From Ramazzottius varieornatus (taxonomy: Eukaryota > Animalia > Tardigrada): 64,000 nucleotides of DNA. The position numbers and the translations under genes are program-made. Below the pieces are notes generated by a model, which was not told the origin of the DNA, did no database searches, and was given only the letters and a program-made list of their open reading frames with translations. Positions 1-64,000 of this stretch are shown in pieces (within the stretch, counting starts at the first letter, position 1; each line of letters begins with the position of its first letter). Location of the stretch: the NCBI GenBank assembly GCA_001949185.1, contig BDGG01000002.1, positions 3,779,826-3,843,825 on the forward strand, in the 5' to 3' direction.

Positions 1-713
1 AGCTGTTGAAAGGAAACTTGTCGAAGCGTTCAAAGTTCTCTTGTTTAGTTACGCAATGGGGGGGGGCTTACTAGCCTTGTGGCAGAGAGCTCAATCTGAT
101 CCCGTACAACACGGTACAGCGCACTCTTTCCTTTACATACCATCTGAGCTCTGAACGATCGAAGTTGATGTCGATTGCATATTGTGAGGGTTATGTGATC
201 ATAACGCGTAAGAATTTGAGTCGTCGCCTCGGCTCTCTTTCTTTCTTTTCTTCCGGCCAAGGAAACAGAGGGTTCTATGTTTACATTTTTGAGCCACCAC
301 CACAAGCACACAAGTACTTGAGGTTATCGATTGGGGGGACACCTTACAAGCACCAGGCCTCAGGAAACGGCGAAGGACATCCTTTCCAACGGCTTCAGGG
401 CTAGCAACGAGTAATGCGCGCTATGATCGAGCTACGGTGTAGGATCGATCGATCCAGCGGCAACAGCAACCTTGCTGTTTCTGTCTGCAATATCAAACTG
501 AGACCGTCGCTGCATCAGGAGGAAGGAAAGCGACGGTTGTTTTTACTAACTGAATTTCATGTCGTGAAACAATACACCCTATGCATCCCTTTTTCCTGGT
601 GTCAGCAATGGAACCTTCTTCGACTCTTGACCTTGCTAATGATTTGTTTGCCTTTCTGTGAGCATTGCTTTCAATGACAGGATGAAATACGAGCACGGGA
701 GGTTGTCTTCGGG

Positions 714-755
714 AATATGATCGATAATTTTGCAAATATGATCGATAATTTTGCA
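714..755. repeat. 21-bp tandem duplication upstream of CNGB-1
   Basis: aatatgatcgataattttgca occurs twice. Confidence 0.85.
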
Positions 756-805
756 CTGTACGTGTTGACCTAACGCAAACTCGAGGCTGAGATCCTGACT
801 CAGGT

Positions 806-3800
806 ATGGACGAGTCAGACTCTGACGCGGCGGCGCACTTTCGTCGTCCGGCCTTCGCACCGTCCATTCGGGTGTCTTCAGACACTGAAGGCTCACTGGG
901 TGATTCTAACGAACCTTCCACGTCCGCTGGATTGAAGGGTGGTCGCAGGAGAAAAATGTCATGGATCGTGCAGCCCCATGAACCTGCTATTTATGATGTG
1001 GCATCAGGGACGTACACGGGACCCAGTCCACCGCAGTCACGTTCCACCCAGTCGTCGGGATCAGCACGTTCGACATCGATAGGTCGACAGGAGGAATCGA
1101 CCACCACGACCACGACGGACGCGGCACCGTTGCTGGAGAAAACCATGCCTGTCTTGGTGGATTACTTGGAGAATATCGACTCGCTAGGATCTGGCGGATT
1201 CCACCTAGGTGAGAAAACGGGAACTCGGCAAACAAACTCAACGAGATCGTTTTCCCAAGTGCGCACATTCTCAGTGCAATTAGCTGGTAGCGTCCGCCGA
1301 GTGGGAGAACACTCTTGTCGAGTTTTTCAAATGGCGCACGTTCATAGCCAATAGTACTGAAAGTATCCGCCACTTGGAAAACGATGAAGTCGGATGTGTT
1401 AGCCGAGCTTCCAAGTATTTCCACTTCCTCAGTAAAAGTTCCACTTTATTTCAGTATCCAAACGAGGTATTTTTACAATCGAGAAACATTTGTTCTGTTT
1501 TTTTCAAGACGGGACATTTCGGTCCGTTTTCGGAAAAACAGGTGGACCAAGAATACATAATCATACCAAGCATGTTCAGCCAAATGTTTTCTTCCCAAAA
1601 GCCGGAGGGGGTTTTCTCAGGCGCGGGTCGGGGTGTCAAAATCTCGTTTTTCGGGCTTTGTCCCTCCTAATAAATACATTATAGGTTTAGGGTTTCAGCA
1701 CGGCCTTGTAAATGACCTCGAAAACATTGTTCTCCCGCTGGGAGACGAGACTTCAGCACGGCCGGCGCTTGCCTTTTCTCTGTCGTGTTACGAAATACCC
1801 CTATCCTGTGTGGTAGTCCAACTTGACACGTTGCTGTGTGCGTAACACGATGGCTTTATGAGGGAAATAATCTTGTGAAGTACCCTGCAGGTTTTATACC
1901 CATACTTGCTGGTATTGGGTTCCCGAGTATTAATAGTTTAGCGTTGTCCCACTTACGGGGGTACCGAAACCAGGGACGAAATTACCGTCGCACCTCGATT
2001 ATTTTGACATAAAGGTAAAAAGTTTCCACCTTTTGCAACCTGCTGCTCTTGATGAGAATGATGTTGTGAGTAGAGCCCATAGAAGGTTGCAAGTTTATGG
2101 AGGCCAAATAATCGTCTTGCGTGACTACAACACTAATTCTCTCTTATTATCGGTGTACCAGTGATCGTCCTATAATTGTACCCTCTGTACCTTTATGTAA
2201 AGTCAACCTAATGTCATAATTCCAACCTTCCGTGTGTTTTCCTTCATTTTTAGACACGGCCAGACGGAAAGACCTGAAATGGATCGACGAGACGCCACGC
2301 GGCATCCCGGACACTGCCCGTTCCTCACATATTCCCCCGCATTTGCTCAACCTATCCCGCACGGGACTGATCAAAGCCCAGGTCGTCAGGGTGGACTCGC
2401 TGCATGTCACGGACCATAAGGAAGCTAGCAGAAAGTACTCGGCGGCGGCTAGCGACGTATCCAGCATGAACACGGCGTAAGTTTCGTCTCGTGTGCTAAT
2501 CAAGTTACACCAGCTTTTCGAGTGTCTTGTGAAAAGCTCACTTGATACTATGTACTTCGACAACAATCTTCACCCGAGTTTCTCCAGAAGCTAATGAGGC
2601 ACGACCGCACTGTACAAGCAGGGAAGTCCCTAGTTCCGTTTTGACGCTTGGCTTGCCCTCCCTTGGTTTACTCTGTGGTGTAATCGGAGCTCGTTGACGT
2701 CACAAAGAAGAGAACGCATGTACCATTTAAAACCTGGTAATAACAGGTTTAAGTGGCTGCTTGTGGTCTCGTGATATGTTTAAACATCGTAGCCTGGGAA
2801 TTTTCTGTTACAAATTACGGTTAATTGGTATCGGTAATAGCGGAGTTCAATACTTGGTTGTTTTTCAGGAGGAGTTTCGAGAGGGGGCAGCAAATTCAAG
2901 AAAAGCTGCATAACCTCGTCATTGCTTTCCAAGAACGTGCCCGGCAAGTCAAAGAGCATGTGGTCATCCGACCTCCTTCACCATCTCAACCCCCTTCGGA
3001 TGACAGCAGGCCTTTCGCCAAAATGTCCATTCCGCTCCACCAAATGCCTCTCACGCAGCAGGCGCCACCCAGGGCTTCGACGAGTGGACCTACTGGTCAA
3101 GACCGGGGCTTTCAGATTCTCGGTTACGAGATTAAGGTAAATTGATGATGTAGACAAGATGATAACCAAAAACGTTTGAGTCACTGCGATATCTAAAAGT
3201 AAGAGAATGAGACACGGGAACGCGGCAAAGTCACTTGCCCGGATCGTTTTTCAAGTGGCGCGTGCCTCCAGCCAATAACCTTGAACATGCGCCACTTAGG
3301 AAAACAATAGTGACTGGTTCGTTTGGCGAGCTCCCATATGATATCAGATAACGCGGGGGCTTCTGATTTTCCTTACAAAGCGACGAAATTTTTTGATGGA
3401 TAAATACGGACGTATCCAGAAATATCGTAAGCACAATGGCAAGCAATCATAAGATTAAAGAATCAATACTAAACAAGGGTATTCCATAATTCTGCTTTGA
3501 ATTTACCCGCGCTGTCGGTGCTAATCAATCTAAGTGCCGTGACCTTCAAAGAGTGGGCGGTTTTGACAGTCTGACATTTTGACGTTTTACCATTTTATGC
3601 TTTCTGTCCTTGCAGTTTCCACCATGGTGTCCTCAACCGCGACTGCCCAAGACAATGGAGCCGCAGTCGGAAGTTTACATCAGCTGGCTCTTCATCATCA
3701 GTTTAGCTTTCATGTACAACGCCTATGCCATCCCACTGCGTGCCGCCTTCCCTTTTCAGACACCAGAGAACCTCAAGTGGTGGTTCCTGGCCGACTACTC

Positions 3801-6800
3801 CTGTGATGTCTTGTACCTAATCGACATCATCTGTTTCAAAACTTCAGTCAGATATGTGTCCAACGGTGTGTGGGTCGAACAGAGGAGAGACATTGTCAGG
3901 AGGTATCTGAACTCGTGGCGCTTCAGGCTGGACCTGATGGCGTCCGTGCCGCTCGACATTTTCTACTTGATTCCGCAAGTCGGAGTCAACCCGCTCTTGA
4001 GGCTACCAAAACTGCTAAAACTACCGTCGTACTGGGAATCGCATTCTCGTCTGGACCAAGTAGCCAGGTCGCCACATGTCCTTCGCGTCCTGAACTCTCT
4101 GGCGTACATGATGTGGATGATCCACACCAACGCCTGTCTTTTCTACTACATCTCCAAATCTGAAGGTACAAACTTCCGTTCTTTTCAGTCATGTGAAGTT
4201 GTCTAGGGTCTCGTACAGTACATTCTGCCCTATTACCACGGAAAAAACCTAACAAGGCCGTGCGCGGCACCAACTTGACAAGGTTATTCGTAGAGCAATG
4301 GTTAAACGTACTACTGTAGCCCAGTGCCCTAAGTATTTCCGCTGGATCGGTGAGCTCTCGGCCAGGGCTGAAAGTTTGAGTATCATATTCCCGAAATACC
4401 GATCTCGTGAATTTATAATAAACTGCTGTGCGCAACTGAAACGTGTGAAGGCACTTCTATTACCCGCCAGCTGCAGGTCCGAGTATCAGTGATTACGGGA
4501 AACTGCCTATCTCGCTCGTGCGAAGGTAGTGTTTAAAAACTACCTAACCGAGTCTAGGTTTCCAACTTCCAGGTAATTCTAATTCTGATTTTGGTGTTTC
4601 CCAGCGGTGAAAATTCCTTACGTCACAAAGTCAGAAATAGATTGTTTTGCACATGAATATCTTACACAACGAAGGGGGCTGTTTTCTGACAAATGATTTG
4701 TTGACGCTTCCTTCTTTATTGCAGGCTTCGGTACTAATCATTGGGTGTACAATGAGAAATATCCAGCCTATTTACATAGCTTTTGGCGGACTTTCATCGT
4801 GGCCACGGCGGTGGGCAATGCGCCTGAGCCGGAGAATATCGTTGAAAACTCGTACATGATTTTTTCATGGTTGACGGGCGTATTTGTTTTCGCGCTGTTG
4901 ATCGGCCAGATCCGTGACATCTTCACGCAAATGACGTATCAGGAGGATCACTACCAGAAGACGGTGGACACGGCGATTCGGTACTTGCAGAACCTGCGCA
5001 TCCCGAAGGAGATTCAGCGCCGTGTGCGTGACTGGTACACGTACAACTGGGAACAGCATAAGACGCTGGATGAGAACTCGTTGTTGGACGGGCTACCGAG
5101 GAAGCTGAAAACTGACTTGGTCCTGTCCGTTCACTACCACACCTTGTCTAAGGTACCAGATTAGAAACTGGGAGGAATGCACAATCGTGCGTAGAAAAAT
5201 GCATCGAAACGTAGTAACGACGATGTGTGCAAACGTTGCTGGCGTACGGTATAAATATTAATACCGAAAGTTACTTCATGTTTGTCCAAAGTTCAAAAGT
5301 GCGTAACCGTATGTTACATATAACGCTTTTTTGAGGGGAAAAACATGGAGCTTGCAGTTGATTTAGTTTCTAGCTGTGGTGTTTACTGTAATTTTAGCTG
5401 TATCATACAAACAACGAAAAAAGAATGAATCCCAAGCGGTCGGGATTTTCTACCATAGTTTCACAGGGAATACTTTGTCTTACAGGTACAGCTCTTTCAT
5501 GGAACAGATCAGAGTCTCCTCCGAGACCTGGTGCTCAAACTGAAACCGGTGGTCTTTCTACCCACGGAGTACATATGCAAGAAAGGCGAAGTGGGCAAGG
5601 ATATGTTCATCGTCCGAAGTGGGTACTTGGACGTGGTCACCTCCGACGGAAAGGTGGTCTCGACTTTGAGCGAAGGCAGCGTCTTCGGAGAAATCAGCCT
5701 GCTTTCGCTGACGGGAGGCAATCGACGCACAGCCGACGTCAGGTAATTTTTCTGTCCTGACGGTGCCACGAGAAGTTTCCTATCGGCGTTCTAGGTTTTT
5801 GAATAATTTGATAAAAGAAAACTCGATGACAAATTTGATCGATCTTCAGGTCGCGCGGCTATTCCAACTTGTACGTCCTCAGCAAGAAGGACCTGCATGA
5901 GGTCCTGCGTGATTACCCGGAAACGCAAGAAATACTCAAGAAAAAAGCACAACGCTTCTATCGGTCCATTACACCGACGACGGAAAAGAAATCACCGGAA
6001 GTCGAAGTAAGCACAAAGGCAAAAGAACTAAAATCTTGCTGGGGAGAAATTCTTCTGAGTCGCGTAAACTGTAGGACAGGAAGACACAGACCTGAGACCT
6101 CAAGTTTGAGCAGGCATTTGCTGTGCGCCTGTTTTCTACGATGCTTTCATGTGCCCACGAACTTCTGTTGTGTGTAGGTGATCAAGTCGCGATCAGGTAC
6201 ACCAGAGTTCGTTCGGACCGTACTAAACGTGATGGCACCCGAGTCTGCACTCCGACAGCGACTTTCCCAAGGCTCAATATACCGCAATGAGATGTCTCAG
6301 TCCCAGACCCAGACTGATACATCCTCGTCCGACAACGAGATCCACTTTCAAGACGACGGACCAATCGGCAGGACTAGGAGAGGCCATGCACCACGTTCCA
6401 CCATTCCACCGAGCACCCCGTTGAACGTCAGTCTCCAAGTCACTGATGAGACCAACATCCCTAAACGTTCAATCTCCACCGAGATGCTCAGAAGAAGACG
6501 CGAGTTGCAACTTCAACGAACCAGCTCTTCCGACATCGATCCACAGCCTGAACCGCCGTCAATACCACCAGTCAGTTTACGGAGAAGAAGGTCCAGGACT
6601 CCAAATAAGATGAGCGAGGCGGAGGAACGGGATAAATCACCGGCGCCAATCGCTCGAGGTATAGAACAGGCACCTCTGACGGTCTCGCGGTTTTCCTGAG
6701 TTTTGTTTTCTAGGTGAGTCCGAAGATTCTCCAGCTGAACAGTACAGTGCTCGCCGGTCCTTCCTTCCGTCTTTTATCCTGGAGCCACTACGCAAGTTTT

Positions 6801-7084
6801 TCAGTCGGCCCGCCAAAGTGAAGCCCGTCGTGATGGATGATCGGCCAAGTGAAGTGAGCGAAGCATTCGAGATGCCCGCTCGGAGTTCTCGGACGACGAG
6901 ATCGACGCGCGGCCAGGTGTTTCGTATGCCTTCGGCGCCCAACAGTGTTGTAGGGTCAGAAGCACCCAGTTTTCGGTCTGTTAGTGAATTGAACTACGAC
7001 AGTTTAGAACTGATTCCGCCCAACTTGGAGAAGTCTTCGAGCGCGGAATTATATGAGCCAGTTTGGGCGGTCCGTCAAACTTGA
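806..7084 (+). CDS. CNGB: Cyclic nucleotide-gated channel beta subunit (CNGB/TAX-2-like), paralog 1, multi-exon
   Basis: The exons give S1 'YISWLFIISLAFMYNAYAIPLRAAFPFQ', S4 'NPLLRLPKLLK', pore 'ATAVGNAPEP', S6 'GVFVFALLIGQIRDI', C-linker 'RVRDWYTYNWEQHKTLDE' and CNBD 'CKKGEVGKDMFIV...FGEISLLSLTGGNRRTADVR'. The GQIRD and W..Q.TLDE motifs are typical of beta subunits. GT-AG introns; stop TGA at 7082-7084; the 5' exons are less certain. Confidence 0.92.
1219..1413. mobile_element. Intronic foldback/MITE family A copy (CNGB-1 intron 1)
   Basis: Left arm ggaactcggcaaacaaactcaacgagatcgttttcccaagtgcgcac; right arm ccgccacttggaaaacgat...gccgagcttcca. Confidence 0.7.
3215..3310. mobile_element. MITE family A copy (CNGB-1 intron)
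   Basis: gatcgtttttcaagtggcgcgtg ... catgcgccacttaggaaaac. Confidence 0.65.
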
Positions 7085-7699
7085 TTGCGAATACCACTTT
7101 GTTTTCTGCTGTCTTTCTCTGCAGTATATCCGACAGTTTATGGGAGTTATTTCCTAACATGGCTTTTCCCCAGCATACCCTCTGGCTTTCAAAATGAGCT
7201 GGTTCTTGGAATTGTTTTCCTGAATATGTCCAGTAAGTTTGCGTAGAAGAATTTTCTCGAGATAATGCATCTGCGATTTGTACACGAAATCAGGGGTGTT
7301 TGCCCACGGAGCATACAGTAGCACCACCGGCACCAGTGTTGTTCCAGCGGTTGCGCCTCCGACATCCACCGAGGTTACAGTTGATGACCTCTTAACCATG
7401 GTTCTCCAAAAGTCCAATTTCTAGGTACTTTGTCATGTTCAGAATACAGATACTGGACGATTCCGCTGATTTGGACGTAGGAACGAAATTTCGACCTTGT
7501 TTTACGGTGGTCTGTACTCCGGTGCGGACTACTGTGACGCCACCCGCAAGGTGACGACAACACAATGAATGGCGACTTCGTTTCGTCGTTGAAACGTCGG
7601 CTTTCCTCAAGTTACTGTCGCTCTTTGCTTCAGCCTTTTCTGCAATAACCGATGCACTGTAGACCAACATTTTATCGTCTCCATTATTTTCGTGGGGAT

Positions 7700-8500
7700 T
7701 GTATCGTTGTTTGTTGGATGGTTACATTGTCAACACACGACGCTCTTAAACACAAGGGCGGCGGAATGTCCGCATCGGCGTTCGTCAGGCTTCCAAGACT
7801 TCGTGTAAGGAACTCCCATCCGAGCCTGGAGGCAGCTGTGGAATTACTTCCCGCTGATGATGCTACGGTTAGGCCGGTGGGAATAGGAGATGTCAGTGTA
7901 CAGGTGGATGCACTTCTCGGACTACCTCTCACAACACGCGCATTTCAGATCCCTTATACTGGTCGGGGTGAGTTTTTGAAAGTACGACCTTTCCCCTGTT
8001 TTCTCAACTTTTGCAGTACCTTGCGCTGGCCAAGAAAGTCTAAGATTACTCTACGAAAGGAAGTCTGTATGTCAAAGAAGTCGCCACAATTGCGTAAGAG
8101 ACTATCTTTGGTATACAGACAGCGGCTCCCACTTCTCAACCCTTTTGAAAGAAGGAGAGTACTTCGACCACTTGGAAAACTTCTCCTGTCTGTCTCGGAC
8201 CAAACTCAACGGAACAAGAACATTATTTTCAAACTTCTTAGAGAACTGCCCAGGTGTGAGCTCTGGTGACTACTTTGTATCGAAGATACGGCTTGGCTAC
8301 TGGACAGATTCTTCTTTCCTGCAGTTTCTTACTACAGTGATGTTAACTACACCGAGGAAGAACTAGCGAGTATGAACGCCGATGGAGCATATTCTCTCCG
8401 GCAGACCATTCCGCCATACTTGCAAAACAACCAGACCCGAAAAAGTCTCAGAACATGGGAAGCGACCGGAGTCCTCTCTGAAGGGAATCCAGTTGAGCTG
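7700..8500 (+). pseudogene. Possible decayed multi-exon gene (weak F-box-like hints)
   Basis: Splice-like sites (gtgagt ~7968, ttgcag ~8017, gtaaga ~8095) bound exon-like pieces, but I could not assemble a convincing protein, and several frames contain stops. Confidence 0.2.
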
Positions 8501-9267
8501 GCGTGAATGCCGTTTGTTTCTCCTACTGGCAACATGTCATGTTGCTGTGGGTATACGTAAACGAGAAAGAAAACGAGAAAACGAGCGTGGAATAATGTAA
8601 AGAAAGAAGGAAGGAAGGTACGGTGTTGGGGGGAAAACGGTGGTCAGCCCACGTTAACCAAAGTTAAACTCGATTCAATTTTAAGTAAACTTGTTGTTTC
8701 GGCGGTGGTGTCATTCGCCATATCCGGACATGTATGATCAGATTTCGACCAGAAACAGTCCCACTTTATGCAGATACTTCCTGAAACGCGAGAGACGCCT
8801 GTGTTTACAGTTTGGACGGCGAGCCAGTGGATTAGCTTACTCAAGTACTTTCTGGTTCACAGCAAGATGGATCACATCAATGCATTGTTCCTACGACGGA
8901 TCGAGGCATGCTTGCCTAGCGGACCAGGAAGGCAGTGCCGATAACATTGAACAGCTCCCATATCAGATGTTCAGGGAACTTCAGGCTACCTTTCGACATT
9001 CGTCTGCTTTGAGTTATCAGATGCTTTTTTGACTTTACTTTCCAGTCGCATCTCAATAGTAGATGACTTTGCGGGTAGGTCGATCCACCTGTCTCACAAC
9101 TGGACCATGTACCGTATCACACCGAAAGATAAAACGTGCAAGTATGCTCAAAAACCTTGAAATGCTCTAGAAAGAGATGCGAGACAAATGAACCATTTTC
9201 GACTCTTGTCAAGTATGTATTGTGGTGAACAGAATCAGGCGTCCCGTGTACATAGGTGCTCGTAGTG

Positions 9268-10524
9268 TCAAGCGCGGGTGTTTACAGTTGTGCTGACGGG
9301 GGTAGTTTCGTTGACGACCGTGCTACTGTAAGCCATGTCCTCAGTGTAGCTGGGTGGCGATGATGCAATGCAGGCATTATCGACCGCCGTCCATTGTGTT
9401 TCTTTGGTTTGCTGGGCATCATGTTTCCCAACGCACCCTCGGCGGAGCGCTCTGAACAAGAAGATGAACATTAAACCCAGCAGGAACAGGAAGAAAAAGT
9501 CGGACATGGACAGTGAGTTATCATCGTCCAAGCGATCCATTTCAGCCATATGCTCCTTATACTGAACGCGGGCTTCTTTGTTGGCCAGGATAATCCGAAT
9601 CTCTCGCAGCTCATCTCTGGAGAAAGGACACCGTTTATTGAATTGTGATAATAGTTTCAGCTGGAAAGTTATCTGCAGGTCGGATTTCGAAGATAACAAG
9701 TAAGGGAATGCCCGTTACTTGCCGAATGCATTTATGATCAACGCGACGCATGACGCCATGGCGCTCTGGGCTTCGAGCCTATCCGCGATGACGTCAAACG
9801 CTGATCTGCAGTCACAGCTGTTTACCTGATTCCCTCCATAACGTTTGAGTCCTTGCGCAGTTTTGGTGACGGCTTTTCCATCTCAGTGTCCAACTCGTTG
9901 TTCATAACGGCTTTTTCTTTCATATCTTTGAGCCCATCTACAGTATAAAACATGTTGTATTACCATGCTGTGAATTATTGGCAAGATTTACAACAGATAC
10001 ATTTACCTGGAAAGAACGCGCCCAGCAAAATCTACGGGAAACGAACGCAGGGTTAGTTTTCTATTATTCGTGCTTCATGTCAATACGGTTCAACATTGAA
10101 TTTTTCTACTGGAAGTAATCGGTTACCTGCTTTAAGAAAACACCATCGGAGACGATCGCCATCTCTGCTGATGTCTCATTTTTGGTCATGATGGACTTTT
10201 CCATAGTAGCCAACGGAGAGCTACAATTACACAACATTATAAGCTACCGTTTTCCGACATCAGATTCTGGCCTGGGCAACAGGATAACTTGATATGCCAG
10301 TTTCACATCGAATCATCTCACCTGTCAGTGTCAACTTCAACTGCTTTCGCTGTGGCAGTGGGCGCAAGCATCGCTGGAGCTTCGACTTTCGATCGGGCAG
10401 CTCGATTCGCATCTGCTGCAAGAACTGTGTTCATGGCTATTATGGGTGCAACGGACGAAGCAGCCGAATTGACCAAGATGGCCAAAATCGTCACACACGG
10501 GATAGCTCTCAGGCTGAACTCCAT
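9268..10524 (-). CDS. Orphan type-I single-pass membrane protein with a cytoplasmic PPxY motif (6 exons)
   Basis: Signal peptide 'MEFSLRAIPCVTILAILVNSAAS' starts at ATG 10524. Phase-consistent GT-AG splicing runs through 'SPLATMEK...', 'ILLGAFFP', 'DGLKDMKEK...', 'LEAQSAMASC...' to a last exon with TM 'FFFLFLLGLMFIFLF', stop-transfer 'RALRR' and 'PPSY'. Confidence 0.7.
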
Positions 10525-11835
10525 GACGAATTCGGAATGATGAAATGGTGAACCGTCAGCTCTTCTCAGACGAGAGGTCTCTTGAAGGTCGAAAGGAGGA
10601 AGTAAAGTGCAACTGCGGGAAATCTGAAAAGGATTGGGGGATGCAGGGAACGAAATAATTGCTGGTAACTGTTTCTCGGAACTTCCCTTCTCGTCAGCAC
10701 GCACAAAGCCCTATATCAATAATCCAGATGATTATTTAGGTTCTGCACCTCTTTCAGCAGATGAACGGATCGATATGCCAGGCTTCAGCGAGGCACTAAC
10801 GCACTGAAAGATAGATCGATGGCTGGATACTGAAGACGAGAGACGGACCGATGCGGTTCTCTCTAAATGAAGACTCGCGATGGATGAACCAGCACGCGGA
10901 AAGCTCTGCAACAGCTCGAGCAAGAGACAACGCAGCTGGTGACGATCGATGCGCAGGCTCGCTGATTTGCTATGAAAGAGTAATCGCGAGGCCGGATGGA
11001 GAGCCTTGTCAAGTTCAAGCTTTAAGGCTTATACTGTACTTCAAAGTACGTAAATTACAACTCGAAAGCTTAATGCGCTAATACGGGTACTTATCTACCG
11101 AGAAGCGCAGTACCGGTGTCTCCTAACATTAACACCTTTAATTCAGTTCATGCACTGTACTGCCTATGATCTATACTAGAATCTGATCTACTTTAGCTCA
11201 GTAGCATGGGAGAACTTGAGCACTGAGGTACGGAGTACGCTGACGTTGAAACTCGGCTCCGCGCATGGTTGCCAGTTACGGTGTACCTGTCGGCTCTTCC
11301 TTCTAAGAATGTAAAAAGCTTAAGGCTACGGTACTGCTCGGTAGTCGATACTGGGTCGAACTGAAGTGCGTACAGTGCGAGGTCTTCAGCGAGAAACCGA
11401 TCAATATTTAGGTATAGAGGACAATTAAAGAGCTACTGTATAGGGTATTCAGCAGTGGATGTATGAAATGCGGCCTTACCTCAGCCTGTCATAATGGCGC
11501 AAGGTGAAGCTTGAAGTGTTTCGAGCACGACCTTGTGTCGAACGTCATACATGTACCTTAACAATATGCACGCTCAATGATATTGATTTCTACCTCAAAA
11601 ATATAATACCGTGTGTCTTTCGTATAAGCCGAAACGCGGAAGGGGATGTGCAGGGGTGGATTAGTCTGTTGAACCAAGCTTGTTTAGAGGTTCCGTTCAG
11701 TAACCATTACACCGTGAACCAGGAGGAGAGATGAAAGGTCACTTTTCAGGGCTCGATTGAACAATACAGGACTAATTCGCATCTTCAATCTTTTAGAAGC
11801 CTCTGTCTTGCCGAGCTTCATTATTGTAGTTACGA

Positions 11836-14800
11836 ATGGCCAGCGACGGTAGCGCCAAGATCTCCGTCTTTCCAGCCCCGGCTCCTGCCACCGTCATTAT
11901 TTCACAACAGGATGATGAGCCCGAGCCGAAAATCAGTCCATTTCATAGCCCGGATGGGAGCACTGAAAGTCGAAAGCCTAAAGTTCTGCAGTTTGTCAAC
12001 GTGGCCTCCGATGGACCGCAGAACGATGACAAACTGGAAACCTTGTCGCTCCAGGAAGAAGAAACTGGTAGCGGGGATACGGCGGATGCGGAAGAATTCG
12101 TGAAAAGGAGCGATCGAAGGAGGACTGTGTCGGACAGCGGCGTGGACGAAGCTGCTATCGCCGAGTTGTAAGCAGAATGTCTTGATTCCTCTGTTCCAAT
12201 TCTTATCGATAGACTAAGAATCATTGGATTTTGCTTTTGGCTTTTGTAGCATGCAGACGGAACATGGTCGGATTTTGCAAGAGCGTCTTACTGCCCTGGT
12301 GGCGGCTTTTCGAGCTCGATCGTTACGAGCCAGGCAGCTGGTTATGCAGCCTCCGCCTGCCGAACATCCCAAACCTGAGCAACCACCCGCTACAGACGCT
12401 GCCGGTGCCGCTAAACCCGACGCTAACGGTGTGAAGAAGCCTGAAGAAAAAAGAAAGCCCGCTACCCAACCCAAGAAACTGCCGGAACAACCTGCGCCGG
12501 TTGGGATCAAAGTCTGGAAATATAAAATCGCGGTAGGCGCGCAAAAGCAGCTTCCGCACTCTTAACTCTAATCATTTTCTTGTGCCTTTTTCTTCACAGG
12601 TACCGGAATTGTTTTTCCGCATACGACGTCCGAAGGCTTTCGATTCGCATTCCCGCTTACTTCTCGGCTGGCTCTTCGTAGTCAGTTTAGCGTTCATCTA
12701 CAACGCTATCGTCATCCCATACCGCGCCGCCTTCGTCGATCCGCACAACGACCCATACTTCTACATCTGGCTGATCTTTGACTACATCTGCGACGCCATC
12801 TACATCGCTGACTTGGTCATCTTCAAACCCTCCCTCAGAACTTACGTCAACGGCATCGAGATCAGCGACCACAGGGAAATCACCCGCAAATACGTCCAGC
12901 AGAACGAGTTTATTCTCGACGTCCTCTGCTTGCTACCCCTGGACTTCTTCTACCTCGTTCCAGAAGTCGGAATCAACCCCTTGCTCCGTATCCCAAGAAT
13001 GCTGAAAGTGTTGGTGTACTGGGAGTTCCTTGATCGCATCGACCAGATCGCCGTCAGTCCCTGGAATTACTACTTCCGGGTTCTTCGTTCGGTTTCCTAC
13101 ATGATGTACTTGATTCATGCGAACGCCTGTGTGTTCTACTACTTCTCGTACTTGATGGACTTTGATCCGAACAATGGGTTCGTGTACAATAATTTCCAGC
13201 CGGCATGTCAGAACGCGACGAATCCCGGACCCAGATGCAACTTCCCCGGACAGTACAATGCTTACATCTTTTGTTTTTTCTTCTCGGTGTCGATGGTCAC
13301 CATCATTGGTAACCTGAACTTTCCCGGACTGGTGCCGGAAATGATTTACAGTGTCATATTGTGGTTCATTGGCGTGTTCATTTTCGCTACCATCGTCGGT
13401 CAAATTCGCGATGTCTTGAAAGCCATGACTCGACATGAGGACGAATTTTACGAAGTCATGGTAAGTGAACCTTGCGCGGTTATCTTCCCCATGAAGTAAA
13501 AACTAAACCTTTATTACCCGGGCGGATTGATCCTCTTCAAAATTCACGCCATGAGATGGAAGCAAGGAGTAGCTCCGGTTTCATGCACTTTTTTCCTAGG
13601 ATATCCTCTATATAACTGAAGATTATGCTTGTCTCCTACTTTAGGATGAGATTGTTGAGCACATGCACACATTGAAAATTCCCAAAGAGCTACAAGACCG
13701 CGTTCGAACTTGGCTCCTCTTCAACTGGGAACAGCAAAAGACCATCGATGAGCGCCACCTGCTAGACGGCCTACCCTCGAAACTTCGAACCGACCTAGCC
13801 ATGGAGGTCCACTTCGGTACGATTCATAAAGTCCAGCTCTTCAAGGAAGTGGACAAAAAGGTTCTTGAAGAACTGCTGGTCCGCCTCCGTCCAACCGTAT
13901 ACCTGGCCGGAGACTACATCTGCAGGAAGGGTGAGATAGGGAAGGAAATGTATATCGTCAAGGAAGGGATGCTGGAAGTAGTGTTGCCGGACGGACGGGT
14001 AGCGGTGACACTGGGACCCGGCTCCGTGTTCGGCGAGATCAGTTTACTGGCACTGGCCGGAGGGAATAGAAGAACGGCAGATGTCCGGTCAAAAGGATTC
14101 ACGAACTTGTACGTACTGACGAAGGCGGATTTGAATGATGTCCTGAAAGACTACCCGGAAACGATGGACGCGTTGAGGAATAAAGCACATGAGCTGATGA
14201 ATAAGGGCAAACCGCCACCGGAAAGAGCCGTTACTCCCCCACCAGAGGAGGTGAGCTTCTTATTATGAAGAAATTCAACATTCCGTCAAGCGACGACGGC
14301 CATAGAGAAATGCACGAATTGAAAGGGGCCCCTATGATTTTAATCCGTGTGAAGCCACTCCACCGCGAAGCGAGGACTAAAAACTGAATCAGAAAAACAC
14401 TGATCGAACCAATTACGAGACAAGAGATCTAGAATCGCTCTTTTGCAGTTGATATGGTCGGGATAAAACTCCTTTCTTGCAGGTGATTCATACGAGAGCG
14501 CAAACTCCTGAGATGGTCAAAGTGGCCATTAGCATCCTTAAAGAAGGCTCCAAAGTTCGCAACCGGATGTACAGTCAGTCCGCCCACGAACTGAAAGTCC
14601 ATACGGCTGATTTGCACGACGACACCGACGACGATGAAGTCTCGCTGTCCCTTGGGACCGCCACCGAAGGGGAAAATGGCCATGTGACGCCCCAGCCAGT
14701 CGCCGACGTCACAGCGGACATGCTGATGCAGGAAGAACTAGTGCAGAAGACTGAGCTGATTTCTCCGAATACCGAGGAAATCATCTCACCTTCACTGGAG

Positions 14801-15532
14801 GAGCAAGTACTTCAAGAGTTCGCGCACAACCACGAGGCTGATCGGCAGTCTGCAGGAAGTCTCCAACCGCCAGCTGCAGAAAGCGATTCAGCCTCCGCAC
14901 CAGCACCACGAAAGTCTTCAAAGATGCGAAGAAAGAGCCGAGCGAACCATGACGCTGATGCGAAGTCCTCATCTGACTCGGATGACAACGCGGGTAAGCA
15001 AAGAAATCAAGCATAAAGTAAGGCCTTCTTTACCAAAGCCTTTGCAGTGGCACAGGGAAAGACCAGCCGACGTCGAAGAAGCCGTCGTTCGAATGGCTCG
15101 ACCGCCGGTGTGAATAGACAAGAGTCGGTCGATGTGCCGACAACGACGCCGGTGCCAAAGGAGAGTCCGATGCAGACTCCAGATAGCGGAAGTTCGAGGC
15201 TGAGTACCAGCAAGTTGATCAACGACTCGCCGAAGGAACGAGCAACCACTCCAGTGATGGCTAGCCTGACTTCATTGAAGAGACGGTTCGCTGGCGCACC
15301 CAAGGTCCATCCGATTGAAGCGGATGACGCTGAGCCACCTGAGCCGGAGACAACCAGTGCAGCGGAACGACCTGGCGTCTTCACTTTCGAGTTGACTCCA
15401 ACCACTAGTTCGAAGCCAAATACCGCACGACATCGACACAGAGATTCCAACATCTCTTTCTCGGACTATGATCACTCTGGCTTATCTGACACATTTGCCG
15501 GAGTAACCTTCTCCAGCCCAGACACACCATAA
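11836..15532 (+). CDS. CNGB: Cyclic nucleotide-gated channel beta subunit (CNGB/TAX-2-like), paralog 2, multi-exon
   Basis: 'WLFVVSLAFIYNAIVIPYRAAF', 'NPLLRIPRMLK', pore 'VTIIGNLNFP', 'GQIRDV', 'RVRTWLLFNWEQQKTIDE', CNBD 'FGEISLLALAGGNRRTADVRSKGFTNLYVL', and a long disordered C-terminal tail ending at TAA 15530-15532. Confidence 0.93.
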
Positions 15533-16344
15533 AGAACGGTACAATGTGGGCTTTGTCCAGCAACCGCTTCCGCTTCTGCATGACGACACAAAAACACTAG
15601 CTTACGTTCAGTGTAAGGTTCTTCACACGAACATTCATGTTGACTACAGTACAGTACCTCAAGACATCTAGGCTTTAGCATAGTGGTTCTAGCTGAAAGT
15701 CCGACTTCAAGATTTCTGAAATTTATTTATTGTCGAAAACCCCAGCAAGAAATGAGTTATATACCTGTATCTGGTAAGACTTTGACGACCTCCCCATGCT
15801 CGTTTGGTCTAAAGCTGCGAAGGGTAGGTACGCCCAAGGGTAGGGGTCGGGGCTTGCCATGTGGAGGCCGAGAATCTTCCAAAAAACCCGAAACCTTCCC
15901 TTGCCCTTCTCACATTTCATCAGCTGTGCCTCTACGCTATGACCCCAGACTTTCGAGGAACCTTGCCCACAGCCCAGTTCTCATTACCCTGCAGGTCAGG
16001 CGGGTAGGGAACGCTTCGCGCAGGGTGGTTTGGATTTTGACCCCTCGGCATTTGAAGGAAACGATGGTCCGTCCGCATGAAAATCTTCGCCGACCACTTG
16101 TTGCTTTCGAGTTCGACCGTTGTCCATTAACAGTTTTCCAACCTTTTAACTGACTGCTGGAAACTTCTCGACGATTTCTTGCTCCATAGATACTCACGCG
16201 GCGTTTACCCACTGAGTGTTTTTGACCAGGTAAGTTCGAACAGGGCAAGTTCTTCAGGAGACTTCTGCGCAGTTCATGGTATTGTACATCCAAGAGGTCC
16301 AAGTTAGCTTCCTTGTTTTACAGGGTGAGCTCTCATCCGCAAGA

Positions 16345-18103
16345 ATGGCCGTGAATCTGACCTGCAACTACCCAAGCTGCTGCAAGACACTTCAGGATCA
16401 AGCATGGGTAAGCCCGGAAAGTTCCCTTGGCGAAGCTTCGGTAGACGTAGACGCGTTTGACAGCTCTGACCGGAATGCTCGGTTCCTCGAGCAGGTCGAT
16501 CCGTATTCCCATGCCTGATCGCTCCCCCATTATTTTGCAGATCAGCTCTTGTTCGCGTATGTATGGATACACCTCAGTCTAAGTAATGGTTGTTGCGGGG
16601 AAGTTCCGTTAGAGGCAGAAATTACTCCCCTCGAGCAACTGCTCACATTAATGTGGTAACATTCCTTGAGTTGCAGATACATTTTGCGATGAGCATGGTC
16701 TGTTGGAGTTCACTGGACAACGAATCAGCAAGTGCCCGCTATGTATGATTCTCATTTCTTTTCTGATCCTTGAGAAATTCCCATTGTCCGAGGGACCGCT
16801 GAAGGATGTTCTTCCATGCACAACCTCGGATTTTCTTCTCCGATGTCTTTGCAGGCTTGACCGAACTCGGAAACCCATTGGACATCATCAAGACTGACAT
16901 CAATCCTTCAGAGCAGTACAAATCGGTCAGTCAAGCTGCAAAGCAACAATTTACATCGCACAACGATATGAAAATTCCCGGTTTTTGCAGATGATACTCG
17001 CTGGGCAGAGACCGGAAGTCGTTATCGAAATGGCCGCTCGGTCACTTGCTTTCTGGAACTATCAAGTGAGTTCTGAACCAAATTCCAGTGGTGCTTCCAT
17101 CCACTTTGCTTCCGATTGAAGAATCAGTTGCTTTGCTCCACACAGATGCAACTCCAGTTCTCTCGCGAGAAGCAAGATAAATCCGAAGCCGATCGCGTGG
17201 CTCGAGAATCTCTGCTGAAGATTACGCAGGAAAAGACCAGTTAGTTATCCTTCGATATGCTTTACATTTTGTCAGGTTTTTCTGTATCGTTTCCTGGTTT
17301 CTCATCTTCTTTTTCTGTTGTCAGATTTGGAAGAGGAAGTGAAAGGTTAGCGCATGATTTTGATGAGGTACAAGGCGCGAGCCGTTTGGGTGTTGCAGGT
17401 CTTCGGGTCGAACTGGAAGGAATGCAAAAGAAAAATAGTGATCTGGAAAATGCTCTGGCGGAGAAGTCTCGACAGAACCTGAAACTAAGCGTAAACAGTT
17501 TTTAATGGAGATCAGGTCTAGAAACTCTTCTCTATTTTCTTGTGCTCTTTTACAGTCATCGATGGATGCTATGCGTGTCCGAATGGCCGAGCAGGATGCT
17601 CGACAACAGCGCAGTTCTCCGTCGGGCAACACCAACTCCGCGAACCATACGCCACCTCGATTCGGTAAGAGATTTTTTCTTATCGGTTGGAAGAACAATC
17701 TAGAGAATTCACAGGAATTCTTTAGGTTTCATAACAACGAACCAAAGCGTCAACAACAATAACGCTGTGAATCAAACTCCAATTAACTTCGCGCAGCTGC
17801 AAGGAACTGCCGGCTGGTTAGCTGCTCAGAATAGGAGAGACATGGAAGAAATCAGTCGATGTAAGGCGGTAGCTTTACGTACCTGTTTTATTATCCGAAG
17901 AGAATTTTCGTGAGCAAAAATAAATTAACTATAATTTCGCAGATCGAAGCATGGCACCACCTCCTCCTCCTCAGCAGCATCGCCCTAATTGTGACTTCAG
18001 TTCGTTCGTCAACCCGAACAGTCGTCCAGCTGCCACTACGGAAGACGGTCGCAGCCCCGGAGCTGCCGCGAATAGAGCTCCAAAGTTTAACTTGAACTTT
18101 TGA
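16345..18103 (+). CDS. CCNB1IP1: HEI10/CCNB1IP1 meiotic RING E3 ligase (~11 coding exons, plus a 5'UTR intron ~16230-16323)
   Basis: Spliced: MAVNLTCNYPSCCKTLQDQAW|ISSCSH|TFCDEHGLLEFTGQRISKCPLC|LTELGNPLDIIKTDINPSEQYKS|MILAGQRPEVVIEMAARSLAFWNYQ...EKSRQNLKLSSSMDAMR. This matches recalled HEI10 'CNYRKC...AWVTACSHIFCDQHG...CPAC...LDIVRTELSPSEEYKAMVLAGLRPEIVLDISSRALAFWTYQ'. Confidence 0.93.
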
Positions 18104-18513
18104 CGTTTCCTGTTAACCAGAATTTTCTCCTGAGATGGCCTCAGGAACTTCAAACTCTCAACAGTCCGACGCTTTTTACGCCTTCTGGTGTTTTTTACTT
18201 TATTCAGTCAGCAAAGGTTTGTTCTCGTTGCATTAAGTTCCGTATCTCATCGGTTTAGAAAGAAAGTGTAAAAACTCACAGTTTTAGTCTGGGCTACAAA
18301 ACTAAGCACTGTAAAACAACTACTCGTACTGAAATTCAAGGAGGCTGAGACGGTAATCAAGAACTAAACTTCTGATTAAAATCTTCACTCGCCGTTACAA
18401 GATGAAGTGCCTATAGTAAAGATAAATTCAAAACCTGCAAGTTAAGACCTAGTTCGAAGAAGAAACTGGAATCTGAGAATACAACCGCAGGATATCGATA
18501 CTGCTGTCTACCT

Positions 18514-19441
18514 TCAAGGACACTCCACAGTATGGCCATCGTCGTGTTGTTCTAATTTCTTCAGCTCGTTCAACTAAAAAGAAGACGGCAAGATTAGGGA
18601 CGATGTCAAAAGAAATCTCCGAGTACTGGTACCTTCTTAATCAATTCTTGTTCCTCGACGGCCAGTCGATCTGCCTCAGCCGAAAGCTCTTCACAAGCGT
18701 TCTGCAAGTCGTCCACGTTGGCTTGCAGAGCGTTCTCTGATTTCGAGGAGCCATTCAAAATTCTCAGAGTGCTATGATCAGACAGGTAAGTTACAGTAAG
18801 GGCCGGGACGTTAGATGAGTTATTTTGCGTGAAAAGAAAGCACGAATGACAGGGCTTACTCGACTTCGTTGGTCACTTCAGGGTTTTTCTTCTCCACTTC
18901 TGACAGGACTGCAAAGAATCATCAGAAGTCACGTCGCATGAATTTGCAGACATGAATTTTCAAGAAAGTGGGGGACCTACGCCGGAGAGTTTCCTTCCAG
19001 ATCCCGTTCGATTTGAAACGTCGTCTCTCTTCTGCCAGTCGCTCTTCCGGATGCTGCAACGAATAAAAGCTGTCGTGGACTTTAAGTTTACCTCATCATC
19101 AAGACGTGTGTTATTTTCACCTTGGTAGCGACGGCCATCTTTTCGGATGGAGGAGTCGTTTGATTCAGAGGGGACGATGGGACCGATTGGTTGCCCTGGC
19201 CGAAGCTATCTGGGCAGCCTGACGGAAAGCGCTGACGATCTGAAGGCTGCCGCTCAGGCGGATCGGCTCTAAGGATGTGCCGCTGGATGTTCGCGTGCGT
19301 GAATCGACTCAACAGCGGACGATGGCGGAAAGATGGCTCCCAGGATCGCGAGCGTTCCCGATCCGGTGGTCCGAAATTTCGCGGTGGCAGCGGAAGTCGG
19401 CCTTGCTGAGAACCAATCCGTCCATACGGTTGCGGGGCCAT
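18514..19441 (-). CDS. Uncharacterised protein with an Arg/Pro-rich N-terminal region and a C-terminal coiled coil (true start may lie further upstream)
   Basis: Phase-consistent exons: MAPQPYGR...MAVATK|HPEERLAEERRRFKSNGIWKETLR|LLSEVEKKNPEVTNEV|DTLRILNGSSKSENALQANVDDLQNACEELSAEADRLAVEEQELIKK|LNELKKLEQHDDGHTVECP*. Confidence 0.65.
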
Positions 19442-20348
19442 GTGTCGTTCCGGAAATCGAGGCCGCTACAAAAGGAAAAGCGATTCCCATGTGTCGTGGG
19501 TGTGCTGCGTATCTTTTCAGGCAAATTTTTCAGAAAAGATGATTACCCGCGCCTGCTCGGGAGGTCGGAAGAAACGACCGTGGCCGTCTGGCTCCGCAGG
19601 AAGTCTGGATATCCAATCTTGATTGCTGACCGGACTGGCCGCGAGACTTTATCTCGTGACTTTCGTCCAGAACTCTTTGATCTCCGCACTTTCAAAAATC
19701 CACTAGCTTCAAAGAATAAAACCAGATTATATATGGAGGAGACCACAGAAAGACGCCACCACGGGATCGGTAAATCTAGGAACTCGAAGAAGTCCAAAGT
19801 CCGGACCGCGAAGAAGCTGAAACACTGTCGAGCTCAGCGATGGACGGATGATTTACCCAGCCTAATATCAAAAATAACGCAGTTGTCTCGTGCGACCTGG
19901 CAAGAGAGTTTAACAGTGGCAGTTAGGTCATCGGTGCGTCAATCTTGTCTGTACTAATCAGGAGGCCTGGTGCTCGAACAACATACGAAACGGTTTTTTA
20001 ACCCTGAAAATTCTGATTGATTGACTGCCGTCTTTCCGTGGGGCTTTAACTTGGTATTGAGAAGGCTGGGAAGCCGTTGCTTGTTTTCGGTATTTCGCCG
20101 GGTACACTCTCAGACTCAGTGCTCGGTTACTGGCCAGTTGAAAATGTTAGGTAAGGCTCCAGGCATGTCAGGTCAAGTAATGTCATGTTATTCCATCTCA
20201 TGTGATCCTTCCGATTTCGCCTTCTTGAGGCTCCTTCCAGCTTTTCTTCTCTTTGCGTGGATTCCTCGTCCGTCGAATCTGGAAGCCTTCTCTAATGGTA
20301 TATCTGACCACTTAAGAGTATTGCTTGCGCTTGCTGCAGGCTGTAAGG

Positions 20349-23300
20349 ATGGCGGAATCAACTCCTGGACTGTTGAGTGCAAGCAGTATTGCCCTCGTTT
20401 CGGATCTCATGATGAACAGCACCATTCCCTCGACTTCCGCTGTAGTGGATGCGTTTCTACCTTCGGTCCTGTCCGCAGTCTCCACCACTATGACCACTCT
20501 GAGGACAACCACGGCACTACTGAACACAACCGAAGAACCCTTCATCAACCCCTTTCAGGATATGCCTATTGATTCCAGTTTCGCGTGGTTGCTTTGCGCT
20601 CTGACTGGTGTCTTTCTGTGGATGATCTACGGCTCTTGTTTTCACTCGCGAGTGATCGGATATATCGTCGGATCTCTTGTGAATCAGTATTTCAAACGAT
20701 CTGGCCTGGGGGAGCTGACTATAGGTAAGCCATAGATTCCTTCTTCCCCTTGTAGTTCGGTCACTCTGTGTGTTTCATCCGGTTGCAGGCTCACTCAAAC
20801 TCGGAGTTGTTTCCGGACGTCTAGCTTTCAAGAATGTCCGTCTTGTAACGGAAGATTGCTCTGTGATAATCTACGATGGCTATTTGTGGTTTAGTTACTG
20901 GCTGCCGTACCGGCCGAAGCAACTGGCAGGTGAGAAAAGATCAAAGATGAAAATTTTGTCTCTGCGTTGGCTCGCTCATGACGTCATGAGTGGCGAAATA
21001 TGTGCAGTATGTCATGCATTTCTCAATACGTCATCCGCAAGTTCACTGGGCACTAGTTTCTTTTTGCTCCAAATACAACGGCAATGGCGGTGATTCTGTT
21101 CTCTTCTGCAGAGTATAAAAAAGACTCGCGGAGATTGTTCCTTCACCTGTACGGGCTGGAAGTCTACATATACAACCGTACAGAAGCGATATTGCAGCTG
21201 CAGGAACTGACGAAAGCTTACGAAGGGAAACTGTACGAGCGGTCATTCCGTGAACCTCGACCGAAGAAAGAAGGCTCGCCAGACATTCGAGCTCCGAAGT
21301 ACTAAGCCCTTTGAGGCTACACTGATTTCGTCTCTGTACCAAAGTATTTTTTCTAGGCCAGAAATTCCGAAGAAGTCTAACGAGGAGAAAGTCAAAGGAT
21401 TTCTGGACATGCGACGCCTGATTTCTGCTTTTGACGTCAAATTGAGTGTGGTAGGTAGATCTCACCGCCTGCAATGTGGCTGTCCAAGGTGGTTTTCTTA
21501 ACATCAACGACTACTTTGCAGTTTCGATTAGTGTTGGGAAACTACAGAGCGCCATACTGTCTCGTAGTCGGCGGAAGTTCCGCCACCTTGAATGTGACAT
21601 ACGAAGCAGCTAGCTCTGAGATGGACCCCTTCGCCACTGTGATAACTGGTATTATGAAGAACGCCGAAGCATCGTTCCAAATGAACATGGACTATCCCGG
21701 TGACCATCCCATGTACGCATGCAAATCAAGATCTTTTCCGCTCAGATCACTTAAGCCTTTCGCTCTACCAGGATAATTTCTTCTTGTTCGTAGTTGTCCA
21801 TATTTGGATGCTTCTCTACCGAACAAGGACAAGCTCAGATTTTTCTCCACCGAAGCGGTGCAACTTAACCGGTACTTCGTCGATACTCCTACCGACATCA
21901 TCACGATGCTGGTGGATAACCGTCCGGCGACGAACGAGCAGCTGATGAAATGGTCCACAGAGCTAACCTTCGTTGGCAGGACGGACTTAGTCTATGGCGG
22001 CTGGATCGAAAAGCGACGGTATATAAAACCAAATTTCATCTTATGTCCAAATTCATTTTGATGTTTATTTTTTAGGGCGGAAGTGCACAGAACAATCTTT
22101 CCGCCAGGCCGTACTGAGATTCCCGTAACGAATACTCTCACTTCACGCATCTACGATGGCTTCGACCTGAAACTGACGACCAAAGCCAGTGTCTACCTAA
22201 CACTCTACCTTCGAGATTCCCGCAATGATGTGCAGAAGTTCGTTCTCAGTTGTGATGCTGGCACAGATTTTAGCCTGTTCTTCCCCTATGTGACACGAGA
22301 ACAAGGGTTCTCGACCACTCTTTCCCTCAAAGCCACGCATCTTCGTGGTATCACTTCGCTACCAGCCCGACATCTCGTCGAAGCTGACGAGCTGACTCTC
22401 AAGATGTCCCTGAAATACTCCAGAGTACACCACGGTCCGCAGTATTGGAACCTGGACTTTGGCTGGACGAACGCCTCGATGTTCTTCCTGTATGAACATG
22501 AAAAGATGGTAGCCGCCTTGATCGATGACTGGACGCGGGACGCGGATCGACCGGACGCGTTGAAGTTCGTGCCGTTCCATGTGAACATGGACTTCAAGTT
22601 CAATGGCTTCGAGCTGATTACTTACGCGAATCAGCACAACTGGATCGACTGTTCGAAGAATGGACTGGAGAATACTTACTTGGTTTTCAGTGGACCTAAC
22701 TTACAGCTCGGTCTTGTTCTCGATTTTATGGTGGGCAAAATTACATACTTTTCTTGATTTGGAAGCTCGGCAAACAAGCTTGTCCAGAATGTTTTTCCCA
22801 AGTGACGCACGCTTTCAGGTAATAGCATCTGAGGCGTGCGCCACTTGAGAAAACGATCTGATTGATTTTCTTTGCCGAGTTTTCATTTCAGGAAGAATGG
22901 TCTGAGCATTCAATAGTCTGTTATAATCAATTTTTAATGGTTCATTAGAGTTTTCTTCCGGTGGTGAACGAGATTCCCTTTACGCTGTCGGCGCCATTAG
23001 TGGACATCCGGATGTACTTTCCAGAGTCTCATGCTCAACTGTACACGATAGCCAGTTTGTACCGGCAAAGCAACATCGAGACGTTTTCTGGGAAAAAGCT
23101 GTTTGGTTCAAGCGACTGTGCGAAGGCATTCCGTGATACGATGCCACCGTCTGCTTTGTGGTTCCACACGCTGACCGGAGAGAACTTCCGGTTGGCGCTG
23201 ACATACTGCTACCACTCCGCGCCGTTCCACTCTCCAGTAAGCGAATGGTTGTTCTTTTTCCTCGCGTGACGCTGAGAGACAGAATTCTGACAGAAACATT

Positions 23301-26300
23301 GTTTCCGTTACCAGTTTTTGCCCCTCATGCAGCTACATACTTCGCGTCGTAGCGAATGTGCTCTTTAGTGTATACAGGTGTCTGTTCAACGCTGCGTTTC
23401 TTCCGAGCATGTCAGGTGGCTAGTTTACATGGTGCCCCTGATTTATAGGATAAGAAGAAGAAACCGCTCATCGAGGAAAACGACTCAGAGTTGGAGCCTG
23501 ACGTGATGGAGCTAGAGATGTCGTTAGTGTCCGGGCAGCTCATCCTGTCTGGGTCCCTCGCTAAAGTCTTCTACCAGCTGAAGGAAAACTACTTCGGCAC
23601 CACTCAAGAACCCAACAACATGGAGAACTCTCTGACAAAGAAGCTCGAAGATCTCGTGAAGAAGACTCTAAATCTGCACGATGCACAAGCCAAGGCTCTT
23701 CACCAACATCCGTTGGAAGTCAATGTCATTGGACACTTCTCCAACACTACATGCCACCTTCTCAAAGTATGCCAAATCTTCAGTCGAATTCCGCTGGTAT
23801 TTCTATGCGTTGTTTTTAGCCTTGTGACTTAAATGATCCGCCATGTCCAAGGATTTTCGCCAAGACCTTAGTTTTAGAGGTGCTGAAGCAGCGAGAAGAG
23901 ACTACGTTGCAGGTGGTGCTAGACACGACCGTGATGGAGATACCAGAAGCCAGCTCGACCGACTACGTCGATCCCATGCAGAACGGGCAGGTTCTGCTGT
24001 CCTTCTTTCAGCTGCGTGGCCATGCCATGTTCTCCGAAGTCGACATGGCTCCAGGTGGAGAAAGTCTCGAATACGGTTGGCTGTTGGACTTCCAGATTGG
24101 CGATGTTGTTTGCCGAGCCAACATTCTCCAGGTAAGAGTGCAAGAAGAATCCATATAATCATGCACAGGATAAGAAGGACTAATATAAAGAGAAGAACCT
24201 GTAGTAGAAGGCAGCATTCGGAAGATCTATGCGGAGAAGACTTTAATCAGGTTGCACTACGGAAGAGGCGTAGAACAAAATACAAGACTTAGTACAACAG
24301 CTATAAACGAATGAATGCGTTCTGCTCCAATACGACACATTTTTCTGTTTCAGGTTCAAAGCCTCGTGTCCAGTTTGAGTGCACTGATTCTGACTGCTGA
24401 CAACTCAGAGGATGAATTTAACCACCCGGAAGTGATGAAGACGTGCATTCACGCCTTGGCACAGCCATTGTGCCTACAGTCTAACCCGACGACCTTGTGT
24501 CCAACCATAGACGACATTAAGTACCGGATGACCAGACTCTCTGTCGATTCATTCCATTTCTACCTAGTCGACAAAGACTCGTTCGCCTACTTCGAGGTAA
24601 GCTGACATTATATTCCGAAATGCACTTCTCTTACGATTTTCCCTGTAGGTTTCGCCCATCTGGTTCTCGACGTGCTCTTTGCGATCAGTTGAGCACGATG
24701 CTGGTATGACACTCCTGATACCGAATTGCACATTGAAGCAGTTCGTCTGGTCACATGTGACACCATTAGCCGACCAAGACGTTTGGATCGAAGCTAGCAG
24801 TTTCAAAGTGGGCTCGCTCCAGATGGACAAGTCTTCCGTGGTGAACGACTCTGTCAGACCGGAGCAACAGTTCGCCTTCCTGAAGCGCCACGACGCTTTG
24901 TCGCACCGACTCCGCTTCCTATGGAGCGACTCTACCTGGTATCACTACTAACATCCTCATCTTAAGAATTGAGACGCGGGCAAATGATGCGAATCAGATC
25001 GTTTTCTCAAGTGGCGCACACTTGCAGCCAGTAACTTCGGAACTGGGCACCATGAGATAAAAATCTGTTTTAGCTCATTTGCCTATGTCCCAGTTGATGT
25101 GTCACGTTACTAAAATTTCTATTCACAGTGGCTGTTATGGTGGGACGGAATTCTTTGGTCGGTCTTTTACACCCGCGACGTGGAAAGGTCTGGCGGAAGT
25201 TCTCGATCTTTCGACGGTGACCAACTCGACTGGCCTTGAAGTGGGTCAAAGGATATTCGAGCTGAACGATGAGAATGTGACACTGGAAATTGTCTCGTTG
25301 GACAATCTTCTGAAGTCCTTCAAGCACGAGCAACATACCACACCGAAACGGAATGGATCCTCACCACAAATAAACGGAACAGGGGGCGCCACAAGTTCGG
25401 CTTCCCAGCAGAAGTCCAGAGGCTCTTGGATACCTAGTGGAAGAAGACCGTCGGTCGGTTCAGTGGAAAGCTTCTACTCTGCATCTGAAAACCAAGACCT
25501 GGCTGAGGTAAGGGCAATCTTTCCGTGTTGAGAAACTGCTGGAAGAAACTGCTGGAAGTCCACTGCTGGAAGTCCACTGCTGGAAGTCCACTGCTGGAAG
25601 TGCAACTTCCCTACCAAAAACTTCTGACTGAGTGTATCCGGAAGGTGTCCAAGCAAATCGGACAAGTAAAGCCGTACTGTAGGTAGGAATCGAACAGTGT
25701 TTGGACTGATTTATATTGCACCTCACAGGAAAATGCCGAGGCATCGTCAGACAGCCCAACCGTGCCCGATCTCCTCAAAGACCTCGACCGGGTTTCTGTC
25801 GCAGCTCTCTCGCAGACAGTTTCCCAAACAACGATCTCAACCATCTCGATGGCACCCGACTTCGCTGACCGAAGTGTGTCGTCGGCTCCAGTAACTTCCA
25901 GTTTTCCCGTCAACCTTCACGCCCAGCTGTCGAAGCGCACACAAGAGTCCCCGCTCTTCATGTCGGGTTACGTGCCTCAAGTCCCACTCTGGCAACGCGG
26001 TATCATTAACGTTACAGTTCTAGCTAGCGACAATGACGTCAGTGGCTCCATACCGAAGTTTTCGTTCTACTTGCCCAACTTTCAGCAAGTCAAAGGCGGC
26101 CTGGACGTCTCCGGCGCATTCCGTCCCAAATCAGGTTAGGAAGAAAGTTACCCGCGGCCATTTCGATTTTTGAATCCGTCAAAAATTTTCAAATTGTCGC
26201 AACAGTACTCAATATGGCTCAAAAGAGTAGCGAACCCTATTTTTGAAGTAACTTGTGTAATCGGCTCAACGGAACAGGTCGCAAGTTTTGGGTGTACGCG

Positions 26301-29300
26301 TTTGCCTGATCCGTCAATCTTCTCCATAGTACTCCGTCTTACTACGATTGGTTGGTGTGATAGGCTCCTCAGCAAAGCCCGTTCGAGCGCAACTCTTCCC
26401 TCGTCACTACAAGCACCAAGTCTCCACCTCCTCCACGCGCGCAAACAGGTTCGTGGATTTTGGCATCGGTAAGGAAGCGCCGTCCGTCGCACCGAGTCGT
26501 CCCGCAAGAACCGACATTCGCATCGTCGGCTCAACGGACCTGATGGTGACACCCATATCATGTGACGCACTACTCCCTATGGTCGAGTCACTCTGCACCT
26601 ACGTTTCGAAGCTTCGTCCTTCAGCGTTTCTCAACGGATCCTACGCTGACTGTGTCAATACAGCCAAACGACACCACAAGTTCCATGAAGACAAGATCCT
26701 GATGGCAAAGATTGCTGAGCATCTGGCGGCTGGACCGGTGGAGAAGAAGCCGAAGGGGAAGAAGCCATGGTTGTCGGTTCCGCAATCGCCACTTCCGCGT
26801 GACGCCGAGTTTAGGTTTTCCGGGGTCAATTCTGGAAACAGTTCGGGCGTGACTGGTGGAAAGGCGGGAGAAACAGTGGTACCGCCTTCGACGACCGCAG
26901 GTCATTTCTTGTTTGGAGACGTGTCGTGGATGGAGAAGGAGGAAGTTAATGAACAGTTTTCGTTCAATGTTGATCAGGTGAGTTCATCTACAAGAGTGGA
27001 AAAATTGTGGAAAACTGGTTGAATTCGATTTGGTTGTGGATCTTCCACCGTAGAGAGTTCTTACAGCGATTACACTTTGCCTTAGAACCTCAACTGTCTC
27101 AAATCAGGTGGATATCTGATATCTTCTGTTTAGGTGAATATCGTGACGCTACAGTGCGGTATCGTGGAAGAGATCGTTCAGACCAAGGACCTCAGTAGCC
27201 CGCGCGACTTGATCGGGGTATCGGCTTTGACCTGCAGTCTCCGTTCACTCTCCGCAGCATGGACTCGACATGGTACCGTCACGAACTCCGCTAAGATCTT
27301 CACGGACCGCCGAACCAGTCGCCCGTTGGCCAAACCATCAAGCAAAACTCCGGTTATCCAGCTCTCGCCATTGAGTGGCATCTTCGACTTACCGGACATC
27401 GTGGGTGCTGATTCTACGGTAGATATAGTGACGGACAGCCTGTTGCATATTTCAGTGCAAGCGTGTCATGCGCAGCTGAGGCGGTTAAGGCATTCGGAGA
27501 TATGGCGTACTGCGCGGATCACGTGTATAACGGAAAGTAAGTCCGCAGTATGGTTCCAGTACAACCCGAAGCAGTCTCCGGTAGATGACACGTCGCCGTA
27601 CAAAAGAATGTTCCATGACATGACCGGTACCGACCAGACGGGCTTTATCGTCCTCGAAATGGGCGTTGACGACCTCAAGGTACAAGTGCGCAAATTCTGG
27701 TTTCTCAAAACTCAGGACTGGAGTTTTGTTGTGTAGATTGAAGGTGGTGGAAGGACGGAGAACGAAGAACATCTCAACGATGGCCTCCTGTCCGATCGGC
27801 CGGCACAACCGACCGAGCCATTACGAGCTTCGACTCCAAAGAAAGACAAGCCAATGAAGACAGGTAACGACGCCGAGGACAGCAGTCGTCATTCCGGAAG
27901 CTCCATCAACACCTTCATCGAACACCCCAGCGAAGAGAACCTTGGCATCCGCCAGTTCTCACCGGAAGTCGGCTTCAAACTTAGCGCTTCTCTGGGCAAC
28001 GTTTGGCTGAACTGCCCCACCCCGTCCAAAAAGGCCACAGCCGAACGTACTCAAGGACCAAACGGTAATTTTTAGCAGTGATAAAATTATTTTTTCTCTT
28101 GGGAATCGAGATAGGTGCATTTTCCACATCTTGCCATGATTTTCTTATTTCCAGCTATCGACACTAGTCAGTTCCGCGGTTTCACCCGCCTCGACTGGCA
28201 TTTCCTCAGCACAGCTAACCCTATCGTCGATGCCTGGTTGTACCCACTCGACAGGACCAGCGTGGCTTTCAAAGCAATGAGCGCCACCCAGCACAAAAAC
28301 GACATCATCCTGGCTTCGTACTTCCTCATAGTGGCGGTGAATGACCACATCCTACCGAAACCAACCAAAGTCAAGCAAAACAGACATAGCCTGATGGCTA
28401 GAGTTCTCCAAGAAGACTGCTGCTGTCGGTTGGCGAGAATCCTACAGAGGCATGGTCTGGCCTTGTCACCGAAAGATATCGAGCATGCGTTCAACAGAGA
28501 ACTGATGCCGCCGACCGACGTACTGGAGAAAAGCATCCACGTCTTGCTGAAACAGCTAAGGTATCTCATTCTCGGGCCTCTATTCACGTGAAAAAATCTT
28601 AGTTTAGTTTTATGGAATCTGGAAGCGCGGGTCGACGAAATCGACCAGATGTTTCCCCAAGTGGCGCACGTTCGCATTTATATTGGATGGCCATCGTGCG
28701 TCATGTTGGAAACCGATCTGGCCTAGCATGTCTGCCAACTAATGCCGGGCTCTTATCTAATACGTAAGATGAACATTCTTTTAGATACACGCCGTTCGCG
28801 AGGGTTCTGTTGGAGCCACAGTTTCTGACGCAGAAATTCAAGTCAAAGTTCAAGCCGCCACAAAGGGATCCTGGCACGATGGACAACAGCGTGTTAGGGC
28901 TGGCGGATGAAACCTACGGTGACGACACGTTCTTTGAGGGCGAGAGACCACCCGAAGCCATCAAGCATCCCGACTCACCATATCCCCCGCTGGAACAAGA
29001 CTTGAACGCGTGGTTGGACGAAGAGAAAGCGAAGGGTGCCACTTTGTCGAACAGAAGGGCGCTGAACACGAGTGCCGGAACGCGTCCGGTCGATCTCGGA
29101 GATCTAAACGAAGATAGCGACTCACCTTTGGAAGATGTCGAGAACGGAAACAGCCTTGGGCGGCAGGTACGAAAACCAAAACTGATACGAAATGAACATT
29201 TTCGAGTCTCCCTACTGGATGAAACCAACTTCATCGAAATTTTCAGCCAGCCATTGTACTTCCTACTTCCTGATTCTGAATTTTTTCTACAGGGAAGTGT

Positions 29301-32300
29301 GGAAAATATCTTCAAGCCGATCTTAAGTCAGCTCGGTCTACAAAAGCGCAGCAAGGTGTCCTTCCTAAAACGGCTCATCGGCTTCCACGTCAGTCTCAGC
29401 GGTCGAATCGAGTCAGCCCAGATCTCGTTGGTCGAGTCAGTGGACTTCAGCCAGATGAACCTGCCTACCCTCCGCAGAGACACGAGCGGCGGAAGGATCA
29501 ACGCGCTGAAGTGTAAGCAGATCACGGTGACGTTAGAAGCCCTGCTGGACATTCCAGTCCGGTACTTAGACCTGTTCGTGCCAGACTATCAAGAACGGCT
29601 GGTACTGTCGACTCGACTGAACAGGGTATCGGTCGTGACGTACAAGTTCGACATGGCCGATGTGGCGAAGACCGTCAGTATGCCTTTGTTAAGGTTGTTG
29701 GCGCAAATCGGGGCGGTGATATCGAGCATGCACAGAGTCAACGCTGAACTGAAGAAGAAGGAAGAGATGGACAAGAAGGGCCATAAGAAAACTGACTCAA
29801 CTTCCACCAGCGGCTCTGGAACTTCTCGGTACGATTCGGTCGTTTTCAAGAATTCCTGTAGGCGAAATAATTCAAAAACAATAATCCGACAGGAAAGTCG
29901 AATGTGGTAAACGGGACCTAGCCAGACAAACTCGACAAGATGGTTTTCCAAGTGGCGCCCTTCTCGTCAATAACAATGAAACGTGTGACACATGGAGAAA
30001 CAACGATGTTGTGATGACTCAATAATATCGTTTTTCTATTCGGCGCATATCGTCGGTGTTCTTGGTTGAAAGTGTGCGCCACTTCGAAAACAATCTGGTC
30101 AGGCTTGCCTGCCGAGCTTCCAATAACATAAACGAAATTTTTCTTTCACAGTGAGTGACTATACTACATATCGATGTTTTTTCCAGGTCGGATTCGCCCG
30201 GTCAGCCGCGGCCCCATGGCCAGGAAAACTACATGGACTTCATCGCTGCAGAGTCGTCTCAGCATTGGAAGGACTTGATGAACCTGATGGCGCTGTATGA
30301 AAAGCCGACAGATTTTCAGGTGATTGACGAGACGAAGAAGCAGCAGCGACCAAACCGGTCCTTGAGCTTCAGCAAGACCAAGCTACCCGGGAGGACTAAA
30401 AGTCGGTCCATGTCATTCCGAAGGAAGAAACGGCAAGGAAGCGACAATGTCTCGTCGTCTGGCGCGGAATCGGAGGAGACACCTGAAGCGTCGAACGGTA
30501 ACAAGCGCGTCGTCATGAGCGAGCTGAGCGACATTGAGAGTGATGACGAGCAGGAGGAACGGGAGGAAGTACCGTCGTCCAGAAGTGTGATAGACGCTCT
30601 TGTTCAACGACGCCTGAAGAAAACAAACAGTATGTGAATACTGATTACCGAACAGTATGTTAATACAAGAGTACGACAAAATAAACCGTTAAAAATGGGT
30701 GTTGGATGGAGCCAGATGGCTAAAGCCAATGAAATTTGCGCATACAGCGAAACCTAATGCTCATTGGCTAAGTGGTAAGTAAGCTCCAGCTGGAGTGTTA
30801 CGCCCATTTTTAACGGTTAATTTTGTCGTACACTGTACATACCAATGTTATGCGTTACTTTGACACTGAAGGCAGGGATCATGAGCTCCCATGTCCTGCT
30901 AAATCGGAATGTATCTCGTGACGTGTGAGGAAGTAGCCGTTGTTTTTGAAGAAGGTGAACATGGTACGCAGTCAAACTTCTTCGCTCAATAACATGGGTC
31001 ATCAAGTCACCTCCGTTCTTCCTTTCGGTGGCGCCGGTAGCGAAAGCGGATGTCCGGCTGCTTACTTCACTTGCAGTTTTGCACGTTGCGTTTTCGCTGA
31101 CGGTCATCCGCATCCGCTACTGACGACACCCGAAAGGAAGAACGCAGGTTCAAATGAATATAGTCCATTGGGTGAAGAAGTTTAAGGCAGTGGTTTCCGT
31201 TTTCAGACCAGTTTTCGTACTCGTCCGAGTCCCCGAAATGAAGTTCATCGGATATCGGTAGACAAGAAAACGTTTACAAGAATTTAATCACAAATTCTAA
31301 ATGAGGTGCCGACTGGCGATTGCCGATGAAGTGGATAGCCCAAGTTGTTTCGTACTGTGTGAGCCAATGGTAAAATGGTCTCATTTTATTTTGCAGAATA
31401 CGGAACGCGGGTTGTCGTATCAGGAATGGCATCCGTGCGGCGACTAACTTTCGACGCATCCCTTCGCGGTCTCCACTTCCAAGCGGGTCTGAGCTCCCTG
31501 TCTCTCAATCACAACTTCACAGTACGCAAGTCCCGGTCGAACCGCCTTGACGAGTCGTTCTACCACCTGCGCACTGGTCAGCTTTCTGTCCAGCTGATTC
31601 AGAAGATGGGACAGGAGCAACAAGGACAGCTGTACCTCGCTATCGGCCTCGGCGCTTCTCAGGTCGCCTTCTCGTCTCTTCTGCGGAACCAGAAGACTCT
31701 AGGCCAGCGCTCGGTGAACGTTCGGCTGGGCGAACTTCACTTCTCCGTTCCACACCACCCCATCACGCTGCATTCCATGGTGGTCCGAGGCGCCGAAGAC
31801 TTGACCGACGCCATTGACGACCTGAAAAACACAGCCGGATTCCGAGCGTGAGTTTCGTCCGGTCCATCGTTCTTTCTTTCCGAGAGATTTGGGTGCTGTC
31901 TTACTTTCCTAAATTTTACATTCTTCTACAATTTATCTTCAATTATTATCGTCGTTTCTAGAGAAGCTAGCGATGATTCCAAATCGAGCCTTCCATCTGC
32001 GACGTCCAAATCAACGCTTCAGCAAGAGAGGCCCGCAAGCGCCGTGGCTTTGGGCAAACATCCGATTCGGACGACCCTTTGGTTGAAGAAGCTCATCGTC
32101 ACGGCTGCTCCTCTACCTTCTCTGGAAGGGAACTACGAGGTGCCTTTCCGTTCACTTCCCTGGAAGAATTTCTCGAGCAATGGTTTTATGATCGCTCGTT
32201 CTTCAGGTTACGAAGCTGCTGGCTTACGGTACGATCGGCGACGTGGCCATCATCCACACCGAGTTCAACCAACAAGACCTCATCTTCAAGTCGACGAGCG

Positions 32301-35300
32301 AAGAAATCGAGTCCGTAGCCAAGTTCCAGCTGCCTTCCCTGTACTTGAAGACATCGTATGAGCCGATTGCGCCTGTCAAAGTGGCTACGCAAGTAGGTGG
32401 TCCGATCGTCGAGTTCAACACCGAAAGGGCGTTATATGTGACGGCGAAGGCTGGTTCGCCTGATTACACGTTCGGTACAGAAGCCCTGAAGTACACGGTG
32501 CTCTTCCAGAAAGTCTTCATGCGAGAAATCGAAGAGGTATGTAAACCGTGGAGAATTTCGCTGAGGCATTTTCTTTCCTGTAGATTGACTGTGAAAATGC
32601 AACTACTCCATGTGCTTTAACGTCCGAAAATCTGGTGATGCTGTTAACTGAAATCAGTACAACAACATTTTTCTAAAACTCGTTCTAGGTGTTGGACACG
32701 CTATCGCAGCCGATAACCCACGCAGTGTCCAAGACTCCAGTGGCTCCTACTAAGCGGCGGATGGTCCTTCCTTTCTTCTACCAGATCAACCTCCAGCAAG
32801 ACGGAATCCGTATAACCGGGACAACACCGACGAGCAGTGCTGTCAGGCTGGAGATCGACAAGACCGCCGTCTTCGTGTCGAACATACCACGAGGAGCCGC
32901 GCCTCTGACGCTGGAAGAAGTGAATCACGTTGTCGTCTCCGTCCAAGTCGACCTTGGTAAGACCACAGTCTCATCAGTCAGCCTTTTCTGCCATGAAATT
33001 TGCTCTTCTCAGGGATCAACCTTGGTCAGCTCGTACAGGGTGAGCAGCAAATGTACGAAGAAGCCCAACCAGACTTCCAGCCTTACGCTCACTTCCGGAC
33101 AAGAATGACTTTTACGAACTACGGGGACGGACCTCTGGAAGCACTTCTTCACGGCTATGACGAACGCATACGTCGAAAGCGCATCGTGGCCCACCTCAGC
33201 CAGCCTCGCATCTACCTGCAGCCACGAGCAGTAGATATGGCCGTCATTTTTTACATCAACTACAAGAATGCTTACGAATACTGGCAAGAACAACGTCACG
33301 GTAATCTGGAAGTTCGACAACAAACTAGACAGAACTCTTTACCAACGTGGCGGATGTTTTCAGTATAATTGGCTGATAGCGTGCACCACTGGAAAAATTC
33401 GATCTTGTTGAGTTTGTTACCGATCGTTGTTACACCTTCATCTTTTAAGGTAATTAATTTGAAATTGTCTCAACAGGAGCTTCAGGTCGCACGCCGTCGA
33501 GGACTAGGAAAGCCCAAGGCCACCTCCAACAGGTCGTCGCCCAAAGAGCCAGTCAAGCCATCCAGGAAAGTATCTACGTCCTCGAACTCTTCATCTCTCA
33601 GATGTATGTCTGCATGCCGCTGCCAACCAGTGCGATGAAGAACACTAACAGCAGTGACCGAGACAGCATCGATATGGCTCTGCTGATCTCATTGGACAGG
33701 ACCAAAGTCAGAGCCGTGCTGGCACAGTCTATCATCACTTCAGGGACATTCGACCTGTTCAGACTATGTTTCACAGAAGACCGTGGACCGTACTACGACT
33801 ATACAGGAAGACAGGATGACTTTACGAACTACTGCTTCGTGCCCAAAGGTTGGTAAATAATTTAAACCAGATTGTTATCTCAAGTGGCGCACGTTTCGGT
33901 TGTCATTGGCGGAAAGTGTGCGCCACTTGGGTAAGTCAAACCGTCTGGTTCAAATCATTCGCCCACTTCCCGAGGGTTCAACTGCCAATTTTTGGTATAA
34001 AGTGACCGAAGACATCTGTAGAAAAATCTCATGTGAGAGTGCTAGATTTTGAGTTGAACTTCGATGAAGTGTACCGAGAAGCAATGATCGAACAGGACAC
34101 TCCCAAAAAATCAAGTTCGTTACGTTGAAATTGTTTTGGCTCTCCGTAGGGTATGTGGAAGTGACGTCCAGGACGACGAAGAAAGAGGCCTCTGAAAGTG
34201 GACTTCCGAAGTGGGATCTCTACTTCAAGTGGGACATGAACGGCATCGAGATGCACATGGACCCTTCCATCGGCAAGATCGTCTCGAACCTCTCTGACGC
34301 CATGACGCTTTTTACCGGTGAGGATACCGAAGCTTCCAGCGAAAACAATCCTGATGAAGTCTTCAAGCCAAAGCAAGGAAAAGGCAGGACTCGTCTCATG
34401 GAGAAACACATGCAGATGCACGCCAAGATAGTCAGCGAGCTCAAAAGCGAAGGGGCGTCTCAACAGGACATTCAGACCGAAGCGGAAAAGTTGAAGCGAA
34501 TCGAGCAAGGTAAGGATCCGTCTTTGGCCAGGGAATTGTTCCGAATGCCGGTTGATTTTTCTTTAGGTATCGTCCACGAAATTCGACGGGACTTGGTCAG
34601 TCGTATTCGGCAGAAGAGCATGAGTTCGAGAGGATCGCTGTCTGACTACCGGGCGCATCGACGGACTAGTTCAACGCCACACGAAGACCTCTCTCCTGCC
34701 ACACCGGACCCAGAGTCGGCGCACGGAAGGACATTCTCGGCGGATGTGAACAGATCGAAAACTCAATTGGCCACTCCGCCTTTGTAAGTCTGTGAACAAT
34801 GGAAATTGCGTAGAAAAGTCCCAGTGTCAGCAGCCTCCATTGCGGCTTGGTCTGGCGTGTCGCCGTTATTCAATCTTTCAATCATCACCTCAAATGGTCA
34901 AAATGTATCAAGTAATAGTCAGAAGGCTTAACACAGATATCGCTCCTTTTTCCTTTCAGGTTGGTGACACCGGTAATAACACGTGTAGAGGCTGTCAAAG
35001 AAGAACCAACTTCCCCGCGTTCTTCCGCACCAGAAGCCGAGCAAGCCTTCGACTTTGACTTCACGGTCCTGATCAATATTGAAAGTGGCCACTGCGTATT
35101 CTACTCCGCCGCCGACAAAGACAAGAAAAAGAACGTACAGAACAGCGCATCATCAGCCGATGTCTCCTCGCAGAACGCTTCGCCCACCCGTCGACCTAGC
35201 GAGCTCTCCAGTCGACGGAGCAACCTTACACCTTGCTGTACCCTACACATACCCGGTGTCAATCTAGAGATGCAGTATGAATCTGATGGCGGTGGTACAG

Positions 35301-38300
35301 CTCAAGGAAGCACGGTAAAGTCCTCACCGGAAGTTAGGGCGCCGAGACTGGGAGTGGTTGCCTCGAGGCAGTCGATGGGCATCTCTCTTGACAGCGAACC
35401 AAAAAAACCCGCCGGTAAGAAATTTCACATCGGTACGTGGCTCTCTTGGTTTGGAATGATATCGTATTGGAATTCTTTCTGCAGTAAAAAAGAAGGGGAA
35501 TTTATTCGCTACGTTCAATCTGGAAAGCATTCCAGCGGAAACGGTGCTCAACCCTCAGCTGCTGGACTTCATCGAGCAGACACTCGAGCCTATCCCGATT
35601 GTAGCGATACAAAGTACGCTGTCCAAGGATCAGCAAGCGAGTCTTCAGGATAGCAAGTTAGAAACGGACACGGCTACCCAGAGTAAGTCTAATGTAAATG
35701 AAAGCATACGAACTCGACAAGATTGTTTTCGGAGGTGGCGCATATGTCCAGTATCGTCGACGTTGCACGTGCGCCACTTGGAAAAGCCATCTTGTGAAAT
35801 TTATTTGCGTAGGTAATTGATGTAGTTGAACGCTGTTCGATTTCTTTCATCATAGGTGAGGCACCGTGGGATGTGGAAGCCGCAATGGAGTCTTTCCCAG
35901 TGGACATTTTCATCCTCTTCATGATGAACTCGACCAAGATCCGCTGCAGCTGCCTCCCAACCTCCAAAGTCGAAGGCGTCTTGACTCTCCCTTCACTGAG
36001 CATGATGTTGTCGACGCGGAAAACCAACGTGGTGGAGAAGATAAAGGCGAATCAGGAAAGCGGAACTGGCCGGCCAGTGTTAGAAGCGTTAGACAAGCTA
36101 CTTCATGGAAGTATCGACGCAGAGGACCTGAACTTCCCGGAGCTGATGGAGAACTACGAGCAGCATGCTGGTATGGGACTCTTTGGAAACCTCTCTGGGT
36201 TTTCGTTGGTTATTTACCATCCATATGGTACGGCGATGGAACCGACGTACTACGATGCTGGCGTCGAACGAAACGGTAAAAGCTGCTCTAAACAGACCAT
36301 TGTGAACTGGTTTTGAATTTCTCTACGGTAGATCATAGGTGGCTGCGCAATAGAATCTTCAGACCAGTACCTGGCTGTAAGAAGTGACAGCGTCAGGTAG
36401 CCACTCGACTGCCGATCGCCGTCGAGCATGCNNNNNNNNNNNNNNNNNNNNNNNNNNNNNNNNNNNNNNNNNNNNNNNNNNAGATTCTATTGCACCGCCA
36501 CCCATGCGGTGGATTAAGTTTACGCGCTATGGATAATCTTCATGATCGAGCCAGACCCAGCTGTTGAAACCCCAGTTTTTACCAGTATTTCACCATTGAA
36601 GTCAGTTGTAGCTATTTCTTTTTCTTGTAGTGAAACCAGGTAATGCGTCGCATGGAATGCCAGACAAGCGCGAGCTGGTCCGCTTGGAGCTCGACCGACT
36701 TCACATCGAGATAGTCCGCTCGAAGTGCATGATCGAGGACTCATCACTGCAGACAGCCAAAACAGCTGCGCAACAAACCGCCAACAGCATTGAGTTTTCC
36801 GCCAATGTCTCCATCGGAAAGACTACCTTCTGGTACGACTTGCGCCGGCTCGGTGAAATCCTCGCCTTCCCGAAAGCTTGGTACCGTCGGTCCATCGCAC
36901 GACGGTTCTTCTTGGGAGAAGAAGCCGCCGAGACGCAGAGCACAACGTCTTCTGGCTCAGTCGACACTATAAGGTCAGTTTATGGAAATTTTTACCACAG
37001 TCAAATCATGATCTCAAAAAACGTAAAATAAGATCTTCCTAAAATGATTTCAGTATGGTCGTTTTCCCAAGTGGCGTACATTTGCCGTCGTCAGCAGTAG
37101 AAACGTGCGCCACTTGAGGTAACGATACTGTTTAGTCCATTTGTCGACGTTCCAAATAGAGAAACCTGTCAGCAAATCGATTTGCTTGTTTTTGAGTGTA
37201 GTCGGGAGGATGACCTGAAGCCTGGTGAGGTCGATCGATCAGCCAGTCCAAATGTTAGGGCCAAACTTGAGAAGAAAGACAAGGATAAAGCCGACAAGAC
37301 AACAAAAGATGTGGTCCTACCCTGGAAGACTCTGGTCCTCGTCACGTTCAAGGTCTCCGCATTGGATTTCAACGTCAACATGGGTAACATAATGGGCAAC
37401 ACGGTGCTGCTAGTCGATGACATCAACTGCGTGGCCAGGTTCTCAGCTGCCAGTGATGGTCATTCAGACGTGTTTGCCTGTATCGTGGCCAGCAACGTGG
37501 ACTTGAACAGCCGAGGAGGCGTGGTTGGTGGAGTCTCCCACTGGAGAAAAGCTCAAATTTACGGTAAACCTGACACTAAAACATTTATCTTAACATACCT
37601 TTCGGAAAGCCCGTACAAGTCACTAGAGCTGTTTTTCGGTGTGTTAGGCCGTATTAGGAACGAACGAGGAGCGCCACCTATGCATGCTTTTGGATGCCAG
37701 ATGCACGCTGCTGAAAGCCGGCTGGAATACATGGGCGCAGTCAGCGCTCTGGCGCGAATGAGCAAGATGTCGGTCAGAGTAAGGGATATTTGGGCACTCC
37801 AAGCTGGTGGATACCGAGGGTAAGAGAATCACATCTCAGTTTGTAAGGGTCAACTGCCGAGCCCGCTCTTTGTAGGGGACCGAAGCTGACTTCCTGTGTG
37901 AACTTTTCCTGGGACCAAATGCAAGTGATAATCTGTAGTGCCTCGACGTCCCATGTAGTCAAGTCCATTGTCCGAGTAACCGAGTTCTTTGAGGAACAAT
38001 TGAAGAGTAGTCGGCAGTTCATGTCTACGCTGAACTTTACTGGGGCTGTGGTGAACCGAAGAAGAAGTTCGCTGTCTCGGACCAAAGAATCCACAGGTAA
38101 TACTTTACTGATCTGGGAATATTCCATGAATATGGAAATAAAATTTAACTGGGGATATTTGTAGCGACGCCGCTGGAGTCTCGGTTCCATCGGAACTGGC
38201 AGAAGCCTCTGGAGTTTCTTTCTGGCTACCGTCTGCAGAACGTCCCTATGGCTCCCTTCCCCGAACGAGGTGGCGTCCTGAAAGGCGATGTCCAGATGAA

Positions 38301-39593
38301 CGGTCGGCACATCTCCCTTGCCTGCTTTTACGGAAACAGCTTCCGCGGAAAGCAGTGGGCGCGCTTTAGCATCAAAGAACCGCACCTGGAAATCTCTTGC
38401 GAAGCCCTGCAAAACAGCGGCCAAGGTATCAATAACATCTCAGATAATTTACCCAAGTGGCGCATAATATCGGCCATGAAGAACGCAAACGTCCGCCACT
38501 TGAGATAGCGATCACGCTTAGTTTATCTGCCGACATTATACTATCGACAGTTCTTCGGAAAGGGAACATGTTCTTGATCTTTTTGTTTGTCTTACAGTCG
38601 AGCAAACGGTCAATATCATTCAGTCTATGAAATTTCATCTGGGCAACGATGCCGGCGCAGTCCATTCGGCCAGTGTTGCTCGAGTCACTTGTAACAACCC
38701 GCCACCTCTCCTGAATAACCCTGACTGGTTCGAGTTCATGTTCATGAACAGCGAGCTCGACGGTAATTTGCCGCAGATTTCGGTAACCTGTTTGTGTCAA
38801 GCTTGATGCTAATGTTTTCCTTTTTGAAGAAATTGGTCGTTTCCCGTCCACTCAAGGCCCGAAAGTCAACGTCTTTCAAGATCTTCGGCTGAACATGACG
38901 GTCGAAACCATCTTGGCCCTCCCTCTCGTCACTATCAGTCTTCGCGCCGAGCACGTCCAGACCGAAGCTTTGCCCGAAGAAACTGCCACGCCCATCGTCC
39001 AGCACAACTTCAACTGTGATTTCGGAGCGCCCATCTCCATTGATATGGGAGACTCTCATGCATTCTACTTCCTTCATCAGCTGATCAACTCTTACCTCGC
39101 TAACACAGACGGTAAAGTTCACATTCACACTCGCTTTCAGCCCTTTTTTCGGTGGCAAGCTTGAGCACGATATTTTTTTGTGGTACTATAGCGGAATCAG
39201 TGACCAGCAAACGAGAGGTCCCGAACCCGACGGAAATTCTCAAAGAAGACGCTAGAATATTCCAAGTCAACGAATGGTACCTTCAGCCGAGTTTCAAGTA
39301 AGTTCTACCAAATCAAGCGGGAAACGCAAGTAAATATTGTAGCGGAGAGGAGACTCGGATGTACAGAAAGACTTTCTTTCCAAAGGTTGCTTCAGCGAAT
39401 CGGGCGTGATATCGAGACCGTCGGGGCCGAGCGCGTCATGAAGCGACTGGGCTTCTCTCATGCACAAACAACCATCCCCAAATGGATTCAGCGGGGTCTG
39501 ATGGACCCCGTAGACAAAGGCTTGTCAGCCTTGAACTTGGCCCTACTGATGGCCAGCGATCATGACAAGACCTACCCTGAAGTTCCTTCTTGA
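20349..39593 (+). CDS. BLTP1: Bridge-like lipid transfer protein 1 (BLTP1/KIAA1109/Tweek/LPD-3/Csf1 family), giant multi-exon gene
   Basis: N-terminal TM 'WLLCALTGVFLWMIYGSCFHSRVIGYIV', then 'GSLKLGVVSGRLAFKNVRLVTEDCSVIIYDG', 'GLEVYIYNR', 'ANQHNWIDCS', 'LRGHAMFS...ESLEYGWL', 'DDIKYRMTR', 'YDLRRLGEILAFPKAWYRRSIARRFFLG', and C-terminal 'LGFSHAQTTIPKWIQRGLMDPVDKGL'. These are all motifs I recognise from KIAA1109. Confidence 0.95.
22759..22886. mobile_element. MITE family A copy (BLTP1 intron)
   Basis: ggaagctcggcaaac...tttcccaagtgacgcacgc / gcgtgcgccacttgagaaaacgatctg...ttgccgagttttc. Confidence 0.75.
24970..25090. mobile_element. MITE family A copy (BLTP1 intron)
   Basis: cagatcgttttctcaagtggcgcac ... 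gcaccatgagataaaatctg. Confidence 0.6.
25533..25600. repeat. Tandem ~14-mer (ACTGCTGGAAGTCC) x~5 in a BLTP1 intron
   Basis: Directly visible. Confidence 0.9.
28620..28675. mobile_element. MITE family A half copy (BLTP1 intron)
   Basis: tggaagcgcggg...gaccagatgtttccccaagtggcgcacg; the right arm is not evident. Confidence 0.55.
29911..30123. mobile_element. MITE family A copy with a long spacer (BLTP1 intron)
   Basis: caaactcgacaagatggttttccaagtggcgcc ... gtgcgccacttcgaaaacaatctggtcaggcttgcctgccgagcttcca. Confidence 0.75.
30684..30818. mobile_element. Foldback element family B (BLTP1 intron)
   Basis: Terminal aaccgttaaaaatgggtgt / acgcccatttttaacggtt, with inner tggagc..agccaatga / tcattggct..gctcca. 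Confidence 0.65.
33307..33425. mobile_element. Degenerate MITE family A copy (BLTP1 intron)
   Basis: tggaagttcgacaacaaactagacag...gtggcg ... gtgcaccactggaaaaattcgatcttgttgagtttg. Confidence 0.55.
33866..33970. mobile_element. MITE family A copy (BLTP1 intron)
   Basis: accagattgttatctcaagtggcgcac ... gtgcgccacttgggtaa...tctggt. Confidence 0.7.
35700..35810. mobile_element. MITE family A copy (BLTP1 intron)
   Basis: acaagattgttttcggaggtggcgcat ... gtgcgccacttggaaaagccatcttgt. Confidence 0.7.
36334..36506. mobile_element. Inverted-repeat-bounded element spanning the assembly gap
   Basis: cataggtggctgcgcaatagaatct on the left; agattctattgcaccgccacccatg on the right (near-perfect reverse complement). 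Confidence 0.7.
36432..36481. other. Assembly gap (50 N) inside a BLTP1 intron
   Basis: Run of N characters. Confidence 0.99.
37035..37153. mobile_element. MITE family A copy (BLTP1 intron)
   Basis: tcgttttcccaagtggcgtac ... gtgcgccacttgaggtaacga...gacgttcca. Confidence 0.7.
38440..38535. mobile_element. MITE family A copy (BLTP1 intron)
   Basis: tttacccaagtggcgcat ... gtccgccacttgagatagcgatc...tgccga. Confidence 0.65.
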
Positions 39594-40371
39594 CATTAGC
39601 CTTGAAATATCTGATCTGCATTGTCTGTTCATATCACTCGATACTTCTCCTGCGAACTGTTTTTCGCTTTTCCTAGTTTTAGATCTTTTATCGTGTGATG
39701 AAATTAATACTTTTTCAAACTGAATAAGGTTCAAAGTAATTGGACTAATCTTGGTTATCGTCTGTACAGCAGAGCTTGGTGGACTGGACTGCTTACTGCG
39801 CGTATTACACTTCGGCGTTTGCTGCTTCAGGTACTCAACTTCTGTCCTCGGGACTTCATTTTAACGTCTTGATGCGGAGCCTCTCCTAACGAGATTTTAA
39901 TGTTGTAGACAGTGCACAGGAAGTATACGGCTGCTGTACGCTGTAATGTTTTCTGCTATCCAAATATTGCGCGATTGTAAACGGCGCCACGCGCAGTTGT
40001 TGGTTTGAGCGGCAGAGTACAATGGAAACCTGCTTCCGAGGTATCACTTACATTGTCGTGAATATGTAGCGGTTAAACAGGCATGTTGCCATAACGCAGT
40101 GTTGGCCGATCGGATCTGGAAGAATAGCCCAGGGTCGACTTGAAGACTTTGGAGGTTAGCCGCTTCTTTACGTAATTCCAACGCCGGGGATCGCCGGACC
40201 ATTCCGCAGCGCTGCTTCAGCACCATCTTGACAAGATGACTTCGGCTTGATATCGATACCGTAAAATAGCGTCCGTACTATTCGCACAAAAACTTCCTGC
40301 TTGTACATCCTGTTCTTTCCTTCGCTATCAAGTCGAACCAAATTGCACATAGTTATACCGATTACTTTGCA

Positions 40372-43300
40372 ATGAGTTACTGCGTTTACAAAATAATTTT
40401 TGTTTTACGCTTGGCTTTTCTTTTTGTGATCAATACCAGACAGGTGTGTATCCTCCTCGGATGCTCTGTTGTTCCGACAACTTTTGTAGCATTTTACCTA
40501 ATCAACCTTCAAGTAGCTGTTCAAGTCCTACTCTACTGCGCCACATGATCTAAATATTTCGGCTTTTCAGGTTTTCATGCTGAAAAGTGTGCAACAGCGT
40601 TCATTCTACATTCCACCTCCGTCTCCAATGCGGATTGCCGGCAGATCGGACAGCTCGTTCAACCAGCTCGAACCCTACCCGAGCGAAGTACCCAATCCAT
40701 CAAACTTCTCGTCGACAGTCTTCTACTCCCCACAGCCCTTCAACACCTTTTTCCCCTATGGCTACATCGTCAGCGCATCCGAAGAAGACCCCAACAACAT
40801 GTCCGCTCGCCAACAGTCCTTCACGGCCCCACCCGAGAACGGCAACTTCCCTGTTGCGGTTCGACCACACTCCCCTTCCGGCTACGGTCCAGCCATCAAT
40901 AACAGCGTCGGCAATTCGGGGCTATCAAGACCGCCACCTGTCTGCCCACAGCCGCTTTATACGGCTATTCTGCCGGAGCAGGCACCTGTTGGGACCTTTG
41001 TCCTAAGGCCGGAAGCTACGGGTCAAGGTAAGTTCAAACCCAGCATGATTCTGCCAGCAACTGCCATGCCGTGAGAATTTCATGGTTACTTCATTAGGGC
41101 TACAATGGACAATCGCGGACACGGCTTTTGAGCGTTTCACGATCGATCCAAATACCGGGGATATCTCAGTAATTGGTAGTCTGAGAAGAAAAACGAGAGC
41201 GGCCTTGGAATTCAAAATACGCGCAACGGATCAATTTGGTTTGGTAAGAAAAGGAAGCGACTGACAGCTCTCTCTCTCTCACCTACTGTCTTCTACCAAT
41301 TTTGTCTTAAAAATATCACGGCCATTTGGCTGTGGATATCAGGGTGGCTTGTTTTAGTGGTGCGATGCAATTGTGAGGATCAACGTTGTTCCTGACGCAT
41401 CCTTTGCCGCCTCTCCAACAACTCGCAACTCGCCTCCGTACTTTGTGAACAGCTACTACTATTTCACGCTGAACTGTGGGCAATTTGGTCCTCAACGCGT
41501 TGGCTCGGTGCTTGCCACAGACCTGGATCCCAATCAATCCCTCACCTACCAAATCACTGGATCGAAGTACCTACTTCAAGATGCTCATCTGTCCGCATGA
41601 AGTGTTTTGGCAGTAACTAGAATGAATTATCTTGTAGCGAGTTTACAATCGACGCGAGTGGGAATATTCAGACGACGGAGACCCTACAGCCATTGTCGTC
41701 CCCACAGCGCACCTTCACAGTGATCGCAACAGACAACGGTACTCCCTCGCAAACAGGAAGTACCGTTGTGACCGTGACGCTTACTGGCAATTGCGGTGAG
41801 ACGCCCAATGGCGTGCCGCCGGCAACTCAGCCACCGAGTTCCAACACGCCGCCAGTGTTCGGGCAAGCTTCTTATACTCTGACTGCCTCATGCCGTGTCA
41901 GTGGAGCCTTTGCTGGAATGGTAACCGCTACGGACTATGAAAGGACCCCCATCACCTACTCCATGACTGGAACACAGTACGTCAAACAAACCAACCTTGG
42001 GCTTGCAAAACAGACTTTCATCTTAGGCCGATCCATTTTTGAACACTAGAACTTCTTAGAGAGCGTATGCCATACCATTTACCTAGTACAGTTTCCATTG
42101 TTTCGCTTAGGGAATTTTCCGTCAGTCCGTCCAGCGGAGAAGTCCGCGTGCAAGGAGCATTAGGTGATGCAAATCCCAGAAGCTTTTACGTCATTGCAAC
42201 AGGTGATACCCAAAGATATGCTCTCTTCCGTATAATAACGATGGAAAAAGCTATCACTGCTACTACCTACGTACTTTACCGACCATATCTGCTACAGACA
42301 GCGGATCGCCGGCGCTTTCTGCTCGTGTACCGGTGACCGTCACCATGGTCAACTGCTCACCCCTCAATAATCCGCCCACATTTGGACAGTCGACCTACCT
42401 TTTCACCATACCGTGCAGCAGCCAACCTGGTACCGTCATTAGCGTCATACAGGCATTTGATACGGAAGGAAATCAAGTTTCTTACACAACTGCTGGAACA
42501 CAGTAAGTCAAGCTACCGCCAGCACCCCGGCCATTTCCAGGCTCATCTGTCTCCTTTTCCCTTCCCATCAGGGAGTTCAGAGTGGATGCAAACAGCGGGT
42601 CTTTAAGCCTGCTAGCACCACTGCAAAATTCCGGGCTTCGGCAGTTCACCATTATCGTAACGGACAACGGCCAGCCCAGCATGTCCTCTACTACGGGTAT
42701 CAGTGTCGTCGTGACTGGCAACTGTGGCCAAGAACCCATCACAGCTGGTACATTGCCGCCGCCGCCGCCAATCACACAGCCGCCCGCCGCATTCCCACCG
42801 GTGTACACCCAACCAGCATACACGCAACCGCTTTACCCCCAACCTCCAGCTACGATACCATCCTACACCCAACCGCCATATTACACGCAGCCAGTGATCT
42901 ATGTGCCACCGGTGACTGCTCCATCGCCAACAGTACCACCACCGTACTATACACAGCCGCCTTATACACAAGCCCCGCCGTACCAGCCGCCACCGGCCAC
43001 TGCGCCACCAGCTGTTTACACTTATCCGCCAACTTTGCCCGGTAAAAACAACGGCTCTTGTGAATCTCACTGCCGTAGGGCAGGCTCAGATCACTGTACG
43101 GCACCTTACCCCTCGCTGTCTTGCAGCCACAGTTCCGACGGTACCGCCACCCCGACCACCCGTGTTCTCGCAACAGTCCTATCAGTTTGTTGTGCCCTGT
43201 GCGGTTCTGAATGGGACCTACACACAAATCGGATCCCTTCAAGTAAGACTAAAAAAAATTTACAACGTTCTTAGCCGCCTTGGTAATGATTATGCTTTAT

Positions 43301-46300
43301 TTCTAGGCTGTGGACCCGGGGGGTTCTTCGGTCACATATCTGGTTATCAGTGGCGCTCCGTAAGTTCCGCGACATTGATGATCCGGGACCGGTCATACTC
43401 CACTTGTCAACGGTAATTCTTGTTCTAGAGGATTCGATGTGGGCTTCTCGACGGGAAATATTGTCTCAGTTTCGCCAATCATCGACACGGGACCTCGTCA
43501 GATCGTTGTGGTAGCGAGAAGTAAGCTATCGTGTCCTTTTTTCCGTGTAACAGAAAATCACCGACATTTTTTGTCAACAGCCGGTAGCACTCCTCCAACT
43601 ACAGCTACCACTACCATCCAGATTAATGTCATTGGGCCCTGTTCCATCCCGCCTAGCTTCACATCACCTCCACCATACCAGCCGCCACCACTCTACGTCA
43701 CACCGTCGCCCCCGTACTATCCAACTCCAGCACCGGTACCATACACCCAACCAACATACCCGCCACCGGCCTACACACTTCCGCCACCGACCCAGCCATC
43801 CTATACGCCAGCACCATACATTCCACCCTCCACGCCCTCTCCGTCCACCTACGTCTACACCCAGCCACCCACTCCAGCTCCGCCCGCCTACCAACCTCCG
43901 AGGTTCAACCAAAACAGTTACTCATTCCTAATGACATGTCCCTTGAGCGTCGGCCAGCTCGTTGGAGTTGTGCAGGTGCGTTATCTGGCACATATTTCGA
44001 CCAGAAACCTCGATGATCATTGACTTCGTTTAGGCCACCGGCTCGCTGCCTGTCATGATCTACTTCCTAACGGGTACCCAGGACTTTACCGTATCCAGCG
44101 TGGGCGAGATTCGGACAAGTCGTCCGTTGAGCGGGCCCACAGTGGCCTCCTTCCAAGTCATCGCCACCGATAGTCAGTCGAGAACCACTAGCGCGCAGGT
44201 GCAGATATCCGTCCCCTTGTGCCAGACCGCTCCACCCCAACCGCCGAAGTTTCCTCAGTCTTCCTATGCACTCAACGTCATCTGTCCCACTTCGCCCAAC
44301 GTCCTTATAGGAACTATCACGGTATGGTCTACCTTGCCACCTTAGTTCAGTACATCATTGCAGTGTGACCAAGAATTCTTGCTGTTTTTTTCCAGGCCCA
44401 GTATTCTCAGCCGCAGTCCTTAGTGTACAACGTGCTCAACACCAAGTAAGCCAGGATCGGATTCTGGGTTGCCCGAATGCCGCACCAAAGGTGGCTCATA
44501 TCTGTATTGGTCTTTATTCGCAGTCAGTTTACGATCGATAACTTCGGAGAAGTACGAAGCACGGGTCTGCTCACATCTGGAACTTATTCCTTTACCGTGA
44601 CCGTAACAGGTATCTGTTAACTGCACATTCACATAGGCATCACCGAACGTCAATCTTGGGTGAACTTTACAGACCGGACGAATCCTTCTCTTGCGGCTTC
44701 CGCTCAAAGTACCGTGACTGTTGGTCCTTGTGCGACGCAGCCACCACCTGTTACTTTCGCGCCTCCGACTTATCCAGTGACGTATCGGCCGACATATCCA
44801 CCACCAACTCAGATTTACTACACTTACCCACCTCAAGTCACCTCACCACCTTTCGGCCCAACGCCGGCTCCGTCACCCGTCACCGGTCAGCCATTGCCCA
44901 ACCTGCCACCATATTTCTCGGTGTCTTCCTACAGCTTCACCGTAGTCTGCAACAGTCAACCAGGAACTGCCATCGGCTCCGTCTACGTAAGAAACTAACC
45001 CCAGTAACTTTTGATGACAACAAAATTCTACTTTTTTTTTCTTGTGTTCAAAGGCATTCGACGATGTCTCGGCCGTGACGTACTCGATTAGAAGCCCTTC
45101 GTTCACGATAAACGCAGCGACGGGCGACATCCAGACAGCGACTGTGATCCAGTCCAGCTCTCCGATATATTTCACGGTGGTTGCTTCGGATTCTACTGGG
45201 TTGTAAGTTGCGATACCATTCACTCTGCTTTTTCAGCTTCAAAGAACTGTTTCTGACATTGGGTTATCTTGTATAGGTCTGCCAGTGCGAATGTGGAAGT
45301 CTCGGTCACCGGATGTAACCAACAGCCCGGCCAGCAAATCCGCCAGACCCAGCCAATCATTACCAGTTCGACCTCCAACACCGTCACCAACTGTGATCAG
45401 TCCACCAGCATGGTGCCACCCGGAGCCGCTGTGGGGACCTTGACGGCCAGCAGCTCATTTGGAAGCGCTGGTCGGCTGCAGTATTCGATAACCGATCGAC
45501 GCTTCACTATCAGTCCGTATACCGGTCAGCTTTTTGCGGGAAGTACACTGGGTAAGACCGCGTATCTCTTTGCCCGAATGGCTATGCCGGGGAAATGCTG
45601 TATTTTCAGACAGCGGAAGTTACGTCTTTCTGGTCATAGTGGCCGACCTCGCTGCACCACAGTGTACGAATAACGCACCTACAAGAGGCCGATTTCCAAT
45701 GCGGCTTATTTTTCATAATAATTTGTTTCTTGCTCCGCAGCGGTCACCACTGCAACCTTCACAGTTGTGGGTAAGTGAGTGTTGCGCTCGTTACATTTGT
45801 TCCTTTGCCCGTCGGCTCAATACAGTGAGAGGTTCTTTAGTTGACTGCGCTTCTATCGGGTACCGTCCTTGTAATCCCCCGTATGTGGAAACCTCGGTTA
45901 GCGAAAGGTACGTGTCAGCCAACAAAAGATTGGTTTCATAGACCGGTTTCCATAAACCAGCGGCATATTATGCGAGGTGCATTGTACGCTAGCTTTCATG
46001 CTTCATCGCACAATCTGGAAGGAGAATTCTTAGTGCGCACAACGTTCTGCTAGTATTTCATGTTTTACAGTGCTCCGGTTGGTACTTTAGTCATGTCGCT
46101 TCAAGTAAGTGCACCAACTTCAACGGTAATGTTACTACCCTAACATAAAGTATTACAGAATGCCGGCTTGGGATTGTCGTCCTCCCGCCCATACTCCGTC
46201 CCTTACAATAATCTGCCACCTGGTGGTACGCTGAACTCCATCGAGTTCCCGTCATACTCCTCTCCCCAGAACCTACAGTCGTATGGTGGTCCCTACACCA

Positions 46301-47185
46301 GCTATCGTCGGTCACTTCGACACACGGGAAAAGAGGAGATTGAAAGTCGTCGCACCAAAAAATACCGACAGCTGTCGTATGCTTCTTTGAACCAAATGTC
46401 GGCTAGCGCAGTTGGTACCAACTTTCTCATACAGAAGACCAGTGGACCTGGCGTCTTCCGCGTCGACCCAAACAGGTACGACATATTCCCAAAGTTGCTA
46501 GATCACTTTCGGTCACTCACTTCCGGTTAATTGTTCCATCAGTGGGCAGATTACGGTAATGCAGCCACTGGACCGTGAGCGCAAGGACAGTTACATGCTG
46601 AAAGTTCGCAGTTCAATCGGAAACCAGTATTGTGTGACGAAAGTTGGCATCGAGATAACGGATATTAACGACAACACGCCCATCTTCTCCAACCAAAGCT
46701 ACGTTTTCACAGCCCCCTGTAATTCCGCCTCAGCGTTTGTGGGCGCTGTAACGGTAAAGTTTTCCCTCACACCAAATGTATTCTTGGTTTTTCGGATAAT
46801 GTCCCCACTCGCAGGCAAGGGACTTTGACTCTGGACTACGGGGCTTCATCCATTACAGCATACCAACGCCCAACAACATGTAAGAGAAGGCTTGGTCTCG
46901 GTGTACTGTACATATCTGATATCGGACACGGTTGGATTGCGAATTTTTTGGTAGGTACTTTGGGATAGACTGCTTTACTGGAGAGATACGTCTAAGGAGG
47001 CAGATCGCAGCAAACGTTCTACCCGTTACGCTTACGGTAGGCAATAGAATCAAACTTGCTGTTTTTCCTATTGATGTGTTGAAGCGGGCTTTCTGTTGCA
47101 GATACAGGCGGAGAACCCCACAAGTCCGCCTTTATCGACCATTACTGCAGTGACAGTGAATCCCGGGCTGAATTGTTACGCATGA
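40372..47185 (+). CDS. Secreted protein with ~11 atypical cadherin-like repeats and Pro/Tyr/Thr-rich extensin-like linkers; no TM segment
   Basis: A signal-like first exon 'MSYCVYKIIFVLRLAFLFVINTRQ' (40372-40443) splices in phase to 'VFMLKSV'. Cadherin motifs include 'ATDLD', 'FTIDPNTGDI', 'VIATDNGTP', 'LDRERKDSY...DINDNTPIF'. The protein ends 'VTVNPGLNCYA*' at 47183-47185. Confidence 0.85.
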
Positions 47186-47911
47186 AGCTGAAGCCGGTAG
47201 CAGAATCGATTGTTGCATACCTACTCGGTGTCCGGTAGTATCAGTATTTCGGCTGGTGTGCAGCAGCCGCTGTTTATTTGTTACTTCTGGAAAAATTTTC
47301 TACCCAGCAGAGCAAAGGTGACGACGAGAGTACTGTAAGGCTCTGAAAGCATTGACGTTAGCTCACCGTATGTCCGGTGTAAGCACAGCGAGAAACCTCA
47401 GTTTGGTAAAAAGGGGGTTCAAAAAACTTTCAAAGCCGCGTTCACCGGAAATTTTGTGGTCGTTCGATCTCTGCAAATTTCAGGATAAAGTTAGAGCAAC
47501 TTATGGGCAACACAGAAAACTAGGAGGCCATGCTGGAAGTCCTTTGTTGAAAAACTTTTGTAAAACATATAAAGGGAGGTTTTTGCTGTAATCCACGTTC
47601 TTGAGGGAATTACGTTTTTTCTGCCCGGCTTCGCTTTGAGTTCGAATTCAGCCGTAGGTGAAAGCACGTCTGGTCACTAGTTTGATTCCATGGTCGAAAT
47701 CATCTAAGCAGAAGCCCCTGAATGACGCAGCGCACGCGCATAATCCGCACGCTATTGCGAGCATCGAGTTTAAATTTTGAAAACTTTTGAGACAGTATCT
47801 GAGCCCTTGAGCCGTGCCTGGTCATCCCGGGGGTAAGCCTGTTATTCTGACGAACAAAGGGGTTTTTTCCCCTCGGAACTCAATATTTCTGTTTATTCGC
47901 TTTATTGATCG

Positions 47912-50877
47912 TGAAGGAAAACCACGGACTTGCCACCACCGAAGAAACGCCTGAAGAGTCCGCTACGTGAAACATTACCGGAAGCTGCGCATGACGTGAC
48001 CGTAGCTATCGTTTCTCCACTGCATTTAGAATCTAATGCTCGGTGTTACTGACAAAACCGTCCTTCATGCTTTTGGATTGAAAATTTCATGTGTCGATCT
48101 GTTTGTTGTTCTGTAGCGGAGGCTTGCGCTAATCTCTCTCGGCAGGAATACGTTTTTCGAGTTCGTCGCGATGAGCTTCTTGCACTACGTGCAGAGCGGG
48201 AGGAGGCTTTATAATATATGGTTTCGGCCAACCAGAATTACTCACGATCTTTAGGGAGACCGACTTTTCCTCTTCATCATCATAACCTGCGGCTGAGGAC
48301 GGAGAATTTTGAGGCTTTGCAAACCGCGAACGCTGAGCACGAAGTGAAATACGTAAGTAAGACGTGACATAGTATCATTCAACTTCCTTGAAGTGAGCTG
48401 TGTTTCGTCCCTCAAATTGTGTTTTCCTAGACCTTTCTTCTAAATGGTATGATTGGCGTGCGGCAAGAGCTGGAAGAGTTGGCAGCTATGCTCAAGGAAC
48501 CTCTCTCCGGCATAAACTGGGAGCTGCTAACAGAAGCCAACACCAAATTCATCAAGAACAAAATATTCCAGGTAACATTCAAGTTACAACCTAATCCAGC
48601 CAACTTGCTACCGCTCATTATACTGAGATGGTTTCGACTCGATTATTTTTCAAACTCCGAACTAGTTTTCTTTGGTTCAACATCCTATTTGCCATCTCAT
48701 GAGAAATTACTGGCCGGAAAATCGTTCACAGGAAGTTGAAATTGACATAAAACTAGGAAAGGTGCGAGGCGGAAATATCTCTTCAGTGTCTCACTGAGCC
48801 GCAGTTTTTTTGTGAAAATAATCAGAGCCGAGCGTATGCCATAGACAGGGGTCGGAAACGTGAATCTGCCGTCCTGAAATTCAGCTAGAAATTTCGCGGC
48901 TAAACGGTTTTCGCGGCAAAACGGTTAAAGTCACTAGTACTAATTCCTTTGCCAAGATGGTTCGATATTCCCATGTTCGTCTTTGTTTTGGAATAACACA
49001 TCGAGTACTTGTGAGCCTAACATCAACAGACTGGTGATCGAAACTCACGTACATGTCTTCCCTACCGGAAGTCATGTCACTCGAATGTTCGGAGCTGTTG
49101 TAGTTGTTGGAACACTGGAGGACAGAGCGGGAAAACAGCAATCTGAACTTTTTGGCGTCGAAGTTCGAGGTGGTAGCAGGTTGGCGGGAACAGGGTGTAT
49201 TTAGAGAATAGAAAGTAGATTGTGGTGCTAATGTGTTAACGTTGCTTTTTCTAGCTTGAACAACTGAAAGCTCAAAGAATTGCTGCTGGAAAGAAGGTCT
49301 TGCAGCGTATCTACCATTTTTGTCGTCACGTCGAGCTCAAATCAGAGTTGTTGGACGCGAACGGGAGAGCCAGCTCTTCGATCCGGAAGTCCTTGTAAAA
49401 GTGAGTACATGCTTTTCCTTTTGCTTCCTCTATCCACGGTTTACTAACAGAAGGTGCTTTCGATAGCTGACTGAGGAACGGAACAAGATCGAGCAGCTGA
49501 CGAAAGAGAAACTCGGTACCAGAAATATAAGCTCTGATGAAGAGGTCGATCAGCCTACGGTCGAAGTTCCGGCAGATTTTGTCGTTGAATGTGGCGATAC
49601 TGGTGGTGAGAAACCAACAGTTATCACAACAACTGTTTCTGAGAAGTTTTCTCAAACATAATCTCTGTCTGGCATTTTGCAGAATGGAATTCAGAGGTTC
49701 CCGACGACTCCGACCACGACCCGCATCACGAAGATGGCGATGAAGCCTCTTCAGAAGAAGCTGTGAGTTCATTCGATCCCGACGACCCCGTGAACTCCAG
49801 AAAAGGAACGATCTCCGTTGTTTCACGGTCGCGGGAGTAAAAGAATTTGAGAAATGGTTTGTTGTTCTAGATTTTTGCACGGACGCAGCATTTGCTTCTG
49901 ACGTGTCCAATTCTTGCAGGATCCACGATGTGTTCGACTACCGAGTCAGTGGGGTTTTGGAGACGACAGGCATCAAGTTGCTAGTGCGGAAGTAAGTTCT
50001 GAAGCTTAATACGGAACTCGCAAGTAGCAATCGTCAGTAGCACTCGTCAGTAGTACAGCGTTCTGATCTCCGTGTTTGATTGCAGGTACTTCAAGGAAAA
50101 AGATCTCGTGCAGTACGGACAGAACATCATGAATACGTGGGGCAATTTATGAGAGGGAAAGCAAAATCCCAGACGAGAAACAAAGACGTTTTTCTTAGTG
50201 AAACACGTGAAAGGCAGATTGAAAGTTCTCGGTTAAAGCCTTATTTTATTGTTAAGTATGTTACGGAAAAACAGAGTTCAAAAGGCTGGTCGATCTTCCT
50301 TTGTCGCATATCGTTGATAAAGAGTAGAACTTTCCATTTGTATCGACGGGTTCGACAAGATGGACCACAAACATCAAGTAACCAACCGTCACGAGGAAGG
50401 AACTGGAATCGAGGCTATAACTGTGGTGGTTACACCGGCGAACAAGGATATCGATAAGGTAAACTTCCGCCTCAGTTTGCACTGCCTCCTTCGATATGAC
50501 TTACAGATGAAAAATTCACTCGCCTCTTTCTACTTCCTGTTCATGTTCAGTCCGTGATTTCCGTTTTTCGTAGGTTTCAACAATGGTATGCAGAACCGAA
50601 GTCGATTTGACATTGAGGAAGCCCGCAAAGCTGACTTTGACGTGGAAGCTGCCAAGGGAGAGTTCCGCAATATGGAAATCAGCAAAGGTACTTCATTTTA
50701 CTATGGTTTTCTTCTTTTCCAGGTCTTTCTTCGCTTCTTTTGCTTCCCGCCTTGATGGTACGGTGTGTCTGATCCACCTTTCTGGTTGCAGGAGACGAGG
50801 CGGACAACGCCACGAGGCAGTCTGGTAACAAGTCCAAAGGCGGAAGTAAGCATGCCGAAGCAAAGCCTGGCTACAAC
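47912..50877 (+). pseudogene. Disrupted or chimeric multi-exon gene ending in an LSM14-like RG-rich + DFDF segment
   Basis: Exon-like pieces: 'PPPKKRLK', helical 'RQELEELAAML', acidic 'DDSDHDPHHEDGDE', 'RGRNWNRGYNCGGY', an in-frame TAA at 50455-50457, then 'ADFDVEAAKGEFRNMEI' and 'AKPGYN'. Frames are also inconsistent near 48212 and 49300-49400. Confidence 0.45.
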
Positions 50878-51271
50878 CTGCAGATACAAAGTGATCTGTT
50901 TGGCCTGCTGTTGGTTCAAACCGCCATTTTTGTGACCACTACCACCACCATGAAGTTGATGGTTCATGAAGTGGGGGGCGATGTACCGCAGTAAAAGTAT
51001 CGTGGAACTGTAGCTGTTTGGTAGCTGGGCAATCAAACTCGACAGGTTCGTTATCTCGAGTAGCGCACCTTTTCAGCCAATAATAATGGAAACAGTGCGC
51101 CTAGGGATGACGATCTTGTGCGTTTCGTTGTTCACAGCTTCCTGTTCCTGCTTGTGTGCAAGTGAGTGAGAGTGGTGGTACTTCCTGTTGTGGTACCGTG
51201 TAGCGTGAAGCTTTGTAGTGTTTTTTTTGTTTCTTTTGTTCGGTACCGTAACCTTGGCTCATGTTTTGCTT

Positions 51272-51670
51272 TACAATATCCGCATCATGGCTTTGCACTA
51301 CGCTAAGATCTGCGTGAATCGTCTCTCTCAGCTTTTGAGTCTCGATTCCTTCGAAGTTGAAGAATATATCGGCAAACTGGTAAGTCTAACTATGCGCTTG
51401 CACTAGATCAGGAATATCTCACTAGACAATAAATGCTCACGGATGAACTTTACAGGTGAGGAAGAAGACCATCTTTGCACGAGTCGACATAACAGACAAG
51501 GCACGATCGTTTTCCGGCCGCAGAAGAACGTCAGTGCTACTCTGTAAAAGTGGGCCGGCGATGTCTCGAAACTAATGGAGTTGATTAATCAGACTAATTA
51601 TTTGATCAACAAGGAAGAAATGGTGTATGGCATGGGACATGCAGTAGCTGCTACTGGTGATCGAGAATAG
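51272..51670 (+). pseudogene. PSMD12: PSMD12/Rpn5 (26S proteasome lid) C-terminal pseudogene fragment with its intron retained
   Basis: 'YNIRIMALHYAKICVNRLSQLLSLDSFEVEEYIGKL|VRKKTIFARVD' [frameshift] 'QGTIVFRPQKNVSATL*KWAGDVSKLMELINQTNYLINKEEM' matches recalled PSMD12 'HNIRIMAKYYTRI..RMAQLLDL...LVVNKTIFAKVDR..GIINF..PK...W...LMSLVNKTTHLIAKEEM'. Intron at 51380-51455; TAA at 51545-51547. Confidence 0.85.
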
Positions 51671-53849
51671 TTTCGTCCAATTATTTTTCTAACTAATTTC
51701 TGTCTTGTTTGGATTCTATCGTTATCTTGGATACCTTTTTCTGACCGAGCCGGGCGATTCTTTCTGACACAATGTCATAACATAAAGTTCACTCCTGTGT
51801 ATACTTGAAACATTGTGTTGACTGCACCTTGGTGAATTCTATGGATGGTAGACAAGTATAAATTCAAACTGAAAATTAAGTTATTAACCATCAGTGAAAA
51901 GTCCAGACCGCAAGATGGGACATCTTTATTGACTCTTGCATGTCCAGAGATTATGATTACAAAACAGCAAACTATTAATCAGTTTTCACATATTCAAAAG
52001 GCTTGGGAGGCGAAGGGTCTTCGTCATCCCCTCAGAACTTTGGACCAGAAGCATCCAATCTCCCCACGATACCTTCCGGGTTCGAACTGGTGACGTCAAC
52101 TCGTGACGACATACCGTTGGGCTTCTCTCTCGTACCGTAACGCCCCCTGAAAATCAATTGGCTCCTGTCTGGCGGAGACGGTGGCTTCCGGTAGCAAGGC
52201 TAGACACAGAAAAATGGAAAAACAATTTTGGGCGTCTTTTCCATTTGGAGTCAAAGCGAGCCAATTCTCGTCGGTCGGCCAACCCCACACAGCAACTGAA
52301 AATTAGAATTACGTAGACTAGCGACTGAACTTGCCAACGCCGCTGGCGCCGCGCCAAGAACCCATAGCCGGTCTTCATTGCAGGAAATCGGTTCGCTGCG
52401 CTTATGCAGTACACGAACGAAGAGAGAAATTACATATGTGCAGTATAATTATGGGTCAGTAAAACTGTGGGCCAGGCTGTTTCGCTATGGCGGTACGCAA
52501 GCACGTACGTACGCGCCCGATTAGCATTAATACTTTTTGGCTATTTTCTACGGTCGAATTTCCATTTTGCGATCTTTTCCGCCTGACAGATAATTTATAC
52601 TAGTCCATAATTTGTTCTTGGTGCGTGTGTGTAATACTATGCAGAAAGTGCTTGCCTTCTCGTGATTAGATTTGGCTAGCAGTTGTGGACACATTAGTGC
52701 AGTTGCAGTGAGTGTCCGCATGTACACTAAAGCAAGCAAATTTGATCACAAGAAGGCAAGCGCCTTCTTCATTGTACACCCTGCCCAAGCCAACTTGCCA
52801 CCACCTGGCATTTCGACGAGGAAAAATTCAGAATGCTACATTCCCGTTCGTCCTTCCCGTTTCTCCATACAACTTTTCAAGCTGCTTCGACTGAGCTATG
52901 ATTCGTTCAGTTATGGTGACAAGCTGATTGGAAACCTTGACTACTATGACTTCCGGTGGGGAAGACATACCGCCAGGGGGTAAAACGCAGTCTACAAAAT
53001 TCCATGCTTGAGTTCTTATCCTGACATTGATGTGAATAAGCATATAACTATTCTAACAGCCGGAAAGAATCGAGACAGACCAAAAAAGGTCCAAGCGAAT
53101 TTGACAAACGATTTAAAATCGTCGAATCTGACCGTTTTGCGGGGGAACTCGTTTTCGAAAACAATTCTGAATGTTTTCCAGAACGGTTAATTTGCGGTTC
53201 CAGCCACTTTTCTTTTAGTTTAATGTTTGTGTTAATTGTTTTTGGTGACCGTACCGCGGGATGCCAACGGAAAACTGAGAAACAATTTTTCGAAAACGGA
53301 CCCAAAAATGACAAAAGCTGGTGCGTTTTTTACTCAGCACCTCGCTGAGGTTAACGTCAATCATGACTTTCCGTAAACAGAGTTTTTGCCAATAATTTCT
53401 CGAGAGGCAGCAAAGAGAATGCTAAACCGGGGAAAATTGATTTCGACGTGGAAAACTAATCGAGTCGAGCTGGCCTTGGAGAAATGAGTGGTAGCAAGTT
53501 GGCTTGGGCGGGCTGTATATGTGTATATGAAATTACAACCCACAAAATCAGTTGAGAATAGAGTAAAGACCACTTGTTTGAAGTTCATATATGGCTAGAG
53601 GCGCTGTACCTTCACGAGTGACGAGTTCTATTCAGCGGGAAGTATCACGTTGGACTGGAACAAGCACTCGAACAAATTTACAAGCAAGTCGAAGCGTCGA
53701 TAGTAACAACACGAAACAAAAATACCAGTAACAGTTGAAAGGAACATCTAAACAAAATGGGCAACCGGGCACTAAATCACGCGGTACATTTCCGCCTCAC
53801 CTCGATCAGTTCCTGCATGAATACACGACTCCGTTCTGGAGCGCATTTC

Positions 53850-55589
53850 TTAGTCTCCCTGCAGAATTAGTTCAAGGTTCTTTTGCGAGTCCCCATCTTT
53901 GCTGGTAACTTCAGCCCCGTCTTCGCTAAGTTTCTGCGCTTTTGTGAAGTAAGTATTCTCGGATAGCGATGAATCCCACTGCGCGACTTCATCGATAAGC
54001 CCGGTCAGTTCTTCCTGACTCACAATCCGTTTTGCTGCCATGTCTACGTTTTTAATCTTTTTCCCGCATCCCAGTCTTTCCACCATCTCAGCATTACCGT
54101 GCTGGTCGGCACACATTGGCTATAAATTGAAGCAGCAGGATTAGTACTCTGGCTCATCCAAAAAGCTAAAAGGTTTCACCGAACAGAGCCACCTATGATG
54201 CAGAAAGTACAAGATTGTTCCCTCGAGTGGCTCACCCTTCCACCCAGTAATAATGAAGATGTGGGCCACTTGAGACAAAGATCCTGTATATGTTGTTTGC
54301 CCAGACAAATGACAGCCAAATGATCGGAACCTACCCATGCGAGTATTGGTACGCCAAAAGATATTCCTTCCAACGTGCTGTTCCACCCGCAGTGACTGAC
54401 AAACAGCCGTGTCGCTTTGTGCTTCAGGATGGTTGTTTGGGGAGCCCATGCCAAAATCAAAAACGGACATCCGGTTGTTTGAAATTGGCTTTTAATTGCT
54501 TCTTTAACGCCTTGTGACAAAGGTGCCTGGTACGCCGATTTGAGCGCCCAGATGAATGGTCGATTCATGGCTCTCAGTGTCTCACAGAGTATCAGAAGTT
54601 GATTCTCCTTCGGTGCTAGCATCGAACCAAAGGACACGTAAACAACGGATCTTTCCTTTTGCTTGTCAAGCCATCTCGATACTTGAGAGGTTTCTGAGTG
54701 CTTCATTGGATCGTCAGGGCTATGAGCAACAACTGGTCCGACACATCCAATCTTCAGCTTAGTGAACTCCGGGCACAGCTTTAGGACTTCTCCGCGGATG
54801 TTCGGTTCGAGCCCGGTGAACGAGTTGAACATAAGACCGGTAGCTTTGGCCAAAGACTTACGGATCTTCAAGTACTTATCTTTGAGACCTGCTGGAAGTT
54901 GGTCGGTCTTCATTTCTCCCTTAACATCTTCGTTACCGAGGGCTGTCTGTTCAGTTACTCCAAGGTACTGCATAGCCATGAAACCAGCCATGGGTGAGAA
55001 CCCAAAGATCGGTATGTTTTGCTCCACTGCGGCGGTAAATGGCGCGTCGCAGATAAAAACATCGCTGATGATGACGTCGACGGAAGGAATATCAGCAATT
55101 CGGCGGGAGTAGCCATTTCTCGTACTTTTGACAGGCAAGCTGGATATCAAGTCTCTGATCGCAACACTTAATCTGTTGGAAACGAGTACAAGATCATCGG
55201 CGGACAAGCATTCGTCATGCGAACTCTGGATTCCATCTTTCAGGAGAAATAAACGTATCCTCTTCTCGTCAGCCGGTACGACGACATTCCGCTTGTACAT
55301 ATCATCCATCAGGCTCTCCGATACAGCGAACGTCACTCTGTGGCCGGCAGCTACGATCCGTCGGGAAAGTTCCAGTAGAGGGGTGACATGTCCAAAAGCG
55401 GGATACGAGAAGACCAAGAAGTGTTTCGCGTCTTGGTCGCTTGATACAATATTGAGCGATGGAGGCTGGAAGAGAATTTTTGGTCGTTACTTAGTAAAAG
55501 CTTTTTTTCGAAGAGAAGGAAACGAAATCAACACTCACGTCCGATCTTGGATGACCTACGTACAAGGTCGTCTGGATGAAGGTATGCAT
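53850..55589 (-). CDS. Plant-type soluble family-1 UDP-glycosyltransferase, paralog A
   Basis: Exons 55589-55560 (tentative), 55465-54335 and 54119-53850. Catalytic-His motif 'YPAFGHVTP', 'YVSFGS', and PSPG box 'WAPQTTILKHKATRLFVSHCGWNSTLEGISFGVPILAW|PMCADQ'. No signal peptide and no C-terminal TM. Confidence 0.93.
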
Positions 55590-55827
55590 GATGCTAGCTG
55601 GAGGTACCGTACTAGGACAAACTCTTCGTTACGGTTTGTGGAAACTTCAGAAAATTCAAAGTAGTTGTCCATAAAGAGCGAAAGGCAAGACTAGTGCGGT
55701 CATAGTTGTAGGCCTCTGTTATATACAGGCCTCGCTCGCTGCTTGTTTTTTTTTGTTTTGGCATCCTGGCAAGCTTTATTGTTAGGCTCTTCCAAGTAGT
55801 ACGAAAACAACTTCCATTATTGTCATG

Positions 55828-55973
55828 TGACTCAGCTGTTTGGCGAGAACGAGCAGAAAGATTCAAGCAGAAGACTGAGACACTTTTTTCTGAAGTCTGA
55901 ACCAGGCATGTGTGGTTCTCACGACCCGGAACAAGTTTTGATCATACTACAAAGTCTAGTTCGTAATGAGTCA
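55828..55973. promoter_or_regulatory. Candidate ARE/AP-1 sites upstream of UGT-A
   Basis: TGACTCAGC at 55828-55836 and TGAGTCA at 55967-55973, about 240-385 bp upstream of the putative ATG. Confidence 0.35.
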
Positions 55974-56105
55974 AGCGCACTACCTGGTAATGTGGCAATG
56001 TAGCCATTTTGGTATTAGATGAGGTGTGTGCACGCAAAACGCTCAGCACCAAGTTAATAACATGCATATGGAGGAGACGCTCTTACAAGGGAATTATGGC
56101 CGTTC

Positions 56106-56180
56106 CTACGTCACGAGCTACGTCACGAGCTACGTCACGAGCTACGTCACGAGCTACGTCACGAGCTACGTCACGAGCTA
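56106..56180. repeat. Perfect tandem 12-mer (CTACGTCACGAG) x6
   Basis: Directly visible. Confidence 0.95.
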
Positions 56181-59100
56181 TGCGTAGGCATCTTAGGCTT
56201 CATGACGTGGCCGTGACGTATATGAGCAAAGTTGCAGGCTGAGCAACGTAAGACCTCGCTCCTCGTAGCGATGACGCATTAACAGCACGCTGACGTAACA
56301 TTCTTTCATTGGAGGTTTTGATAAACATCTGATCTACCTGATGTATCGGCAGGATGCCATTCCGCCTGCACTTGCGTAATGTAGCACTTCGTACTGTACA
56401 ATTCGGACAAACAGCGAGATGAAAAAAGCCTGTCAGCTGATCATCTGGGTGTCAATCAAAGCTTTTAGGCTGCGCTACGTAACTTAAGTCAACCCTAGTT
56501 TATAACCCGACACGTGACTGATGACGTCACGGCTAGGAACGAACATTAGAAAGATGCTTGAAAAAGACGAGCTTGGACAATCAAATTTCACTGTGATATT
56601 CACGTGCTTGATTGAATCGGGTTAACCGTTTATGCTAGTTAACTGTTAACCGTTAACCCAGCACCTACCCCGTTCGTGACGTCTCCAGTCACGTATGCAA
56701 AAGCTGGTTGTCAACCAGGGTTTTTGACTCCCGTTTAATTATCGTTTTTGACGCCCATTATCGACGGTTGATTTTTTGGTACACTGTACTATTTAGGGAG
56801 CACGTTTTGATAACACATGCCTGTACATAACGGTTTCTCAGACCGGCGGCCGATAGTTCTGCGTAAAAATTTACGTCGGGATTCTTCGTTCGGAAAGAAA
56901 GTTCGTGGGTCGTCTCGTTCAGTACGTAGTATACGGATTGAGGCTGCTGGTGCTAGTCTAGGGTCTAGCCAACCTGCAGGATTTGAGTCTATTTACCAAT
57001 GTCAGAGACCGTAAACTTTAAACACGCAGCTGTTTGTGGTGGGAGATTGTGCCATTTTTCCGTCAATCTCGGAAAAAGCATCTAATTATTCATACAGCCC
57101 GTACCCATCACGTCCAGCGATACTCCGATTGGTTTTCTGCCGGACAAAAATCTACTCAAGCAGAAAAGAGATATCTGTACCTTCGATACTGGTGTCTTTA
57201 GATTAAAATCTGGAAGGAGTGGGTCGGTGGGAAAATCAAAACACGCAGCAACAGAACGACATGAATTAGGAAAGAAGTAAAGCAAGCTAGCTGCGAAGGC
57301 TGTGAAGGAAGAGGAGGCGGTCCGTCTCCGACTATAATGATAGGAGCTGCATCGAAATCTAACCCCTTCATTCCTGGTACTACCCTAATGCGAGGTGAGC
57401 CGAGTTATATCGAAGGCGACGTCGGTTTATTTTGAAACCACTGGCAGTAAACTAGCGAATGGACCTGGTATAACAACTGTAAACGCACGTGTGTACGCGT
57501 ACGTTTGCAAACCTTAAGAACTTTCAGAGAAGATGAGAGTGGAGAAGGGGAGAAGGTAGAGGTCCATCCATGAACTTTGACGACCAAGCGTGGTCACGAA
57601 ATTGCAGCTACGCGCGGCGTTCTCGACTTATCGTCGACGTAGGGAAGGTAGCAGTCACTGCGCCAGTTCCCTTGACGTTTCAAGAAAGCTGAGGAGATCC
57701 CGGTGGTGGGCGCCATAGGTGGCGCCACCATAGCGAAAGGAATGGAGTACGATGCGAGTCACATCACTACCGGACCAGCGGAGCGTTTTTCAAACTCCCT
57801 TTGTGAAGAGCGGAGGTGTAAGGGGTCTCCGTTGATGCTTGTGGTGACAGGAGAGAACAGGCGTGGATGAGGAGCAACGTTTCGGATTCGACAGCAGGGC
57901 AGAGAGTTCGCTCGGAGTTTGGGCAGCTGGACCTGATGGCGATTGTCGGCGGAATGGTTTGTACGAAGGCGGACCTTCATACACAGTGACCAGCTTGGCC
58001 GGTCTTGCTCGCACGCAGTCCGACCCACCGGGCTACGCCGGAAGAAATACCGTAGAATTTCTTAGTCATACGGTTTGGCCGTGGCCTTGTTGGTGTGACG
58101 GGCATACCCGTTCCTCTACCCCTCTCTTTCTGCCGGTCTTTCTGCCTGTATAAATACCAGGCGCGGTACTAGATGACAACGCCCGTTTACAGAGATTAAA
58201 ATCACAAAAACCGTGGCAAGAATTTGAATTACTGTTGAAAGCCGCATTTGAATTCATCGTAAGAAAGAGATAATCTGGTCAAGGTGAGGTACCAGACATT
58301 ACTTCTACGCGAGGGATTTTGATCAGTCGTAATTGCAGTTGAAATCGGAAGAGTCATGTGGCAAAAACACTGGCGGGAATACCAGCAGCAGTGGTGGACG
58401 TGAAGTCTTGCATTGGCCAAATAGTCGACTTCATAGTGGTTCGTTCCAACACTATGATCAGCACCCTGGTGGAAGTGGGTTGTACGTAGGTTGCCGTTGT
58501 CGGTACGGAGCGGTTGCCCAACCAAAGAACCTGTTGAGTAAGCCCACTTAGATATGATTTGCGCTTGCACACCAGCTGGCGATTCCACAACGAAATTCAA
58601 TTAATACTGTGAAAACTTACCGACGGAGTCGGGATTATCGAGTTGAAGCCTTACAGTCGAGACATGACCGAGACAAGGCAATTGTCCGAAAGACCTGACT
58701 GGGTCAGAACACGTCCCTCAATCACCGGCAGCTGTTCTATCAAAACGCTCATCGCAAGTAGCTTCCGGGAACCAGGGGCACAAAGCTACAAATCCGTTCT
58801 AAACACCTTGAGTTAACACCTTGAGCACGGGGCGGGAAACTCACTTTCCCGGCGCACACTCATTTGTGCGTAGCGAGTTTCCAGTTTACCTTTTGCTCCC
58901 CGTTTTTTTCCGTTTGCCCGGACAATCAACCCTTCTTGAAACTAAAACTAGCGGCCACTGGACACTGGCTCTGAAAACCTGTGTGGAATTTTTTTCCTCT
59001 TTTAACGGGATTTCGGCGTAGCCAGCAAATTAGTTTCCAGCCAGGCTCTCAGTTAGTACAGAGCCATCAAAATAATTGTTGCGCGAGCCCAAACATTTTA

Positions 59101-60226
59101 GCATCTTTTGACAGTTTCAGATTCGTGGAAAGATCTGCCCAGTGGTCATTAAAATAACTTTGAAGCCTGGCCGTTTTGAGTTGGCAGGTGGCGCACTCTA
59201 CATCATATTCCAAAAATTTGGCCAATCGATGAGGTAGTGATTGGTCTAATTTGGTACCGCCGCCAAGTTTTAACCAGTCAAAACAAGGCGAAAGTGACTT
59301 TCCCGCATCGTATTCTGAAAGCACGAAATCGCGCAGTGCTCAAGGTGTTAATTGTCTTGACCGTGTGGTCCTTTTAAACTTTCGGCATTGCTTCCGGGTC
59401 CATCTGCTTGCGAATGTCGTTGCCATCGGCAAGTGGCGCCTCCGCAGAGTTTATGAGCCAGCCGTTACCGAGAACACGGCCACTTGAACGTTCTTACCAG
59501 GACGGGAATGTCTTTACTGGTCAAATCTTTGACCAAGACATCGACAACTGGCATGTCGAGCTGACTGGGAGGAGGAAGTTGCAAGATGAAGTTTTTGGCT
59601 GTGTCGCACATTTTATTCGTGGAGTAAAACATTGTTTCGGACGATATGTCCGCATCAAAGGTGTTGCGCCGGATACCGTCCTTCAATCCAGTCCGAGGAA
59701 GCGAATGCTGTCTTCGTCAGACGGCGAGATCGATCATCTTGCAAGTGAGCATGCATGCCTTCTGCAAGGTTTTCCGAAGCCTTGTCACGGGTACGTAACG
59801 ATGCGTCACTTTGACCATGGACGATCTGTTGATTGCTTGATTGAAAGGTTCCTGGGGTTGTTCACCAGCGCGCTTCGTAACAGCCTCGAACATCGCCCGT
59901 TGGACAACTGCCACCACATGATCGCGAAACGCCAGGAGATACGTGATATGGCCAAATCAGGGTCACGAGAGTGACGAGGACCACGACAGGGTGATTGGAC
60001 ATGTATAGAACATTCTGGGGTCTATCTTTGGCTGAGGATAACACATCTTACCTTCATTAAAAGTGGCTGGATTGGTATGAACTGAATCCACTCGTATGAC
60101 ACCGTAAAGGGTGAATCTTTGAAACTGACACGACATTCGCTGCGAGGTGCGATTTTACTGAAATGTTTTGCCAGTAAGAAGAAAAGTTAACTGAGGCCCA
60201 AACCCGTGTCGTAAAAAACCCCGCAA

Positions 60227-60349
60227 TACTGTATTCCCCAGAAAATTTCGCGCAGTCACGTGACAGGCTTATAAATGTTGTTAATAGCCCTCTGGGACAT
60301 TTTATGGGCCTGTCACGTCACTGGGCGAAACTTTCGAGGGAATACAGTA
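60227..60349. mobile_element. Foldback MITE with ~50-bp inverted arms and flanking TA
   Basis: TA-CTGTATTCCC..GAAA.TTTCGC.CAGT.ACGTGACAGGC..ATAAATG / CATTTAT..GCCTGTCACGT.ACTG.GCGAAA.TTTC..GGGAATACAG-TA. Confidence 0.8.
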
Positions 60350-60571
60350 ACTCCACGGCCTAAATAAAAACTGCCAATGAATCCGACATCGAAGCAGGTC
60401 AATACAGCTAGCTAACTTAGGATGTGGCGTTTACTCACTCCGGCAACCCACTTGCACTTTAGCAAAAGATGACGGCGCGGTTCTCCAAAAATGTATCCAG
60501 TTTAAGTATCTTTACTGCTAAGTAATTCGCGGAAACATTAGATTGCATTAGATTGCCAACATTGCATAACA

Positions 60572-62039
60572 TTACATTGCCTGCTTCTTAGGCGATACAT
60601 CTAAAAGATATTTGAAAGTTTCCGCAGAATTTCCCCCTTCGCTAATTGCCGCCATAGCGGCTTGGCCGAGGTTTTGTGCCGTCATAAAGAATGAGTTCTC
60701 CATTAGAGGTGTGTTCCACTGCGCCACTTGATCGATGATGTCCGTCAGTTCTTCGCGACCTACGATTCGTTCGCCCATCATGTTAACCATGGCGAGTTTT
60801 TTCCCGCATCCAATAGCAGAAACCAGCTCGGCGTTTCCGTGTTGATCGCCCAGCATCGGCTGAAATAGAAACAAAATCAGAATTAATTTCATGATCAAAA
60901 GCGTTGCTTTGGTCAGTCGGTATCACCCAAGCGACGATGGGAACTCCACAAGAGATGCCTTCCAGCGTACTATTCCATCCGCAATGGCTAACAAAGACGC
61001 GAACGGCTTTGTGCTTTAGGACCGCCTTTTGAGGAGCCCACGGTACAATAAGGTACGGCTTGTTAGGGGAGTCAAACTCAGGCTTGCTAGCTTCTTGTAC
61101 TTCCGCGGGCAGGAACTTTTGCTGCGCGGGTCTGAGGGACCAGATGAATGGCCGTTTCAACCCGACCAAAGTGTCAGTGATCTCTTTTATTTGCGCAACA
61201 TTCGCGACAGCCACCGTACCGAAGGAGAAATACACGACCGAGCGTTCCGGCTGAGCATCCAGCCATTTCAAGATTTGCTTGGTCTCTCTATAATGTTGGT
61301 CATCGTAGATACTTCCATTAGGTAGGATTGGTCCGATGAACCTGATTTTAAGGTCTTTGAAGTCGGGTCGCGTTTGAACTACAGTTTCGCAGAACGTCGG
61401 CTCCAGCGCTTCAAAGGAGTGGATGAGCACCCCGTCCGTTTGCAATAAAACCTTGTTGAATCGAACGAGCCCGTCCTTCCAGGCCGCGGCCACGGCTATC
61501 ATGTTGGGATCAGCTTCCTTTATAATATCATAATCTTCGCTCGAAGTCGGAGTATCCTCTTGGACCCTGAACATCTGCGCGGCAATATAACCGGCCACCG
61601 GAGAGAATCCAAAACAGGTGATTCCGCTTCGTACAGCGGCCTCGAAAGGAACCGCCCCGAAAATAATGTCAGCGAGGATCACATCCACAGGTGGCATTTC
61701 GTGGTTGGATCCATCATTTTTACTTGAAAGAGGAAGGTTAGAAATGAAACCGTCCAAAAACGCGCAGCATCTGTCCGTTACATCGCACATCACATCAGTC
61801 GAAAAGTGCTCATCGAAGACGTGGCGTATTCCATCATTCAGGCCAACAAAATTGATGAGGGTTTCTTCCTGGGGTGTCATCATCTTCCGGGTCCGCATAT
61901 CTTTCAGCAGACTTTCCGATACAGCCAGACTTGCTTGGTGGCCTGTCGCGGCGATCTTGCGTGACAGTTCCAGCAAAGGAGTGATATGCCCGAAAGCTGG
62001 ATAAGGAAGTAGGAGAAAATGTTTTTTGGCTCCTCCCAT
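60572..62039 (-). CDS. Plant-type soluble family-1 UDP-glycosyltransferase, paralog B
   Basis: Exons 62039-60927 and 60859-60572. 'YPAFGHITP', 'YFSFGT', and PSPG 'WAPQKAVLKHKAVRVFVSHCGWNSTLEGISCGVPIVAW|PMLGDQ'. Confidence 0.95.
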
Positions 62040-63702
62040 ATCTTTAACATCCTAAAATTCACTGTCAGCGTTTAACACTGTATATAGATGCAAAGTTTTT
62101 AGGAAGTTCGAAATCCCATCAACTTAGTTTTCATGTCGTTGATAGCGTTTTGTATTTTCATCGTTAGAATTTATGCGTGGTTAAAATGGTTATCATGGCT
62201 ATTCATGGTGCCGGTTAGGACACGATGATTTTACCTTGGCTACACCGTTCATCTCGAGAAATTTTCCGAATCGAGAAAATCAGGTAATAGTGGAAACGAG
62301 GATGAAGTAATCGAGCCGGAACAAAGTTTTTACAAGTGGATCAAGCTTAATAATCGCCTTAGATGACAGAACGACAGATCTGTATCGTGTACCGCAATGC
62401 ATTTCATCGGGACCTCACATGGACAGCCGGCCTGTGTTGTACACTCTATGCAGAGTTTCAGTTCGCAAGAGTTTCACGGTAGTTTGATGTCAGCCTACGA
62501 TAAGATAGCTAGGGTTTTTGAAGTTTTCAAACTTCAAAGTTTCTCAAAGTTCAAAGTTCAAGATCATGCAGAAACTAGTAACCGTATGACTTTGCAGTTT
62601 GCACCGATGCCGACGAACTGGTTTCTTCACTGCGTGTATGCAATGGCCTGTTTTCGTCTAATTGACAGGGTGAAACAAGTTTGGACGGATACAACATTTC
62701 CATCCATGAGTACAACCCCTCTATAAAAATTCCCAAGCTTTTGATATTGGTCTTAATGTCGCGTGATGTCCGGTGCTGAAGTATGACCTGCAACTTTTCG
62801 GGCAATAATTATCAAAATTCTTCTGTAAATTTGGTCGACGTCTTTTCTCTTCTTCCCTATGCCGTATGTTGTCCACCAACATCCTTTTTTTTCTGCAGCA
62901 GTAGTTGGCCCGTACGTTGACAACAGGAAGAGAACGTTGAGTTTAAAACCGCAAGAAGATTCTTTCCTGCTTTTCTGATTTTTTCGCCGCTCCGTCAAAG
63001 TTATATGGAGCTCATCGATGGTGCTGAATTACATGCCGAGCGTGATCGTGCATGCATCTCGAGTATCTGCTGGACACGATGCTACCGACGACTTCTGTGG
63101 TCGGTGGTGAGTACCGAAAGCTTCCGCCGTCTGTCTAAACACGAGCACGAAGATCGGTTATTCTGGCGCTGACTATTGTCATCCTTTCGTACGGTTCCTG
63201 GGAAGCGTTCGACTCTAGCAATTTAGACGCGTAAGACGTGGTCTCAAGCAATGTAGTTTTATCCCGGGCAGAAGGTGACGATATGGATTATGCCCATCGT
63301 CTGGCGTATGCTGGGTTCCCCTATCATAATCCTTATGAAGATTGCCCTGGTGTCTGTGGCTCTACACGAGCAGGCGGTGCTGATAGTTCTACAAGAGGAG
63401 ACCGTGCTGCTCATAATATATCCCCCCGTCTTCAACTTGATTTCCTGATCGAAGTAAGCCGAGAGTCGAGACAAACGACGGAAGGTGGCGAGCAAGTCCC
63501 TTATTCCACGACTATATTCTCTTTCGGGGATTCAGGGCTGGAAAAAACTGTTGGTTTTATTGCGAGCGCTTTCTGTTGGTGTGATCTAAACCATACAATT
63601 TGGCATATTATGTTTCAACCGGAGAGCGAACCAAACAAAATGTATAGTATGCTAGCAGTAGTCGCCACCTGGGCCTGGAAAACTGTTCTTATATTGACCA
63701 AC

Positions 63703-64000
63703 TCATCTGGATCGCCGCCCTTGCCGACTTTCGTTAACCTGGTTCGAAGAGCCGCGCCTCCTTACATCGTACTGATCAGCGACGAAACTGCCATTAACAG
63801 TCCCCGTGTCTTCATCCTTTCGGACCGGACCTCGAAGATTGTTGGCAGGTTTGCTATCTCTCGAAGTCGTGGTCGCTGGTGTTACAGCCATCGTCGGTAG
63901 CAGCGATGGTTTGTCCAACAGGTAGCCACCTGTTGCCATCAACAAGACGCCACCTATCGGCGCGAAAAATAGGATGGCCAGCACGGCACAGTTTAGCGTC
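63703..64000 (-). CDS. 3' end of an SLC9B/NHA-type Na+/H+ antiporter (partial; runs off the window)
   Basis: 'TLNCAVLAILFFAPIGGVLLMATGGYLLDK' resembles the last TM of SLC9B2 as recalled ('VAFLSILITAPIGSLLIGLLGPRLL'), followed by a polar tail. Confidence 0.6.
   Translation of the reverse strand, partial: TLNCAVLAILFFAPIGGVLLMATGGYLLDKPSLLPTMAVTPATTTSRDSKPANNLRGPVRKDEDTGTVNGSFVADQYDVRRRGSSNQVNESRQGRRSR

What the first reader, a model, noticed from the sequence alone, without database searches (positions are those of the whole stretch)
40372..47185. Secreted cadherin-like protein whose Ca2+ junction motifs appear replaced by a cysteine pair
Seen: in most of the ~11 repeats, the position after the A-strand 'F...Y.....' that normally holds the Ca-binding 'PE' holds Cys (YFTLNC, TLTASC, FTIPC, FVVPC, FLMTC, LNVIC, FTVVC, FTAPC). 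The G-strand end that normally reads DxNDN also ends in Cys (LTGNC, MVNC, VTGNC, IGPC, VPLC, VGPC, VTGC, VVDC, GLNC). LDRE is absent except in repeat 10, which keeps LDRE and DINDN. Established: PE, LDRE and DxNDN converge on the same inter-domain junction in cadherin EC domains. Inference: each repeat is stapled by a disulfide, giving a Ca2+-independent, membrane-free cadherin scaffold. This could be an undescribed extracellular structural protein class (cuticle, eggshell or adhesive) suited to low-Ca or desiccating conditions.
Basis: partly seen in the sequence, partly recalled or inferred. Interest (0 to 1): 0.85.

Follow-up and report, generated by a model that had tools for sequence, protein, structure and literature searches.

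The report
Secreted tardigrade cadherin with cysteine-stapled repeats
This tardigrade gene encodes a secreted, anchor-less chain of 11 cadherin-type domains, nine of which have swapped their calcium-binding residues for a conserved pair of cysteines, and it belongs to a small uncharacterised tardigrade gene family.

Summary
Window 40372-47185 (+) holds one intact 27-exon gene: all introns GT-AG (42-163 nt), 1587 aa, signal-peptide-like N-terminus, no transmembrane or GPI tail.

It encodes 11 cadherin EC repeats. Nine have Cys exactly at the column where 87% of about 5,550 other cadherin repeats have the Ca2+-ligand Glu, plus a second Cys just past strand G, inside the DxNDN-equivalent segment. 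R1 and R10 keep the Glu and carry a different Cys pair. Only the R10-R11 junction keeps a full Ca2+ motif set.

The Hypsibius exemplaris ortholog (OQV26221.1, auto-named 'Protocadherin Fat 4') is 55% identical, yet keeps 23 of 23 mature Cys and the same C-terminus.

Across 54 tardigrade repeats (this gene, its ortholog, one H. exemplaris paralog, four more loci in this genome), 45 have both Cys, 9 have neither and none has only one. That argues strongly for an intradomain disulfide, but no SG-SG distance could be measured.

The disulfide does not replace the junction. Repeats are separated by Pro/Thr-rich spacers of 5-115 aa, so the protein is beads on a string rather than a rigid rod. No evidence bears on a cuticle, eggshell or desiccation role.

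The scan noted paralogs before (s1-795490, s1-806968). It is a new variant of a known kind.

The parts
40372..47185 (+). Whole gene: 27 coding exons, 1587 aa plus stop. Exons: 40372-40443, 40571-41027, 41098-41243, 41358-41566, 41638-41976, 42111-42202, 42298-42502, 42572-43041, 43127-43242, 43307-43359, 43429-43520, 43581-43975, 44034-44321, 44396-44445, 44524-44609, 44673-44986, 45054-45202, 45277-45551, 45610-45663, 45741-45770, 45841-45907, 46071-46108, 46151-46475, 46543-46753, 46815-46879, 46955-47036, 47102-47185.
   Evidence: Splice scan and ortholog-guided choice of introns. The assembled CDS is 4764 nt with no internal stop, and all 26 introns are GT-AG, 42-163 nt. tblastn of ortholog P0112 covers 40913-47176.
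40372..40443 (+). Exon 1: signal-peptide-like N-terminus (24 aa, hydrophobic core), spliced CAG|GTGTGT ... TTTTCAG| to 40571.
   Evidence: Sequence read. Kyte-Doolittle 19-residue window 2.02, the only hydrophobic segment in the protein. The ortholog also starts MSY... and has an A-x-A type signal peptide.
40571..40933 (+). Low-complexity Pro/Ser/Asn-rich N-terminal region (aa 25-145).
40934..41408 (+). Repeat R1 (aa 146-242). It keeps the 'PE' Glu and has no DxNDN. It carries a different Cys pair: Cys149 (40943-40945) before strand A and Cys227 (41361-41363) at the F-G loop / start of strand G.
   Evidence: Both Cys are conserved in P0112.
41433..41803 (+). Repeat R2 (aa 251-350). Cys265 (41475-41477) lies at the Glu column and Cys347 (41792-41794) after strand G.
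41849..42365 (+). Repeat R3 (aa 366-461). Cys380 (41891-41893) and Cys458 (42354-42356).
42372..42734 (+). Repeat R4 (aa 464-561). Cys478 (42414-42416) and Cys558 (42723-42725).
42735..43152 (+). Spacer R4-R5, 111 aa: 42 Pro, 17 Thr, 13 Tyr. Contains intron 43042-43126.
   Evidence: The ortholog has a spacer at the same place, but Phe-rich.
43153..43651 (+). Repeat R5 (aa 673-774). Cys688 (43198-43200) and Cys771 (43640-43642).
43652..43891 (+). Spacer R5-R6, 80 aa: 33 Pro, 12 Thr, 12 Tyr.
43892..44231 (+). Repeat R6 (aa 855-948). Cys870 (43937-43939) and Cys945 (44220-44222).
44238..44740 (+). Repeat R7 (aa 951-1046). Cys966 (44283-44285) and Cys1043 (44729-44731).
44741..44902 (+). Spacer R7-R8, 54 aa: 20 Pro, 9 Thr, 6 Tyr.
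44903..45325 (+). Repeat R8 (aa 1101-1194). Cys1116 (44948-44950) and Cys1191 (45314-45316).
45350..45857 (+). Repeat R9 (aa 1203-1303). Cys1217 (45392-45394) and Cys1300 (45846-45848).
45864..46672 (+). Repeat R10 (aa 1306-1484), the canonical one. It keeps a Glu at the end of strand A (VSE), LDRE and DINDN. It has an insertion of about 90 aa in the B-C loop. Its Cys pair is of the R1 type: Cys1308 (45870-45872) and Cys1471 (46631-46633).
   Evidence: HMMER alignments to solved CELSR1 and protocadherin repeats.
46673..47182 (+). Repeat R11 (aa 1485-1587). It keeps DxD (RDFD), which faces the R10 junction. Cys1500 (46718-46720) lies at the Glu column and Cys1585 (47174-47176) lies three residues before the stop. 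An extra, unpaired conserved Cys1539 is at 46971-46973.

Best explanation
The locus is a functional tardigrade gene for a secreted, non-anchored protein of 11 cadherin-fold domains.

In nine domains the acidic residues that form the Ca2+ site at the base of a cadherin repeat have been lost. These are the Glu after strand A, LDRE and DxNDN. Two Cys sit there instead, 2-3 residues past the ends of the neighbouring parallel strands A and G. They most likely form an intradomain disulfide that closes the base of the beta-sandwich without Ca2+. This is inferred, not measured.

The repeats no longer abut. They are joined by Pro/Thr-rich spacers of 5-115 aa, which are probably extended, flexible and perhaps O-glycosylated. 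The product is therefore a beads-on-a-string extracellular protein, not a Ca2+-rigidified rod.

R1 and R10 keep the Glu and use another conserved Cys pair. Only the R10-R11 junction can still bind Ca2+.

The gene belongs to a family found so far only in tardigrades: at least 5 loci in this genome and at least 2 proteins in H. exemplaris. Its biological role is not known. An extracellular matrix or surface-coat component is the most natural guess.
For: - Gene integrity: 27 exons, all GT-AG, no stops.
- Cadherin homology: partial Pfam hits on single exons. A profile of the exon units finds 17,030 proteins at E<=0.001, aligned over 2-98 of 99 positions. The ortholog scores Pfam Cadherin E 1.3e-60. 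PDB hits are all cadherins.
- Position of the first Cys: the column is Glu in 87% of canonical repeats and Cys in 9/10 repeats here. HMMER pairs the R11 Cys with the Glu of CELSR1 repeats.
- Position of the second Cys: the canonical repeats that reach the profile's tail (about 1,690) have Asp one column before the Cys column and Asn one column after it.
- Pairing: 30 repeats with both Cys, 8 with neither and 0 with one in three proteins (Fisher p 2e-8). In four more loci of this genome, 15 have both and 1 has neither.
- Conservation: 23/23 mature Cys are kept at 55% overall identity.
- Recurrence elsewhere: outside tardigrades, 4 of the 9 repeats with Cys at the Glu column also have a tail Cys, against a background of 3.6% (p 2e-4).
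- Secretion: the only hydrophobic segment is N-terminal. The protein and its ortholog end at the same place without an anchor.
- Fold and flexibility: an AlphaFold2 model of a two-repeat paralog ORF gives two 7-strand sandwiches (pLDDT about 70-86) and a linker below 50. The invariant Cys lie 2-3 residues after strands A and G. Foldseek top hits are all cadherin EC tandems.
Against: - No coordinates were available, so no Cys-Cys distance was measured. The folded sequence was a paralog, not this gene, because every repeat here is split by introns.
- There is no transcript evidence.
- The signal peptide was judged by hydrophobicity only.
- The taxonomic range is poorly sampled. Only two tardigrade species were visible to the searches.
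- There is no evidence on tissue, partners or function.
Confidence: 0.7

Rival explanations
1. The Cys residues serve mainly for inter-molecular cross-linking, building a covalent polymer as in cuticle or eggshell matrices, rather than stapling each domain internally.
For: The mature protein has an odd number of Cys (23). One conserved extra Cys lies in R11 at 46971-46973. The protein is secreted and has Tyr/Pro-rich spacers of the kind seen in cross-linked matrices.
Against: The two Cys strictly co-occur within the same repeat: 45 with both, 9 with neither, 0 with one. They sit beside each other at the ends of adjacent strands. That fits an intradomain pair. The spacer Tyr are Phe in the ortholog, so Tyr cross-linking is not conserved.
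Confidence: 0.12
2. One reading: the disulfide replaces the Ca2+ junction and gives a rigid, Ca2+-independent cadherin rod.
For: The Cys occupy positions whose canonical residues converge on the inter-domain Ca2+ site. Some junctions are short, at 5-6 aa for R3-R4 and R6-R7.
Against: Both Cys belong to the same repeat, so they cannot tie neighbouring repeats together. Three junctions are 54-111 aa Pro-rich spacers. The linker of a modelled paralog pair has pLDDT below 50, and its tandem orientation does not match any solved cadherin pair (rmsd 9-20 A).
Confidence: 0.1
3. It is an ordinary membrane cadherin whose transmembrane and cytoplasmic exons were missed.
For: The public name of the ortholog is 'Protocadherin Fat 4'. 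No RNA data were available here.
Against: The stop follows the last repeat directly. The independently annotated ortholog ends at the homologous residue. No hydrophobic segment lies beyond the N-terminus in this protein or P0112, and only two marginal mid-chain windows (score 1.65-1.68) appear in P0153. No EGF or laminin-G domains are found. No convincing hydrophobic exon lies in the 1.4 kb downstream.
Confidence: 0.05
4. It is a decaying or mis-assembled repeat array with no function.
For: Pfam scores of single exons are weak.
Against: The reading frame is open through 27 exons with consensus splice sites. The ortholog is collinear at 55% identity with every mature Cys kept.
Confidence: 0.03

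Closest known systems
Cadherin superfamily EC repeats (Pfam PF00028), FAT / Dachsous / CELSR-like branch
   Same: The repeat sequence signature is the same (PPxF...Y...GT...F.ID..TG.I...Y.L.V.A.D.G.P...V.I.V). The seven-strand fold is the same. There is one fully canonical Ca2+ junction, R10-R11.
   Different: Nine of 11 repeats lack the Glu, LDRE and DxNDN Ca2+ ligands and have a Cys pair instead. There are no transmembrane segment, cytoplasmic tail, EGF or laminin-G domains. Long Pro-rich spacers separate the repeats.
Cadherins with isolated Ca2+-free linkers (protocadherin-15, LI-cadherin; cited in PMC8691648 and PMC8427231)
   Same: Loss of Ca2+ ligands at an EC-EC junction gives flexibility.
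   Different: In those proteins one or two linkers in a membrane-anchored, otherwise canonical chain are affected, and no Cys pair compensates. Here nearly all junctions are affected, a disulfide-type pair appears in each repeat, and the protein is secreted.
Disulfide-bonded EC repeats: PCDH15 / CDHR5 EC1 (strand A to strand F) and PCDH24 EC2 F-G hairpin (PMC8691648)
   Same: These are precedents for a stabilising disulfide inside a cadherin repeat. The authors compare the CDHR5 bond with a Ca2+ site that closes the N-terminal strand.
   Different: The positions differ: the tip of EC1 (A-F) or the F-G hairpin, in single repeats. Here the pair joins the post-A and post-G segments at the base, at the Ca2+-ligand positions, and recurs through the chain.
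Single repeats in sponge FAT-like cadherins: Oscarella lobularis XP_065827148.1 cluster and Sycon ciliatum XP_065182352.1
   Same: They have the same two positions: Cys at the Glu column and Cys at the x of DxNDN (…DC[SN]D…).
   Different: This is one repeat out of 19-28 scored repeats in proteins of about 3,400-5,000 aa, and the other Ca2+ ligands are kept. It is uncharacterised and probably arose independently.
H. exemplaris OQV26221.1 and OQV14701.1/OQV14702.1 ('putative Protocadherin Fat 4')
   Same: OQV26221.1 is the ortholog: 55% identity, collinear, same Cys. OQV14701.1 is a 2943-aa paralog with 10 repeats carrying Cys at the Glu column plus a tail Cys, 2 more with the first Cys one column later, a signal peptide and no clear anchor.
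   Different: The ortholog has about 200 extra N-terminal residues, including a further domain, and Phe-rich instead of Tyr-rich spacers. The FAT4 name is automatic and does not fit the architecture.

Membership tests
Cadherin superfamily (EC repeat, PF00028) | Sequence signature of the extracellular cadherin repeat | tested here: met
   Single exons give partial Pfam Cadherin hits, best E 7.8e-6. A profile of the exon units finds 17,030 proteins at E<=0.001, and the sampled and named ones are cadherins. The ortholog scores PF00028 at E 1.3e-60. PDB sequence hits are all cadherins.
Cadherin superfamily (EC repeat, PF00028) | Seven-strand Greek-key beta-sandwich fold | tested here: met
   Tested on a paralog ORF of the same genome, not on this gene, because its repeats are split by introns. 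AlphaFold2 gives two 7-strand domains with mean pLDDT 72.9. Foldseek top hits are all cadherin EC tandems at E about 1e-12.
Cadherin superfamily (EC repeat, PF00028) | Ca2+-binding motif set at each inter-repeat junction (Glu after strand A, DxD, LDRE, DxNDN) | tested here: not met
   The Glu column is Cys in 9 repeats. The LDRE Asp column is kept only in R10. DxNDN occurs only in R10. Only the R10-R11 junction is complete.
Classical cadherins / protocadherins (membrane adhesion receptors) | Single-pass transmembrane segment and cytoplasmic domain | tested here: not met
   There is no hydrophobic window beyond the N-terminal signal, either here or in the ortholog. Both end just after the last repeat.
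FAT4-type protocadherin (public name of the ortholog) | About 34 EC repeats followed by EGF-like and laminin-G domains, a transmembrane segment and a cytoplasmic tail (from general knowledge of FAT cadherins) | tested here: not met
   There are 11 repeats in 1587 aa. Pfam finds only cadherin-type models on the ortholog. There is no transmembrane segment.
PCDH15 / CDHR5-type EC1 disulfide | Cys in strand A paired with Cys in strand F at the tip of EC1 (PMC8691648) | tested here: not met
   Here the Cys lie 2-3 residues after strands A and G at the base of the repeat, and in nine repeats.
   The spacers are 37-41% Pro with Thr, Tyr and Gln (TQPP and PPxY units). No Ser-Pro4 repeats are seen. Tyr is replaced by Phe in the ortholog. 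The resemblance is compositional only.
Intradomain disulfide between the two Cys of each repeat | Cys sulfur atoms within bonding distance; oxidised in the native protein | not testable with these tools
   Structure prediction returns no coordinates. Support is indirect: co-occurrence of 45 with both, 9 with neither and 0 with one, conservation of 23/23, and adjacent parallel strands A and G.

The most novel reading that the evidence does not exclude
Tardigrades evolved a family of secreted matrix proteins by converting the cadherin repeat from a Ca2+-rigidified adhesion module into a Ca2+-independent, disulfide-stapled bead strung on proline-rich spacers. The family would be a structural component of cuticle, eggshell or another surface coat, and would keep its fold when free Ca2+ and water activity change during drying.
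Probability: 0.2. Interest if true: 0.75.

Novelty: new variant of a known kind. Interest (0 to 1): 0.55.

Why it matters
Cadherin repeats are the textbook case of a fold whose stability and stiffness depend on Ca2+. A natural family in which the Ca2+ site has been replaced repeat after repeat by a Cys pair would show a second way to stabilise this fold. It would also provide Ca2+-independent cadherin modules for biophysics and protein engineering.

It adds a so far uncharacterised secreted protein family to the tardigrade extracellular repertoire, where little is known at the molecular level.

It also corrects a misleading automatic name. The public 'Protocadherin Fat 4' label suggests a planar-polarity receptor, and this architecture does not fit that.

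Tried and rejected
- **RNA evidence.** No transcript evidence was obtained.
- **Profile search.** The 150 listed hits were almost all cadherins of 1,850-8,000 aa, ranked by repeat number. Only P0112 stood out, by score per repeat.
- **Exon query.** An exon-sized search (41639-41974) found nothing in its length band of 62-196 aa.
- **Paralog ORF query.** A search with a 1331-aa paralog ORF found only two weak bacterial cadherin-repeat hits. These blanks say little, because of the length bands and the candidate cap.
- **ESM Atlas.** It returned only generic cadherin clusters and holds no model.
- **First alignments.** Alignments of the exon units were spoiled by the Pro-rich spacers and by misplaced terminal Cys, so they were trimmed.
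- **Joined spliced protein.** It was built only inside scripts, from window coordinates, and compared locally with proteins already fetched. It was not handed to any database search or folding tool, so this gene's own repeats were not folded.
- **Literature lead.** g1112.t1 (Cadherin-86C-like, up after UVC; PMC9145152 supplement) is probably another gene. The plant-type UGTs that may be this window's neighbours are g6486/g6487, and g6481-g6485 are not in the part of the table that is held.
- **Poly(A) signal.** No AATAAA or ATTAAA lies within 500 nt after the stop. This is not informative.
Full report
**What is there**

The window is eukaryotic. The genome has 55.8 Mb in 200 contigs, and earlier notes of this scan concern tardigrade protectants. 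The window is G000:C2:3779826-3843825.

On the + strand between 40372 and 47185, the open frames are short and change frame every 100-400 nt. I enumerated GT-AG introns that keep the frame open. Where the choice was ambiguous, I took the combination that best matches the ortholog. This gave one model of 27 exons:
- The CDS is 4764 nt with no internal stop.
- All 26 introns are GT-AG and 42-163 nt long.
- The product is 1587 aa.
- The ATG at 40372 is the first in its frame after a stop at 40267.
- Exon 1 splices CAG|GTGTGT to the acceptor ending at 40570.

I assembled the joined protein only inside scripts, from window coordinates, and compared it locally with proteins the tools had already returned.

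**It is a cadherin**

- Single exons give partial Pfam Cadherin hits, the best at E 7.8e-6.
- A profile of nine exon units (second half of one repeat, junction, first half of the next; alignment A4) found 17,030 proteins at E<=0.001. The best 150 matched over almost its whole length, and the sampled and named ones are cadherins.
- Among the hits, P0112 stood out by score per repeat: 1687 aa, 12 stretches, 476 bits. It is OQV26221.1, 'putative Protocadherin Fat 4' of Hypsibius exemplaris.
- P0112 scores Pfam Cadherin at E 1.3e-60.
- tblastn places it collinearly on 40913-47176. Global identity to my model is 55%. It is the ortholog.
- Against solved structures, it matches only cadherins, with CELSR1 best at 2.4e-48.

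**The cysteine pattern**

I aligned the ten scorable repeats and built an HMM. I then aligned 5,916 repeat hits from the 269 fetched proteins plus this one. Of these, 4,954 repeats cover both regions.

The canonical consensus recovered this way is the textbook one: PPVF....Y...V.EN...GT.V..V.ATD.D.G...YSI.....F.ID..TG.I.....LD....Y.L.V.A.D.G.P.LS....V.V.VDAN.

| Feature | Canonical repeats | This protein |
|---|---|---|
| Column 15 (Ca2+-ligand Glu) | Glu in 87% | Cys in R2-R9 and R11; Glu in R1 |
| LDRE Asp column | Asp in 72% | kept only in R10 |
| DxNDN | in most | only in R10 |

HMMER's own alignments to CELSR1 pair the R11 Cys with that Glu.

The second Cys lies 1-3 residues after strand G. 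Of the canonical repeats, the roughly 1,690 that reach the profile's tail have Asp one column before this Cys column and Asn one column after it. The Cys therefore corresponds to the x of DxNDN.

Outside this protein and its ortholog, Cys at column 15 occurs in 19 of 4,934 repeats. Ten of those 19 are in a second H. exemplaris protein, P0153 (OQV14701.1).

VVDC) adds a ninth pair.

**Are the two cysteines a pair?**

- Co-occurrence in three proteins. In this protein, P0112 and P0153, 30 repeats have both Cys and 8 have neither. This counts Cys at column 15 or 16 for P0153. None has only one (Fisher p 2e-8).
- Paralog loci in this genome. A search of the window's own genome with P0112 found further loci. 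I fetched four of them. Their repeats are mostly not split by introns.
- Co-occurrence in those loci. Of 16 complete repeats, 15 have both Cys. The one that keeps the Glu has neither.
- Total: 45 with both, 9 with neither, 0 with one.
- Conservation. Between the orthologs, all 23 Cys of the mature protein are conserved against 55% overall identity.
- Recurrence outside tardigrades. The nine repeats with Cys at the Glu column are enriched for a tail Cys: 4 of 9 against 3.6% (p 2e-4). Two of the four are in sponge FAT-like cadherins, with the pattern D-C-[SN]-D. The same pair has therefore probably arisen more than once.
- Paralog model. I folded a two-repeat paralog ORF (L012:3796-4440:-) with six paralogous rows. 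It gave two seven-strand sandwiches, with most 10-residue blocks at pLDDT about 70-86.
- Cys placement in that model. The invariant Cys lie three residues after strand A and two after strand G in both repeats. The linker scored below 50.
- Structural neighbours. Foldseek's best PDB matches are all cadherin EC tandems at E about 1e-12. The large rmsd values reflect a different inter-domain arrangement.

In the cadherin fold, strands A and G are adjacent and parallel. This is established knowledge, not tested here. The two Cys therefore emerge side by side at the base of the domain.

A disulfide is the most economical reading. The modelled sequence is also a paralog.

1. The pair is intradomain. 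It can replace the Ca2+ ion as a clamp on the base of one repeat, but not the inter-domain junction.
   - The junctions are spacers of 5, 6, 11, 18, 54, 80 and 111 aa with up to 41% Pro.
   - The long spacers are at the same places in the ortholog. They are Tyr-rich here and Phe-rich there, so Tyr chemistry is not conserved.
2. R1 and R10 keep the Glu and carry another conserved pair. One Cys lies 5-6 residues before strand A and one at the F-G loop or start of strand G. The R1-type repeats of the paralog loci show the same pair.
3. R10 keeps the Glu, LDRE and DINDN, and R11 keeps DxD. One canonical Ca2+ junction therefore survives.
4. The gene is one member of a family, not a lone gene. This genome has at least five such loci, and H. 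exemplaris has at least two such proteins. The scan had already noted paralogs on other contigs (s1-795490, s1-806968) and the spacers of this gene (s1-792786).

**Secreted, not anchored**

- The only hydrophobic window is the N-terminal 24 aa.
- The ortholog has a classical signal peptide ending in A-x-A.
- Both proteins stop two to three residues after the last Cys. There is no hydrophobic tail, so neither a transmembrane segment nor a GPI signal is present.
- P0153 has no clear transmembrane segment either; two marginal mid-chain windows score 1.65-1.68.
- Nothing hydrophobic enough to be a transmembrane exon lies in the 1.4 kb downstream.

**Known or new?**

Ca2+-free linkers are known in protocadherin-15 and LI-cadherin. 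Single stabilising disulfides are known at the PCDH15/CDHR5 EC1 tip (A-F) and in the PCDH24 EC2 F-G hairpin. I found no description of a chain-wide replacement of the Ca2+ ligands by a Cys pair. I also found no paper that links tardigrades with this protein.

The ortholog is public but carries only an automatic FAT4 name. The architecture contradicts that name: 11 repeats, no EGF or laminin-G domains, and no transmembrane segment.

The taxonomic range is unresolved. The searches could see only two tardigrade species, and the blanks are weak evidence.

**Limits**

- No SG-SG distance was measured.
- No signal-peptide predictor was available.
- There are no data on function.

The suggestions of a cuticle, eggshell, adhesive or desiccation role remain untested speculation.

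**Verdict**

The locus is a real, intact gene for a secreted cadherin-repeat protein with disulfide-type Cys pairs in place of Ca2+ sites, and it belongs to a family found so far only in tardigrades. I rate it a new variant of a known kind, of moderate interest.

Noticed in passing
G000:C27:52-57 kb (+) (L009/L013); G000:C2:244-251 kb (-) (L012); G000:C3:2.58-2.60 Mb, both strands (L010/L014); G000:C3:4.72 Mb (+) (L007): These are paralogous loci in the same genome. Each starts with an R1-type repeat (Glu kept, Cys before strand A), followed by mostly intron-free repeats with the same Cys pair. One locus has a 1331-aa open frame. Three of the four ORFs tested pass Pfam Cadherin's threshold.
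   Followed up: partly
window 40943-40945 with 41361-41363 (R1); 45870-45872 with 46631-46633 (R10): The two repeats that keep the Ca2+-ligand Glu carry a second, different conserved Cys pair. One Cys lies before strand A and the other at the F-G loop or start of strand G. Some paralog repeats carry both pairs.
   Followed up: partly
window 46971-46973: An extra Cys in R11 (in the F.ID..TG motif) is conserved in the ortholog. It leaves the mature protein with an odd Cys count, so it may form an inter-chain disulfide.
   Followed up: no
window exon 46151-46475 (aa 1385-1389 of the model): A basic motif RRS[LV]RH is conserved with the ortholog, inside the insertion of about 90 aa in the R10 B-C loop. 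It looks like a minimal R-x-x-R convertase site. Cleavage there would separate the Cys-stapled array from the Ca2+-binding R10-R11 module.
   Followed up: no
window 42735-43152, 43652-43891, 44741-44902: The long spacers are at conserved positions but are Tyr-rich here (13, 12 and 6 Tyr) and Phe-rich in H. exemplaris (1, 3 and 1 Tyr; 10, 5 and 1 Phe). Aromatic-Pro periodicity seems to matter rather than Tyr itself.
   Followed up: partly
window 40444-40933 compared with P0112 residues 1-332: The H. exemplaris ortholog has about 200 more N-terminal residues, including a further cadherin-like domain. tblastn finds no counterpart in this window. Here the signal-peptide exon splices straight into the low-complexity region.
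   Followed up: no
P0067/P0272 (Oscarella lobularis), P0140 (Sycon ciliatum), P0016, P0025: Isolated repeats in FAT-like cadherins of about 3,400-5,000 aa from sponges, and in two unnamed proteins, carry Cys at the Glu column. In three of the four the second Cys is at the x of DxNDN; in P0025 it lies further along the tail. These are probably independent occurrences of the same pair.
   Followed up: partly
window 53850-62039 (tandem UGTs noted by the scan, s1-792768): The supplement of PMC9145152 lists two consecutive gene models, g6486 and g6487, as plant-type UDP-glycosyltransferases induced after UVC. They may be this window's UGT pair. The mapping was not verified.
   Followed up: no
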